A stretch of DNA of 64,000 bases from Haliotis cracherodii (GCF_022045235.1 NW_027266277.1:9610001-9674000), one strand, 5' to 3'. Shown: positions 1 through 64,000, numbered from the stretch's first letter. Notes: generated by a model not told the origin, from the sequence alone. Numbers and translations are program-made.

Positions 1-313
1 TTCTGCCAGGCATATGTGTGCTATTTGTTATTCTTACTGTACATCTACTTTCTGCCAGGCATCTGTGTGCTATTTGTTATTCTTACTGTACATCTACTTT
101 CCGCCAGGCATCTGTGTGCTATTTGTTATTCTTACTGTACATCTACTTTCTGCCAGGCATATGTGTGCTATTTGTTATTCTTACTGTACATCTACTTTCC
201 GCCAGGCATCTGTGTGCTATTTGTTATTCTTACTGTACATCTACTTTCTGCCAGGCACCTGTGTGCTATTTGTTATTCTTACTGTACATCTACTTTCCGC
301 CAGGCATCTGTGC
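1..313. repeat. 49-bp minisatellite (about 6 copies, truncated by window edge)
   Basis: Unit TTCTGCCAGGCATCTGTGTGCTATTTGTTATTCTTACTGTACATCTACT repeats with a 49-bp period; explains ORFs 14..419. Confidence 0.95.
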
Positions 314-584
314 GCTACTTATTATCTATTACATGCTGTTGTTAATGTCAATCTGCTTATCACGACATATCATGCATTTATGCCTCTCTTCACTTGGTTG
401 TAGTCACTCTAGATGTTAATGGTCTAAGAATCTACATTGAAACGCTGCTATATGCAATAAATAAGATGTTGTTTTCCATAAAGTTGTGCGATTTTGTTAT
501 TCAGGTGTCACACATGAAGTGATGTTTATCACTTTGCTGAAAACCATGGCCACAGGTGTGGTGCTGACAAACCTAGGAACAGAT

Positions 585-2082
585 ACAGAGTGAACCAGGA
601 TTCCAACCCACAGTCATAGGTGTGGTAGGTAGGTCACAGGCGTCACATAAACATATACAGAGTGAACCAGGATTCCAACCCACAGTCACAGGTGTGGTAG
701 GTAGGTCACAGGTGTGGTAGGTAGGTAGGTCACAGGTGTCACATAAACATATACAGAGTGAACCAGGATTCCAACCCACGGTCACAGGTGTGGTAGGTAG
801 GTCACAGGTGTCACATAAACATATACAGAGTGAACCAGGATTCCAACCCACAGTCACAGGTGTGGTAGGTAGGTCACAGGTATCACATAAACATATACAG
901 AGTGAACCAGGATTCCAACCCACGGTCACAGGAGTGGTAGGTAGGTCACAGGTATCACATAAACATATACAGAGTGAACCAGGATTCCAATCCACAGTCA
1001 CAGGTGTGGTAGGTAGGTCACAGGTGGGGTAGGTAGGTCACAGGTGTCACATAAACATATACAGAGTGAACCAGGATTCCAATCCACAGTCACAGGTGTG
1101 GTAGGTAGGTCACAGGTGGGGTAGGTAGGTCACAGGTGTCACATAAACATATACAGAGTGAACCAGGATTCCAACCCACAGTCACTGGTGTGGTAGGTAG
1201 GTCACAGGTGTGGTAGGTAGGTCACAGGTGTCACATAAACATATACAGAGTGAACCAGGATTCCAACCCACAGTCACTGGTGTGGTAGGTAGGTCACAGG
1301 TGTCACATAAACATATACAGAGTGAACCAGGATTCCAACCCACAGTCACAGGTGTGGTAGGTAGGTCACAGGTGTGGTAGGTAGGTCACAGGTGTCACAT
1401 AAACATATACAGAGTGAACCAGGATTCCAACCCACGGTCACAGGTGTGGTAGGTATGTCACAGGTGTCACATAAACATATACAGAGTGAACCAGGATTCC
1501 AATCCACAGTCACAGGTGTGGTAGGTAGGTCACAGGTGGGGTAGGTAGGTCACAGGTGTCACATAAACATATACAGAGTGAACCAGGATTCCAACCCACA
1601 GTCACTGGTGTGGTAGGTAGGTCACAGGTGGGGTAGGTAGGTCACAGGTGTCACATAAACATATACAGAGTGAACCAGGATTCCAACCCACAGTCACTGG
1701 TGTGGTAGGTAGGTCACAGGTGTGGTAGGTAGGTCACAGGTGTCACATAAACATATACAGAGTGAACCAGGATTCCAACCCACAGTCACTGGTGTGGTAG
1801 GTAGGTCACAGGTGTCACATAAACATATACAGAGTGAACCAGGATTCCAACCCACAGTCACAGGTGTGGTAGGTAGGTCACAGGTGTGGTAGGTAGGTCA
1901 CAGGTGTCACATAAACATATACAGAGTGAACCAGGATTCCAACCCACAGTCACTGGTGTGGTAGGTAGGTCACAGGTGTCACATAAACATATACAGAGTG
2001 AACCAGGATTCCAACCCACGGTCACAGGTGTGGTAGGTATGTCACAGGTGTCACATAAACATATACAGAGTGAACCAGGATT
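585..2082. repeat. 72/92-bp composite minisatellite expanded inside a decayed SINE head
   Basis: Unit ACAGAGTGAACCAGGATTCCAACCCACAGTCACAGGTGTGGTAGGTAGGTCACAGGTGTCACATAAACATAT, with an optional extra 20-bp subunit; flank 520-600 matches the SINE at 9686-9911 and 51752-52200. Confidence 0.92.
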
Positions 2083-2375
2083 GCGGCACCCTAATGAACC
2101 ATTGTGGCTATGGAGAATTACCGTGTTGTGATTTATTTGGTTTTTTTTAGTCTGATCACTTGAAGAGACATCAACACAGTTTATCCATTGTGGGAACAGC
2201 ACATTTCATCTGAGGGTTTGGAAACACATGTTTACATATTTACAACAAAACACTGAAGTATCCACTCTGGTTGAAATATAGCATTAAAGATGTGACTTTA
2301 AGCTGTTCACACAAGTTTCTTCGTTACTTGCTGTAAGCTCACTTGACATCTGTACTGACATCGTGGAGTTCTTAC

Positions 2376-2522
2376 CAGCTAATGGCTCCTTCCCCTGGCC
2401 ACAAACAATGCTCCTTAACTGGCAATCTATCCTCCCAAATTGACCTCTGGATTCACTTGGGTGCTCGATGAAGCCAACTGTGCGATTACACTCATATGTT
2501 GTTGCATTGACTGCCACCACTT
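2376..2522 (-). CDS. TNFR-superfamily receptor, coding exon 4 (EVVAVNATTYECNRTVGF...IDCQLRSIVCGQGKEPLA); gene continues left of the window
   Basis: TTTTACTCTTGCAG acceptor, GTAAG donor, 147 bp, phase 1-1, in frame with exon 3; Cys-rich. Confidence 0.8.
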
Positions 2523-2616
2523 CTGCAAGAGTAAAACAAACTGGAATGTTTCCCATTCGGTTGCGGGATTTCTCTGATAGAATGAAGCACCTGGGACCCA
2601 TGGACCTAGAAATAAG

Positions 2617-2946
2617 GTTGGTTGGTTGGTTGGTTTGTTTAATGCCGCACTCAGCAATATTCCAGCTATATGACGGCGGTCTGTAAATAATCGAGTCTGG
2701 ACAACCCAGTGATTAATATCATGAGCATCGATCCACGCAATTGGGATCGATGACATGCATCAACCACGACAGCGTCTGGGTGTGGTGGGTAGGTCACGGG
2801 TGTGGTGGGTAGGTCACGGGTGTGGTGGGCAGGTCACGGGTGTGATGGGTAGATCCTGTTAGTCGCCTTTTACGACAAGCATAGTCACCTTTTACGGCAA
2901 GCATGGGTTGCTGAAGACCTGTTCTACCCCGGAATCTTCACGGGTC
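2617..2946 (-). mobile_element. SINE family 1 copy with 12-bp TSD, interrupted by minisatellite units
   Basis: (GGTT)n tail; TSD CCTAGAAATAAG at 2605-2616 and 2947-2958; similar copies at 12860, 26302, 35990 and 36650. Confidence 0.85.
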
Positions 2947-2964
2947 CCTAGAAATAAGCACTAC

Positions 2965-4540
2965 TTGTGGGTAAGTCACAGGTGTGGTGGGTGGTAGGTA
3001 GATCACAGGTGTGGTGGGTAGGTCACAGGTGTGGTGGGTAGGTCACAGATGTGGTGGGTAGGTCGCAGGTGTGGTGGGTAGGTCACGGGTGTGGTGGGTA
3101 GGTCATATAGGGGTCACCAGGTCACCGCTGTGGTGGGCAGGTCACAGATGTGGTCGGTAGATCACAGATGTGGTGGGCAGGTCACGGGTGTGGTGGGCAG
3201 GTCACGGGTGTGGTGGGTAGATCACAGGTGTGGTGGGTAGGTCACAGATGTGGTGGGCAGGTCACGGGTGTGGTGGGTAGATCACAGGTGTGGTGGGTAG
3301 GTCACAGATGTGGTGGGCAGGTCACGGGTGTGGTGGGTAGATCACGGGTGTGGTGGGTAGGTCACGGGTGTGGTGGGCAGGTCATGGGTGTGGTGGGTAG
3401 GTCACGGGTGTGGTCGGTAGATCACAGGTGTGGTGGGTAGGTCACGGGTGTGGTGGGTAGGTCACGGGTGTGGTGGGTAGGTCACGGGTGTGGTGGGTAG
3501 GTCACGGGTGTGGTAGGTAGGTCACGGGTGTGGTCGGTAGATCACGGGTGTGGTGGGTAGGTCACGGGTGTGGTGGGCAGGTCACAGATGTGGTCGGTAG
3601 ATCACAGATGTGGTGGGTAGATCACGGGTGTGGTGGGTAGGTCACGGGTGTGGTGGGTAGGTCACGGGTGTGGTGGGTAGGTCACAGGTGTGGTGGGTAG
3701 GTCACGGGTGTGGTGGGCAGGTCACGGGTGTGATGGGTAGATCCTGTTAGTCGCCTTTTACGACAAGCATAGTCACCTTTTACGGCAAGCATGGGTTGCT
3801 GAAGACCTGTTCTACCCCGGAAATTTCACGGGTCCCTAGAAATAAGCACTACTTGTGGGTAAGTCACAGGTGTGGTGGGTGGTAGGTAGATCACAGGTGT
3901 GGTGGGTAGGTCACAGGTGTGGTGGGTAGGTCACAGATGTGGTGGGTAGGTCGCAGGTGTGGTGGGTAGGTCGCAGGTGTGGTGGGTAGGTCACGGGTGT
4001 GGTGGGGAGGTCACGGGTGTGGTGGGTAGGTCACGGGTGTGGTGGGTAGGTCACGGGTGTGATGGGTAGGTCACGGGTGTGGTGGGCAGGTCACGGGTGT
4101 GGTGGGCAGGTCACGGGTGTGGTGGGTAGGTCATGGGTGTGATGGGTAGGTCACGGGTGTGGTGGGTGATGGGTAGGTCACGGGTGTGGTGGGTAGATCA
4201 CAGGTGTGGTGGGTAGATCACGGGTGTGGTGGGTAGATCACAGGTGTGGTGGGTAGGTCACGGGTGTGGTGGGTAGGTCACGGGTGTGGTGGGTAGGTCA
4301 CGGGTGTGGTGGGTAGATCACGGGTGTGGTGGGCAGGTCACGGGTGTGATGGGTAGGTCACGGGTGTGGTGGGTAGGTCACGGGTGTGGTGGGTAGATCA
4401 CGGGTGTGGTGGGTAGATCACAGGTGTGGTGGGTAGGTCACGGGTGTGGTGGGTAGGTCACGGGTGTGGTGGGTAGGTCACGGGTGTGGTGGGCAGGTCA
4501 CAGATGTGGTGGGCAGGTCACAGGTGTCACCAGGTCACAG
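2965..4540. repeat. 20-bp G-rich minisatellite GTCACGGGTGTGGTGGGTAG
   Basis: Direct tandem periodicity; contains a second copy of the SINE head plus flank at about 3740-3890. Confidence 0.95.
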
Positions 4541-4801
4541 TACTAAAATCTACATGCACAACTATGGTGGCTAACCAAGGATCAATCTCATGTGAATTCC
4601 TTTTCAAATTAACAACAGACATTGGTTAAAATCCCATACAAATATCACAAACTCTAAAAAGTACTTTCCGTCTTATCAGAGCTTTGTCTTCACATTATAT
4701 GTTATAAGTTTATTCAATTGCAGAGAAAAGCAGAGTTGCTAGAGAACTTGAACACAAGTATTTGAAGCCAAATTAGATTGGCTACAGGCCACACAGCCTA
4801 C

Positions 4802-4945
4802 CATCCTGAGCCGGCATATCGTTGGGTTCTTGATAGCATCTCCTGGGATTGAACGATGAAGATCCATATGCCAAGGTATAGTCTTGTGGACAAGCTTCAC
4901 AGATGTCCTTGCTGTTGTCCTCAACGCAAGGCTTCACATACGTAT
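4802..4945 (-). CDS. TNFR-superfamily receptor, coding exon 3 (DTYVKPCVEDNSKDICEACPQDYTLAYGSSSFNPRRCYQEPNDMPAQD)
   Basis: TCTCTGTTTCCAG acceptor, GTAGG donor, 144 bp, phase 1-1; the TYV-x-PC-x7-C-x2-CP spacing is typical of a TNFR cysteine-rich domain. Not in the ORF track. Confidence 0.85.
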
Positions 4946-5294
4946 CTGGAAACAGAGACAATATTTGTAGACATCAGGAATAACATGGAAGGAGATCTTC
5001 GAGCCAAGAGACATCTTATTGGAGCAACAGATTTGATTTTGAAGAGAATAATCTGTACATGCAGAAGTAGGTGATTACAGAGTTTATGAACCTCCAGTGA
5101 TGTCATCCTATTGTTCTCTAATCAGGTTAAATCTCATTAACAGGGATGTTATATAATATCCCAGGTATTTTATACTTTTGTCACAGGAATTTAACATGTG
5201 AGTGTTCCACACTTGAAGTTTATTTGCATTTGAACACAATGTAAACATGGAAATGTATGAAATAATGAAAAACCAACTGACAAATGTTTTCTGT

Positions 5295-5583
5295 ATACAT
5301 TATACCCTGTAGCTCGGCAGAAGTAGGTCTTTACACATTATCATACCCTGTAGCTCTGCAGAAGTAGGTCTTTATACATTATTACATCCTGCAGCTCTGC
5401 AGAAGTAGGGCTTTACACATTATTATACCCTGTAGCTCTGCAGAAGTAGGTCTTTACACATTATTACATCCTGTAGCTCTGCAGAAGTAGGCCTTTACAC
5501 ATCATTATACCCTATCGCTCAGCAGAAGCAGGTCTTTACACATTATCATATCCTGTAGCTTTGCAGAAGCAGGTCTTTACACA
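5295..5583. repeat. 41-42-bp minisatellite (about 7 copies)
   Basis: Unit CCCTGTAGCTCTGCAGAAGTAGGTCTTTACACATTATTATA. Confidence 0.9.
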
Positions 5584-6063
5584 GTTTCCATTGTAAATGT
5601 TGCAGGTTTTATTCAGTATGACACAAACTTGATGGGGGATTGTGTTTTGTTTGTAATTTGTGTGGCTATTTCTATTTAAAGGTTGTGCATATTGCAAAGT
5701 TTGGATGCTCTCTTTTGTTATTCATTGACAGGCCTGAGAAAGATACTCCTCTTGTGAGAAACAATGACAGCGGAGGACTGGTGAGGGGATAGTTACCACA
5801 CTACTTGTGCCCTACTCAAGCCTGGAGCTCAGCCAGGAACCCTTTTTTCTTCAGAAGTGGAGGACAAAAGAAGAGTCAGAGAAATTCAACTTAGATGTCA
5901 AACAGCTTTCAATCCAGCCACCTGGGACAGGGAGAGCCACACAAGCCAGCAAAGCAAGACTTGTTCCAAGGACCTTCACAACAATATGTTTCTGTAACCC
6001 AACTAGACCTAGTTGTAGGCTATAGGAGGATGGGATCTAACCCGTAACAAAATATTGGATGGT

Positions 6064-6180
6064 AAGACTTCTGCCTGTATCCCCCCCCCCCCTCCCTCAA
6101 AAATATATATAACTAAAAGGATTGAGCACCAATGCTTACATATGTAACTTTTTTATAGGGGGGATACGGGCGGAAGTCTT
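6064..6180. mobile_element. Short inverted-repeat element (MITE-like remnant)
   Basis: AAGACTTCTGCCTGTATCCCCC ... GGGGGATACGGGCGGAAGTCTT imperfect inverted repeat. Confidence 0.5.
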
Positions 6181-6284
6181 TCCATAGGAAGTGGTGAAAC
6201 AGTATCTCAAAGTCTTGATGAACAAGATGTCCATTGTATCTACAAGCGGTATTATCAGCATGATGAAGTATTATTGTCCTTTGC

Positions 6285-6435
6285 TAATAATAATAATAAG
6301 TGCATTTATAATGTGCCAGATTCCATTCACTAAGTGAATGCTCATAGCGCTACACTATTATTACCCCGGTCAATGGATCAGTGAGCACTCGATTTTCATT
6401 CTCATCTCCCTGGGCAGTATACAACCCAAGCTGCT
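6285..6435 (-). mobile_element. SINE 3' fragment with (AAT)n tail, Deu/Nin-domain-like
   Basis: Similar to 55675-55870; contains CTCCCTGGGxAGTATxCAACxCAAGCTGC, which resembles the Deu/Nin core as recalled from memory. Confidence 0.55.
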
Positions 6436-6953
6436 GTCATCAGAAAATTTCATAGATATGTCAGTCTCAACACATTTGTCACATATCTAAAAATCACAAA
6501 TGCCATGGTTGGGTTCTCCCACCATCCAATGCTTGCTACCCCAGTGGTAAAATAGATTTGTCAGACACCTCATGAGAATATAAGACATAAATATGAATAA
6601 AAATACTTTCATTGTATTTCATAGGCTTTAATAGCCACAAAGAAATACAGGTGTAATGTATTACAACATCATGTTACATCATTTGGCACTTTGGAACCGA
6701 TTATTAGAGTCAACCCAAATTCTGTACTTGTCTTATGATCAATTTCCACTGAACACATAATTTCGGCTCATTCTACAGAAGACGGCAGAATAGTCTCTTG
6801 TTTTAATGAAAAGAATTTTTATTACTATTACATTATAATTCATGACTAAATGTATATATACAGATACAAATGTCCATTATCTTTATTTTGTTATCTCTTC
6901 TAATATGTCTATGTTATCTGAAATATGATCTTCATCAAGATATAACAGTGACA

Positions 6954-9682
6954 TCAGGGTTGTGTACCAAACACTGTCTTTGCAGTTGCTGTTAGGTATA
7001 CTGTTGGGTAAGCTGTTGGGTAAGCTGTTGGGTGAGCTGTTGGGTAAGCTGTTGGGTATACTGTTGGGTGAGCTGTTGGGTCAGCTGTTGGGTATACTGT
7101 TGGGTAAGCTGTTGGGTAAGCTGTTGGGTATACTGTTGGGTATACTGTTGGGTATACTGTTGGGTAAGCTGTTGGGTAAGCTGTTGGGTGAGCTGTTGGG
7201 TAAGCTGTTGGGTATACTGTTGGGTGAGCTGTTGGGTGAGCTATTGGGTATAATGTTGGGTAAGCTGTTGGGTATACTGTTGGGTAAGCTGTTGGGTATA
7301 CTGTTGTGTAAGCTGTTGGGTAAGCTGTTGGGTATACTGTTGGGTATACTGTTGGGTATACTGTTGGGTAAGCTGTTGGGTAAGCTGTTGGGTGAGCTGT
7401 TGGGTAAGCTGTTGGGTATACTGTTGGGTGAGCTGTTGGGTGAGCTATTGGGTATAATGTTGGGTAAGCTGTTGAGTAAGCTGTTGGGTAAGCTGTTGGG
7501 TATACTGTTGGGTAAGCTGTTGGGTGAACTGTTGGGTGAACTGTTGGGTAAGCTGTTGGGTATACTGTTGGGTGAGCTGTTGGGTAAGCTGTTGGGTATA
7601 CTGTTGGGTAAGCTGTTGGGTAAGCTGTTGGGTGAGCTGTTGGGTAAGCTGTTGGGTATACTGTTGGGTGAGCTGTTGGGTGAGCTATTGGGTATAATGT
7701 TGGGTAAGCTGTTGAGTAAGCTGTTGGGTAAGCTGTTGGGTATACTGTTGGGTAAGCTGTTGGGTGAACTGTTGGGTGAACTGTTGGGTGAGCTGTTGGG
7801 TATACTGTTGGGTGAGCTGTTGGGTAAGCTGTTGGGTATACTGTTGGGTGAGCTGTTGGGTAAGCTGTTGGGTAGGCTGTTGGGTAAGCTGTTGGGTATA
7901 CTGTTGGGTAAGCTGTTGGGTAAGCTGTTGGGTATACTGTTGGGTAAGCTGTTGGGTGAACTGTTGGGTGAGCTGTTGGGTAAGCTGTTGGGTATACTGT
8001 TGGGTAAGCTGTTGGGTAAGCTGTTGGGTGAGCTGTTGGGTAAGCTGTTGGGTGAGCTGTTGGGTATACTGTTGGGTGAGCTGTTCGGTCAGCTGTTGTG
8101 TAAGCTGTTGGGTAAGCTGTTTGGTAAACTGTTGGGTAAGCTGTTGGGTGAACTGTTGGGTAAGCTGTTGGGTGAGCTGTTGGGTGAGCTATTGGGTATA
8201 ATGTTGTGTAAGCTGTTAAGTAAGCTGTTGGGTAAGCTGTTGGGTGAACTGTTGGGTGAACTGTTGGGAAAACTGTTGGGTAAGCTGTTGGGTGAGCTGT
8301 TGGGTAAGCTGTTGGGTATACTGTTGGGTGAGCTGTTGGGTAAGCTGTTGGGTGAGCTGTTGGGTAAGCTGTTGGGTATACTGTTGGATGAGCTGTTGGG
8401 TATACTGTTGGGTATACTGTTGGGTATGCTGTTGGGTAAGCTGTTGGGTATACTGTTGGGTAAGCTGTTGGGTAAGCTGTTGGGTGAGCTGTTTGGTATA
8501 CTGTTGGGTAAGCTGTTGGGTATGCTGTTGGGTAAGCTGTTGGGTGAGCTGTTGGGTAAGCTGTTGGGTATACTATTGGGTAAGCTGTTGGGTATACTGT
8601 TGGGTAAGCTGTTGGGTAAGCTGTTGGGTGAGCTTTTGGGTAAGCTGTTTGGTATACTGTTGGGTAAGCTGTTGGGTATACTGTTGGGTAAGCTGTTTGG
8701 TATACTGTTGGGTAAGCTGTTGGGTATGCTGTTGGGTAAGCTGTTGGGTGAGCTGTTGGGTAAGCTGTTGGGTATACTATTGGGTAAGCTGTTGGGTATA
8801 CTGTTGTGTAAGCTGCTGTGTAAGCTGTTGGGTATACTGTTGGGTATACTGTTGTGTAAGCTGTTGGGTATACTGTTGGGTATACTGTTGTGTAAGCTGT
8901 TGAGTGAGCTGTTCGGTGAGCTGTTGTGTAAGCTGTTGTGTAAGCTGTTGTGTAAGCTGTTGGGTATACTGTTGGGTAAGCTGTTGGGTAAGCTGTTGGG
9001 TATACTGTTGGGTATACCGTTGTGTAAGCTGTTGGGTAAGCTGTTGGGTATGCTGTTGGGTAAGCTGTTGGGTATACTGTTGGGTATACTGTTGTGTAAG
9101 CTGTTGTGTAAGCTGTTGGGTATACTGTTGTGTAAGCTGTTGGGTATACTGTTGGGTATACTGTTGTGTAAGCTGTTGGGTATACTGTTGGGTATACTGT
9201 TGTGTAAGCTGTTGTGTAAGCTGTTGGGTATACTGTTGGGTATACTGTTGTGTAAGCTGTTGAGTGAGCTGTTCGGTGAGCTGTTGTGTAAGCTGTTGTG
9301 TAAGCTGTTGTGTAAGCTGTTGAGTATACTGTTGTGTAAGCTGTTGTGTAAGCTGTTGGGTATACTGTTGGGTAAGCTGTTGGGTAAGTTGTTGGGTATA
9401 CTGTTGTGTAAGCTGTTGTGTAAGCTGTTGGGTATACTGTTGGGTATACTGTTGTGTAAGCTGTTGGGTATACTGTTGTGTAAGCTGTTGTGTAAGCTGT
9501 TGGGTATACTGTTGGGTATACTGTTGGGTAAGCTGTTGGGTAAGCTGTTGGGTAAGCTGTTGGGTAAGCTGTTGAGTGAGCTGTTGGGTATACTGTTGTG
9601 TAAGCTGTTGAGTAAGCTGTTGGGTAAGCTGTTGGGTATGTTACTGTTTCTTCCATGAATGCCAGATATCCACCAGGATGAT
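6954..9682 (-). CDS. Candidate exon 2 of a nested secreted P-T-[A/V]-[Y/H] repeat protein (923 aa with the 10073-10115 exon)
   Basis: CAG acceptor at 9685-9683 is phase 1 and in frame with the 900-aa ORF; about 220 12-bp units with no frameshift or stop; non-repetitive N- and C-termini; AATAAA at 6887-6882 after the stop. Confidence 0.45.
6990..9640. repeat. 12-bp tandem array CTGTTGGGT(AAG/ATA/GAG), about 220 units, with higher-order blocks
   Basis: Direct periodicity; unit length is invariant across the array. Confidence 0.97.
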
Positions 9683-9685
9683 CTG

Positions 9686-9911
9686 AGTGAATGAGTTGGG
9701 ATTAACGCGGCTTAGAACAGTATTCCAGTTATATCGCGACATGTCAACTTCATGTGGGAGGAAAGCCCGAAGTGATGCAGGTCTCAGACATTTACCACTA
9801 AGATGAAACCCACAAACACGGGTATTGTGCTGATAAACCTAGAAACAATAACTGGGGCGAACAGGGATTCAAATGCACGATCATAGGTTTCTGGCGTGCC
9901 CAAGGGATGTT
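9686..9911 (-). mobile_element. SINE family 4 (5'-truncated) with TSD GATGATCTG
   Basis: Matches 51752-52200 and 61380-61570; TSD at 9677-9685 and 9912-9920. Confidence 0.8.
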
Positions 9912-10072
9912 GATGATCTGTATGATATGTCATGGGTCCTGCTGTAATGTGCAGTACTTCCTGTGCTAGCTTCAACTGTAATACAGGCTTATAAGAAATG
10001 TTTGTTTCCTGCACCCTTGTGACCAGGAAATCATCACTAACTAATGTCTAAAACATTGGCACTGTAGCTCAC

Positions 10073-10115
10073 CTGCACACATAATCAACAGCATAACAAA
10101 TATGCATAAGAGCAT
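10073..10115 (-). CDS. Signal-peptide-like first coding exon MLLCIFVMLLIMCA (phase 1)
   Basis: AACCATG start, 14 hydrophobic codons, strong CAG/GTGAGC donor; in phase with acceptors at 9682 and 4945. Confidence 0.45.
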
Positions 10116-10160
10116 GGTTAAAGTGAAGTCAAAACTTAAAACTTCATAAAATTTGAAACA

Positions 10161-11830
10161 CAAATGTTCAGCTTCACTACTAACTACAGTCGTGCCTCGT
10201 TTACACGGACACTTGCGTCATTTCACAATTTGTCCGTATAAACGAATTTCCGTATAACTGAAACCAGCTTCTTACTGGAAGAGTTACTTCCCTTCAATTA
10301 TGGAACTCATGACAGATGACAGAACAATCAGATACATCCACTCAATCTTTATTCATACACGTTTCAAAAAGTCTGTCATGGAAGTTTGAACTTTACCACA
10401 TTTTGAGGTTTGAATTTTAATCAATAATGTGTCACTTGGTTAATTGACTTCTCACGAATCAAAGGATTACCACCAGCGGAAGTGTATTGTCCGTATAAGT
10501 GAGACAATTTTGTGTGCATTTTAGTGTTTTGTGTATGAAAATGACCGATCGGTTCCGGAAACTGAATTTCCGTATATACGGTAAATTTATATAGTAATTA
10601 TTTCGTTTTGAATGAAAATCGTCCGGGAACAGAGGTTTCCGGATATCTGAAGTCCGTATAAGCGGGGCACGTCTGTACAAATGTTCAGCTTCACTACTAC
10701 CTACAAATGTTCAGCTTCACTACTAACTACAAATGTTCACCTTCACTACTGACTACAAATGTTCAGCTTCACTACTAACTACAAATGTTCAGCTTCACTA
10801 CTAACTACAAATGTTCAGCTTCACTACAGACTACAAATGTTCAGCTTCACTACTAACTACAAATGTTCACCTTCACTGCTAACTACAAATGTTCACCTTC
10901 ACTACTAACTACAAATGTTCACCTTCACTACTGACTACAAATGTTCACCTTCTCTACTAACTAAAACTGTTCTCCTTCACTACTGACTAAAAATGTTCAC
11001 CTTCACTACTGACTACAAATGTTCACCTTCACTACTGACTACAAATGTTCACCTTCACTACTAACTACAAATGTTCAGCTTCACTACTAACTACAAATGT
11101 TCACCTTCACTACTAACTACAAATGTTCACCTTCACTACTAACTACAAATGTTCACCTTCACTACTGACTACAAATGTTCAGCTTCACTACTAACTAAAA
11201 CTGTTCTCCTTCACTACTGACTAAAAATGTTCACCTTCACTACTGACTACAAATGTTCACCTTCACTACTGACTACAAATGTTCACCTTCAATACTAACT
11301 ACAAATGTTCAGCTTCACTACTAACTACAAATGTTCACCTTCACTACTAACTACAAATGTTCACCTTCACTACTAACTACAAATGTTCACCTTCACTACT
11401 GACTACAAATGTTCACCTTCACTACTAACTACAAATGTTCACCTTCACTACTAACTACAAATGTTCAGCTTCACTACTGACTACAAATGTTCAGCTTCAC
11501 TACTAACTACAAATGTTCAGCTTCACTACTGACTACAAATGTTCACCTTCACTACTAACTACAAATGTTCAGCTTCACTACTAACTACAAATGTTCAGCT
11601 TCACTACTAACTACAAATGTTCACCTTCACTACTAACTACAAATGTTCAGCTTCACTACTAACTACAAATGTTCACCTTCACTACTAACTACAAATGTTC
11701 ACCTTCACTACTAACTACAAATGTTCACCTTCACTACTAACTACAAATGTTCACCTTCACTACTACCTACAAATGTTCAGCTTCACTACTAACTACAAAT
11801 GTTCACCTTCACTACTAACTACAAATGTTC
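10161..11830. repeat. 26-bp minisatellite CAAATGTTCACCTTCACTACTAACTA, interrupted after unit 1 by a MITE
   Basis: Direct periodicity. Confidence 0.95.
10187..10675. mobile_element. Tc1/mariner-pogo-type MITE
   Basis: TA|CAGTCGTGCCTCGTTTACACGGAC ... GTCCGTATAAGCGGGGCACGTCTG|TA: imperfect TIRs and TA duplication. Confidence 0.85.
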
Positions 11831-12047
11831 TGAACAAAGATGACCGTGTGATGGCCATAAATACATTTTCAATATGGACGATATGGTGACCAAGATTGAC
11901 AACAGGCCATGACATAAGCTCACATGACTTTCAGTCAGGTGAGCTAAAGGCTTAAACATAATGACCCAGATTAATGACCATATTTGCATGACTCCTGGAA
12001 CATAGACTCGTGGTTTTGACGGAGGATTAAGTTAGAACATTCCTTAC

Positions 12048-12126
12048 CATCCTGGCAGTAGACTTCGCGACAGCACTTGTTGTTCTTCTGTAGGTATGTG
12101 TGTGGTGGACATGCTCGACATGCTGT
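12048..12126 (-). CDS. TNFR-superfamily receptor, coding exon 2 (TACRACPPHTYLQKNNKCCREVYCQD)
   Basis: TATTGTTTCAG acceptor, GTAAGG donor, phase 0-1; C-P-x3-Y-x6-CC-x4-C resembles the CRD1 start. Confidence 0.85.
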
Positions 12127-12859
12127 CTGAAACAATAGAATGTTACATGGCTTATTCTACATAATCTAACTGAATATTTATTTGAAGGTTAGGGGATTCA
12201 GAAACAGTGTTAACCTCATGAATAGTCACAATTGGACACTCAAAGAAACTAAAAGACATTAGACTTACATAACATGGCCAATATCATGAAGGTATAATAA
12301 AACGTTCCTGAGATATTTTCTTAAAACAAACTCTACCCCCATTTGAGCAATCACAAAAACAAAAAACAACGGCCATAGCTCTGTAAAATATTAATTAAAG
12401 ATTGTGGATTCAAGCTTGAAAATATTTTCACTTATGATGTATTCAAATGTCATCTGTAGTTGTTCAAAAGCTCTAACAAGGACCATAACATTGTAAAATA
12501 TCAATTCTTGATGCTGAGTTTTGAACTTGTTCTACACGTGTATCCCATATCTTATATGCAAAATGTCATCCTTGCATTCACAAGTAGTGGTTTCTGAGCA
12601 CAAAATTCTCACTATGTCAACAATAATGTTTTATGCTGGCTTTCAAACTTGTTCTACATACGTATCTCTTAATGATATATGCAAAATGGCATCCTGGTAC
12701 CCATTTTTTTCTGACAAAATTAGTCCCATTTGGGGGTACAGTGCCCCATGTCCAACAAAGATATACAGCAATTACTGAAAATAGTTGTCCCCATTGAAAT
12801 CAGATGGACCTATGAGTCCAAACCTATATCCCCTGCCCCACTTGTGATGGGGGGTAATT

Positions 12860-13061
12860 GGTTTGTTTAAACGGAACACTCAGTAATATTCAAGCTATTT
12901 GACAGAGGTCTGCCACAAATTGAACATGGGGCTGACAATCCAGTGATTGACATCATGAGCATCGATATACGGAACTGGGATACAATGACATGCATCAACT
13001 AAGTCAGTGAGCCTGATCACCCGTGTACCGTTAGTCGCCTCTTACGAGTATGAGTTCCTGG
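12860..13061 (-). mobile_element. SINE family 1, left part; the remainder lies at 15065-15102
   Basis: Matches 2617-2946 and 35990-36225; the sequence resumes as GAGACCAATTCTAACCCG after the 2-kb insertion. Confidence 0.75.
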
Positions 13062-13451
13062 CACAGGAACTCGTTATTGGTCAGTAAATAAAAATATATA
13101 CCCCCTATATGTAAGTAGAGAAAAGGAGCGTCACTCGCCATCTTGCCGGTTTGTTTACATTCGATATCCACGGCGATTGTTTTATTATAAGCTTATTGAC
13201 ACGCGCATTTCTGGCCGTAGATTGATCGATAATACATTTCTACACATGTACAACACATCTACATTCGAACAATGTCCCTTACTTACCGAAATATCGACAG
13301 TTTATTTCGTAACCTGGGAATATGTTACCAACCCCGAGCGGAAGTAAATTTCAAACGCGGTCAGAATCGAGCGAGCCACCTGATTGGCTGACCTACTTAT
13401 ATCAAGTCAGCGTGAAAACAACAACACATGTGCAACCAACGTGGGTTCAAA

Positions 13452-13548
13452 ATGATAGCTTTGACTGAAGAACAAGTGTTTGCATGGAATTTGATCAAAG
13501 ATGGACACAACACTCTAATCTGGCGAGGCTGGCACAGGAAAAACGGTT
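13452..13548 (+). pseudogene. PIF1-like SF1B helicase N-terminal fragment (frameshifted)
   Basis: MIALTEEQVFAWNLIKDGHNTLI-(frameshift)-GEAGTGKTV: Q motif plus Walker A in the PIF1/RecD arrangement. Confidence 0.7.
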
Positions 13549-13949
13549 CAAGGAAATTACGGAGAGACTGAGGAGAAATGAAATCTACAGTTCTGACATG
13601 TTACTGTTGACTTAAAACAATTCAAAGATAATACTTTCAAACAGTTAGCAGAGTATGCAATGGGTTCCTTCTAAAAATTTTGCTGAAGAACAAGATTTTC
13701 TTTCTCATCTGATATTCTGTTAGGAGATATGCCCTGACAGTATCTTGTCATATTCAGTGTCGAAAAGAATGCGTTATGTTTTTTTTAGTCGAAATGTATA
13801 TACTGAATACCAAAAGTGTCATTTATTACTGTACCACTGACGGAAAGATGTACATGCCCATCAGTAGAAAATCTCACTTGTAAATATATCATGTTCCCAT
13901 TACAGGATAATCCTGTCTGCCTTCCAACAGTTATAGAGTCTTTAGTTTG

Positions 13950-14230
13950 CTACAGTACAAAATAGTCTTTTGGAATGTTATCAGATATTGCAGCAAATTC
14001 AATGTTTTGTGTCTGTTCTGATCTCACATTGATGCCACGGTAAACCGTGATGTTTTTAATCCAATCACCAGGTTTTTGGAGCCTGGTTGTGGTGATATTT
14101 TGGAAAAGCATTTTTTTAATATTTTCTGACAAACACTTTTGATCTGTGACCAAAGTTGTCACAAAATTTCTGGAAAATCTCTTCAACTGGTATAGTACTT
14201 TTGCTGTCTTCAACATACTTTTCATGTAAC
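13950..14230 (-). pseudogene. RFX-like winged-helix DNA-binding domain exon (frameshifted)
   Basis: TTCTTATAG acceptor, then LHEKYVEDSKSTIPVEEIFQKFCDNF..(fs)..KMLFQNITTTRLQKPGDWIKNITVYRGI; resembles the RFX pattern WLxxxY...FPxxxTRRLGxxG...YxGI. Confidence 0.5.
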
Positions 14231-14395
14231 CTATAAGAATGTTTCAAGAACTTTACATAACTGAAAATTGAATTCTTGTAACATCGCAATATAACTGCCA
14301 TTGGTAAAAATTCAGAATTTCATATATTATAATGGCAAATCATGATATTTGGGTGTGTTTGTGATATTCATATTATCATGTAATGTTGTAATTTA

Positions 14396-14738
14396 CCGTA
14401 TTCAACGTAATAAGCGCCCAGGTCGCTCTCAAAATTAGAAATAGGGGGCTCTATTAGAATGGTATTTTGGTGAGGAAAAAACAGTTGAAAGATAAATTTC
14501 GTGGTTTATGCTGACAGCCTGAAATGTTTATATACGACAGATATATTTTTCCAGAATTTAATTGCCCATAATTAAGGGTGCATATAACACACGAGTGTGT
14601 ATTATACACAAATAAATAAGTCTTGTGCACATTGATCAATTGGAAGGGGTGCTAATTGGGATTGTTCACAAGCCAATATATTAATAAATATCGCCGTGGG
14701 CGCTTATTAGAGCGGGGGGCTTATTACGTCGAATACGG
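14396..14738. mobile_element. pogo/Tigger-type MITE nested in the TIR element
   Basis: TA|CCGTATTCAACGTAATAAGC ... GCTTATTACGTCGAATACGG|TA. Confidence 0.85.
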
Positions 14739-15141
14739 TACTTATTATTCTCAAATAGATTTATTACTTTTGCATTCATGATAAATATTAACTTGAAATG
14801 TTCACTTTATTCATTTTCAATCTGCATGACCAGTATTCATAATGTCATCAGGCACAGGCAATATACATGAAAATGTGCCTATTATATTAATATAGTGATG
14901 TATAGTTTAAAATTCACCAGCTAATAATGGACTAGCTTTAGATGACAAGTATATTATAAAATGAAAAACATATTCATAATAAATATTTACCATTTGAAGA
15001 AATTATCTGAAGTCATTTTTTAGATTCTGCTGTCACTCCAGATAACTCCAATAACGAGTTCCTGGTTCCTTGGAGACCAATTCTAACCCGAATCTTTAAG
15101 GGTGGATAATTAGTATCCAGGGTTAAATGAAGATAGCTTAC

Positions 15142-15198
15142 CTGAGAGGCTGTGATGATGTAGAGGACAATGTTCACATAACAGTAGCACTTTATCAT
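15142..15198 (-). CDS. TNFR-superfamily receptor, coding exon 1 (signal peptide MIKCYCYVNIVLYIITASQ)
   Basis: ATG, hydrophobic core, CAG/GTAAGC phase-0 donor matching the phase-0 acceptor of exon 2. Confidence 0.75.
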
Positions 15199-16229
15199 AT
15201 TTTCAGTATCGTTGTTGCGATGACATGGCCTTCAGTGAAAAATGCCACATGATTCAGATCAAATTTTACATGTTAACCTTTCCTTTTGAAAATTATCTGA
15301 CATTCAGTTCGAATAAGAAAACTTTGAATGTCCTAATTTCCTGAACCATGCTGTTTCAGATTAAAAAGTTACTCTTTTCGACGTGTGTGACTGTAGAGAA
15401 ACAGATATCTCAGATGGTTAAAAGTGAAGAGGCATAATATCGTGCTTTTCATGTAGTTGACAGATTCAGAACTGCATTATTCTCAGATATAGTTCTTGTA
15501 TCCCGTGAAGGTCCATATGCGGTGTTATCACTTCCAACTGTAAAATGAATAATAACCTTTTTGATGTTATTTGTAATCATTTAACAATTAATCAACAAGT
15601 GTCAGAACTGAACGTAACAAGTACTTGATAACATTGTATATATACTCAACTTCATTGAAATGTTCATAATTACTCTTTAATAGCAAGTCTTTAATGGAAA
15701 GCTAGTCAGGCTGGTGTTCTTGGTTTGTTCACATAAGGGCTTGATACAATGACTCATTGTTGAAGTTTGTGATACACTGTAAGCCCCCTCTGTTCTATAT
15801 GACCTAACACGCAAATATGTTACTGAATATTGGCCACAGAAAGGAATTTGATTGGTGAGGGGTGTGCGTGGGATAATTCAAATGTTACACTTCAATTTTA
15901 TTACAGTGTATTTTACACTGTGTTTTGGGGGTGTATAATAGCTCATATCCTATACTCACATAAGAAGGCACCCCGCCGATGCCAACGGGCCTCAAATAAC
16001 AAAACAATTTAATAATTAATCAAAGCAAATGTAAAAAACATTTAATACATTTTATCATAAATCTGCTTAAGAAAAATCATATATGGACAATAAACTATTT
16101 AGATCTAGAATCTAGTCCAATTTGTGACTTCCGTCAGCAGTAACCGGCTAAAATAACTAACTGTCATGGTTATATGGGCAACATATTGCAACCGTGGCAC
16201 TAAAGAGGAAAACTGGGACAAAATACATA

Positions 16230-16620
16230 CCTGTTTTTGTATGTAAATTGTTGCAGACATACATTGCTCTTAATATGACTTGTATTTTCGCATTAGAAAA
16301 TGGTCAAAACCGCGAAGTCCGTATGCCTGTAGAGTTACGGCCCTTCTTAGCTGTCAGCTTCCCAGCGCAAGACGCAAGGCTCCTAGACTGGTTCCCGGGT
16401 CCTCCGCCTGGTGTCGCTACCAAGCAGAAACGAACGGGAACCAGTCGAAGAAAGTTCCGTGAACGGGTGGAGCTTGAGGTGTGAGTGGAGCGGAGATTAT
16501 GAACGAAAATCCGATTGTGTAACAAGCCGTCTCCAAACAAACAACCGCTGGGTATGAAAGGTTTCAGTGGCCGCCCATGGTCACTGTTCACTCCCGTCAT
16601 ACGCGAAGGGGGCGTCTCAT
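16230..16620. promoter_or_regulatory. CpG-enriched candidate bidirectional promoter / non-coding first exons
   Basis: Locally CpG-rich in CpG-poor surroundings; minus-strand donor CAG/GTATGT at 16230 and plus-strand GTGAGT at 16481; lies between two divergent genes. Confidence 0.35.
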
Positions 16621-17855
16621 AATGCCATTTGTTGGCCTGTCTCTCTGTTGAGGAATTCAAAGATATCGACACAAAAATTATTGTGTGCATTACATGTTTT
16701 ATACCCGGTATTTCTTCAGTAAAGTCAATAATAATATATTAAAGAGTGCATGTTATTAAGAAATATGGTAAATACAGTAGCGTGGTTTTGAGACGTCCTA
16801 ATTCCGTGTGTTTTCATCCTATGTAATCTGGCTTCCACGGGATTTAGTAACCTGGGGCTTTGGAAATTGTCACCACAGTCATTTGGTCTAAACAAGGCAA
16901 GGTGATCAATACGAACTTCCAGTAAGGACCCATTTATGTTTCTTTTACATTTGTTTCTGTTTAATGATCAATTCACACTTTATTCTGCTGTAGGTTTACA
17001 AGGGATCGAATGTAAACAAAATATTTTTTCATTCAGTCACGTGATTATTGTGTATTGACATGAGTTAACGTGAAGGAATATGACGAGGGTGAGTGCAGCA
17101 CTACATCTCTACTTGTCTCCAGAGATCATTTATGACACAATACATTGTTGAGATTTCCTTATAAACTGGTGGATGGTCAGGCTCCGTGACTTCAAAATTA
17201 GCTCTCTGAGTGAAACAGTGCAGGAATTGTTGCTCATGATTTCAGTCAATGTTTTTTTGGATCCAGACTCGTTTATTGAGTCATGACAGTCATGGCCGTG
17301 ATTTATGTGGATACATTAAAATTTTAGTGTCACACGTTACTCGTGCTAACTGATCCTGTTGCATGAGTTCTTGTTTATTTATGGAAAATATGTACAGGGT
17401 CAAATAAAAATTATGCTTGTATAAATAGAGATAAACCATAGAGTTCTAGATATTTTTTAATCATTAAACAATATATCACGTGACTAACCACGGGTCCGGG
17501 TAATCCTGTGGATACCAATATCCTACTCAGTACCCAACCAACCCAAGTACCCGAGTTACCCGTCCCAGCCCAAATACCAACAATAATCAGTGCAACAGTA
17601 GTTGGTTGTATTGACAGCAAGGTGGTGGGTGCAGCAAGCTACACCTTCTTGATGTGATCGTCTCATGTTTAGGTATTAGGAAATATTGATTATTGTAGTT
17701 TCTGCAGATGAAATACAGATTATATGAAATCTGAGTAACTTAATTTTTGTTGATTATAATTTATATTTGCTGTTTTATTGTTTACAACTCCTTTTGAAGC
17801 CTGCTGCTGTGATTTGGCTAGAACAAAGTGGCATAAAACTACACTCACTCAAATT

Positions 17856-18018
17856 AGTGAGTGTGTTTGATTTTATGCCACTTATAGCAATATCCCAGCA
17901 ATATCACGGCGGGGACACCAGAAATGCACTTAACACATTGTTCACATGCCAGAATCTAACCTCGGGTCTTCGGCGTGACGAGCGGATGCTTTAACCACTT
18001 GGCTATCTAACCGCCCCC
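17856..18018 (-). mobile_element. tRNA-derived SINE family 2
   Basis: Reverse complement of the 18308 and 18924 copies. Confidence 0.85.
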
Positions 18019-18307
18019 AATCCTTCTAAAGAAGGAACTTTAGACATTTTGAAAGACGAGCAATGGAAGCAGTATCTTATGAATTAAACATAATGTAAAT
18101 AACTTGGCATTGACTCTTCTACATTTTTATTTAATGTGTATTTTTTTCCACAGCTGAAGTAATTATTGATTTTAGAGAAAGAAAGGTTGAAATTATCATG
18201 GCGACCCATATTTGAGCATGTTGTGAAAGACCTCCAGTGATACTCAACATCAATAGCACCTGATTTAGAAATACATGTTCCTTGTTACCATGGTTACAAG
18301 GCTTATC

Positions 18308-18477
18308 AGGGCGGTCGGGTAGCGTAGTGGTTAAAGCGTTCGCTCGTCACGCCGAAGACCCGGGTTCGATTCCCGACATGGGTACAATGTGTGAAGTCCA
18401 TTTCTGGTGTCCCCCGCCGCGATATTGCTGGAATATTGCTAAAAGCGACGTAAAACCATACTCTATTACTCACTTAC
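18308..18477 (+). mobile_element. tRNA-derived SINE family 2 with TSD TACAAGGCTTATC
   Basis: A box TAGCGTAGTGG, B box GGTTCGATTCC, (CTCA)n tail; TSD at 18295-18307 and 18478-18490. Confidence 0.92.
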
Positions 18478-18546
18478 TACAAGGCTTATCCAGATGAGAT
18501 GCCCTGTAAGTCTGATAAGGATGGCATCATACGAAAAGAAGTGAAA

Positions 18547-20258
18547 TGTCCTTGAATGTCCTTGTGGTGTAGGTCAGTGATGAGTGCATATCCTTGTGGT
18601 GTAGGTCAGTGGTTAGTGCATGTCCTTGTGGTGTAGGTCAGTGATGAGTGCAAGTCCTTGTGTTGGTCAGTGATGAGTGCATGTCCTTGTGGTGTAGGTC
18701 AGTGATGAATGCATGTCCTTGTGGTGTAGGTCAGTGATGAGTGCACGTCCTTGTGGTGTAGGTCAGTGATGAGTGCACGTCCTTGTAGTGTAGGTCAGTG
18801 ATGAGTGCAAGTCCTTGTGGTGTAGGTCAGTGATGAGTGCATGTCCTTGTGGTGTAGGTCAGTGATGAGTGCATGTCTTTTTGGTGTAGGCCAGTGATGA
18901 GTGCATGTCCTTGTGGTATACGCAGGGGTGGTCGGGTAGCCTAGTGGTTAAAGCGTTCGCTTTTCACGCCGAAGACCCGGGTTCGATTCCCGACATGGGT
19001 ACAATGTGTGAAGCCCATTTCTGGTGTCCCCCGCCGTGATATTGCTGGAATATTGCTAAAAGCGGCGTAAAACAATACTCACTCACTCATTGTGGTATAC
19101 GCCAGTGATGAGTGCATGTCCTTGTGGTGTAGGTCAGTGATGAGTGCACGTCCTTGTGCTGTAGCCCAGTGGTGAGTGCATGTCCTTGTGGTGTAGGTCA
19201 GTGATGAGTGTATGTCCTTGTGGTATAGGCCAGAGATGAGTGCATGTCCTTGTGCTGTAGGTCAGTGATGAGTGTATGTCCTTGTGGTATAGGCCAGAGA
19301 TGAGTGCATGTCCTTGTGCTGTAGGCCAGTGGTGAGTGCATGTCCTTGTGCTGTAGGTCAGTGATGAGTGTATGTCCTTGTGGTGTAGGCCAGTGGTGAC
19401 TGCATGTCCTTTTGGTGTTGGTCAATGATGAGTGCATGTCCTTGTGCTGTAGGCCAGTGATGAGTGCATGTCCTTGTGGTATAGGTCATTGATGAGTGCA
19501 TGTACTTGTGGTGTAGGCCAATGATGAGTGCATGTCCTTGTGCTGTAGGCCAGTGATGAGTGCATGTCCTTGTGGTGTAGGTCAGTGATGAATGCATGTC
19601 CTTGTGCTGTAGGCCAGTGATGAGTGCATGTCCTTGTGGTGTAGGTCAGTGATGAATGCATGTCCTTGTGCTGTAGGCCAGTGATGAGTGCATGTCCTTC
19701 TGCTGTAGGTCAGTGATGAGTGCATGTCCTTGTGGTGTAGGTCAGTGATGAGTGCATGTCCTTGTGGTGTAGGTCAGTGATGAGTGCATGTCCTTGTGGT
19801 GTAGGTCAGTGATGAATGCATGTCCTTGTGGTGTAGGTCAGTGATGAATGCATGTCCTTGTGCTGTAGGCCAGTGATGAGTGCATGTCCTTGAGGTGTAG
19901 GCCAGTGATGAGTGCATGTCCTTGTGGTGTAGGTCAGTGATGAGTGCATGTCCTTGTGCTGTAGGCCAGTGATGAGTGCATGCCCTTGTGGTATAGGCCA
20001 GAGATGAGTGCATGTCCTTGTGCTGTAGGCCAATGGTGAGTTCATGTCCTTGTGGTATAGGCCAGTGGTGAGTGCATGTCCTTGTGCTGTAGGCCAATGG
20101 TGAGTTCATGTCCTTTTGCTGTAGGCCATTGGTGAGTGCATGTCCTTGTGCTATAGGCCAGTGATGAGTGCATGTCCTTGTGCTGTAGGCCAGTGGTGAG
20201 TGCATGTCCTTGTGCTGTAGGCCAGTGGTGAGTGCATGTCCTTGTGCTGTAGGCCAGT
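18547..20258. repeat. 32-bp minisatellite TGTCCTTGTGGTGTAGGTCAGTGATGAGTGCA
   Basis: Direct periodicity; explains the ORFs at 19198-20292. Confidence 0.95.
18924..19089 (+). mobile_element. SINE family 2 inserted in the 32-bp array, TSD TTGTGGTATACGC
   Basis: TSD at 18911-18923 and 19090-19102. Confidence 0.92.
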
Positions 20259-20976
20259 CTTGCCCAAGGACAACTGAATCATAATTTCCCACTTGACTGA
20301 TACTATTTTTATGGTTCTTGCAAGTCGGGCATAGTAATTGGACACCCCTGGGTTACAAGAAGCAAGACTGGTTTTGTGCATTATTAACTGAAGTAGGTAC
20401 GTGTATATGTGTGCTTGGATGCATTCAGCAAATAAGGATCTGTCAAGAAATACAGGCACCAACAATTACTCAGTGTTATACTATTGTTTTTTATTTTTTT
20501 TTATGGGTACTGGTATGCAAGGAGTTCAGAAGTGAATTGGGTAATCGCAGCTTTTCTGCTTGTGTATTCGATTTAATGGTAGACACAACATTTGTTTTTG
20601 ACTCATGACTTCACATACAAAATAAACTAATCCAAACATCAGGAAATTAGAAAAATAAATTTTATAGATTGAGAGTCTTTCTGAAAATCTCATTTAACAA
20701 TAACATATATCACCAGCTTTTTTTCATGGATATCCCGACACAAGATATTTAACTCACCACTACAGCATGTTTAAATAATTGTTCAGGATTTTGGCCATCA
20801 TGACATAAAGTTGTTTTTTTAATACCTACTGACCATGTTTACACACAAGACAAAACAAAATCTGTAAACCAACTAATAACAAAAATGTTTTAATATGTTG
20901 CTTGTTGTAATCAAATCCTGAGTCTAAATCCATGTTTCAGTTTCCGGTTGGGAAAGTCCACACAGACATTGGAGGT

Positions 20977-22443
20977 ATGTCGGAAGTGAAGAAGCGCGTG
21001 CTGATCGTTGGTGCGGGGGCTGCAGGGACTGCTGCGGCATACAGTCTTGGCAGATATCCAGACAGATTTGATGTGGAGGTATGGGAAAAGTCCAGGGTTC
21101 CAGGGGGTGTTGCCACAACCAACCTTGTGAAAGGCAACCTCTTTGTAAATGATGGTGTTCAAGGTGGGACACCCACTTACAGAAACACCCTCAACTTAAT
21201 GAACAGATTTGGTTTTGAGACAACCCCTGTCCACATGAAGATCTCTTTTGGCAAGGGGAAAACAGCCTGGACCAACTACACGAAGACTGAACTGACAGAA
21301 TATCTTAAAGAGGATATAAAAAAATTTGGATCAGTTTTGAAAACTGTCAACAGATTTGAGGCCTTCTACATCTTTATCCCAATTTCCAGAGTTTTGAAGT
21401 GGTATGGGTTCTCTGATTTGTTTTGTAATGAGATGGTATATCCTCTCACAGCCTTATTCTTCGGGACAGGCAACCAGACACCAAATGTGTCGGCCGCCAT
21501 CGTGGCTCGTGTCTTCCTTGATGATGATCTCAGGTTGTTTGACTATGACTCTGAGCACCTTTTAAGTCAAACACCAGAAATGTTTGCATTCCCTAATCTT
21601 GAGTCCATGTATAAAACAATAATAGCGAAATCAGGTATCATTTACCATGCTAACCGTCCTGTGACCTCAGTCCGTAGGACGAGAAAGCATGTCTATGTGA
21701 CAGACTCCAACAATCATGAACAAGTCTTTGATGACATAATCTTTGCCTGTGATGCAGAAACTGTCTTGAAGGTTCTTGATGAACCAACCCTCTTTGAAAC
21801 CAGAGCCTTGGGGAATGTCAAGTATTACAATGACCTGATAGTAACTCATGAAGACAGAGAATACATGGACAAGTTCTATGAGCTCCATGTAGACACTGAT
21901 CAATATTTTGTCCGAACGGATGACAATGACAGCTCCAAACTAGAGATGTCTTTCAACCTGACCAACTACCAACCCCAGCTCAAGTCTTCGGGTAGGAACA
22001 TCTTTCAAACCATCTTCCTGGACGACCAAATACAGGGGGCATGGACCAGAGATGAAATCAAGGAAGACAAGATCCTCTTGAAACGTTGGTGGAGGCAGTT
22101 TTCTCACTCCTGGAAACACTTTGCATTTACTGTGCCTTTCATGCGCTACCTCCAAGGCAAGAAGCACACATGGTACTGTGGGTCATACACCCTCATCAAC
22201 ACTCACGAGGTTGCTGTCATTTCTGGTCTGGCAGCTGCACACCAGCTCGGGGCTCCGTACCCGTTCACTGAAGACAGCCTGGCAGCCAAACAGTTTGACC
22301 ATTACATGATGGTCATCCATGGTCAGCCAAGATCTGTTGGCGTAAACAAGGACACAGTGAAGTCATACCTACTTGCTCCATTGATGTTTTTGTTTGCCTG
22401 CTTTGCTCTCTTGCTGAAGGTGATCCTGAGGGTGATGTCGTAA
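20977..22443 (+). CDS. FAD/NAD(P)-binding oxidoreductase (flavin amine oxidase / COG2907-like), single coding exon, C-terminal hydrophobic anchor, 488 aa
   Basis: RVLIVGAGAAG Rossmann motif, WEKxxxxGG motif, FDDIIFAC, C-terminal TWYCGSY...HEVAVISGLAAA; TGTTTCAG acceptor at 20940 makes ATG 20977 the likely start. Confidence 0.92.
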   Translation: MSEVKKRVLIVGAGAAGTAAAYSLGRYPDRFDVEVWEKSRVPGGVATTNLVKGNLFVNDGVQGGTPTYRNTLNLMNRFGFETTPVHMKISFGKGKTAWTNYTKTELTEYLKEDIKKFGSVLKTVNRFEAFYIFIPISRVLKWYGFSDLFCNEMVYPLTALFFGTGNQTPNVSAAIVARVFLDDDLRLFDYDSEHLLSQTPEMFAFPNLESMYKTIIAKSGIIYHANRPVTSVRRTRKHVYVTDSNNHEQVFDDIIFACDAETVLKVLDEPTLFETRALGNVKYYNDLIVTHEDREYMDKFYELHVDTDQYFVRTDDNDSSKLEMSFNLTNYQPQLKSSGRNIFQTIFLDDQIQGAWTRDEIKEDKILLKRWWRQFSHSWKHFAFTVPFMRYLQGKKHTWYCGSYTLINTHEVAVISGLAAAHQLGAPYPFTEDSLAAKQFDHYMMVIHGQPRSVGVNKDTVKSYLLAPLMFLFACFALLLKVILRVMS

Positions 22444-23458
22444 GTGTCCAGTTTGTAGAGCTGATCCTGAAGGTGATGTCATCAGTGTCCAGTTTGTAGA
22501 GCTAATCCTGAGGGTGATGTCATCAGTGTCCAGTTTGTAGAGCTTATCCTGAAGGTGATGTCATCAGTTTGCAGTGTATAGAGCTGATCCTGAAGGTGAT
22601 GTCATCAGTGTCCAGTTTCTAGAGCTAATCCTGAGGGTGATGTCATCAGTGTCCAGTTTGTAGAGCTTATCCTGAGGATGAGGTCATCAGTTTGCTGTGT
22701 ATAGAGCTGATCCTGAAGGTGATGTCATCAGTGTCCAGTTTGTAGAGCTGATCCTGAAGGTGATGTCATCAGTGTCCAGTTTGTAGAGCTGATCCTGTGG
22801 GTGATGTTATCAGTGTCCAGTGTGAAGAGCTGATCCTGAAGGTGATGTCATCAGTGTCCAGTGTGAAGAGCTGATCCTGAAGGTGATGTCATCAGTGTCC
22901 AGTTTGTAGAGCTGATCCTGAAGGTGATGTCATCAGTGTCCAGTTTGTAGAGCTGATCCTGAGGGTGATGTTATCAGTGTCCAGTGTGCAGAGCTGATCC
23001 TGAAGGTGATGTCATCAGTGTCCAGTGTGAAGAGCTGATCCTGTGGGTGATGTTATCAGTGTCCAGTGTGAAGAGCTGATCCTGAAGGTGATGTCATCAG
23101 TGTCCAGTGTGAAGAGCTGATCCTGAAGGTGATGTCATCAGTGTCCAGTTTGTAGAGCTGATCCTGAAGGTGATGTCATCAGTGTCCAGTTTGTAGAGCT
23201 GATCCTGAGGGTGATGTTATCAGTGTCCAGTGTGCAGAGCTGATCCTGAAGGTGATGTCATCAGTGTCCAGTTTGTAGAGCTGATCCTGAGGGTGATGTC
23301 ATCAGTGTCCAGTTTGTAGAGCTGATCCTGAAGGTGATGTCATCAGTGTCCAGTTTGTAGAGCTGATCCTGAAGGTGATGTCATCAGTGTCCAGTGTGTA
23401 GAGCTGATCCTGAAGGTTATATCATCAGTGTCCAGTTTGTAGAGCTGATCCTGAAGGT
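22413..23458. repeat. 41-bp minisatellite starting in the last codons of the oxidoreductase and filling its 3' UTR
   Basis: Unit GCTGATCCTGAAGGTGATGTCATCAGTGTCCAGTTTGTAGA, about 25 copies; the first unit contains the TAA stop. Confidence 0.95.
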
Positions 23459-23745
23459 CATTGAGAGCATTGTCCTCATTGTATTTTATTGCTTATCTCC
23501 TAAAATGGTGGTGCTTCTGATGGATCTGTAATTAAATTCAAATGTGTTAGTTTAGAGTTTCCATATTCTTGACAATGAAAAAAAACACTGGGATTTTTGT
23601 AACAGAAAGTATTTTTGGCCACTGCTTGAAGATGTTCATGGCATACAATTATTTTCTCTGAAAGGAGCTGAGCTACTATCTACAATTACCTTTTGTGTGT
23701 AATCTGTCAGGCTGTGTTATCTATATCCGTCCTGTATTTTCAGTG

Positions 23746-23751
23746 AATAAA
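23746..23751 (+). terminator. Candidate polyadenylation signal of the oxidoreductase
   Basis: AATAAA followed by T-rich sequence. Confidence 0.45.
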
Positions 23752-23866
23752 CAAATTATTTTTGTCCAAAAAATCGAAGCTTCCTATCAAAATATGTTGG
23801 TACTCTATTCAGGGTGGTGGGAAAAGAAAGCGGTTTTGGCATTATCTTCACAAGACCTTGTTCAAA

Positions 23867-26100
23867 GGTGAAGCACCTGATCCTGCTGTCTCCCTGGTAC
23901 AGGTGTGAAGCACCTGGTCCTGGTATCTCCCTGGTACAGGTGTGAAGCACCTGGTCCTTGGGTCTCCCTGGTACAGGTGTGAAGCACCTGATCCTGGTGT
24001 CTCCCTGGTACAGGTGTGAAGCACCTGATCCTTGGGTCTCCCTGGTACAAGTATGAAGCACCTGGTCCTGGTGTCTCCCTGGTACAGGTGTGAAGCACCT
24101 GGTCCTGGGGTCTCCCTGGTACAGGTGTGAAGCACCTGGTCCTTGGGTCTCCCTGGTACAAGTGTGAAGCACCTGATCCTGGTGTCTCCCTAGTACAGGT
24201 GTGAAGCACCTGATCCTGGGGTCTCCTTGGTACAAGTGTGAAGCACCTGATCCTGGTGTTTCCCTAGTACAGGTGTGAATCACCTGATCCTGTGGTCTCC
24301 TTGGTACAAGTATGAAGCACCTGATCCTGGTGTCTCCCTAGTACAGGTGTGAAGCACCTGGTCCTGGGGTCTCCCTGGTACAAGGGTGAAGCACCTGGTC
24401 TTTGGGTCTCCCTGGTACAAGTATGAAGCACCTGATCCTGGTATCTCCCTTGTACAAGTATGAAGCACCTGGTCCTGGGATCTCCCTGGTACAAGGGTGA
24501 AGCACCTGGTCCTTGGGTCTCCCTGGTACAAGTATGAAGCACCTGATCCTGGTATCTCCCTTGTACAAGTGTTAAGCACCTGGTCCTGGAGTCTCCCTGG
24601 TACAAGCGTGGAGCACCTGGTCCTGGAGTCTCCCTGGTACAACTGTGAAGCACCTGGTCCTTGGGTCTCCCTGGTACAAGTGTGAAGCACCTGATCCTGG
24701 TGTCTCCCTAGTACAGGTGTGAAACACCTGATCCTGGTGTCTCCCTGGTACAGGTGTGAAGCATCTGATCCTTGGGTCTCCCTGGTACAAGTGTGAAGCA
24801 CCTGGTCCTTGGGTCTCCCTGGTACAAGTGTGAAGCATCTGATCCTTGGGTCTCCCTGGTACAAGTGTGAAGCACCTGGTCCTTGGGTCTCCCTGGTACA
24901 AGTGTGAAGCACCTGATCCTGGTGTCTCCCTGGTACAGATGTGAAGCACCTGGTCCTGGTGTCTCCCTGGTACAGGTGTGAAGCACCTGGTCCTGGGGTC
25001 TCCCTGGTACAGGTGTGAAGCACCTGGTTCTTGGGTCTCCCTGGTACAAGTGTGAAGCACCTGATCCTGGGGTCTCCCTTGTGCAAGTATGAAGCATCTG
25101 ATCCTGGTATCTCCCTGGTACAAGCGTGGAGCACCTGGTCCTGATATCTCCCTGGTACAAGGGTGAAACACCTGGTCCTTGGGTCTCCCAGGTAAAGTAT
25201 GAAGCACGTGATCCTGGTATCTCCCTGGTACAAGGGTGAAGCACCTGGTCCTTGGGTCTCCCTGGTACAAGGGTGAAGCACCTGATCCTGGTGTCTCCCT
25301 AGTACAGGTGTGAAGCACCTGATCCTGTGGTCTCCCTGGTACAAGTGTGAAGCACCTGATCCTGGTGTCTCCCTGGTACAAGTGTGAAGCACCTGATCCT
25401 GGTGTCTCCCTAGTACAGGTGTGAAGCACCTGATCCTGTGGTCTCCCTGGTACAAGTATGAAGCACCTGGTCCTGGGGTCTCCCTGGTACAAGTATGAAG
25501 CACCTGGTCCTTGGATCTCCCTGGTACAAGTGTGAAGCACCTGATCCTGGTGTCTCCCTAGTACAGGTGTGAAGCACCTGATTCTGTGGTCTCCCTGGTA
25601 CAAGTGTGAAGCACCTGATCCTGGTGTCTCCCTAGTACAGGTGTGAAGCACCTGATTCTGTGGTCTCCCTGGTACAAGTGTGAAGCACCTGATTCTGTGG
25701 TCTCCCTGGTACAAGTGTGAAGCACCTGATCCTGTGGTCTCCCTGGTACAAGTATGAAGCACCTGGTCCTGGTGTCTCCCTGGTACAAGTGTGAAGCACC
25801 TGGTCCTGGTGTCTCCCTGGTACAAGTATGAAGCACCTGGTCCTGGGGTCTCCCTGGTACAAGTATAAAGCACCTGGTCCTGGTGTCTCCCTGGTACAAG
25901 TATGAAGCACCTGGTCCTGGGGTCTCCCTGGTACAAGTATAAAGCACCTGGTCCTGGGGTCTCCCTGGTACAAGTATAAAGCACCTGGTCCTGGGGTCTC
26001 CCTGGTACAAGTATGAAGCACCTGGCCCTGGTATCTCCATGGTTCAAGCGTGGAGCACCTGGTCCTGGGGCCTACCGGGTACAAGTATGAAGTACCTGTT
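23867..26100. repeat. 37-bp minisatellite GTGAAGCACCTGGTCCTGGTGTCTCCCTGGTACAAGT
   Basis: Direct periodicity; explains all ORFs at 23756-26084. Confidence 0.95.
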
Positions 26101-26423
26101 CCTGGCTGTCATACCAAAAGACATTAAAAGATGGAACTTCTTGTAATAACAAGGACTCGTCGGCTCGAACTGTGACTGCATGAGTAGGGTACTCATGTTT
26201 AACTGCGACCTGATATCTCAGTACCGGACTAGTACAAGCACAGACAAGCACAGACAAGCACAGACAGACAGGCTGACACACACATACACACACACACACT
26301 TGGATCTATGCTCATGATATCAATCACTGGATTGTCTGGTCCAGACTCGATTATTTACAGACCGCCATCATATATCTGGAATATTGCCGATTGCGGCGTT
26401 AAACAACAAACCAACCAACCAAC
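26100..26423 (+). mobile_element. Decayed SINE family 3 body followed by a SINE family 1 3' half
   Basis: GTCATACCAAAAGACATTAAAAGATGG matches 43530; 26302-26423 is the reverse complement of 2617-2735. Confidence 0.7.
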
Positions 26424-26700
26424 TCCAGTGAAGTGCATCTCTTCACTAATACGAATACGGTTACTGGAAAGTGTATATAAGCGAAAGTATTTGCATGGAC
26501 CTGAAGGTACTTTAATCTAAGTGTGTCGCACCTGACATTGGCATACGAAGATGTATTCGTATGGGACAATTCCAGTACAAACACATTCTTAACGGATGTG
26601 GTACAAACAGCAAACAATGCTATAATGTGATCAGCTCACAGCTAGAAGTGTCGCAATTATTGAAATAGTTGAAAATCACTCTAAATTGTATTGCAATCTA

Positions 26701-28183
26701 TACTCACCAACAAAAGTTCCTGTGACACCAATATTATTATTTTTCAAACAAGTTTGGTTTTCAACATTGTAGTACATGTATGGAATCAAGTCACAAAAAC
26801 GCAACTGCCACAGAAAAGCATGCATTTTATCCAAAAGTTGACTTTTATGCAAGCCCCATGCATTTCACTACCCAAGAATAGGTGTACAAAAACGTGCGTT
26901 AACGGGATTCCATATGCATTGTTTAGCATCCTGCTGACAACTACTCAGAAAAACAAAATTACGCAATTATTCAACATTACAAAATGCCACGCCTGTCCGA
27001 AAATGAGCGCCTGCGAGCCATTGGTATGCTTGAAGCAGGATCGAGTCAACGTGATGTTGCAAGACAATTTAATGTCCACAGAAACACCATTTGGTGTTTA
27101 TGGGAACGTTGGCAACAGGAGAATGCAGTCAGACACTGCATTCACGCGTAACCAATAATCGACAAGACAACTGGATTCGAATAACACACCTACGAACACG
27201 ATTGCAGCCAGCAACAGTGACTGCAAGAAGCATCCCTGGCCTTCGACGAATATCTTCACAAACCGTACGTCGTCGCCTCAGATGTGCAGGGATTGTCGCC
27301 AGAAGACCCGCCAGACGTCCCATTTTGACAGGAAACCACCGTCAAGCACGTCTACAGTAGTGCAGACAGCGTCTTCGCTGGACGGCCATGCAGTGGGGAC
27401 AAGTTCTAATCCTAATCACTGACGAGTCTCGTTTTCACCTCAGCCACAGCGATGGACGGATTCGAGTGTACCGACGTCGAGGTGAACGTTTTGTCAATCA
27501 TTGTGTCATGGAAGAAGATCGGTTCGGGGGCGGCAGCGTTATGGTATGGGGTGGGAGTACAGCAAGATAGAGGACCCGTTTGATAGTGGTAGAGGGAAAT
27601 CTCAATGGACAGCGCTACCGCGACGAGATCATCTGCCCTGTTGTTCTACTGTTTGGCGTCGTCATGGCCCATGCATTACCTTTCAACGTGACAACGCCCG
27701 GCCTCATATTGCTCGACTTGTTCAGGATTCTCTTCAACAAAACAATGTGAATGTCATCCCCTGGCTGGCTCGCTCCCCTGATCTTTCATCAATCGAGCAC
27801 AAGTGGGATGAGATGGTTCGGCGCCTTCGACGTCACATGTTCCACAGACACTCCAGGAACTTCGAAACATGCTCCAGCAGATATGGACAGATATTCCACA
27901 GGACTTTGTGCGACGCCTGGTCCATTCCATGAAACGAAGATGTATTCCTTGCATCGCAACCAGAGGTGGACTCACACGCTATTGATTTATAAATTGACAT
28001 TTTGGCATGTTCATGTTTTTTTTAATGAAATCACGCATTTTCTGAAGTCAGTATGGCAAATTAAACATTTGAACACTTACGGGAGTCTTTTAGCTATTGC
28101 AAACCGAAATTGTTTCAGATTTGGTAAAAAACAACTTTGCATTAAATCTTATTTGATGTCACAGGAACTTTTGTTGATCAGTA
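26701..28183 (+). mobile_element. Tc1 (DD34E) DNA transposon, full length, transposase disrupted
   Basis: TA-flanked TIRs TACTCACCAACAAAAGTTCCTGTGACA / TGTCACAGGAACTTTTGTTGATCAGTA; MPRLSENER HTH, TDESRF, FQRDNARPH-x-SPDLSSIE with 34-residue D-E spacing; stop codon and frameshifts. Confidence 0.95.
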
Positions 28184-28257
28184 TATTTCATTCAGTCAAC
28201 GAACCTCTCAACTGCATACAAATTAAATAGTCCAAACAGTCTACCTTATGTCGTAAC

Positions 28258-29437
28258 AAACACCCATCTTGCCCACAACACTCGTCCATCTCGCCCGCAA
28301 CACTCTTTCATCTTGCCCCCAACACTCTTCCATCTTACCCGCAAAACACTTCCATCTTACCCGCAACACACTTCAATCTTACCCGCAATACACTTCCATC
28401 TCGCCCGCAACACTCTTCCATCTTGCCCACAACACTCTTCCATCTCGCCGGCACCATTCTTCCATCTCACCCGCAACACTCTTCCATCTCACCCGCAATA
28501 CTCTTCCATCTCGCCCGCAACACTCTTCCATCTCGCCCGTAACACTCTTCCATCTCGCCCGTAACACTCTTCCATCTCGAACGCAATACACTTCCATCTC
28601 ACCCGCAACACACTTCCATCTCGCCCCCAACACTCTTCCATCTCGCCCGTAATACTCTTCCATCTCGCCCGCAACACTCTTCCATCTCACCCGCAATACT
28701 CTTCCATCTCGCCCGCAACGCTCTTCCATCTCGCCCGTAACACTCTTCCATCTCGCCCGTTACACTCTTCCATCTCGCCCGTAACACTCTTCCATCTCGC
28801 ACGCAATACACTTCCATCTCACCCGCAACACTCTTCCATCTCGCCCGTAACACTCTTCCATCTCGCCCGCAACACTCTTCCATCTCGCCCGTAACACTCT
28901 TCCATCTCGCCCGCAACATTCTTCCATTTCGCCCGCAACACTCTTCCATCTCACCCGCAACACTCTTCCATCTCGCCCGCAATACACTTCCATCTCGCCC
29001 GCAACACTCTTCCATCTCGCCCGTAACGCTCTTCCATCTCGCGCGCAATACACTTCCATCTTACCCACAATACACTTCCATCTCGCCCGCAACGCTCTTC
29101 CATCTCGCCCGCAACACTCTTCCATCTCGCCCGTAACACTCTTCCATCTCGCCCGCAACACTCTTCCATCTCGCCCGTAACACTCTTCCATCTCGCCCGC
29201 AACACTCTTCCATCTCGCTCGTAACACTCTTCCTTCTCGCCCGTAACACTCTTCCATCTCGCTCGTAACACTCTTCCATCTCGCCCGCAACACTCTTCCC
29301 TTTTGGCCCGCAACACTCTTCCATCTCGCCTGCAACACTCTTCCATCTCGCCCGCAATACTCTTCCATCTCGCTCGCAATACGCTTCTATCTCGCCCGCA
29401 ATACTCTTCCATCTCGGCCGTAACACACTTCCATCAT
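28258..29437. repeat. 21-22-bp minisatellite CTCGCCCGCAACACTCTTCCAT
   Basis: Direct periodicity. Confidence 0.95.
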
Positions 29438-29439
29438 CC

Positions 29440-29604
29440 GTTGAAAGATGTTACTTGTTACCCAGTCTGGCACTCGTCATTAAGGGGCTAAAACAAGGGC
29501 TGGTCGGCTCGGAGTCAGTATACTGTGTCGGAGTGGGGTATTCGTTTAAACTGCGGCATGGTATCTCAGTGGGCTAGCACTTTAAATCGGTATCAGTCCG
29601 GACG

Positions 29605-29660
<56 letters not shown>

Positions 29661-30300
29661 GTGCATGCACGTCGCTATGTAGGGTCACTCTAAAAAAAAG
29701 GAACATTTCCTGTCCACATGAATTTTCTTGAAAAAAATTCATAATACTGTTTTCAGATTACTTGACAATGAAGGTATTTATCAGATGTATGCAATATTCT
29801 GATCAAATTACTGCTATAACCTTATGTTAGCCAGTGAAATACCTTAAATGTGTCATGTTGCCATGAATGTCTTTCCTGTCACCAGGTTTCTGCCATCTCA
29901 AAAGTTATAATTGGTTCAACTCTGCTGACAAATATATATATATTTCATAATATAACTAATAACTAATATTACCTTATAGAATAATGGTAGTTCCATTTCA
30001 GTGTAAGCAGTAGACAAGTTTATCGTACATCTTTCTGCAAATAATTCCGTTGTATGCATATATTTACAGTCTAATAATTTAATAAAGTCAATGAATGAAA
30101 TAGTTTTCTGCAAAAAGGAAAATAAGACATATATACACTTTACACTTATATTCAGTAATTGTTATGTTATTTATCTGCTCAATAAAAACATTTCAAAAAG
30201 GAATTCTGATTTGTTGTTTTTCACAGGCCAAAATGTTACTTTTTTAGAGAATGACCCATATAAGTGCAATAATCTTGGACGCGACGTTAATCCCAACTTC
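29440..30300 (+). mobile_element. 5'-truncated SINE family 3 (Meta/MESC-domain-like) with (CA)n, split by a MITE
   Basis: Body matches 43540-43700; tail GCAATAATCTTGGACGCGACGTTAA resumes at about 30265. Confidence 0.8.
29682..30257. mobile_element. MITE with GGG...CCC ends (PIF/Harbinger-like)
   Basis: GGGTCACTCTAAAAAAAAG ... CTTTTTTTAGAGAATGACCC, flanked by GTA/ATA. Confidence 0.6.
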
Positions 30301-32163
30301 ACCATCTTCCCCGTAACACACTTCCATCTTGGCTGTTGTGTCCGTAACACACTTCCATCTTGCCTGTAACACATTTCCATCTTCCCCGTAACACACTTCC
30401 ATCTTACCCGTTGCCTGTCACACACTTCCATCTTGGCTGTTGTGACTGTAACACACTTCCATCTTACCCGTTGCCTGTCACACACTTCCATCTTGGCTGT
30501 TGTGACTGTAACACACTTCCATCTTGGCTGTTGTGACTGTAACACACTTCCATCTTGGCTGTTGTGACTGTAACACACTTCCATCTTGGATGTTGTGACT
30601 GTAACACACTTCCATCTTGGCTGTTGTGACTGTAACACACTTCCATCTTGGCTGTTGTGACTGTAACACACTTCCATCTTGGCTGTTGTGACTGTAACAC
30701 ACTTCCATCTTGGCTGTTGTGACTGTAACACACTTCCATCTTGGATGTTGTGACTGTAACACACTTCCATCTTGGCTGTTGTGACTGTAACACACTTCCA
30801 TCTTGGCTGTTGTGACTGTAATACACTTCCATCTTGGCTGTTGTGACTGTAACACACTTCCATCTTGGATGTTGTGACTGTAACACACTTCCATCTTGGC
30901 TGTTGTGACTGTAACACACTTCCATCTTGGCTCTTGTGACTGTAACACACTTCAATCTTGCCCATAACACACTTCCATCTTGGCTGTTGTGTCCGTAACA
31001 CACTACCATCTTGCCCATAACACATTTCCATCTTGCCCATAACACACTTTCATCTTGCCCATAACACACTTCCATCTTGCCCATAACACACTTCCATCTT
31101 TCCCATAACACACTTCCATCTTGCCATAACACACTTCCATCTTGCCCATAACACACTTCCATCTTGCCCATAACACACTTCCATCTTGCCCATAACACAC
31201 TTCCATCTTGCCTGTAGCACACTCCCATCTTGCCCGTGACACACTTCTATCTTGGCTGTTGTGTCCGTAACACACTACCATCTTGCCCATAACACACTTC
31301 CATCTTGCCCATAACACACTTCCATCTTGCCCATAACACACTTCCATCTTTCCCATAACAAACTTCCATCTTGCCCGTGACACACTTCCATCTTGGCTGT
31401 TGTGTCCGTAACACATTTCCATCTTGCCCATAACACACTTCCATCTTGCCCGTGACACACTTCCATCTTGCCCATAACACACTTCCATCTTGCCCATAAC
31501 ACACTTCCATCCTGCCCGTAACACACTTCCATCTTTCCCATAACACACTTCCATCTTTCCCATAACACACTTCCATCTTTCCCATAACACACTTCCATCT
31601 TTCCCATAACACACTTCCATCTTTCCCATAACACACTTCCATCTTGCCTGTAGCACACTCCCATCTTGCCCGTAACACATTTCCATCTTGCCTGTAGCAC
31701 ACTCCCATCCTGTCCGTAACACACTTCCATCTTGCCTGTAGCACACTCCCATCCTGTCCGTAACACACTCCCATCCTGCCTGTAGCACACTCCCATCCTG
31801 TCCGTAACACACTTCCATCTTGCCTGTAGCACACTCCCATCCTGTCCGTAACACACTCCCATCCTGCCCGTAACACACTTCCATCTTGCCCATAACACAC
31901 TTCTATCTTGCCTGTAGCACACTCCCATCTTGCCCATAACACACTTCCATCTTGGCTGTTGTGTCCGTAACACACTTCCATCTTTCCCATAACACACTTC
32001 CATCTTGCCTGTAGCACACTCCCATCTTGCCCATAACACACTTCCATCTTGCCCGTAACACACTTCCATCTTGGCTGTTGTGTCCGTAACACACTAACAT
32101 CTTGCCCGTAACACACTTCCATCTTGGCTGTTGTGACCGTAACACACTTCCATCTTGCCCGTA
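30298..32163. repeat. 22/31-bp minisatellite sharing the core TAACACACTTCCATCTTG with the 28258-29437 array
   Basis: Direct periodicity with two unit types. Confidence 0.93.
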
Positions 32164-32741
32164 AGATATATCAGCTTACGGGTACACCTCTGCACGGTGA
32201 CCCGTGTCTCAATACAAAACAGTAGATCACAAGTGTAGCTGCATACCGCACTTTATTGGGCGGTGGGGTAGCCGAGTGGTTAAAGCGTTCGCTCGTCACG
32301 CCGATGGACCGTGTTCAATTCCCCACATAGGTACAATGTGTCAAGCCCAATTTGTAAACTAGCTCAAAGCTAATACATATATCTGTATATTTGCTTGTGT
32401 TGAAATCCAGGACCTGTACTCATATACAAGCTATATAATCTCCCAATTACAACTGAAACCCTCACAGTGTAACATGCATGACACTGATATTCAATATCTG
32501 TCCAGTGGCATCCATCTGCCTGTGAATGGTCCCGAGCGGATTGGTTTTGTGTTGGAACTACATGAGCTACCTATGCAAATGCCAATTTACGTTGATACCT
32601 CTCCAACCGAAAATTACATTCGGTACTCCTCAATTATATTCGTTTTGATCAGATATGCTTTTCTGAAGGCTTCGCTCACTCGTGCCGAAAATTTTGATAC
32701 CTCGACGCCGATTGGCTGCTTAGAAAGTTCAATCTCATTAA

Positions 32742-33778
32742 AATCAGATCTTTGTTCTCGCTATCGCTAAACAAAGATTTGAGGACACCCCATTACGGGT
32801 CACGTCAGAACGACCTTTCATCCGACCAATTAAAGCGTCACTTACCAGGTCATGAAAGTGACAGCCGGAATGTGTTTTCTAATCATGCAACCTCGAAAAC
32901 ATTAACACTGGGTATTCCGAACGACAGTTACGACCCGTACGACTGATTCCATCATAATTATCATCTATCTCTCGCTTCCGTGGGATAAACATTTAAACGG
33001 AAGAGGCGTTGCACTGTACGTGGGAAGCACTGCCATAAATCTCAACCATATAAAAATTGAAATCTACATATGTTAGACATTCCGGAATGATCATTTGTTC
33101 AGTTTTCAATTTTTTTTATAGAGCACTGTGTCAACATATTTTTGAAGCTTAGTCTGAAATGCAAGTCGCCAGGTTGAAACGAGTGCCGTAAAGCTTGAGA
33201 AAGCTGGTTTCTAATTGGCTGATGTCGACTTCTTGTTAGTCGGTTCAGTGGTCGGTCAAAGTTCGCAAAAGGTCGTTTTGACCATTCGTGACCATCTCGT
33301 GTTATTCCGGAAAAAGCCGAATAGCGACTCGTGCCCTTCTCATGGCCATTTTTGCGACCGGGTTCCGTCTTAGCGCAAACGGGCATACCTAAAACAATTG
33401 TCAACTCGTTGCGTAATGGTTCACATATAATTTCCCCATGCATTATATATATTTCAGATGCAATTTCAAGCACATTAGGACGTGCGGAATTATACAGTAT
33501 GATTGAACACATTTAACTGTGTCTTGGGTATATTTTAAGATGCAAGACATATGTAAAATCAAAAATTATTTCTGAGGGATTCTTTGACGAAGAACTTAAA
33601 ATCATACGCGCATTCTGATTGGTTTGTCGTATTTTCGCACATAACATTCATCGATAGGGAGACGAGTCTTCTAGCAGGTTACGGAAAGGGGCGAGTGGTG
33701 ACGAATGCGTTCTGACGTGACCCGTAATGGGATGTCCTCAGATCTTTGTTTAGCGGCAGCGAGAACTTAGATCTGATT
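32742..33778. mobile_element. Non-autonomous DNA transposon with about 70-bp TIRs and TTAA flanks (Kolobok-like)
   Basis: TTAA|AATCAGATCTTTGTTCTCGCT...GGGTCACGTCAGAACG and its inverse at 33708-33778|TTAA; ends are not CC..GG, so piggyBac is less likely. Confidence 0.75.
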
Positions 33779-34983
33779 TTAAAGTTTATTACGCAGTGAG
33801 GTATCCTTAAAAAAGATTAGATTTTAATTAAATTGAGTGAACTTATGTCGTGCCCTGTTTGTCAGTCGTCCGTCGTTAAGATCTTCATTTTCGAAACTAT
33901 GCTGTATTGATATACCTGAAACGTGTCATACATAGTCCCCAAACTAATCAGACAATAGTACCACCATGGCTCTCATAGTGAAAACATATTTGTAACCAAA
34001 CGCGACTGATGTACGATGTTAATTTTTACCAAGTGTGACTATTAGGTTTTTATCATTTTAATTCCCTAAAAGCATTCTTGCCTCTGTAAATATGATCTCC
34101 TTAGAAACCACGGGGCCAGTGAAGCTAACACTTCACATTCATGCTCCATCATAAGTCATAAGTCATAAGTCAATGCTCAACTATGGGAGCTATGATATAT
34201 GATATTAATGCTGAGATCATTTTGTGGAACGGGACCCACCCCTTGTGTTATGCCGGTAAGGCCGAACGCCAGGCAGGATAACAACAAGGATAACCATTTA
34301 GCGTATTTTGGTATGGGATCGAACGTATGAGCTTCCGCTATCCATCCGACGCTCTATCCACTACAACACGGAGGCGGTCCCCATCCAGTTTTAAGGGAGA
34401 TATGGTTATCATGCTGTGTGACGTGGCCATCGTACCAAACACTGTTGATCGTTACCCTCAAAGTTTCAGTTCCTGGTTTTCACCACCCAGACCGCCGTAA
34501 TAAAGCTGGAATAAAGCTGGAATAAAGCTACATGCGGTGTGAAAACATTCACTCTCTCCTCGCATCCACAACACTGCCAGATTTCATGGGCTTGGCTGTA
34601 TATATTTTTTCTTCCCTAAAGGAGCAAACCTTTTTCAAATAATTGGAGATTAGTAGTTTTAAATTCCGATATAAGATAACGGATATCGATTGTCTTAATT
34701 CGTTTGTCTTTATTCGTGAAGATTTGTATGGAGGAATTCAAATGCTTCTACGGCGTTATCCCATTTGATCATGTTGACGCTAATGTACAGATGGAAGCAA
34801 GTGTGAGCTGAGACTAGTGGGGGTTACGGCAGTCTACCGTGGGGCTACCAACTGACTACCCCCGGTGGGCAGGAAATGTAGACAATTAAGGAAACTAAGT
34901 TAATTAGTAAACTGAGAGTTGGTCTACTTCAACTAATCGAGTCTGTGAAGTCAGCTCCTGCTCAGTGTGGTGCGGATTGCAGG

Positions 34984-35041
34984 ATGAAGAACGTGGTAAA
35001 CCTTTCTCTTGGATTGGGACTGTCTATATTTCTCGCGATAG
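34984..35041 (+). CDS. Ig gene A exon 1 (signal peptide MKNVVNLSLGLGLSIFLAIG)
   Basis: ATG, hydrophobic stretch, G/GTAGGT phase-1 donor. Confidence 0.75.
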
Positions 35042-35199
35042 GTAGGTAATATTTCCTTTTTCTCACGTGTCACCTTGAAGGAAACCATTTCCTCGCTTCA
35101 TTTTCTTCAGTTTACTTGTATTTTCACTGGCCGATTGCCAATGTCATATCCAAAACCGGTCATTTGTTTTACAGGAAATTGATTCAATGTCGTGGGGAA

Positions 35200-35356
35200 C
35201 AGTATGGTTTTGCGCTGCTTATGGTAATATTCAAGCAATATCACGACTGGGGACACCAGAAATGGCCTTGACACATTGACACCAATGTGGGGAATCGAAC
35301 ACGGGCCCTCGGCGTGACCAGCGAACACTTTAACCACTCGGCTACCCCGGCGCCCG
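35200..35356 (-). mobile_element. SINE family 2
   Basis: Reverse complement of the 18308 copy. Confidence 0.85.
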
Positions 35357-35648
35357 TGGGGTAGCATTAACACAGTATTGCAGAACAATGTAATTAATAT
35401 ACTAGTCCAGTGCATTATCGCCATAGATAATCACCCGTAGATAATTTGTCCAACTGTAACTAAAAACAATCAAATATCACGTCGTCATATATTGTGTACT
35501 CTGAGGTCCGCGCGTGAAAGCGCTTCTGATTGGTTCTCCTGTTTCTGGTTGCATGTCTCTCGACAGTAATGCAATATGTTTAGAGTACTCTTGTAACAGG
35601 TTGTTTACCAGAATGTTTCTGCGTGTCATGTGTATACATATCATGCAG

Positions 35649-35838
35649 GTTATGCATCAGCGTGTGAGGATCTATTTCTACAAAACGAAGATGAGGAAAT
35701 TGTCAATGGAACAGTCTACACTACAAGAGGGGCGCTTTTGATCCTTGTGTGCGATGGGACATGTCAGGGAGCTGGGTTCACCCCTAATTTAAAATGGTAC
35801 ACTCCATCTGGAGAGAAAGTCTCAACATTTCCTGGAAG
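35649..35838 (+). CDS. Ig gene A exon 2 (YASACEDLFLQ...LILVCDGTCQG...LKWYTPSGEKV)
   Basis: CAG acceptor, AG/GTAC donor, phase 1-2; B-strand Cys and C-strand Trp of an Ig fold. Confidence 0.85.
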
Positions 35839-35989
35839 GTACCTGTTCATTTACAGACTTTAACGTGTTCATGTGACGTGATTGGGTATATGTGTCATGG
35901 CTTGATATTCCCATAGGATATATGCGTGGTTGTTATACCTCACTTCGACAAAGGTGAAATTACTTGAAGCCAACTATTGTTGTTTGGCA

Positions 35990-36225
35990 TCTGTTTGTTG
36001 TTTAACGTCACATTCAGCAATATTCCAGCTATATGACGAGGCGGTTTGTAAATAAATCTGGTTCAGACAATCCAGTGATTGACATCATGAGCATCGATCC
36101 ACGCAAGTCAGCGAGCCTGACATCTCGATCCTGTTAATCGCCTTTTCTGACAAGCACAGTAACCACTTAGTGTACGACAAGCACGGGTTGCTGAAGACCT
36201 ATTCTAACCGGATGGTCACGGGTAA
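35990..36225 (-). mobile_element. SINE family 1
   Basis: Matches 2617-2946. Confidence 0.8.
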
Positions 36226-37080
36226 ACACGTTCATGAGAAGACACGTAGATAGTAAGAAATGAATGAGGTAACTCTGGCTGCATGGGAAACACATAATGT
36301 AGGAGAAGATCGATGGTAAGAAATGTTTGAAATAGCATTGACTGCCATTGATATAGTACAGATACTGCTGTGAGCTAGTGAGTTAGGGTTAACGCTGAAT
36401 TCTACAGTAATACCCCGTGTATCAGGTCAATATGGAACGTGGATCAGGTCTTTGACGTTAGGGTCCTACCATTTAATGCTGGGTGTAGATAGGGGATGAA
36501 GCATGAAAATAATGTTCATTATAAAAGATATACTAATATTATTTTTCTGTCGGTTAAATCCGAGGCAAGGTAATTGTAAGAGTATGAGTTTTTAATATAT
36601 ACAAAAATTTAAATAGCAATTGGTCGTTTCCTTTGTATTTGGCACGAGTATGCTTGTTTGTTTGTTTGTTGTTTCACGCCGCACTCAGCAATATTCCAGC
36701 TACATGACGGCGGTTTGTGAATAGTCGAGTATGAAGGAACGGACAGATCCAAGATTGTCAATCATAATATACCTCAGCTCTGATTCTATGAAAATCCTTG
36801 ACCAATTCGACAGAAAGTCATGTAATAATAACAATATTAATGTATTGGATTACAATAGCGGACCTTTCATCAAAATGTTGTTTTTGAATTATGGGCCGAT
36901 GGCCTCCATTACCGAAATAAATGTCATATGTCAGTGTGATTCTACTATGAATATAGCTACCACTGGTATTTAAAAACAACAATACCAACAAAATACAACA
37001 ACAATATTTCAGCTGTCGTTCGTCGAGACTTTGGTTGATTCAGTTCTTGTGTTTATAACTTTTACGTTTTTTCCGTCAAG

Positions 37081-37223
37081 GATTATGTCAGTCTATCAAC
37101 AAAGCAGAAGGAGCCGGAAGTTGTATGTGCAGCGATTCCGTTGGCGCGACCAGGGCACTTACAGCTGCGAGGGCCAGATCCACGGCGAGTTCCGGAAGTC
37201 GTCAGTGAAAGTCCTCATTAGAG
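37081..37223 (+). CDS. Ig gene A exon 3 (…KLYVQRFRWRDQGTYSCEG…VKVLIR)
   Basis: Pyrimidine tract plus AG, G/GTTAGT donor, phase 2-1; DxGxYxC motif. Confidence 0.88.
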
Positions 37224-37719
37224 GTTAGTGCTTCGTCCTTGAACCAGGAGTACGCACCGTACACAATCTGTGATAATATGTTATTGGTCGCCACACGTTG
37301 AAATGAAGTCCATATTTGAAGGTGAATGATAAAATCATCATAAATATCATCATGGCCAACTCTTTCCACTCTGGGACGTAGGTTACTGAAAGATGACAGT
37401 GGTGACGGATGATCATTTCCGTTACTTACTGTAAACTTCCGGTACGGTTGCTCTAACGATGTCCCATTGTTCCATGTCATCAATGGCACAGTGTTCACGA
37501 GAGATAAGTCAAAAGACAAAACTAAAAAGCTGGGGCCCCACCAACCATTTTGACAACCGCTAAATACACTGTTTATTCCTGATACAGGATATTTACCATC
37601 GAATGCATTTCCGTCATAAGTGTGTACGTGCATGCGTGCGTGCGCGTGTGCGCAGTGCATGTATACTATGTATGTATATATATGGATTGATGGGTAATGT
37701 ATGGCCTTGTCTGCTGTAG

Positions 37720-37826
37720 GCACTTCAATCCGCCCGGTCAGCCAGCGTTCAGACAGAGAGACAACCGAGACACCTACAGATGTGGCGGAGGAACTGCCGT
37801 TACTCCCAGATACCATTGTTCAATGA
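37720..37826 (+). CDS. Ig gene A terminal exon (short T/E/P-rich tail, no TM); total 165 aa, secreted
   Basis: CTGTAG acceptor in phase, TGA stop, AATAAA at 37863. Confidence 0.65.
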
Positions 37827-37974
37827 TGACTCGCAGTTACAGTTTGTAGCTTTCCGTCATCAAATAAAGGTATCCAGGAAACACAGTGTTTGTCGATCAA
37901 TCGCCTGCTTAGGAATCGGAGTATAATATTTCAAAAGTTCTAAAACCATTATAAGTTACGTTTCCAAGGGTGCT

Positions 37975-38028
<54 letters not shown>

Positions 38029-38490
38029 CCCCCCCCCCCCTCTCTCTCTCAGAGGGAGGCGTCCGTAAAATATACCAATGCGAGCATCTAGCTGGGACTA
38101 TTTCTGTCTACGATCCCCAGTCTGTTTAATGGCCCGTGGAGTGAGTATCAAGTATACTCTGTCAGCCTTTGTGTATCAGTGCATAATTATATTACTATCA
38201 TTAGGGACAGTAACTTATCAGTTGAATTTAGCCGTAGTGTGGACATGTCATGCAATGAAGTCAGTTTCGTCGGTAGACATTGTCCATTAGAATGAATGCA
38301 TACTGGGTCGTTGATGTAGACTAAATGGTTTGTTGCTAGAATTCAAACAAACACCGTGTGATTAGGCGATTGTACACAATTCATTTCTCCTCACGCAACA
38401 TATTGCCAAATATTCGACCTTACATCTCCGTTTTCACAGTTAAAGTCTTTCAATACACTTGGTTTATAGGGTTAGAATAGATCTTCAGCA

Positions 38491-38872
38491 GTCAAGTCAT
38501 GACACATATACCCAACCACGTCACCTATGTCCAGGCATATATCCCGTGTGGAAGTCAAGTCATGACACATATACCCAACCACGTCAACTGTGTCCAGGCA
38601 TATATCCCGTGTGGAAGTCAAGTCATGACACATATACCCAACCACGTCAACTGTGTCCAGGCATATATCCCGTGTGGAAGTCAAGTCATGACACATATAC
38701 CCAACCACGTCAACTGTGTCCAGGCATATATCCCGTGTGGAAGTCAAGTCATGACACATATACCCAACCACGTTACTTGTGTCCAGGCATATATCCCGTG
38801 TGGAAGTCAAGTCATGATACATATACCCAACCACGTCACTTGTGTCCAGGCATATATCCTGTGTGGAAGTCA
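38491..38872. repeat. 63-bp minisatellite (6 copies)
   Basis: Unit GTCAAGTCATGACACATATACCCAACCACGTCAACTGTGTCCAGGCATATATCCCGTGTGGAA. Confidence 0.95.
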
Positions 38873-39875
38873 CTGGTGTCACTAATTATTGACCTTTCAT
38901 GAGGGTTATATATATGTCATGTTCGATATCTGTTTCTTGGGCCCATAAAATATATTGCTCGATTTGTGGTGATCACTGTACCATTACACACTGACTGTCG
39001 AGAACATATTCATCTAATAACATCTAATCGTTAATTCGGGTATAAGTTAGATACGGGACTGCCCAAATAGCTGTCTATATAAAAGTGAAATACTTTGGAC
39101 TCAACACACATCTCAGACTGGGATGGTAAACTCAGAAAAGGCCCAAGAGCGCCTCAGGTTGCAGGATAGCAAGTCAGCAACCATTAAGCACCGTGTCCAA
39201 GAATGCCCAACTTTACAGGACATCATCACCCAACATGCACCCGGCCCATGACCGCCCCACTTTACTGGATATTAGCCAACATGCACCCGGCCCAAGAATG
39301 TCCAACTTCACAGGACATCATCACCCAACAATGCACCTGGCCCAATATTTACAGTTCCTATTTGACCGGTATAATCCAAACTGTCACGCCCGCCCAAGCG
39401 CGAGTCAGTCGTAAGACCGATATGATGCAAATATTCTCCAGTCCAAAGTATTCCTCAATTCACACGTATGACCCAGTGATACCTGTCTTCATCACTCGGC
39501 TTCGACCAGTCACTGGGCGCAAGGACACCTGTCATACTCAGGTTCATTTCTAAACTACAAAAATAATAATTGCTTTAATAAAGTATAGGATCTATTCCAA
39601 GCCAAAGTACACACACTATAGTTCCATGTCTGCAGAAGTGGTATCTTAGACCAATTGTGGGGATCAGCGTACGCTACTGTACTGTACTCCCAGCCACAGT
39701 GTACGACCAGCCGCCTGCAAGAGCAGCAGTGCGGCCCGACTGGGTATGAGACGGAAGGAAGACTAGAGTTCCTGTACAGCATGCAGGCGTCGCCCCTCGC
39801 CATCAGCACACTTCTCGACACGCCTGACCCAAACAAGCACGTCTGGCGTTCTGGACTGGACATAAGTACTGGAAC

Positions 39876-39918
39876 ATGCTACGATTAACGCTTTTTGTTC
39901 TTTTTACTGTTGGAATAG
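39876..39918 (+). CDS. Ig gene B exon 1 (signal peptide MLRLTLFVLFTVGI)
   Basis: AACATG start, hydrophobic, G/GTAAGT phase-1 donor, CpG-rich upstream region. Confidence 0.75.
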
Positions 39919-40379
39919 GTAAGTTTTAATTTAAAGTTTTTAATTTTGATAATAACTATACTTTATCTATATCTTACGAATTTCGTATAATTATGGTTTT
40001 AAAAATAAGATTGGAAATATCATCTAATTATCGTAAAATTTTAACATGAAGTTTGATTATATATTTTTTAATTCATGCACAGCGTTTAACATTTAGCATG
40101 ATCTCTTTCTTCATGCTTATGTTAAACCCATACTCTGATGGTTAAGATAAGAAACATGTACGGAGACATACCCAGTGTTACGTCATTGTCAGTATCCCTT
40201 GAAAGATTTCCAGATATTTGATGAATACTTACTAGTATTTCATACAGGCGGACAATGAATGGATGAATGAATAAATCAATGAATGACCGAATGAATGAAT
40301 GAATGAACGACCTATTATCGACCAATTTACTCATAAGGAGACCCGAACAGAATGGAGAACCATTCTAAGTCATTTCTCA

Positions 40380-41530
40380 ATGTACACGTGCTTCACAGTA
40401 GATAATCTCCACGTACTTCACATACACAATCCACACGTGCTTCACAGACATAATCTACACGTGCTTCACAGACATAATCTACACGTGCGTCACAGACATA
40501 CTCTACACGTGCTTCACAGATTTAATCTACACGTGCTTCACAGACATACTCTAAACGTGCTGCACAGATTTAAACTACACGTGCTTCACAGATATGATCT
40601 ACACGTGCTTCACAGACACAATCTACACGTGCTTCAGAGACATAATCTACACGTGCTTCACATACATACTCTACACGTGCTTCACATACATAATCTACAC
40701 GTGCTTCAAATACATAATCTACACGTGCTTCACATATTTAATCTACACATGCTTCACAGACATAATCTGCACGTGCTTCACAGATTTAACCTACATGTGC
40801 TTCACAGACATACTCTACACGTGCTTCATAGATTTAATCTACACGTGCTTCACAGACATAATCTACACGTGCTTCACAGACATACTCGACACGTGCTTCA
40901 CAGATTTAATCTACACGTGCTTCACAGACATACTCTACAAGTGCTTGACACACATAATCTACACGTGCGTCACAGACATGCTCTACACGTGCTTCACAGA
41001 TTTAATCTACACGTGCTTCACAGACATAATCTACACGTGCTTCACAGATTTAATCTACACGTGGTTCTCAGACATAATCCACACGTGTTTCATCGACATA
41101 ATCTACACGTGCTTCACAGATTTAATATACACGTGGTTCTCACACATAATCTACACGTGCTTCACAGATTTAATCTACGCGTGCTTCACAGACATAATCT
41201 ACACGTGCTTCACAGATTTAATCTACAAGTGGCTCTCAGACATAATCTACACGTGTTACATCGACATAATCTACACGTGCTTCATAGATTTAATCTACAC
41301 GTGGTTCTCAGACATAATCTACACGTGCTTCACAGATTTTATCTACACGTGCTTCACAGATTTAATCTACACGTGCTTCACAGATTTAATCTGCACGTGC
41401 TTCACAGACATAACCTACACGTGCAATCTCAGATTTATTCTACACGTGCTTCACAGACATAATCTACACATGTTTCACATACATAATCTGCACGTACTTC
41501 ACAGACATAATCTGCACGTGCTTCACCGAC
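40380..41530. repeat. 24-bp minisatellite CTACACGTGCTTCACAGACATAAT (E-box in most units)
   Basis: Direct periodicity; explains ORFs 40299 and 40594. Confidence 0.95.
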
Positions 41531-41948
41531 AGTTTTAACACCTTTGGCCTTATTCACGGTTAACATGTACTGAACTCAAACAATTGAGTAAGGAGTGCCT
41601 CATATATGAAATCATTTGGTTGCATGTAGCAAGGAAGAGGTGAGCTGTAACGTTGCGTTCAAGATTATTGCACTTATATAGCGACGTGCTTGCACGCGTG
41701 TTTGTGGCTGCTAACAGTAAATGCCGCTTTTATAGAGCAAACCCAGGTACCATGACTCAGTTTAACATGGATACGCAACTCAGAGAGGGAAGTCAGTAAA
41801 TGACTTTCTGAAAGTATGCAAGACTTAAAAAACAAAAACATGAACGTTTCTTCCTATTGTCAGTGTATTGTGAAGGGATTTTTGAACAAATATGGTTTCT
41901 TGTTTAAAATGCCTCCTAATAATGTATCACGGCAAGTCACTTAGATGT

Positions 41949-42127
41949 GGGGCGGTCGGGTAGCCCAGTGATTAAAGCGTTCGCTCGTCACGCCGAAAAC
42001 TCGGGTTCGATCCCCGACATGGGTACAATAAGTGAAGCCCATTTCTGGTGCCCCCGCCGTGATATTGCTTGAATATTGCTAAAAGTGGCTAAAAACCATA
42101 TTCACTCACTCACTCACTCACTCACAC
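41949..42127 (+). mobile_element. SINE family 2
   Basis: A/B boxes, (CTCA)n tail, TSD-like CACTTAGATGTGG / CACTTAAATGTGG. Confidence 0.9.
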
Positions 42128-42661
42128 ACTTAAATGTGGGAGGAAGGGGCGTAGGCGGCAGACGGGGAGAACCTGGGTGAAACAAATGAGCAAGCGTATT
42201 ACACGCCAATGTTCAGAACCAGGAATCATAGTTCACGCGACCACCGGGTCTTTCCTTGTGTTCATCCATGTGAAGTTTATCACGACATTAAGGAAGCATC
42301 AGTTAAGCCAAAGGTGTTGGGTTCTATACATCCGGAACAACTGCCGCTGCAAGGACCTACACAAACGCATCCATGTAGGCCGGTGCGATATGCCAGAAAT
42401 GTGCGTTCTTCCGGTTTGTCCCTCAGTAGTCATGTGTTTGTCAGAAGATAACCTATTTGTCTCCGTAGTAGCTACAATTAATATGAGAAATAAAATATTA
42501 TAATTTTTCTCATTATCCATGAGTTTATCAATCCTTCGGACGAAATTATACACAGACATTTGTGCATGAAGATCTAGGTCGTGAGAATCAGGATGTCGAA
42601 ATATAGGAATTGCGCCCTGATTAGATGATTCATCTCGTCCACGGAACACCCATCTGTAGCA

Positions 42662-45510
42662 TGGAGGTGTCAGCGTGTGCTTACTGTTGTAGGGTAGGTG
42701 TCAGTTTGTACTTCCTGTTGTAGGGAGACGTCAGTGTGTACTAACTGTTGTAGGGGAGGTGTCAGTGTGTACTAACTGTTGTAGGGGAGGTGTCAGTGGG
42801 TACTCACTGTTGTAGGGACTGTGCCAGTGTGTACTAACTGTTATAGGGGAGGTGTCAGTTTGTACTTCATGTTGTAGGGGACGTGTCAGTTTGTACTTCC
42901 TGTTGTAGGAGAGGTGTTAGTGTGTACTTACTGTTGTAGGAGAGGTGTTAGTGTGTACTCATAGTTGTAGGGACTGTGTCAGTTTGTACTTCCTGTTGTC
43001 GGGAGGTATCAGTGTGTACTAACTGATGTAGGGGAGGTGTCAGTGTGTACTTACTGTTGTAGGGGAAGTGTCAGTTTGTACTTCCTGTTGTTGGGGAGGT
43101 GTCAGTGTGTACTAACTGTTGTAGGGGAGGTTTCAGTGTGTGCTCACTGTTGTAGGGGAGGTGTCAGTGTGTACTCACTTTTGTAGGGAGTGTGTCAGTG
43201 TGTACTAACTGATGTAGGGGAGGTGTCAGAGTATACTTACTGTTGTAGGGGAGGTGTCAGTGTGTACTTCCTGTTGTAGGGGAGGTGTCAGTGTGTACTC
43301 ACTCCTGTATGGCAGGTGTCAGTGTGTACTTACTGTTGAAGGGGACGAGTCAGTTTGTACTTACTGTTGTCGGGGAAGTGTCAGTTTGTACTTCCTGTTG
43401 TAGGGGAGGTGTCAGTGTGTACTCACTGTTGTAGTTGAGGTGTCAGTGTGTGCTTACTGCTGTGGGGGAGGGACCGCCTCCGTGGTCTAGTGCTAGAGCG
43501 GAAGGTCCAGGGTTCTATCCCCGGCCGCGTCATACCAAAAGACGTTAAAAGATGGTACTTGTTGTTACCCTGTCTGGCGTTCGGCATTAAGGAGCTAAAA
43601 CAAGGACTGGTCGGCTCGGAGTCAGTATACTGTGTCTGAGTGGGGTATTCATGTTAAACTGCGGCATGGTATCTCAGTGAGCTAGCACTATAAATCGGCA
43701 TNNNNNNNNNNNNNNNNNNNNNNNNNNNNNNNNNNNNNNNNNNNNNNNNNNNNNNNNNNNNNNNNNNNNNNNNNNNNNNNNNNNNNNNNNNNNNNNNNNN
43801 NNNNNNNNNNNNNNNNNNNNNNNNNNNNNNNNNNNNNNNNNNNNNNNGCAATAATCTTGGACGCGACGTTAAACCCCATTTCACCTCACCTGTAGGAGAG
43901 GTGTCAGTGTGTACTAACTGTTGTAGGGGAGGTGTCAGTGTCTACTAACCGTTGTAGGGGAGGTGTCAGTGTGTACTAACTGTTGTAGGGGAGGTTTCAG
44001 TGTGTGCTCACTGTTGTAGGGGAGGTGTCAGTGTGTACTAACTGTTGTAGGGGAGGTGTCAGTTTGTACTTCCTGTTGTAGGGGAGGTGTCAGTGTGTAC
44101 TTCCTGTTGTAGGGGAGGTGTCAGTGGGTACTTCCTGTTGTAGGGGAGGTGTCAGTGTGTACTCACTCCTGTATGGCAGGTGTCAGTGTGTACTTACTGT
44201 TGAAGGGGACGAGTCAGTTTGTACTTACTGTTGTCGGGGAAGTGTCAGTTTGTACTTCCTGTTGTAGGGGAGGTGTCAGTGTGTACTCACTGTTGTAGTT
44301 GAGGTGTCAGTGTGTACTAACTGTTGTAGGGGGAGTTTTCAGTGTGTATTTACTGTTGTAGGGGGGGTGTACAGTGAGTACTTACTGTTGTAGGGGAGGT
44401 GTCAGTCTGTACTCACTGTTGTAGGGAGGTGTTCAGTGTGTGCTAACTGTTGTAGGGACTGTGTCAGTGAGTACTTACTGTTGTAGGGGAGGTGTTCAGT
44501 GTGTGCTAACTGTTGTAGGTACTGTGTCAGTGTGTACTTACTGTTGTAGGGAGATGTTCAGTGTGTGCTAACTGTTGTAGGGACTGTGTCAGTGAGTACT
44601 TACTGTTGTAGGGGAGGTGTCAGTGTATACTTACTGTTGTAGGGAGGTGTTCAGTGTGTGCTAACTGTTGTAGGGACTGTGTCAGTGTGTACTTACTGTT
44701 CTAGGGGAGGTGTCAGTGTATACTTACTGTTGTAGGGAGGTGTTCAGTGTGTGCTAAGTGTTGTAGGTACTGTGTCAGTGTGTATTTACTGTTGTAGGGG
44801 AGGTGTTCCGTGTGTACTTTCTGATATAAGGGAGGTGTCAGTGTGTACTAACTGTTGTAGGGGAGGTGTCAGTGTGTACTTTCTTATATAGGGGAGGTTT
44901 CAGTGTGTACTAACTGTTGTAGGGGAGGTGTTCCGTGTGTATTTACTGTTGTAGGGGAGGTGTTCCGTGTGTACTTACTGTTGTAGGGGAGGTGTCAGTG
45001 TGTACTTTCTGATATAGGGGAGGTGTCAGTTTGTACTATCTGTTGTAGAGGAGGTGTTCCGAGTGTATGTACTGTTGTAGCGGAGGTGTTCCGTGTGTAT
45101 GTACCTTTGTAGGGGAGGTGTCAGTGTGTACTTACTGTTGTAGGGGAGGTGTCAGTGTGTACTTACTGTTGTAGGGGAGATGTCAGTTTGTACTTGCTGT
45201 TGTAGGGGAGGTGTCAGTGTGTACTTACTGTTGTAGGGGAGGTGTAAGCGTGTATGTACTGTTGTAGGGGAGGTGTCATTGTGTGCTTATTGTTGTAGGG
45301 GAGGTGTCTTTGTGTGCTTAGTGTTGTAGGGACGGTGTCAGTGTGTACCTACTGTTGTAGGGGAGGTGTCAGTTTGTACTTGCTGTTGTAGGGGAGGTGT
45401 CAGTGTGTAATTACTCTGGTAGGGGAGGTGTCAGTGTGTACCTACTGTTGTAGGGACGGTGTCAGTGTGTACCTACTGTTGTAGGGACGGTGTCAGTTTG
45501 TACTAACTGG
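42662..45510. repeat. 31-bp minisatellite GTGTCAGTGTGTACTTACTGTTGTAGGGGAG
   Basis: Direct periodicity, many indels. Confidence 0.95.
43471..43890 (+). mobile_element. SINE family 3 (tRNA head plus Meta/MESC-like core) inserted in the 31-bp array; spans assembly gap 43702-43847
   Basis: Reverse complement of 56204-56573. Confidence 0.85.
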
Positions 45511-45755
45511 AAGACAAACATGCGGTACTAGGGACTGTTCTGCCCGGAATCCCCACCGGGAGACACACATGTTGAAAGGTAGAGTTGTACTGACACATCT
45601 CCTGTCCTTTTTGGAAATGGCAGTGACATGAGACCCTGTACGTTAGAAACTAGTTAGGCCGTCGGTATTTTATGTTGCTGACAAATAAGCATGTCAGAAA
45701 TAGAGTGTAAACAAAGAGTAATACAATTGTGAATGTGTTTTCTTTATTTCTATAG

Positions 45756-45930
45756 ATCCGCTTGTTGGTCAAGAGTGCAGCTTACAACTGGTGCCACAAG
45801 TACCCACCATCCAGGTTGCCAGGGGCAACAACGTCAGCATCTTATGTGACGCAAGTTGCTATGGCCGACTCTCAACCAATCGGCTATCTTGGTACGACCG
45901 GTATAACCAGCCAATCGGGATGTCTGGCAG
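45756..45930 (+). CDS. Ig gene B exon 2 (DPLVGQECSLQLVPQ...VSILCDASCYG...LSWYDRYNQPI)
   Basis: TTTATTTCTATAG acceptor, AG/GTAACT donor, phase 1-2; homologous to gene A exon 2. Not in the ORF track. Confidence 0.88.
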
Positions 45931-46339
45931 GTAACTACATCAGCATGCAGGGGTTAAACTCACCTGACTCAAAAGGCAATGAGTGTGAAAAATGTGTCCT
46001 TGTCGGTGATCTCTGGAAGCGCTTGATTGACGGCAGTTGTTTTTTTGGTGTTATGGAAAGAGTTTGTAGCTTTCATTATTAAGGGATGTTCCTTCAGGGC
46101 CTATAGATGCTCCATAAAGTGAAGGGGGATTTTCACAGCTCCTCCCGAACCTGTCATGTTTTTGCAGACCCTGCTGACCCCTAACGTCCATATAAACACC
46201 GCATACCTTTTACCAGGTCTTGTCAAAACCAACTTAAATTTAGCAGAGACAAGGTTTGATGAAACTGGTAGTCCTTGAAAGATTGATTTATGATCTTTCA
46301 CAGGCTAGTACAACTTCGCCTAGTTGTCCACATCACATA

Positions 46340-48729
46340 GCCATCTAGCGGTCCTGGTGGTCTGGGTCTAGCAGTCCTGGTGGTCTGCCTCTAGCGGTCA
46401 TGGTGGCCTGGGTCTAGCGGTGCTGTTTGTCTGGGTCTCGCGGTCCTGGTGGCCTGGGTCTAGCGGTCCTGGTGGCCTGGGTCTAGCGGTCCTGGTGGCC
46501 AGGGTCTCGCGGTCCTGGTGGCTTGGGTCTAGCGGTCCTGGTGGCCAGGGTCTCGCGGTCCTGGTGGCCTGGGTCTAGCGGTCCTGGTGGTCTGGGTCTA
46601 GCAGTCCTGGTGGTCTGCCTCTAGCGGTCATGGTGGCCTGGGTCTAGCGGTCCTGGTGGTCTGCATCTAGCGGTCCTGGTGGTCGGGGTCTCGCGCTCCT
46701 GGTGGTCTTCATCTAGCGGTCCTGGTGGCCTGGGTCTAGCGATCCTGGTGGCCTGGGTCTAGCGGTCCTGGTGGCCTGGGTTTTGCGGTCCTGGTGGTCT
46801 GGGTCTAGCGGTCCTTGTGGCCTGGGTCTAGCGGTCCTGGGTTTTGCGGTCCTGGTGGTCTGGGTCTAGCGGTCCTGGTGGCCTGGGTCTAGTGGTACTG
46901 GTGGTCTGGGTCTAGCGGTCCTGGTGGCCAGGGTCTCGCGGTCCTGGTGGCCTGGGTCTAGCAGTCCTGGTGGCCTGGGTCTAGAAGTCCTGGTGGTCTG
47001 GGTCTAGCGGTCCTGGTGGCCTGGGCCTAGCGGTCCTGGTGGTCGGGGTCTCGCGCTCCTGGTGGCCTTCATCTAGCGGTCCTGGTGGCCTGGGTCTAGC
47101 GGTGCTGTTTGTCTGGGTCTCGCGGTCCTGGTGGACTGGGTCTAGCGGTCCTGGTGGTCTGCATCTAGCGGTCTTGTGGCCTGGGTCTCGCGGTCCTGGT
47201 GGCCTGGGTCTCGCGGTCCTGGTGGCCTGGGTCTAGCAGTCCTGGTGGCCTGGGTCTAGCGGTCCTGGTGGTCTGGGCCTCGCGGTCCTGGTGGTCTGGG
47301 TCTCGCGGTCCTGGTGGTCTGGGTCTCGCGGTCCAGGTGGTCTGGGTCTCGCGGTCCTGGTGGCCTGAGCCTAGCGGTCCTGGTGGTCTGGGTCTCGCGG
47401 CCCTGTTTGTCTGGGCCATACAGTCCTGGTGGTGTGTGTCTAGCGGCCCTGGTGGTCTGTGACTCGCGGTCCTTTTGGTCTGGGTCTCGTGGTCCTGTTT
47501 GTCTGGTCATAGCGGTCTTGGTGATCTGGGTCTAGCGGTCCTTGTGATCTGGGTCTAGCGGTCCACATCCAGTGGTCATCTTGCCGTCCTGGTGGTCTGG
47601 GTCTTGCGGTCCTGTTTGTCTGGGCCATACAGTCCTGGTGGTGTGTGTCTAGCGGCCCTGGTGGTCTGTGACTCGCGGTCCTGGTGGCCTGGATCTAGCG
47701 GTCCAGGTGGTCTGGGTCTCGCGGTTCTGGTGGTCTGGGTCTAGCGGTCCTGGTGGTCTGGGTCTAGCGGTCCTGTTTGTCTGGTCATAGCGGTCTTGGT
47801 GATCTGGGTCTAGCGGTCCTTGTGATCTGGGTCTAGCGGTCCACATCCAGTGGTCATCTTGCCGTCCTGGTGGTCTGGGTCTCATGTCCTGTTTGTCTGG
47901 GTCTAGCGGTCCTGTTTGTCTGGGTCTAGCGGTCCTGGTGGTCTGCATCAAGTGGTCCTGGTGGTACCCATTTAGCGGTTCTGGTGATCTTGGTGCAGCG
48001 GTCCTGGTGGTCTTGGTATACCGGTCCTGGTGATCTGGGTCTAGCAGTCCTGATGGTCTGTGTCTAGCGGTCCTGGTTGCCTGGGTCTAGTGGTCCTGGT
48101 GGCCTGGGTCTAGCGGTCCTGGTGGTCTACATCAAGCGGTCCTGGTGGTCTGGGTCTACCGGTCCTGGTGATCTGGGTCTAGCAGTCCTGATGGTCTGTG
48201 TCTAGCGGTCCTGGTGGCCTGGGTCTAGTGGTCCTGGTGGCCTGGGTCTAGCGGTCCTGGTGGTCTACATCAAGCGGTCCTGGTGGTCTGGGTCTACCGG
48301 TCCTAGTGGCCTGGGTCCAGCGATCCTGGTGGTCGGGGTCTACCGGTCCTGCAGGTCTGGGTCTAGCGATCCACATACTGTGGTCATCTAGCCGTCCTAG
48401 TGTTCTGTGTCCACCGGTCCTGGTGGTCTGTGTCCAGCGGTCCTGGTTGTCTGTGTATAGCGGCCCTGTGGTTTGTGATTCGCGGTCCTTGTGATCTGGG
48501 TCTAGCTGTCCACATCCAGTGGTCATCTTGCCGTCCTGGTGGTCTGGGTCTCATGTCCTGTTTGTCGGGGTCTAGCGGTCCTGTTTGTCTGGGTCTAGCG
48601 GTCCTGGTGGTCTGCATCTAGTGATCCTGGTGGTCTACATCTAGTGGTCCTGGTGATCTGGGTCCAGCGGTCCTGGTGGTCTGGGTCTACCGGTCCTGGT
48701 GATCTGGGGGGGGGGGGGGGGGGGGGGGG
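46340..48729. repeat. About 22-bp GC-rich minisatellite CTGGGTCTAGCGGTCCTGGTGG ending in a poly-G run
   Basis: Direct periodicity. Confidence 0.95.
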
Positions 48730-49933
48730 TGGAGATTGAAGTCTGGCGAAGCCAGATCATCAGGATAAAGTATGCTGAAGCAGTTCGTAGCCACACTCGT
48801 GGCTTGTAATGGCTGATTTGTGCACTGGCGAAGCACAGCTTTTTCTCAGCTTCCCGGGATATCTTGGATTCTCTGGATCATCTCTTGTGTTGCGCACGTC
48901 ACAAGCCCTCCGGGACAAGAGTCATCTTCAAGACGCTCCCTGTGACGCTTCTTTGGTGTCATGGGAACAGCATCTCCCTAGTGTTGTATCATCGTGGATG
49001 GCTTTTCTGCAAGTACTTCATCACTGGACGTTCCTCAAGTTTGACCATTTTCCAAAGTCCACAGACCTCTGCGTATATGACTGATTTGTCACAGCTTGGA
49101 CAAGTTATTTGTTTCGATAAAAGCCCAACCATCATCGGGTCTTCATACTGAAACAACACGCAGTGTCTTTGACTACAACCCCACTCGCATTCATGTATTT
49201 TTATACGTAACTAAAGTTTTCTCATTACATGAAACGTCAATATAGGAGAAACAGATTCCATTTGGCGTAAAGGGCAAAATAGCTGTGAAAATTACTTGAA
49301 TAGACGCTAAATGTCCGCCCGCTAACCTAAGGTGAAAGTTGAGGTTATAACGCCCATTACTTTTGGACGGAAGCACAAGAATATATGTTACAGGGGGTAA
49401 ATACGCGCATACATTTAACACAGAAAATAGCAATTCATGGTATACAATTTATTGAAATACGTTGCTTGTTCTTTAGTTTCCCGATCTGTTGGTTTGTCAG
49501 CACCATGCTCCTGCTCGTGGGTTTCGCCAAAGTGGCAAAACTCAAAGACCTGCATCACTTTGGACTTCCCTTCCACATTAAACTACCATGCCGTGATATA
49601 TACAGCCGGGCAAAAGGAAGTATGCACTTAAAAATACCCGCTTCACTCAGCTCATTACGGTAAAATTGCGACCCCAAGTTTCTTGGAATGTCATGTGCAC
49701 GTCACCTGCTGTGAGATACTCATTGATATGATGCATGTAGTATCGCATATAATACGGGTATCAAACACATCACCATCAAATAACTATTGCCTTTTTGTTT
49801 CGTTTTAGCCACTATCAAACATGGGTGTATACTTTCTTTTATCCGGCAGATTAACTGAAGTACTGATGTAATCTTTTGGTAAAGTTCATTCACTCACTCA
49901 CTCATTTCTTGAATGGATTTTTGGACTGAAATA

Positions 49934-51392
49934 TATTGAACAACAAAAGTTCCCGTGACATTGAATAAGATTTAATGCAAAGTTATCTTTTTATTTACCA
50001 AATCTGAAACAATTTCGGTTTGTCAAAGATTAAAGACTCCTGTAAGTGTTCAAATGGTTTAATCTGCCATACTGACTTTAGAAAATGCGTGATTTCATAA
50101 AAAAACATGAACATGCCAAAATGTCAATTTACAAGTCAATATCGTGTGTGTCCACCTCTGGTTGCGATGCAAGCAACACATCTTCGTCTTATGGAATGGA
50201 CCAGGTGTCCTGAGGGATATCTGTCCATCACGTGGTTGACGTCGAAGGCGCCGATCCATCTTATCCCACATGTGCTCGATTGGTGAGAGATTAGGGGAGC
50301 GAGCCGGCCAGGGGATGACATTCACGTTGTCTTGTTGAAGAGAATCCTGAACAAGTCGAGCAATATGAGGGCGTGGTCATGTTGAAAGGTAATGCCTGGG
50401 CTATGACGACGCAAATACGGTAGAACAATAGGGCCGATGATCTCGTCGCGGTAGCGCTGTCCATTGAGATTTCCCTCTACCACTATCAAACGGGTCCTCT
50501 GTCTTGCTGTAATCCCACCCCATACCATAACGCTGCCGCCCCCGAACCGATCTTCTTCCATGACACAATGATTGACGTAACGTTTACCTCGACGTCGGTA
50601 CACTCGAATCCGTCCATCGCTGTCGCTGAGGTGAAAACGAGACTCGTCAGTGATAGAACTTGTCTCCACTGCATGGCCGTCCAGCGAAGACGCGGTCCGC
50701 ACCACTGTAGACGTGCTTGACGGTGGGTTCCGAAGGGTCAAAATGGGACGTCTGGCGGGTCTTCTGGCGACAATCCCGGCACATCTGAGGCGACGACGTA
50801 CGGTTTGTGAAGATATTCGTAAGGGCCAGGGAGGCTCCTTGCAGTCACTGTTGCTGGCTGGAATCGTTTTCGTAGGTGTGTTGTTCGAATCCAGTTGTCT
50901 TGTCGATTATTGGTTACGCGTGGCCTGCCACTCCGAGGATGGTCTCTGACTGCATTCGCCTGTTGCCAACGTTGCCATAAACACCAAATGGTGTTTCTGT
51001 GGACGTTAAATTGTCTTGCAACATCACGTTGTCTCGATCCTGCTTCAAGCATACCAATTGCTCGCAGACGCTCATTTTCGGACAGGCGTGGCATTTCGTA
51101 ATGTTGAATAATTGCGTAATTGTGTTGTATTTCTGAGTGGTTGTTGTCAGCACGATGGTAAACAATGCATATGGAATCCCGTTAACGCACATGTTTTTAT
51201 ACCCATTCTTGGGTAGTGAAATGCATGGGTCTTGCATAAAAGTCAACTCTTGCATGGAATGCATGTTTTTCTGTAGCAGTTGCGTTTTTGAGACTTGATT
51301 CCATACATGTACTACCATATTGAAAACCAAACTTTACTTGTTTGAAAAATACACTAAAATATTGGTGTCACAGGAACTTTTGTTGTTGAGTA
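49934..51392 (-). mobile_element. Tc1 transposon, same family as 26701-28183, inverted, transposase disrupted
   Basis: Same TIRs with TA flanks; MPRLSENERLRAIGML, TDESRF and SPNLSPIEHMWD in different frames. Confidence 0.95.
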
Positions 51393-51494
51393 TATATTGG
51401 TGCATGGGTCAAATCCTATTACCCCTGTTATATAATTACAAGCAAAGAACTACTGTGTTTTGACATCAACTTAACAAACGTTGTTTTTGTGTAG

Positions 51495-51637
51495 GGTATT
51501 TTCCGTACGGTACAACAGAGGGATGTTCGCTCGGTTGATCCTGCTCACCGTTGACTTCAGTGAAACCGGGCGCTACACATGCGCAGGGCGGGTCGGCGCT
51601 GATGTGGTGCAGAAAAACATCGACATCAACGTGATAG
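51495..51637 (+). CDS. Ig gene B exon 3 (RVFSVRY...RLILLTVDFSETGRYTCAG...NIDINVI)
   Basis: TTTTTGTGTAG acceptor, G/GTAGGA donor; 143 bp, the same length and phases as gene A exon 3; ExGxYxC. Confidence 0.88.
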
Positions 51638-51751
51638 GTAGGAATTAATCATTTAACTCAAGGATGTGGCGATATGACACAGTAGGTGAGGTGGGTGGTG
51701 TTGCGATTTCTTTGACGCCCGGGGATCTTTCTATTTCGGTGGAATTACAAA

Positions 51752-52200
51752 CAAGTGAGATGGGCTTAACGCCGCTTTGAACAGTATTCCAGTTACATCA
51801 CGGCGTGTCAGCTTAAAGTGGGGAGAAAACCCTAAGTGATGCACGTCTCAGACGTTTATCACTTGGTGAAACGCACAAGCACGGGTCTGGTGCTGACAAA
51901 CCTAGAGTAAGTGAGTGATTATGGTTTTACGCCGTTTTTAGCAAATTTCCAACAATATCACGGCGGGGAACACTAGAAATGGGCACCACATTGTACCCAT
52001 GTGGGGAATCGAACCCGGGTCTTCAGCGTGAAGTGCAAGACCATTAACCACTAGGCTACCCCACCGCCCCGACAAACCTAGAAACATAAGCCTGGCGAAC
52101 ATAGATTCGAACCCACAATAAGAGGTTTCTGGTGTGCCCAAGGGACGCAACTCTGCAGGGTGAAATTCGGCGCCTTAGACGACTGGACCATCCAAACCAC
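51752..52200 (-). mobile_element. Full-length SINE family 4 containing a nested SINE family 2 (51907-52070, TSD GACAAACCTAGA)
   Basis: TSD at 51895-51906 and 52071-52082; tRNA-like head at 52100-52200. Confidence 0.85.
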
Positions 52201-52340
52201 CAGTGGGTCTATGAAAGCAAGGTCACTCGATTTAGTCGTATAAAACAATATCGTGGTGTTGCATGGTTAGGAACGCTGTCACTGCCATGTTATGTGTAAT
52301 CATAATTGTATATGTGACCCTATCTGGTATTGGTTTACAG

Positions 52341-53226
52341 AGAGAGATTTCGAAGTTGTTGAATACGTCGACGCGGAAGATGGACCTCGGAGGGGAGATG
52401 TGCGGGTTGATGAACCGTTCTTACCAAAACGTCGGCCCGCCAGAGATGCCGACAATCCACCAAAACAGACTACAGAGGTATCGTACACTTCAGAGTTAAC
52501 GACAACGAACTATTCAGACAGTTCAGAGGATGGATCTGGAACTAGTACTGATCCGCAACTGGCGAGTGAGACAGGAGGGGCAAGTACAACATCCAGAAGT
52601 GACCCATCAACAACGACATACCACTCGCCCGGAAGTACTACCATGTCAGGCAGCAGTACCCTGGTACCCTCTACAAAAGGTCGGCAAAGCACAATTGATG
52701 ACCAATCAACAACGACAGAAACTACTACAACTGAGCATCCAATAAACTCTTCAGAACCACTAGCCAGCACTGAGAAAAACCAACCGACTGCAGCTACAGA
52801 TATTGGAACATCAACAACTGAAACTGGAAAATTTGAAAATGGTTATAAGGGCAGACACAAGAGGGATAAAACAACCTTTGGGAAATATGGAGTTTTAGCA
52901 TTTGCTTTGGCTTTAAGTGTAGCGATTCTTCTTTTGTACACACTCATCCTACTGAATGTCATCATTCCACGATGCTGCAAGAACAAGCAGTCGGTCAGTT
53001 TCAGGGAAGCGCCAGACAGCAAACATAAAGAAAATGGACCTTCTGCAATAGATGCTATTGCCATGAAACCTTTAGCGGTTGTACCCCGTCCAAACAGTCC
53101 AGATGATGGATTTACGACAGTGGACTTGGATGACAAAGATGGTCCCAAACCTAACTCAACTACACCCGGGCAAAAAGAAACAGATGCACCAATATCACCA
53201 ACGTCTGATCCAGGGAGTCCATCCAA
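52341..53226 (+). CDS. Ig gene B exon 4: S/T-rich mucin stalk, TM helix, cytoplasmic tail
   Basis: TTTACAG acceptor in frame with ORF 52292; TM YGVLAFALALSVAILLLYTLILLNVII; AA/GTGAGT donor. Confidence 0.88.
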
Positions 53227-53488
53227 GTGAGTATGACAGTTCTTAACATCCACCAAGACATGAAATATTGATGACGAGAATATTGTTTCTCCAGCTACAT
53301 GACAGTGATCAGTGAACATCCTCATCACAAACGTATAACGTCAAGTCTGAACACACCCAAAGCACACTGAACATAAGACAGAAGTCTTGGCTTCAGATCT
53401 GTGGATGTTGTAAATGTATCCAATCAATTGAACTAGTAATGTATGTTTGTGGCATAAAGATTCACGTGTGATATTTCTTATATTGCAG

Positions 53489-53786
53489 ATATGTAAGTAC
53501 GTTCCTGATTGGAAGGAAGCCTTCAGAAAGCAGTCCCCTGGGAGTGTATCTGCATGAAGGCAAGCCAGTGGACTCGGAGACTGGCAACGAGGGGACCTCT
53601 GATCCCACACCTGAAGTGAAAACAGGAGAAACCACAGTTTCAGATGGAAAGGAGGCCGGAGGCGAGGCTGCCGGAAGGGTAGATGTGGACACCAGTACTG
53701 AGGTTGACACCAGCACTGACACAAGAGACACATCAGCCAGCAGCTCCGACATAGGGGATCTGGGCGTATCAGGTGCAAAGTCCTGA
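53489..53786 (+). CDS. Ig gene B terminal exon (KYVSTFLIGRKP...GAKS); total 514 aa
   Basis: TATTGCAG acceptor, phase 2, joins the frame of ORF 53544..53786. Confidence 0.75.
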
Positions 53787-53858
53787 GCTTCTACGTGGAA
53801 GTAGTTAGTACTTTCAGCTTGCTGCTTTTGACAGCTCATTTAGGGCTATCTAATTCTA

Positions 53859-55335
53859 TACTCACACGCAAAAGAAACGCAAGTCGAGTATGCAGTATAC
53901 ATGTTTTCAACAGTAAAAACAATAAATACTAATAGGGCTAATTTGACAAAAAATTGACTGAAGACAGTTTAATGGATTAAAATGCAGATGACATAATTGT
54001 TTTTTCAAGTTTCGGGTCAATACCCAAAATGTCAGTCAATACCTGGTGTGACCACCATTAGCATTGATCACTGCCACACATCTCCTGTACATTGAGTGGA
54101 TCAGACGATTTGTGAAGGCCCTAGGGATCCTCTTGCACACATCCAGAGCAGCTGTGCGTAGTTCATCGGCAGTTGTAGGGACTGGGCGCACATTGTGCAG
54201 ACGCCTTTAAACCTCATCCCACAAGTGTTCGATGGGGTTCAGATCAGGGCTGAGGGCTGGTCACGGTAAAACACGGATGTTGTGTTGTTGCAGAAAGGCC
54301 ATGGTAGCTCTGGGAACATGGGGACGAGCGTTATCCTGCTGGAAAATGTGTTGGTGATGTTGTGCAAAAAAATGGAACAACGTGGGGTCTGATCACTTGG
54401 TCGATATACCGCTGAGCAGTGACGCCGTGTCCCCGACCCTGACCAACATTCAGAAAGCACATGGGTCCAAGTGTCGCATTAAGTTCAATCCCTGCCCATA
54501 TCATGACGCTAGGTCCAACCCATGGATCCCTTTCCTCATTTCTGTCAGCGAAATGATCACCTCGACGCCGTCAAATTCTGACTCTTCCGTCTGCATGGGA
54601 GACACAAAAGCGACTTTCATCAGGGAAGATGACACGCCTCCACTCACGATGACGCCAATTGTGATAACCCTGTACCCACTAAAGTCGTGCTTGGAGAACA
54701 GGACGACATCTGAGGTTGTTGGAACGGAGACGTCGGATCACAGTGTCCCGGCTAATGTGTCGATTATGTGTTCCTATGGTCTGTCTAGCACTTTCACTTG
54801 CAGTTAGGAACGGGTGTCGCTGGCGTTGACGGGTAATCTGCCGATCTTGTCGAGGTGTGGTGACCCTAGGACGACCGCTCCGAGGAAGGTCATCTGTGGT
54901 CTGTGTAGCATTGTATCGATGCAGGAGACGGTAAATTGTGGTTATGTTAACGTTGAAATGATGGGCAACAGACTCTCCAGCTTCCAAACGTCCGATAGCC
55001 TGGTTTCTCTGAATTTGAGTTAGGCGTGGCATTGTTGTCCAAGGAGTGGTAGGTCCAAGAATCGGCCACAGTTTTATACCCACTACAGTTCGTGACAGTT
55101 CGTGCATTTTCGATTACGCGAGAAATGGGTGCATGATACCCACATATATATTGAAATGGTGCGTTTTGGCGATTCGTTTTTTATGTTGCGTTTTTACTCA
55201 GGGCTTCCAAAATGCAACCAAAAATATTGATAACACCATCAGGCTTCACTACATGCTAAAACTCGTATCAATTTATGGTTCCGTGTTTGTTACCTATTTG
55301 CTTAAAACCACTTGCGTTTCTTTTGCGTGTGAGTA
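53859..55335 (-). mobile_element. Second-family Tc1 transposon, disrupted, 72 bp after the gene B stop
   Basis: TA|TACTCACACGCAAAAGAAACGCAAGT ... ACTTGCGTTTCTTTTGCGTGTGAGTA|TA; MPRLTQIQRNQAIGRL, RSGRPR, FQQDNARP and NPIEHLWD motifs. Confidence 0.95.
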
Positions 55336-55673
55336 TAGATTACAGTGTTCTTTTTACATCCTCGCCTCGCTACAATATTTTTCTGAATTACAGCTTAATA
55401 ATGCAGCAACACCAGGTCAACTAACTTGACAATATTTTAAATTATGTCCAAAATAATTATTACAAGGGTTGGGAACTGGGTCAGAGGGAATCGGCGGAGC
55501 CATCCAAAAATATGACCAGCATAAGGGGAGGGTAATTATTTTTTTTATTACATTAGAGCATCAAAAACCTCTGACCCACCACCCCATGTAATAATTGACC
55601 AACCCCGTGGGAGGCTTACATTTGAAGCAAATATCGTACCATTGTTTAATGAAATGAACCATAACATCATTCA

Positions 55674-55674
<1 letters not shown>

Positions 55675-55705
<31 letters not shown>

Positions 55706-55870
55706 CATAATGTGCATATTTATAATTTAAATTTAAATTTTATTTATTATTCGCCAAATCCACACCCTAAAGCATGCTCAAGCTGCCACATTATTACCAT
55801 GGTCAATGGGTTAGTGTGCACTCGATTTTCATTCTCAGCTCCCTGGGAAGTATTCAACGCAAGCTGCCTC
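55675..55870 (-). mobile_element. SINE 3' fragment with (AAT)n tail (same family as 6285-6435)
   Basis: Sequence similarity within the window. Confidence 0.55.
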
Positions 55871-56203
55871 TAAGGCGCTAGAAGACTAACATCTCTTCGC
55901 ACTGGGTGGTGTAGTTTCATTGAACTTGAAGAATTCATCTTGTACATTGGAAATGTATTGTTCTTGATCTGTATTAATTTAAAACTTTATGCACATGAAT
56001 TCTTCAGGGAGGAGTTCCAAAACGAACGTGTAAACTGCTGAGGCACATGTTCACACATCAGAAGTAGTTCTTGTAGAGCAACTCACCGCAATTTTACAGT
56101 TGTTTTACGTATCATTTTGACAAGAAATTATAGCTACAAGCGTCATGTCATCAAACTATTGAACATGTATTTTGATACAATACATGAATCTAACCTGAGT
56201 GAG

Positions 56204-56573
56204 ATGAGGTGAGGTGAGGGAAAATGGGGTTTAACGTCGCGATCAAGATTATTGCCCCTTTTTAGCACTGTGTGTGTGTGTGAGTGTGTGTCTGTTTGTC
56301 TGCCTGCGCGTGCTTGTACTAGTCCGGACTAATGCCGATTTTACAGTGCTAGCCAACTGAGATACCATGACACAGTTTAACATGAATACCCGTCAGACAA
56401 CGTATACTGACTCCAAGCCGACCAGTCCTTGTTTAAGCCCCATAATGCAGAGGGCCAGACAGGGTATCAAGAACCGTCTTTTAACGTCTTTTGGTATGAC
56501 GCTGCAGGGGATCGAATCCCGGACCTTCCGCTCGCCAGGCAGACGCTCTAGCACTAGACCACGGAGGCGGTCC
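56204..56573 (-). mobile_element. Full-length SINE family 3
   Basis: tRNA-like head GACCGCCTCCGTGGTCTAGTG...GGTTCGATCCC-like, core GTCATACCAAAAGACGTTAAAAG, (CA)n, (CCTCA)n tail. Confidence 0.88.
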
Positions 56574-56837
56574 TGAGAGAATGAGTGAGTGAGTGAGAGT
56601 GAACTAGTGAGACAGAATTGAGTTTCAGACCTGGCCCTTCCACTTGTAGCAAGGTCATAAACAAAGACTACAGCTGCAGGCCTGAACTAGAACTGCATGG
56701 ACAATGAAAACATATTTCAAAGGAATTACTCCAAGAAGAACCTGATGCTCATCTTAATTTTTGAAAAAATTAGATAATGTATAGCCCATCACTTATGATT
56801 GACCATAGGATGAAAATGCATTGTTGAATATTAATGA

Positions 56838-57000
56838 GTATAGTTAGTGGGTGAACTTCTATGGCACTTTTATAAGTATTCCACCATTATCACGGCAGGG
56901 GACACCAGAAATGGGTTTCAAACATTGTACTCATGTGGAGAATCAAACCTAAGTCTTGGGTGTGACAAACCCATAAACCACTAGACTACCCCATCGCCCC
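56838..57000 (-). mobile_element. Diverged SINE family 2
   Basis: Similarity to the 18308 copy. Confidence 0.75.
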
Positions 57001-58692
57001 TTAATAGGTATAGATATAAAGAATGTTGATTGCTTGGTTTGTACATTGTATAGAATTGTAATATATGAATAGAATATGTTTGTTATGATGTTATTTTTGA
57101 GGGAATACATTGTTTTGTACAAGTTTGTTACAAAACAACTTCTAAGACAAGATGTCTCACTATAAGAAGCCACAAACTATAGGTTTCAACATTAAAGCAT
57201 GTTTATCACAGAACTATTCATCGACATCATTTTTCTTGAAGATTTGGATGAAAATCTAATCCTTTACTGTGGCCCTACTGCTTATTCTAGTTCCAATCTG
57301 TTTCCTTTATGTTGTTTTCTTCCAGTCACCATGTGAACATATTGGATCATATTTTTATGAGAAATTATAATAATTTATTTGTGTTTTCTCTGCATGCACA
57401 GGCCAAACTTGATTTTCACTCATGTAAAATGTGTAAATGTTTGTTTCCTGTGCAAAAGAATACATAACTAATGATACCATATGTATCTACTCCTATGTTG
57501 CCAGTTGGCAGACTCTTCACATCAAGTTCGTTTTAAAACAGATAAACATTTACACATGGCCTAGGATTTTACCAGTTACTTTTATATTTTGTTTCAATAA
57601 ATTGATCAAATATCAAATATCTTCCTGTCTTGTTATTTTCTATTTCTTCATTGCTGTAATTCTGAATTCAATTTGGAAAAGTGAAAGGATCTGAAGATAA
57701 AGGAATAGATAGATATATATGTCCTACAACATACAAATGGAATTCTGGGGTTTGAATTCACCCCTGTGGATCCCAAAAATACCTCATTTTTAAAATAATT
57801 ATTTTAAGTCACCTGCCCTGTACTGAAAGGTAGAATTCTTCAACATGGCTGATTGTGCGTCACCAGACACTAATGGCGTTACATGTTGATCCTGCTGTCA
57901 ACCACTTCTTTGCCAATCAAAGCAAGATTGAAAAAATAACAACATTCACTCACTTGCCCCCACCACACACACACACACACTCACAATAGCTTCCACATCA
58001 ATAAAACCTGTGCTGTGTGTATAAGTATAAAAGGCCCCATTTCTAAAAAATAATGATTAATGTAGTTTTCAGATCAGCCTTGCCCCCTGACTGATGCCAT
58101 TGTGTAGGTGGTCTTGTGCTGCCAGTCCTGGCATTTTTAACTCATCAAGTGTAGGAAACCTGAGCACATTAACATAGTATCACCCATGTGTGTGTGTGAG
58201 TGTCAAAATTTAACATTTTCCCATGACCCCCTTCCAATAATACATGACCAGTGCATGAATAATGTTCAAATTCATAACTTTTTTATTTTGAAATACCAGA
58301 CCATTTTTCCAAGTTATATGATGGGAATGTCGATTTTGGACATTGGAATCTTCCAGATAAAGTGAAGACATACACAAAATAAGTGCTGAAATGTTTATTA
58401 ATCAGCAAATGAAGTTGTGACCATCTGAGTCACAGTACTGGAGGGTGGAAGGGTGGAATTATCCCACAGTTGAACATGTCCACCACATATACATGTCCCT
58501 CATGATCCACAAATCCATGTTGTCTCGAGAAGTTTATGGTCAATTAACATGCTGCAACAGGAGACCCATTTCACATTTACCAGACATTGTACTCCACAGC
58601 GATGACAAAAAGAGGTCAACACATCTTAAAAGACAACAAACGGTAAATGACTTTAATGACTTTGATGATATTAAATTAATCATGTGATCCTC

Positions 58693-58872
<180 letters not shown>

Positions 58873-60232
58873 TCAACATCAAACATGCTACAACACAGCA
58901 CTTATAGCCACAACATGTCACAAAAACAGACATGCTTCCACACAGTGGATATCAGTACCTGCACACAAAACTAAATTATTGAACAAGAGTGCAAGATTGT
59001 TTCAAGTAAACATTTCAAGACACATGTTGCATCATATAATCCAACATCCTGAGTTAAATAGTTTTAAAACATGAAAGGTCGATTCAAATGACTTTCAATA
59101 ATAAAGAGTAAACACACACTACTTCAACAGCCACCATTCAATACTGTTTCATCACAACAAACCTTATCCAATATGTTCATGAATACTCTTGTTCTAAGAA
59201 AACTTTCAATTAACAGTGTGATGTTTTGACACAGACATAATAACGATAAAGTGCATAACATGTGCATCAATTTTCATTAATCATATATATGTTCCAGGGT
59301 GAGAAGCGAGTTGAGTAATGACAAACCAAGCTCCGCATCTGTTTTCAGTGCTGGACGAGGATGTAAGTACAGGCTATCAGGTGACAGTGTGTTACACAGG
59401 GAAGTAGTACTGGGCAAACTAGGACTAAATCTGACCCGTATATAATATACTGAGACAGTAGATGCTGCAGCAGGAAGGTGTCCTATCAAGACAAACATGA
59501 CTGACATCATATCATGACAAGGCTCTTGTGACCATGGTTCTTCCTGGTACTGCAGTGGGGACAGCATTGGCTATTATATTTCTCACATTTGGATAGGGGC
59601 AATCAAATATGCCATTTAATATAAATATATACTGTTGACATATTATGAGGAACAGTTTTGTTTGTCTATAAAAAATAATCCTATCAACAGTAAAGAAGCA
59701 TATGTCTTGAATGAAGAAAATATTGCGCCCTGTTTCTCAGCTTATCTCTCACTAGGAACTTTCTTACCACATTTTACTCAAATATAAGATGTCTATGTGA
59801 TATATTGCAAAGAACAACGAAAGAACGAAGTGGTTTATTTCATGATAAAACATTGTTCTATTATGACGTCATTTTTGGAGATTTGAACATGTTCTCGCAA
59901 CTTAATGACGTCGAAAATTGGACAACGTTATTTTTGAGAGGGAAGTGTCTAGTGAGTTGTTCCCCATAGATGTAGCTGGGCAACTTAGTTAAACGCAATG
60001 GTCAAACCATTGAAAAATGTGAAAATATCTGTGAAATACCAAACTTCATAAGTTCATAAAAATGTTCATAAAATGGACTTGTTCGACATTGCTGAGGTTG
60101 GATTGTATTCAGGTAGTCATCATTATATAAATACGAGTAAATATTTATAAAGCTTGTACATTATATTAACATTCTCAACGAGGATGTTCATAATTTTGAT
60201 ATCTCATATAAGTATTAAATGACTCATAGACA

Positions 60233-60331
60233 TTGTTTGTCATTCAATAAAACGCTGCAGGGAGAATAAACCACACAGGGCTGCCCCTCATGCTTTATTC
60301 TGCCTCCAGTGTTTTATTGAATGATAAACAA
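60233..60331. other. Long imperfect palindrome, probable terminus of a non-autonomous element
   Basis: TTGTTTGTCATTCAATAAAACGCTG...AGAATAAA-loop-TTTATTCT...CAGTGTTTTATTGAATGATAAACAA. Confidence 0.6.
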
Positions 60332-60892
60332 CTCCTACTCATCATTTATTTCTTAAATATTTCATCCTAACATTGACAACAAATGTTTGATGTTTAACAA
60401 ATTTGTATGTTTTGTAAAATAGCAATATTCTACAGTGTATGACACTCGTGCTGAGGACAAGTAAAAGTCTCATGATAGTGGTAGTCATCAATATAAACAC
60501 ACAGATAATGATCTTTACTTCTGATGAGTTAACCTGGTAGACAAATTAAATCAATAATTGTTTTAGATAACTCTGGTTGTTTATGTATGGATAGAAGTTT
60601 TAACTTGGAGGTTTCCTGTTATGAAGCCAAAGGGTGGAGTGGTTAGGCCCATCAGATACATGCAGGAAAACAGCACTTGAGATCTTTCTACATCCTTGTA
60701 ACTATGAAGCAAGGGGAAGTGTGTGTGGTAGCAGCATCGCCTTGAGGCAAGGCTATATAATGAGCAGTTACTCATGTTGAGTGCTACACAGCAGACTACT
60801 GTATCACTGTGTTTGAAGAATTCTACACCACTTTATGTTCAATGTATAGCCAGTGGAGTTTATGAAAACCCTAATAGCATGAATACAACAAA

Positions 60893-61222
60893 CATTTACT
60901 GAACATGTTGAAAGGAATTAATCTGTTATTTACTGAACATGCTGAAGGGAATTAGCCAATCTGATCATTTACTGAAAATACTGAAGGGGATTGACTGTTA
61001 TTTACTGAACATGTTGGAAGGGAATAAGTCAATCTGTTATTTATTGAAGGGAATTAATTTATCTGATTATCTACTGAACATGTTGAATGGATTTTGTCAA
61101 TCTGATTATTTAATGAACATATTGAAGGGATTTAGTCAATCTGTTATTTACTGAACATGTTGAAGGGAATTAGTCAATCTGTTATTTACTGAACATGCTG
61201 AACGGAATTAGTCAATCTGTTG
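60893..61222. repeat. Degenerate about 38-bp minisatellite
   Basis: Unit TTTACTGAACATGTTGAAGGGAATTAGTCAATCTGTTA. Confidence 0.85.
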
Positions 61223-61379
61223 ACATATTGTTTTGAAAAAACCCAGAAGATACTTAACATGGCCCTGCCATCAACCCCAAATAATGAAACAGTCCTAAAC
61301 CATTGTAAACACTAGCTGAAATCACAATAAAGTCTACCGAACTCTAGTCTTACATTGAAAGCATAGTGATGATCAAAGC

Positions 61380-61570
61380 TCCTCGAATCCCGGCTCGCCC
61401 CGATAATGTTCTAGGTTTGTCAGCACCATACGTGTGCTCGTGGGTTTCACCAAAGTGGCAAATGTTTAAGACCTGCATCATTTCGGGCTTTCCTCCCACA
61501 TTAAGCTGACACGCCGTGATATAACTGGATTACAGTTAAAAGCGGCGATAAACATAACTCACTCACTCAA
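61380..61570 (+). mobile_element. SINE family 4 3' part
   Basis: Reverse complement of 9686-9870. Confidence 0.8.
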
Positions 61571-62108
61571 AGCTCTTCAATGACTGCATCCTTAATATGT
61601 TATTCCTAAAATACAATCATACACAAATACTCCAGTGCACTTTCTTTATGAAATAAACAATGACTTGCCACACATGAGACCATTGAGAGTAAGGAAATGC
61701 TTCTACTTCATTCCATAACATGACATGTTTTTATGTGTAATAGGACACTTGACAAGCCCTTGTCAAAGTAGGGTGTGTGCCCAATGTTATATTACACTGT
61801 GTTCTCCAATAGCACAGCCTGGTTGCTGCTTTGTGAATATCAACAATGTGACAATCAGTTATAATAAAGAGATAACTGACTTCTTTACACTAATCAACCT
61901 TTGCTTTGGATCACACCTCTGACCAAAGATGATGACTGTTTTGGTAAATAGCAGATGTTGAATAGTATATTTTAATATATCATTAAGGAAATAGGTGTTA
62001 TAGTCGTAACCGATTTGTGTGGCAATAATTTTCTGACTTAATGTACAATACAATCATAAATAACCTTGAGTTATGATGATACATGTTATATAATGAAAAT
62101 TAACACAA

Positions 62109-64000
62109 TTAGTAAAATCTAAATATTTTTTACATTTGTATACTTATCCTGCATTACTCCTTAATGCATTCACTGCCTACCTTACGACAACAAAAAAGAA
62201 GTGCACAGCATTGGTCTTCGGTGAAGAAATAAAGTTGTTTCAAAGTCCCACTCCTGCTTTTTGTACAGACCATCGCAGCTGTCATGTGACCTTGATGACA
62301 AGTCACCTTCCTCACAACACTGCCTGTCGCCCAAGCTTAAAAAACATACTTTTGAGGTTTCTGAAGCCAAAGTGGGGAGGCAAGTCTGCGGAGGGTGGGT
62401 CCTTAAACGTAGCAATGCAGGATAAGTATACAAATGTGAGAAATATTTAGATTTTACTAAATGTTTTACTTATCCTGCATTACTCCTTAAAGAATCTGTA
62501 TCGAATGGTTGGGAGGCAGGTAAACCTTCAGAATACAGAAACCTCAATAATTCACACGCTGAAAAAAACGACACGTTTGTCAATAATCTGGTCGGTGGAA
62601 ATAGCTCAGGAAAAACGCCATTACGTAAGGGTCTTTCAATCTTCTTACAGAAGGAACGTAGGAATTAAAGAGAAGTTCCCCTTTGCATATTTAGTAATAA
62701 AGAAAATGTTGGCTAGGCCTCTAATTCTTTATTAACTATGTCATAGAGCCAAGGCCTGACAAAAGAGGTTGTCTAATTTTCTTCCACTGGCCAAATCTTA
62801 GCGACTTGCGTAGGGAAGTAGACTGGCTCTGTACAGGGCGAGTTCAGTATTTGCATCAGGGGTTGGTAACCTGCTTGGGCTACTACCAGAGGGCCCAAAC
62901 TGCGCATGCCTTCAATGTCCTCGAGGGTCTCATCGCGAAGGTAATGACTAGCGAAAAGTGTGTCGTACCTCCAAAAACATCCTTCCGTGACAGTTCGAAT
63001 AGTCGAGGCTAACGCCCTGATCTCGTGAGGATTATTCGCTCTTGGAGGATCTAGTTTAGCGATCTCGTAAGCCTGAAGGATGACTGCGTGTAACCATAGA
63101 GATATGGTGTTGCGAATAACTTCAGTCGTGGACATAGGATATACGGGTTTAAACAACTGCCTCCTCGAACCACGCCTAGTTTTGGAGAAGTTCACCCTCA
63201 TCTTCCGTTCCTACAATGGTCAATATTGGTGGGATGGTGAAGGAATGATCGGGTTGGCCTTGTAGTTAATTTGTGTTATAAAATCCCAGACCAACCCGGG
63301 ATGTACCGCTCCATGCATCCCATGTTCAAAACAAACACGGGTGATATTGATTGCAAGTAGCTCGCTCACCCGTGCCACCGTGGCTAATGCCAAGAGAAAT
63401 ATTGTTTTCTTGGTGAGGTCATAAAATGAGGATGCATAGAGGGGCTCGAAGGGGGCCCTCGCAAACCTCGAAGTACCATGTTCAAGTCCTAAGCAGGGGG
63501 TGGAACTTGGCCTTCTGATCCTCAAGCCTGACCTTAGTCATCTTGTGATTTTCTGGAATGGCCAATACTGAGTTAAGTGCAACCAAATACGTAGTAATGG
63601 TGCTACCTTTCAAGTGTTTTTGGGTACGCAATTGTAGGAAGTATTCGGCTAGGAGTTGTGGTGGTGCAGTCATGGAGTCTTGGTGTTTTCGCCTCGCAAA
63701 AAGTTTCAAATGATCCCCACTTGTCATTGTATAGTCCTCTGGCAGAGGGACGATAAGCTAAAGCTATAACTTTTGCTGCCCGTGCCGAATAGCCCTTCGC
63801 ACTTAACACCTTTTAAAGACGAACGAGGTGTGCAGACGAAATCTGTCTGGCATTGGGTGAGGCAATTTGCTGAGGGCAGATGAGTAGGTTGGACCACTGT
63901 CGGAGGGGTAGTGGATCGTCTTCTGCTAGATTTTTCTGAGCTCGACGAACCATCCTCTCGCCGGCCACCAGGGTGCGACCAAAGTCAGAGCAAGATACCT
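62109..64000 (-). mobile_element. DIRS-type tyrosine-recombinase retrotransposon, 3' part (decayed), in the last intron of PSMC2
   Basis: LVAPWWPARGWF (end of the DIRS methyltransferase-like region), YR motifs KTIFLLALATVARVSEL and HEIRALAST; terminal segment 62109-62156 is complementary to 62413-62460, followed by a second half-site at 62461-62490 (ICR). Confidence 0.9.
62773..63809 (-). pseudogene. DIRS tyrosine recombinase, multiply frameshifted
   Basis: Fragments in ORFs 63603-63809, 63482-63727, 63220-63525 and 62773-63201. Confidence 0.88.

Follow-up and report, generated by a model that had tools for sequence, protein, structure and literature searches.

A deleted P-superfamily transposon copy in Haliotis cracherodii and its two-gene relatives with an apparently split transposase and a PIF1 helicase

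The window, that is, the whole 64,000-nucleotide stretch of Haliotis cracherodii DNA that was analysed, contains an insert of 2,003 bp at positions 13062-15064, flanked by a host repeat that we take to be a SINE. The initial annotation had described the insert as splitting this repeat, and this was borne out when the element was removed and the flanks were rejoined: 10 of 117 BLAST matches to other copies of the host repeat cross the junction. The ends carry a perfect inverted repeat of 17 nt (13064-13080 and 15048-15064, 100% complementary), which has only two matches in the whole window at up to 3 mismatches (0.12 expected) and 219 exact matches genome-wide (genome G000), the reversed control giving none. 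The repeat is exact, as annotated, but the 17 nt represent the surviving right arm, since the terminal inverted repeat (TIR) of the window's family (family A) is about 330 bp long, begins with CACAGG and has arms 94-97% identical in the sister copies L004 and L005. CA..TG ends, which are the rule for TIRs of the P superfamily, had also been proposed; they hold for family A, whose termini are CAC..GTG (CACAGG..CCTGTG in the full form), and not for the window copy, whose terminal TG is gone. There, interior sequence runs directly into the final 19 nt of the right arm; comparison with L004 places the losses at this end at the terminal TG, about 311 nt of TIR and about 48 nt of interior. A deletion of the right arm between two CCAAT microhomologies was ruled out by comparison with sister copies. 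The CCAAT and CGGAAG motifs reported ahead of the PIF1 start are present, and both are situated inside the TIR; a reverse CCAAT box was found in four of five aligned TIR families and CGGAAG in three of the five, and together they form a predicted inward promoter that would drive both convergent genes. The nested MITE, presumably Tc1/mariner-like, is missing from the sister copies L003, L004 and L005, has other copies in L154 and L155 (about 90% identity), and is an insertion later than the element itself. Elsewhere in the window, a tandem array with a 26-bp period occupies 11000-11870, its copies being mostly 91-100% alike. The coordinates of the features are collected in Table 1.

Table 1. 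Features of the insert and its host site, in window coordinates
Feature	Position	Strand	Basis
Host repeat, left part	12863..13061 (start approximate)	.	Rejoined flanks align to other copies, 73-80% identity
Left target-site duplication, 8 bp, GTTCCTGG	13054..13061	+	Sequence; family duplication is 8 bp
Complete left TIR, 330 bp, starts CACAGG	13062..13391	+	Matches both ends of L004 and L005
CGGAAG (13339-13344) and reverse CCAAT box (13382-13387)	13339..13387	+	Near inner TIR end
PIF1 exon 1 remnant, start codon to just beyond Walker A, frameshifted	13452..13583	+	Alignment with 11 sister copies
Transposase exon 2 remnant, RFX-like winged helix and next region, with frameshifts and stops	13584..14230	-	tblastn, fold
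Transposase intron 1 (GT..AG), holds nested MITE	14231..14990	-	Sequence; counterpart in L022 spliced in run X1
Nested MITE, 343 bp, about 31-bp TIRs, TA duplication	14396..14738	.	Inverted repeat
Transposase exon 1, 26 nt, MTSDNFFK	14991..15016	-	Length and phase same as exon 1 of intact relative
Right TIR remnant, TIR positions 3-19	15048..15064	-	Comparison with L004
Right target-site duplication copy, GTTCCTTGG, 1-nt insertion	15065..15073	+	Sequence, comparison with L004
Host repeat, right part	15074..15105 (end approximate)	.	Rejoined-flank alignment

A target-site duplication (TSD) of 8-9 bp had been suggested for the insert, and 8 bp is the length that stood, within the 7-8 bp of the P superfamily, the right copy being 8 bp with a 1-nt insertion. 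Among 20 paired ends of family A, the TSD was exact at 8 bp in 11 and within one mismatch in 14, and the other six pairs, including the window copy, scored no TSD. A further set of 23 rows, reduced to 21 distinct pairs by removal of two duplicates, gave nine pairs exact at 8 bp and 12 within one mismatch; the pairs were drawn from the first 100 listed matches and from targeted searches, not from all 219. A TSD of 9 bp, AcademH- or MULE-like, was rejected, with none of the family A pairs exact at that length. In family B, the family of the intact relative L022 described below, an 8-bp TSD was present in all four examples examined, of six paired ends. With regard to the 17-nt staggered cleavage of P-superfamily ends, those keeping just 17-21 nt accounted for 8 of 134 end rows (seven distinct), a count biased by the 15-nt seed and by one targeted search, and a footprint search found no short two-ended excision footprint. 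No fixed sequence was evident among the listed TSDs. The sequence ctagta(c/t)aag(c/a)a surrounds two family A insertions (L004:425-436 and L144), and a string resembling it is located just downstream of the intact relative (L022:9454-9467); this sequence is possibly a repeat that serves as a favoured target. Abundant MITEs of 60-130 bp (L141-L152 and many of L165-L215) consist of the outer 50-60 bp or so of each family A TIR, and 8-bp TSDs flank many of them. The TIR 17-mer was also observed in two arrays, one at G000:C1:61478847-61481327 with 14 listed matches at roughly 60-bp multiples, and one at G000:C3:23459531-23479273 with five matches at a period of about 4.93 kb.

Within the insert, remnants of two convergent genes were identified. 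The PIF1-type start that had been read on the plus strand is real at 13452 according to the alignment of copies, the sister copy L009 matching PF05970 with an E-value of 9.6e-12, and it is frameshifted in the window copy. On the opposite strand, the exon 2 remnant matches residues of about 3-225 of the transposase encoded by the intact relative on contig C18 (tblastn, E 1.9e-27). The remark that no transposase was visible was thus not quite right, because the transposase gene begins, at its 5' end, with the RFX-like exon, and this exon with the sequence that follows corresponds to the N-terminal 225 residues or so. The RFX-like character of the exon scored below the cut-off by sequence (PF02257, E 0.023) and is backed by the fold (1DP7) and by a homologue, P0011, with a precomputed PF02257 assignment. 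The exon had also been described as spliced, in agreement with its 26-nt first exon and the acceptor of intron 1 at 14231/14230, which share length and phase with the intact relative. Pfam returned nothing significant for the window's own eight frames, and when homologues of the RFX exon and of the exon-4 ORF were sought among longer proteins, neither query gave a match. Used as queries, the PIF1 and RFX pieces both match one C18 locus with the same convergent layout. Family A itself had this pair of genes, as its copy L015, 91% identical to the window in the PIF1 part, retains PIF1 exon 2 and the start of a P-type helix-turn-helix (HTH). No intact autonomous family A copy was found among the genome matches. 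The span L001-L003 (G000:C1:12181034-12204584), tried as an autonomous copy, was rejected, its flanks lacking a TSD; its length of 23.5 kb is due solely to LTR and LINE elements nested in it, and the family A ends enclose a tandem repeat, an LTR-retrotransposon-like frame of 1,348 aa and a LINE-like element.

The intact relative, located at G000:C18:7004049-7011904 (L022:1549-9404), is 7,856 bp long and carries two convergent genes between 338-bp TIRs that are 99.4% identical, with CACAGG ends and an exact 8-bp TSD, GTCTCAGT. Its family comprises six paired ends, and identity to the C18 copy is 99% in the three short copies that were examined. Protein identity to the window's family is about 33% in the shared region, so the full architecture is that of a related family. 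Given its open frames and near-identical TIRs, the C18 copy is a candidate active invertebrate transposon. The suggestion that the insert derives by deletion from a larger TIR DNA transposon with several genes is supported, this two-gene element, which is no Helitron, being the counterpart. Of the observations that would have spoken against it, single-copy TIRs are contradicted by the multi-copy TIRs, and no Rep HUH domain was detected in the long copy.

Gene 1 of the relative consists of a 26-nt exon and a long exon that together encode 777 aa, and an H. cracherodii protein is identical to it. Pfam assigned it PF21787 (E 8e-14), and its structural model (pLDDT 82) matches the Drosophila P transposase 6P5A_A with an E-value of 2.1e-19 and a TM of 0.76. 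Of the P- or hAT-like ends first considered, only the P alternative holds, the next family for this model being Hermes, with an E-value of 3e-5 and a TM of 0.25. A single-sequence PDB search with the transposase gave no relevant match, and a profile of 24 transposase sequences had a single PDB match, 6p5a_A (E 3.6e-12), with the residues of the DDE triad and DxxH motif, D384, D475, D513xxH516 and E707, invariant in the rows covering each (24, 23, 23 and 19 of 24, respectively). The profile aligned to residues 320-410 of 6p5a_A, the stretch of the GTP-binding insertion domain; PF21788, the Pfam insertion domain, was reached in L061 with 25.0 bits against a cut-off of 24.8 and was not reported by Pfam in L022. 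At the N-terminus, the model matches the RFX DNA-binding domain 1DP7 (probability 1.00, TM by target 0.78, E 0.12) and also the RFX DNA-binding domain 8ZJR. Pfam found no THAP domain in the transposase, and an RFX-type winged helix is predicted from the model to stand in for it. We conclude that the window insert is almost certainly a P-superfamily derivative. The transposase profile stops about 34 positions past the stretch matching fly residue 562, right after the RNase H fold. According to the consulted part of PMC10824691, the fly P transposase goes on into a C-terminal domain (CTD) at residues 566-751.

Gene 2 of the relative is predicted to consist of four GT-AG phase-0 exons encoding an open protein of 1,089 aa, in which a PIF1 helicase (PF05970) leads, through an acidic linker, to a helical region and then to a PHD finger. 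The fusion of PIF1 to the helical region does not depend on the exon model alone, since both are in one frame in L094 and L137 and, save for one stop, in L061. The homologues of gene 2 formed 681 clusters; of 41 long proteins scanned among 150 listed, 23 had PIF1 domains and none a transposase domain. Helicase motifs were well preserved, with Walker A intact in 12/13, the DE of Walker B in 13/15 and the motif VI arginine in 19/19. The full-length homologue P0036 scored 190-205 bits against yeast and human PIF1, 72-112 bits against the other Pif1 structures listed and 34 bits against Helraiser. PHD matches were present in 39 of 87 alignment members. The helical region, modelled from 87 sequences (pLDDT 89), had as its best match among 48,161 chains residues 617-734 of 6P5A_B, with 118/118 positions aligned at Z 9.7 and an rmsd of 2.8; this was the sole row at Z of at least 8, the second row having Z 7.3. 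Its CTD identity had been predicted ahead of the structure search. The identity between the two is just 13%, and the structure-search tool cautions that a Z below about 13 may reflect a common helical-bundle arrangement. Foldseek with the helical domain gave no match at an E-value of 0.001 or better, and Pfam and PDB sequence searches revealed no link between this domain and the P CTD. Gene 2 also contains a conserved motif, [KR][IV]RY[VI][GA]G, which in our view resembles the P-type C-terminal motif. Judging from the models, the helical domain is very probably the displaced CTD of a P transposase. Because gene 1 ends after the RNase H fold and the CTD match lies in gene 2, the transposase appears to be split, with its tail fused to a helicase.

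This layout with PIF1 was also found in G000 at L031/L058 (9.4 kb, exact 8-bp TSD), L036, L034 and L041. Among the 80 metagenome loci fetched, sequence of 2 kb or more on the downstream side of the transposase was available for 12 (about eight distinct loci once near-copies are merged); PIF1 was on the opposite strand in all 12, a proportion that describes this lineage only, because the loci were retrieved with its own profile, and the CTD-like domain was present in 11 of them. Matches to the CTD profile numbered 15 in the 80 loci, all on the opposite strand, and in L066 the PIF1 match is situated upstream. At L031:1898-8043 and in L065, the two genes are not arranged tail to tail; the PIF1-CTD gene encloses the transposase gene, which is located between helicase exons and runs in the opposite direction. 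The sources named for related proteins include H. cracherodii, the bivalves Mytilus, Pecten and Argopecten, and the hemichordate Ptychodera. Viral contigs gave 32 pattern matches and no relatives, and Rfam nothing credible. The chances are about even that these elements represent an undescribed, widespread invertebrate P lineage with a two-subunit transposase, one subunit being the catalytic RFX-DDE protein and the other joining the transposase's own CTD to a PHD finger and to a PIF1 motor of cellular type that was captured.

Two-gene relatives without PIF1 were identified in G000 as well (L043:1048-9214, L051:1358-8676, L059, L060, L047 and L052). Their TSDs are 7 bp long (three of four exact) and their N-terminus differs; the convergent gene has a C2H2 finger exon ahead of a CTD-like ORF. 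HHalign related this ORF to the helical domain of gene 2 with a probability of 93% (E 3e-7), the local CTD profile scored weakly on the second ORFs (E 0.05-0.4), and a single-sequence PDB search with that of L043 gave no relevant match. One of these families may be recently active, as four of its copies have an open frame of 864 aa. In an unrooted tree, which took in 19 rows of unknown context and left out the spliced loci and L052, one long branch with an SH-aLRT of 100 parts the six PIF1-linked transposases from the four PIF1-less ones. The tree is unrooted because no canonical single-gene P element that could act as outgroup was found among 14 matches in G000. The split may predate the capture of PIF1, since the PIF1-less relatives carry an ORF related to the helical domain, and the unrooted tree gives no order of events.

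RNA-like data contribute to the description of the C18 element. Joints at GT..AG on the plus strand were present in four runs, with intron 1 spliced in one of the four. In three of the four runs, from two studies, the RFX exon was spliced past the whole catalytic region (L022:2351-2517 to 5065-8022), giving a multi-exon transcript that is antisense to gene 2 and has a predicted product of 75 aa, a stub. A possible role for this transcript, by analogy, would be self-repression, and it recalls the splicing control of the fly P element described in the consulted part of PMC7776569. No joints were detected at the predicted gene-2 introns in the four runs, over the parts of L022 with contig cover.

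In the reading that we prefer, to which we assign a probability of roughly 0.6, the insert is a non-autonomous P derivative whose relatives encode a two-subunit transposase with their two genes, the CTD tethering PIF1 to the transposon ends. The RFX domain would bind sites within the 330-bp TIRs, gene 1 would cut and join as the P transposase does, and gene 2 would dock via its CTD. In the strand-transfer complex of the P transposase, the transferred strand is looped out at the CTD, as reported in the consulted part of PMC7776569; PIF1 could act on this single-stranded DNA, unwinding re-paired ends and dislodging the complex so that the host fills the gaps, while the PHD finger could read the target chromatin. 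That the two gene products act together is probable, and the action of the helicase on the ends at the transpososome is a tentative proposal, somewhat below even odds. The helicase is not chemically required, since the P transposase of the fly, like the PIF1-less relatives (L043, L051), works without one.

An alternative retains the same split P-type element and places the helicase mainly at the donor site, in long-tract gap repair from the sister chromatid, by which an 8-12-kb element with hairpin-prone TIRs would be copied back and its copy number raised. The score of the element helicase against yeast and human PIF1 (190-205 bits) is consistent with such a role, as is the window copy, which, with one full end and one end of 17-19 nt, resembles the outcome of gap repair that was aborted. 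In the P{wa} assay, which follows the repair of gaps left by P excision, synthesis is promoted by Drosophila PIF1, although the effect is limited to flies without POL32 (bioRxiv 10.1101/554550). Against it, deleted copies dominate the family, and a helicase tethered by the CTD would be expected to depart from the donor with the excised element, and we regard this alternative as unlikely. Less likely still is that gene 2 serves chiefly in targeting, with the PHD finger reading histone marks, PIF1 opening forks, R-loops or G4 DNA at the target, and the CTD holding on to the target DNA. In the consulted parts of PMC10824691 and PMC7776569, the CTD of the fly protein is called a basic domain that binds target DNA, the PHD matches in 39 of 87 members would fit, and so would the C2H2 finger exon that PIF1-less relatives have instead upstream of the CTD-like ORF; however, the listed TSDs lack an obvious fixed sequence. 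It is very improbable that gene 2 represents captured cargo, or else an accessory gene independent of the rest, with a helical domain that resembles the CTD by chance: the Z of 9.7 is under the tool's caution level for helical bundles and no Pfam or PDB sequence match ties the domain to the P CTD, but the match ranks first of 48,161, aligns over the whole domain and accompanies a transposase without exactly that domain, and the linkage is kept across the lineage and in the PIF1-less relatives (93%, E 3e-7). Finally, a Helitron or Helentron helicase fragment caught in an unrelated MITE, brought to mind by PIF1-family helicases as a Helitron hallmark (part of PMC8788227), is hardly credible against the absence of a Rep domain from the four long ORFs of the intact element (Pfam), the 34 bits against Helraiser compared with 190-205 against cellular PIF1, the TIR and 8-bp TSD structure, and the conserved linkage to a DDE transposase.

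If the preferred reading, a two-subunit P transposase with a tethered helicase, is correct, these elements would be eukaryotic cut-and-paste transposons that encode an ATP-driven helicase as one of their own subunits, and they would offer a natural system in which to examine the function of the P CTD and the take-down of the P transpososome. To our knowledge, no member of the superfamily other than the P element has a solved structure, and what its CTD does and how the strand-transfer complex is disassembled are poorly understood; both could be tested by two-plasmid complementation, because the natural split places the CTD on the helicase-fused gene. THAP would be shown to be replaceable by an RFX winged helix, and, among the genes annotated as 'PIF1-like' in molluscs and hemichordates, some may belong to P transposons and not be host or Helitron helicases. 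PIF1 would also join the helicases used by TIR transposons, which are RecQ in the described cases for which we consulted part of the source.

None of the papers searched was found to describe a P element that carries PIF1 or RFX or has its CTD split off; Repbase or Dfam may hold such families. When compared to the Drosophila P element and THAP9 (6P5A, 6PE2), the elements share the HTH, the split RNase H with its insertion domain, the DDE triad, the DxxH motif, the CTD-like fold, TIRs, an 8-bp TSD and internally deleted derivatives. In contrast to both, which have THAP, they have a predicted RFX-type winged helix. The CTD-like domain, part of the same polypeptide in the single-gene P element, is here encoded by a second, convergent gene together with PIF1 and PHD, and the TIRs of about 330 bp and lengths of 7.9-9.4 kb differ from the 31-bp TIRs and 2.9 kb of the P element. 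Galileo and 1360/Hoppel have a P-superfamily transposase in common with these elements, and Galileo has long TIRs too, but they differ in their 7-bp TSD and intronless genes, and no helicase gene is mentioned in the consulted parts of PMC3573991 and PMC3698922. The 8-bp TSD is common to the P and hAT superfamilies, and the hAT-type fold fails here (Hermes, TM 0.25). Helitron RepHel proteins share a PIF1-family helicase, whereas the element described here has TIRs and TSDs and no HUH Rep. Harbinger and the RAG1/RAG2-type Transib combine a catalytic subunit with a second element-encoded subunit; in contrast to these, the second subunit here appears to hold the transposase's own domain together with an ATP-driven motor. 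AcademH elements encode a DDE transposase and a RecQ helicase, in some cases on the complementary strand; the present helicase is PIF1 (PF05970), and the AcademH transposase is of a superfamily unrelated to P. KolobokH similarly pairs a DDE transposase with a helicase, sometimes on the complementary strand, but the helicase is RecQ, the transposase belongs to an unrelated superfamily, and the consulted part of PMC9587614 mentions no split transposase domain. By its catalytic domain and TSD, the element is a member of the P superfamily that stands outside the canonical THAP family.
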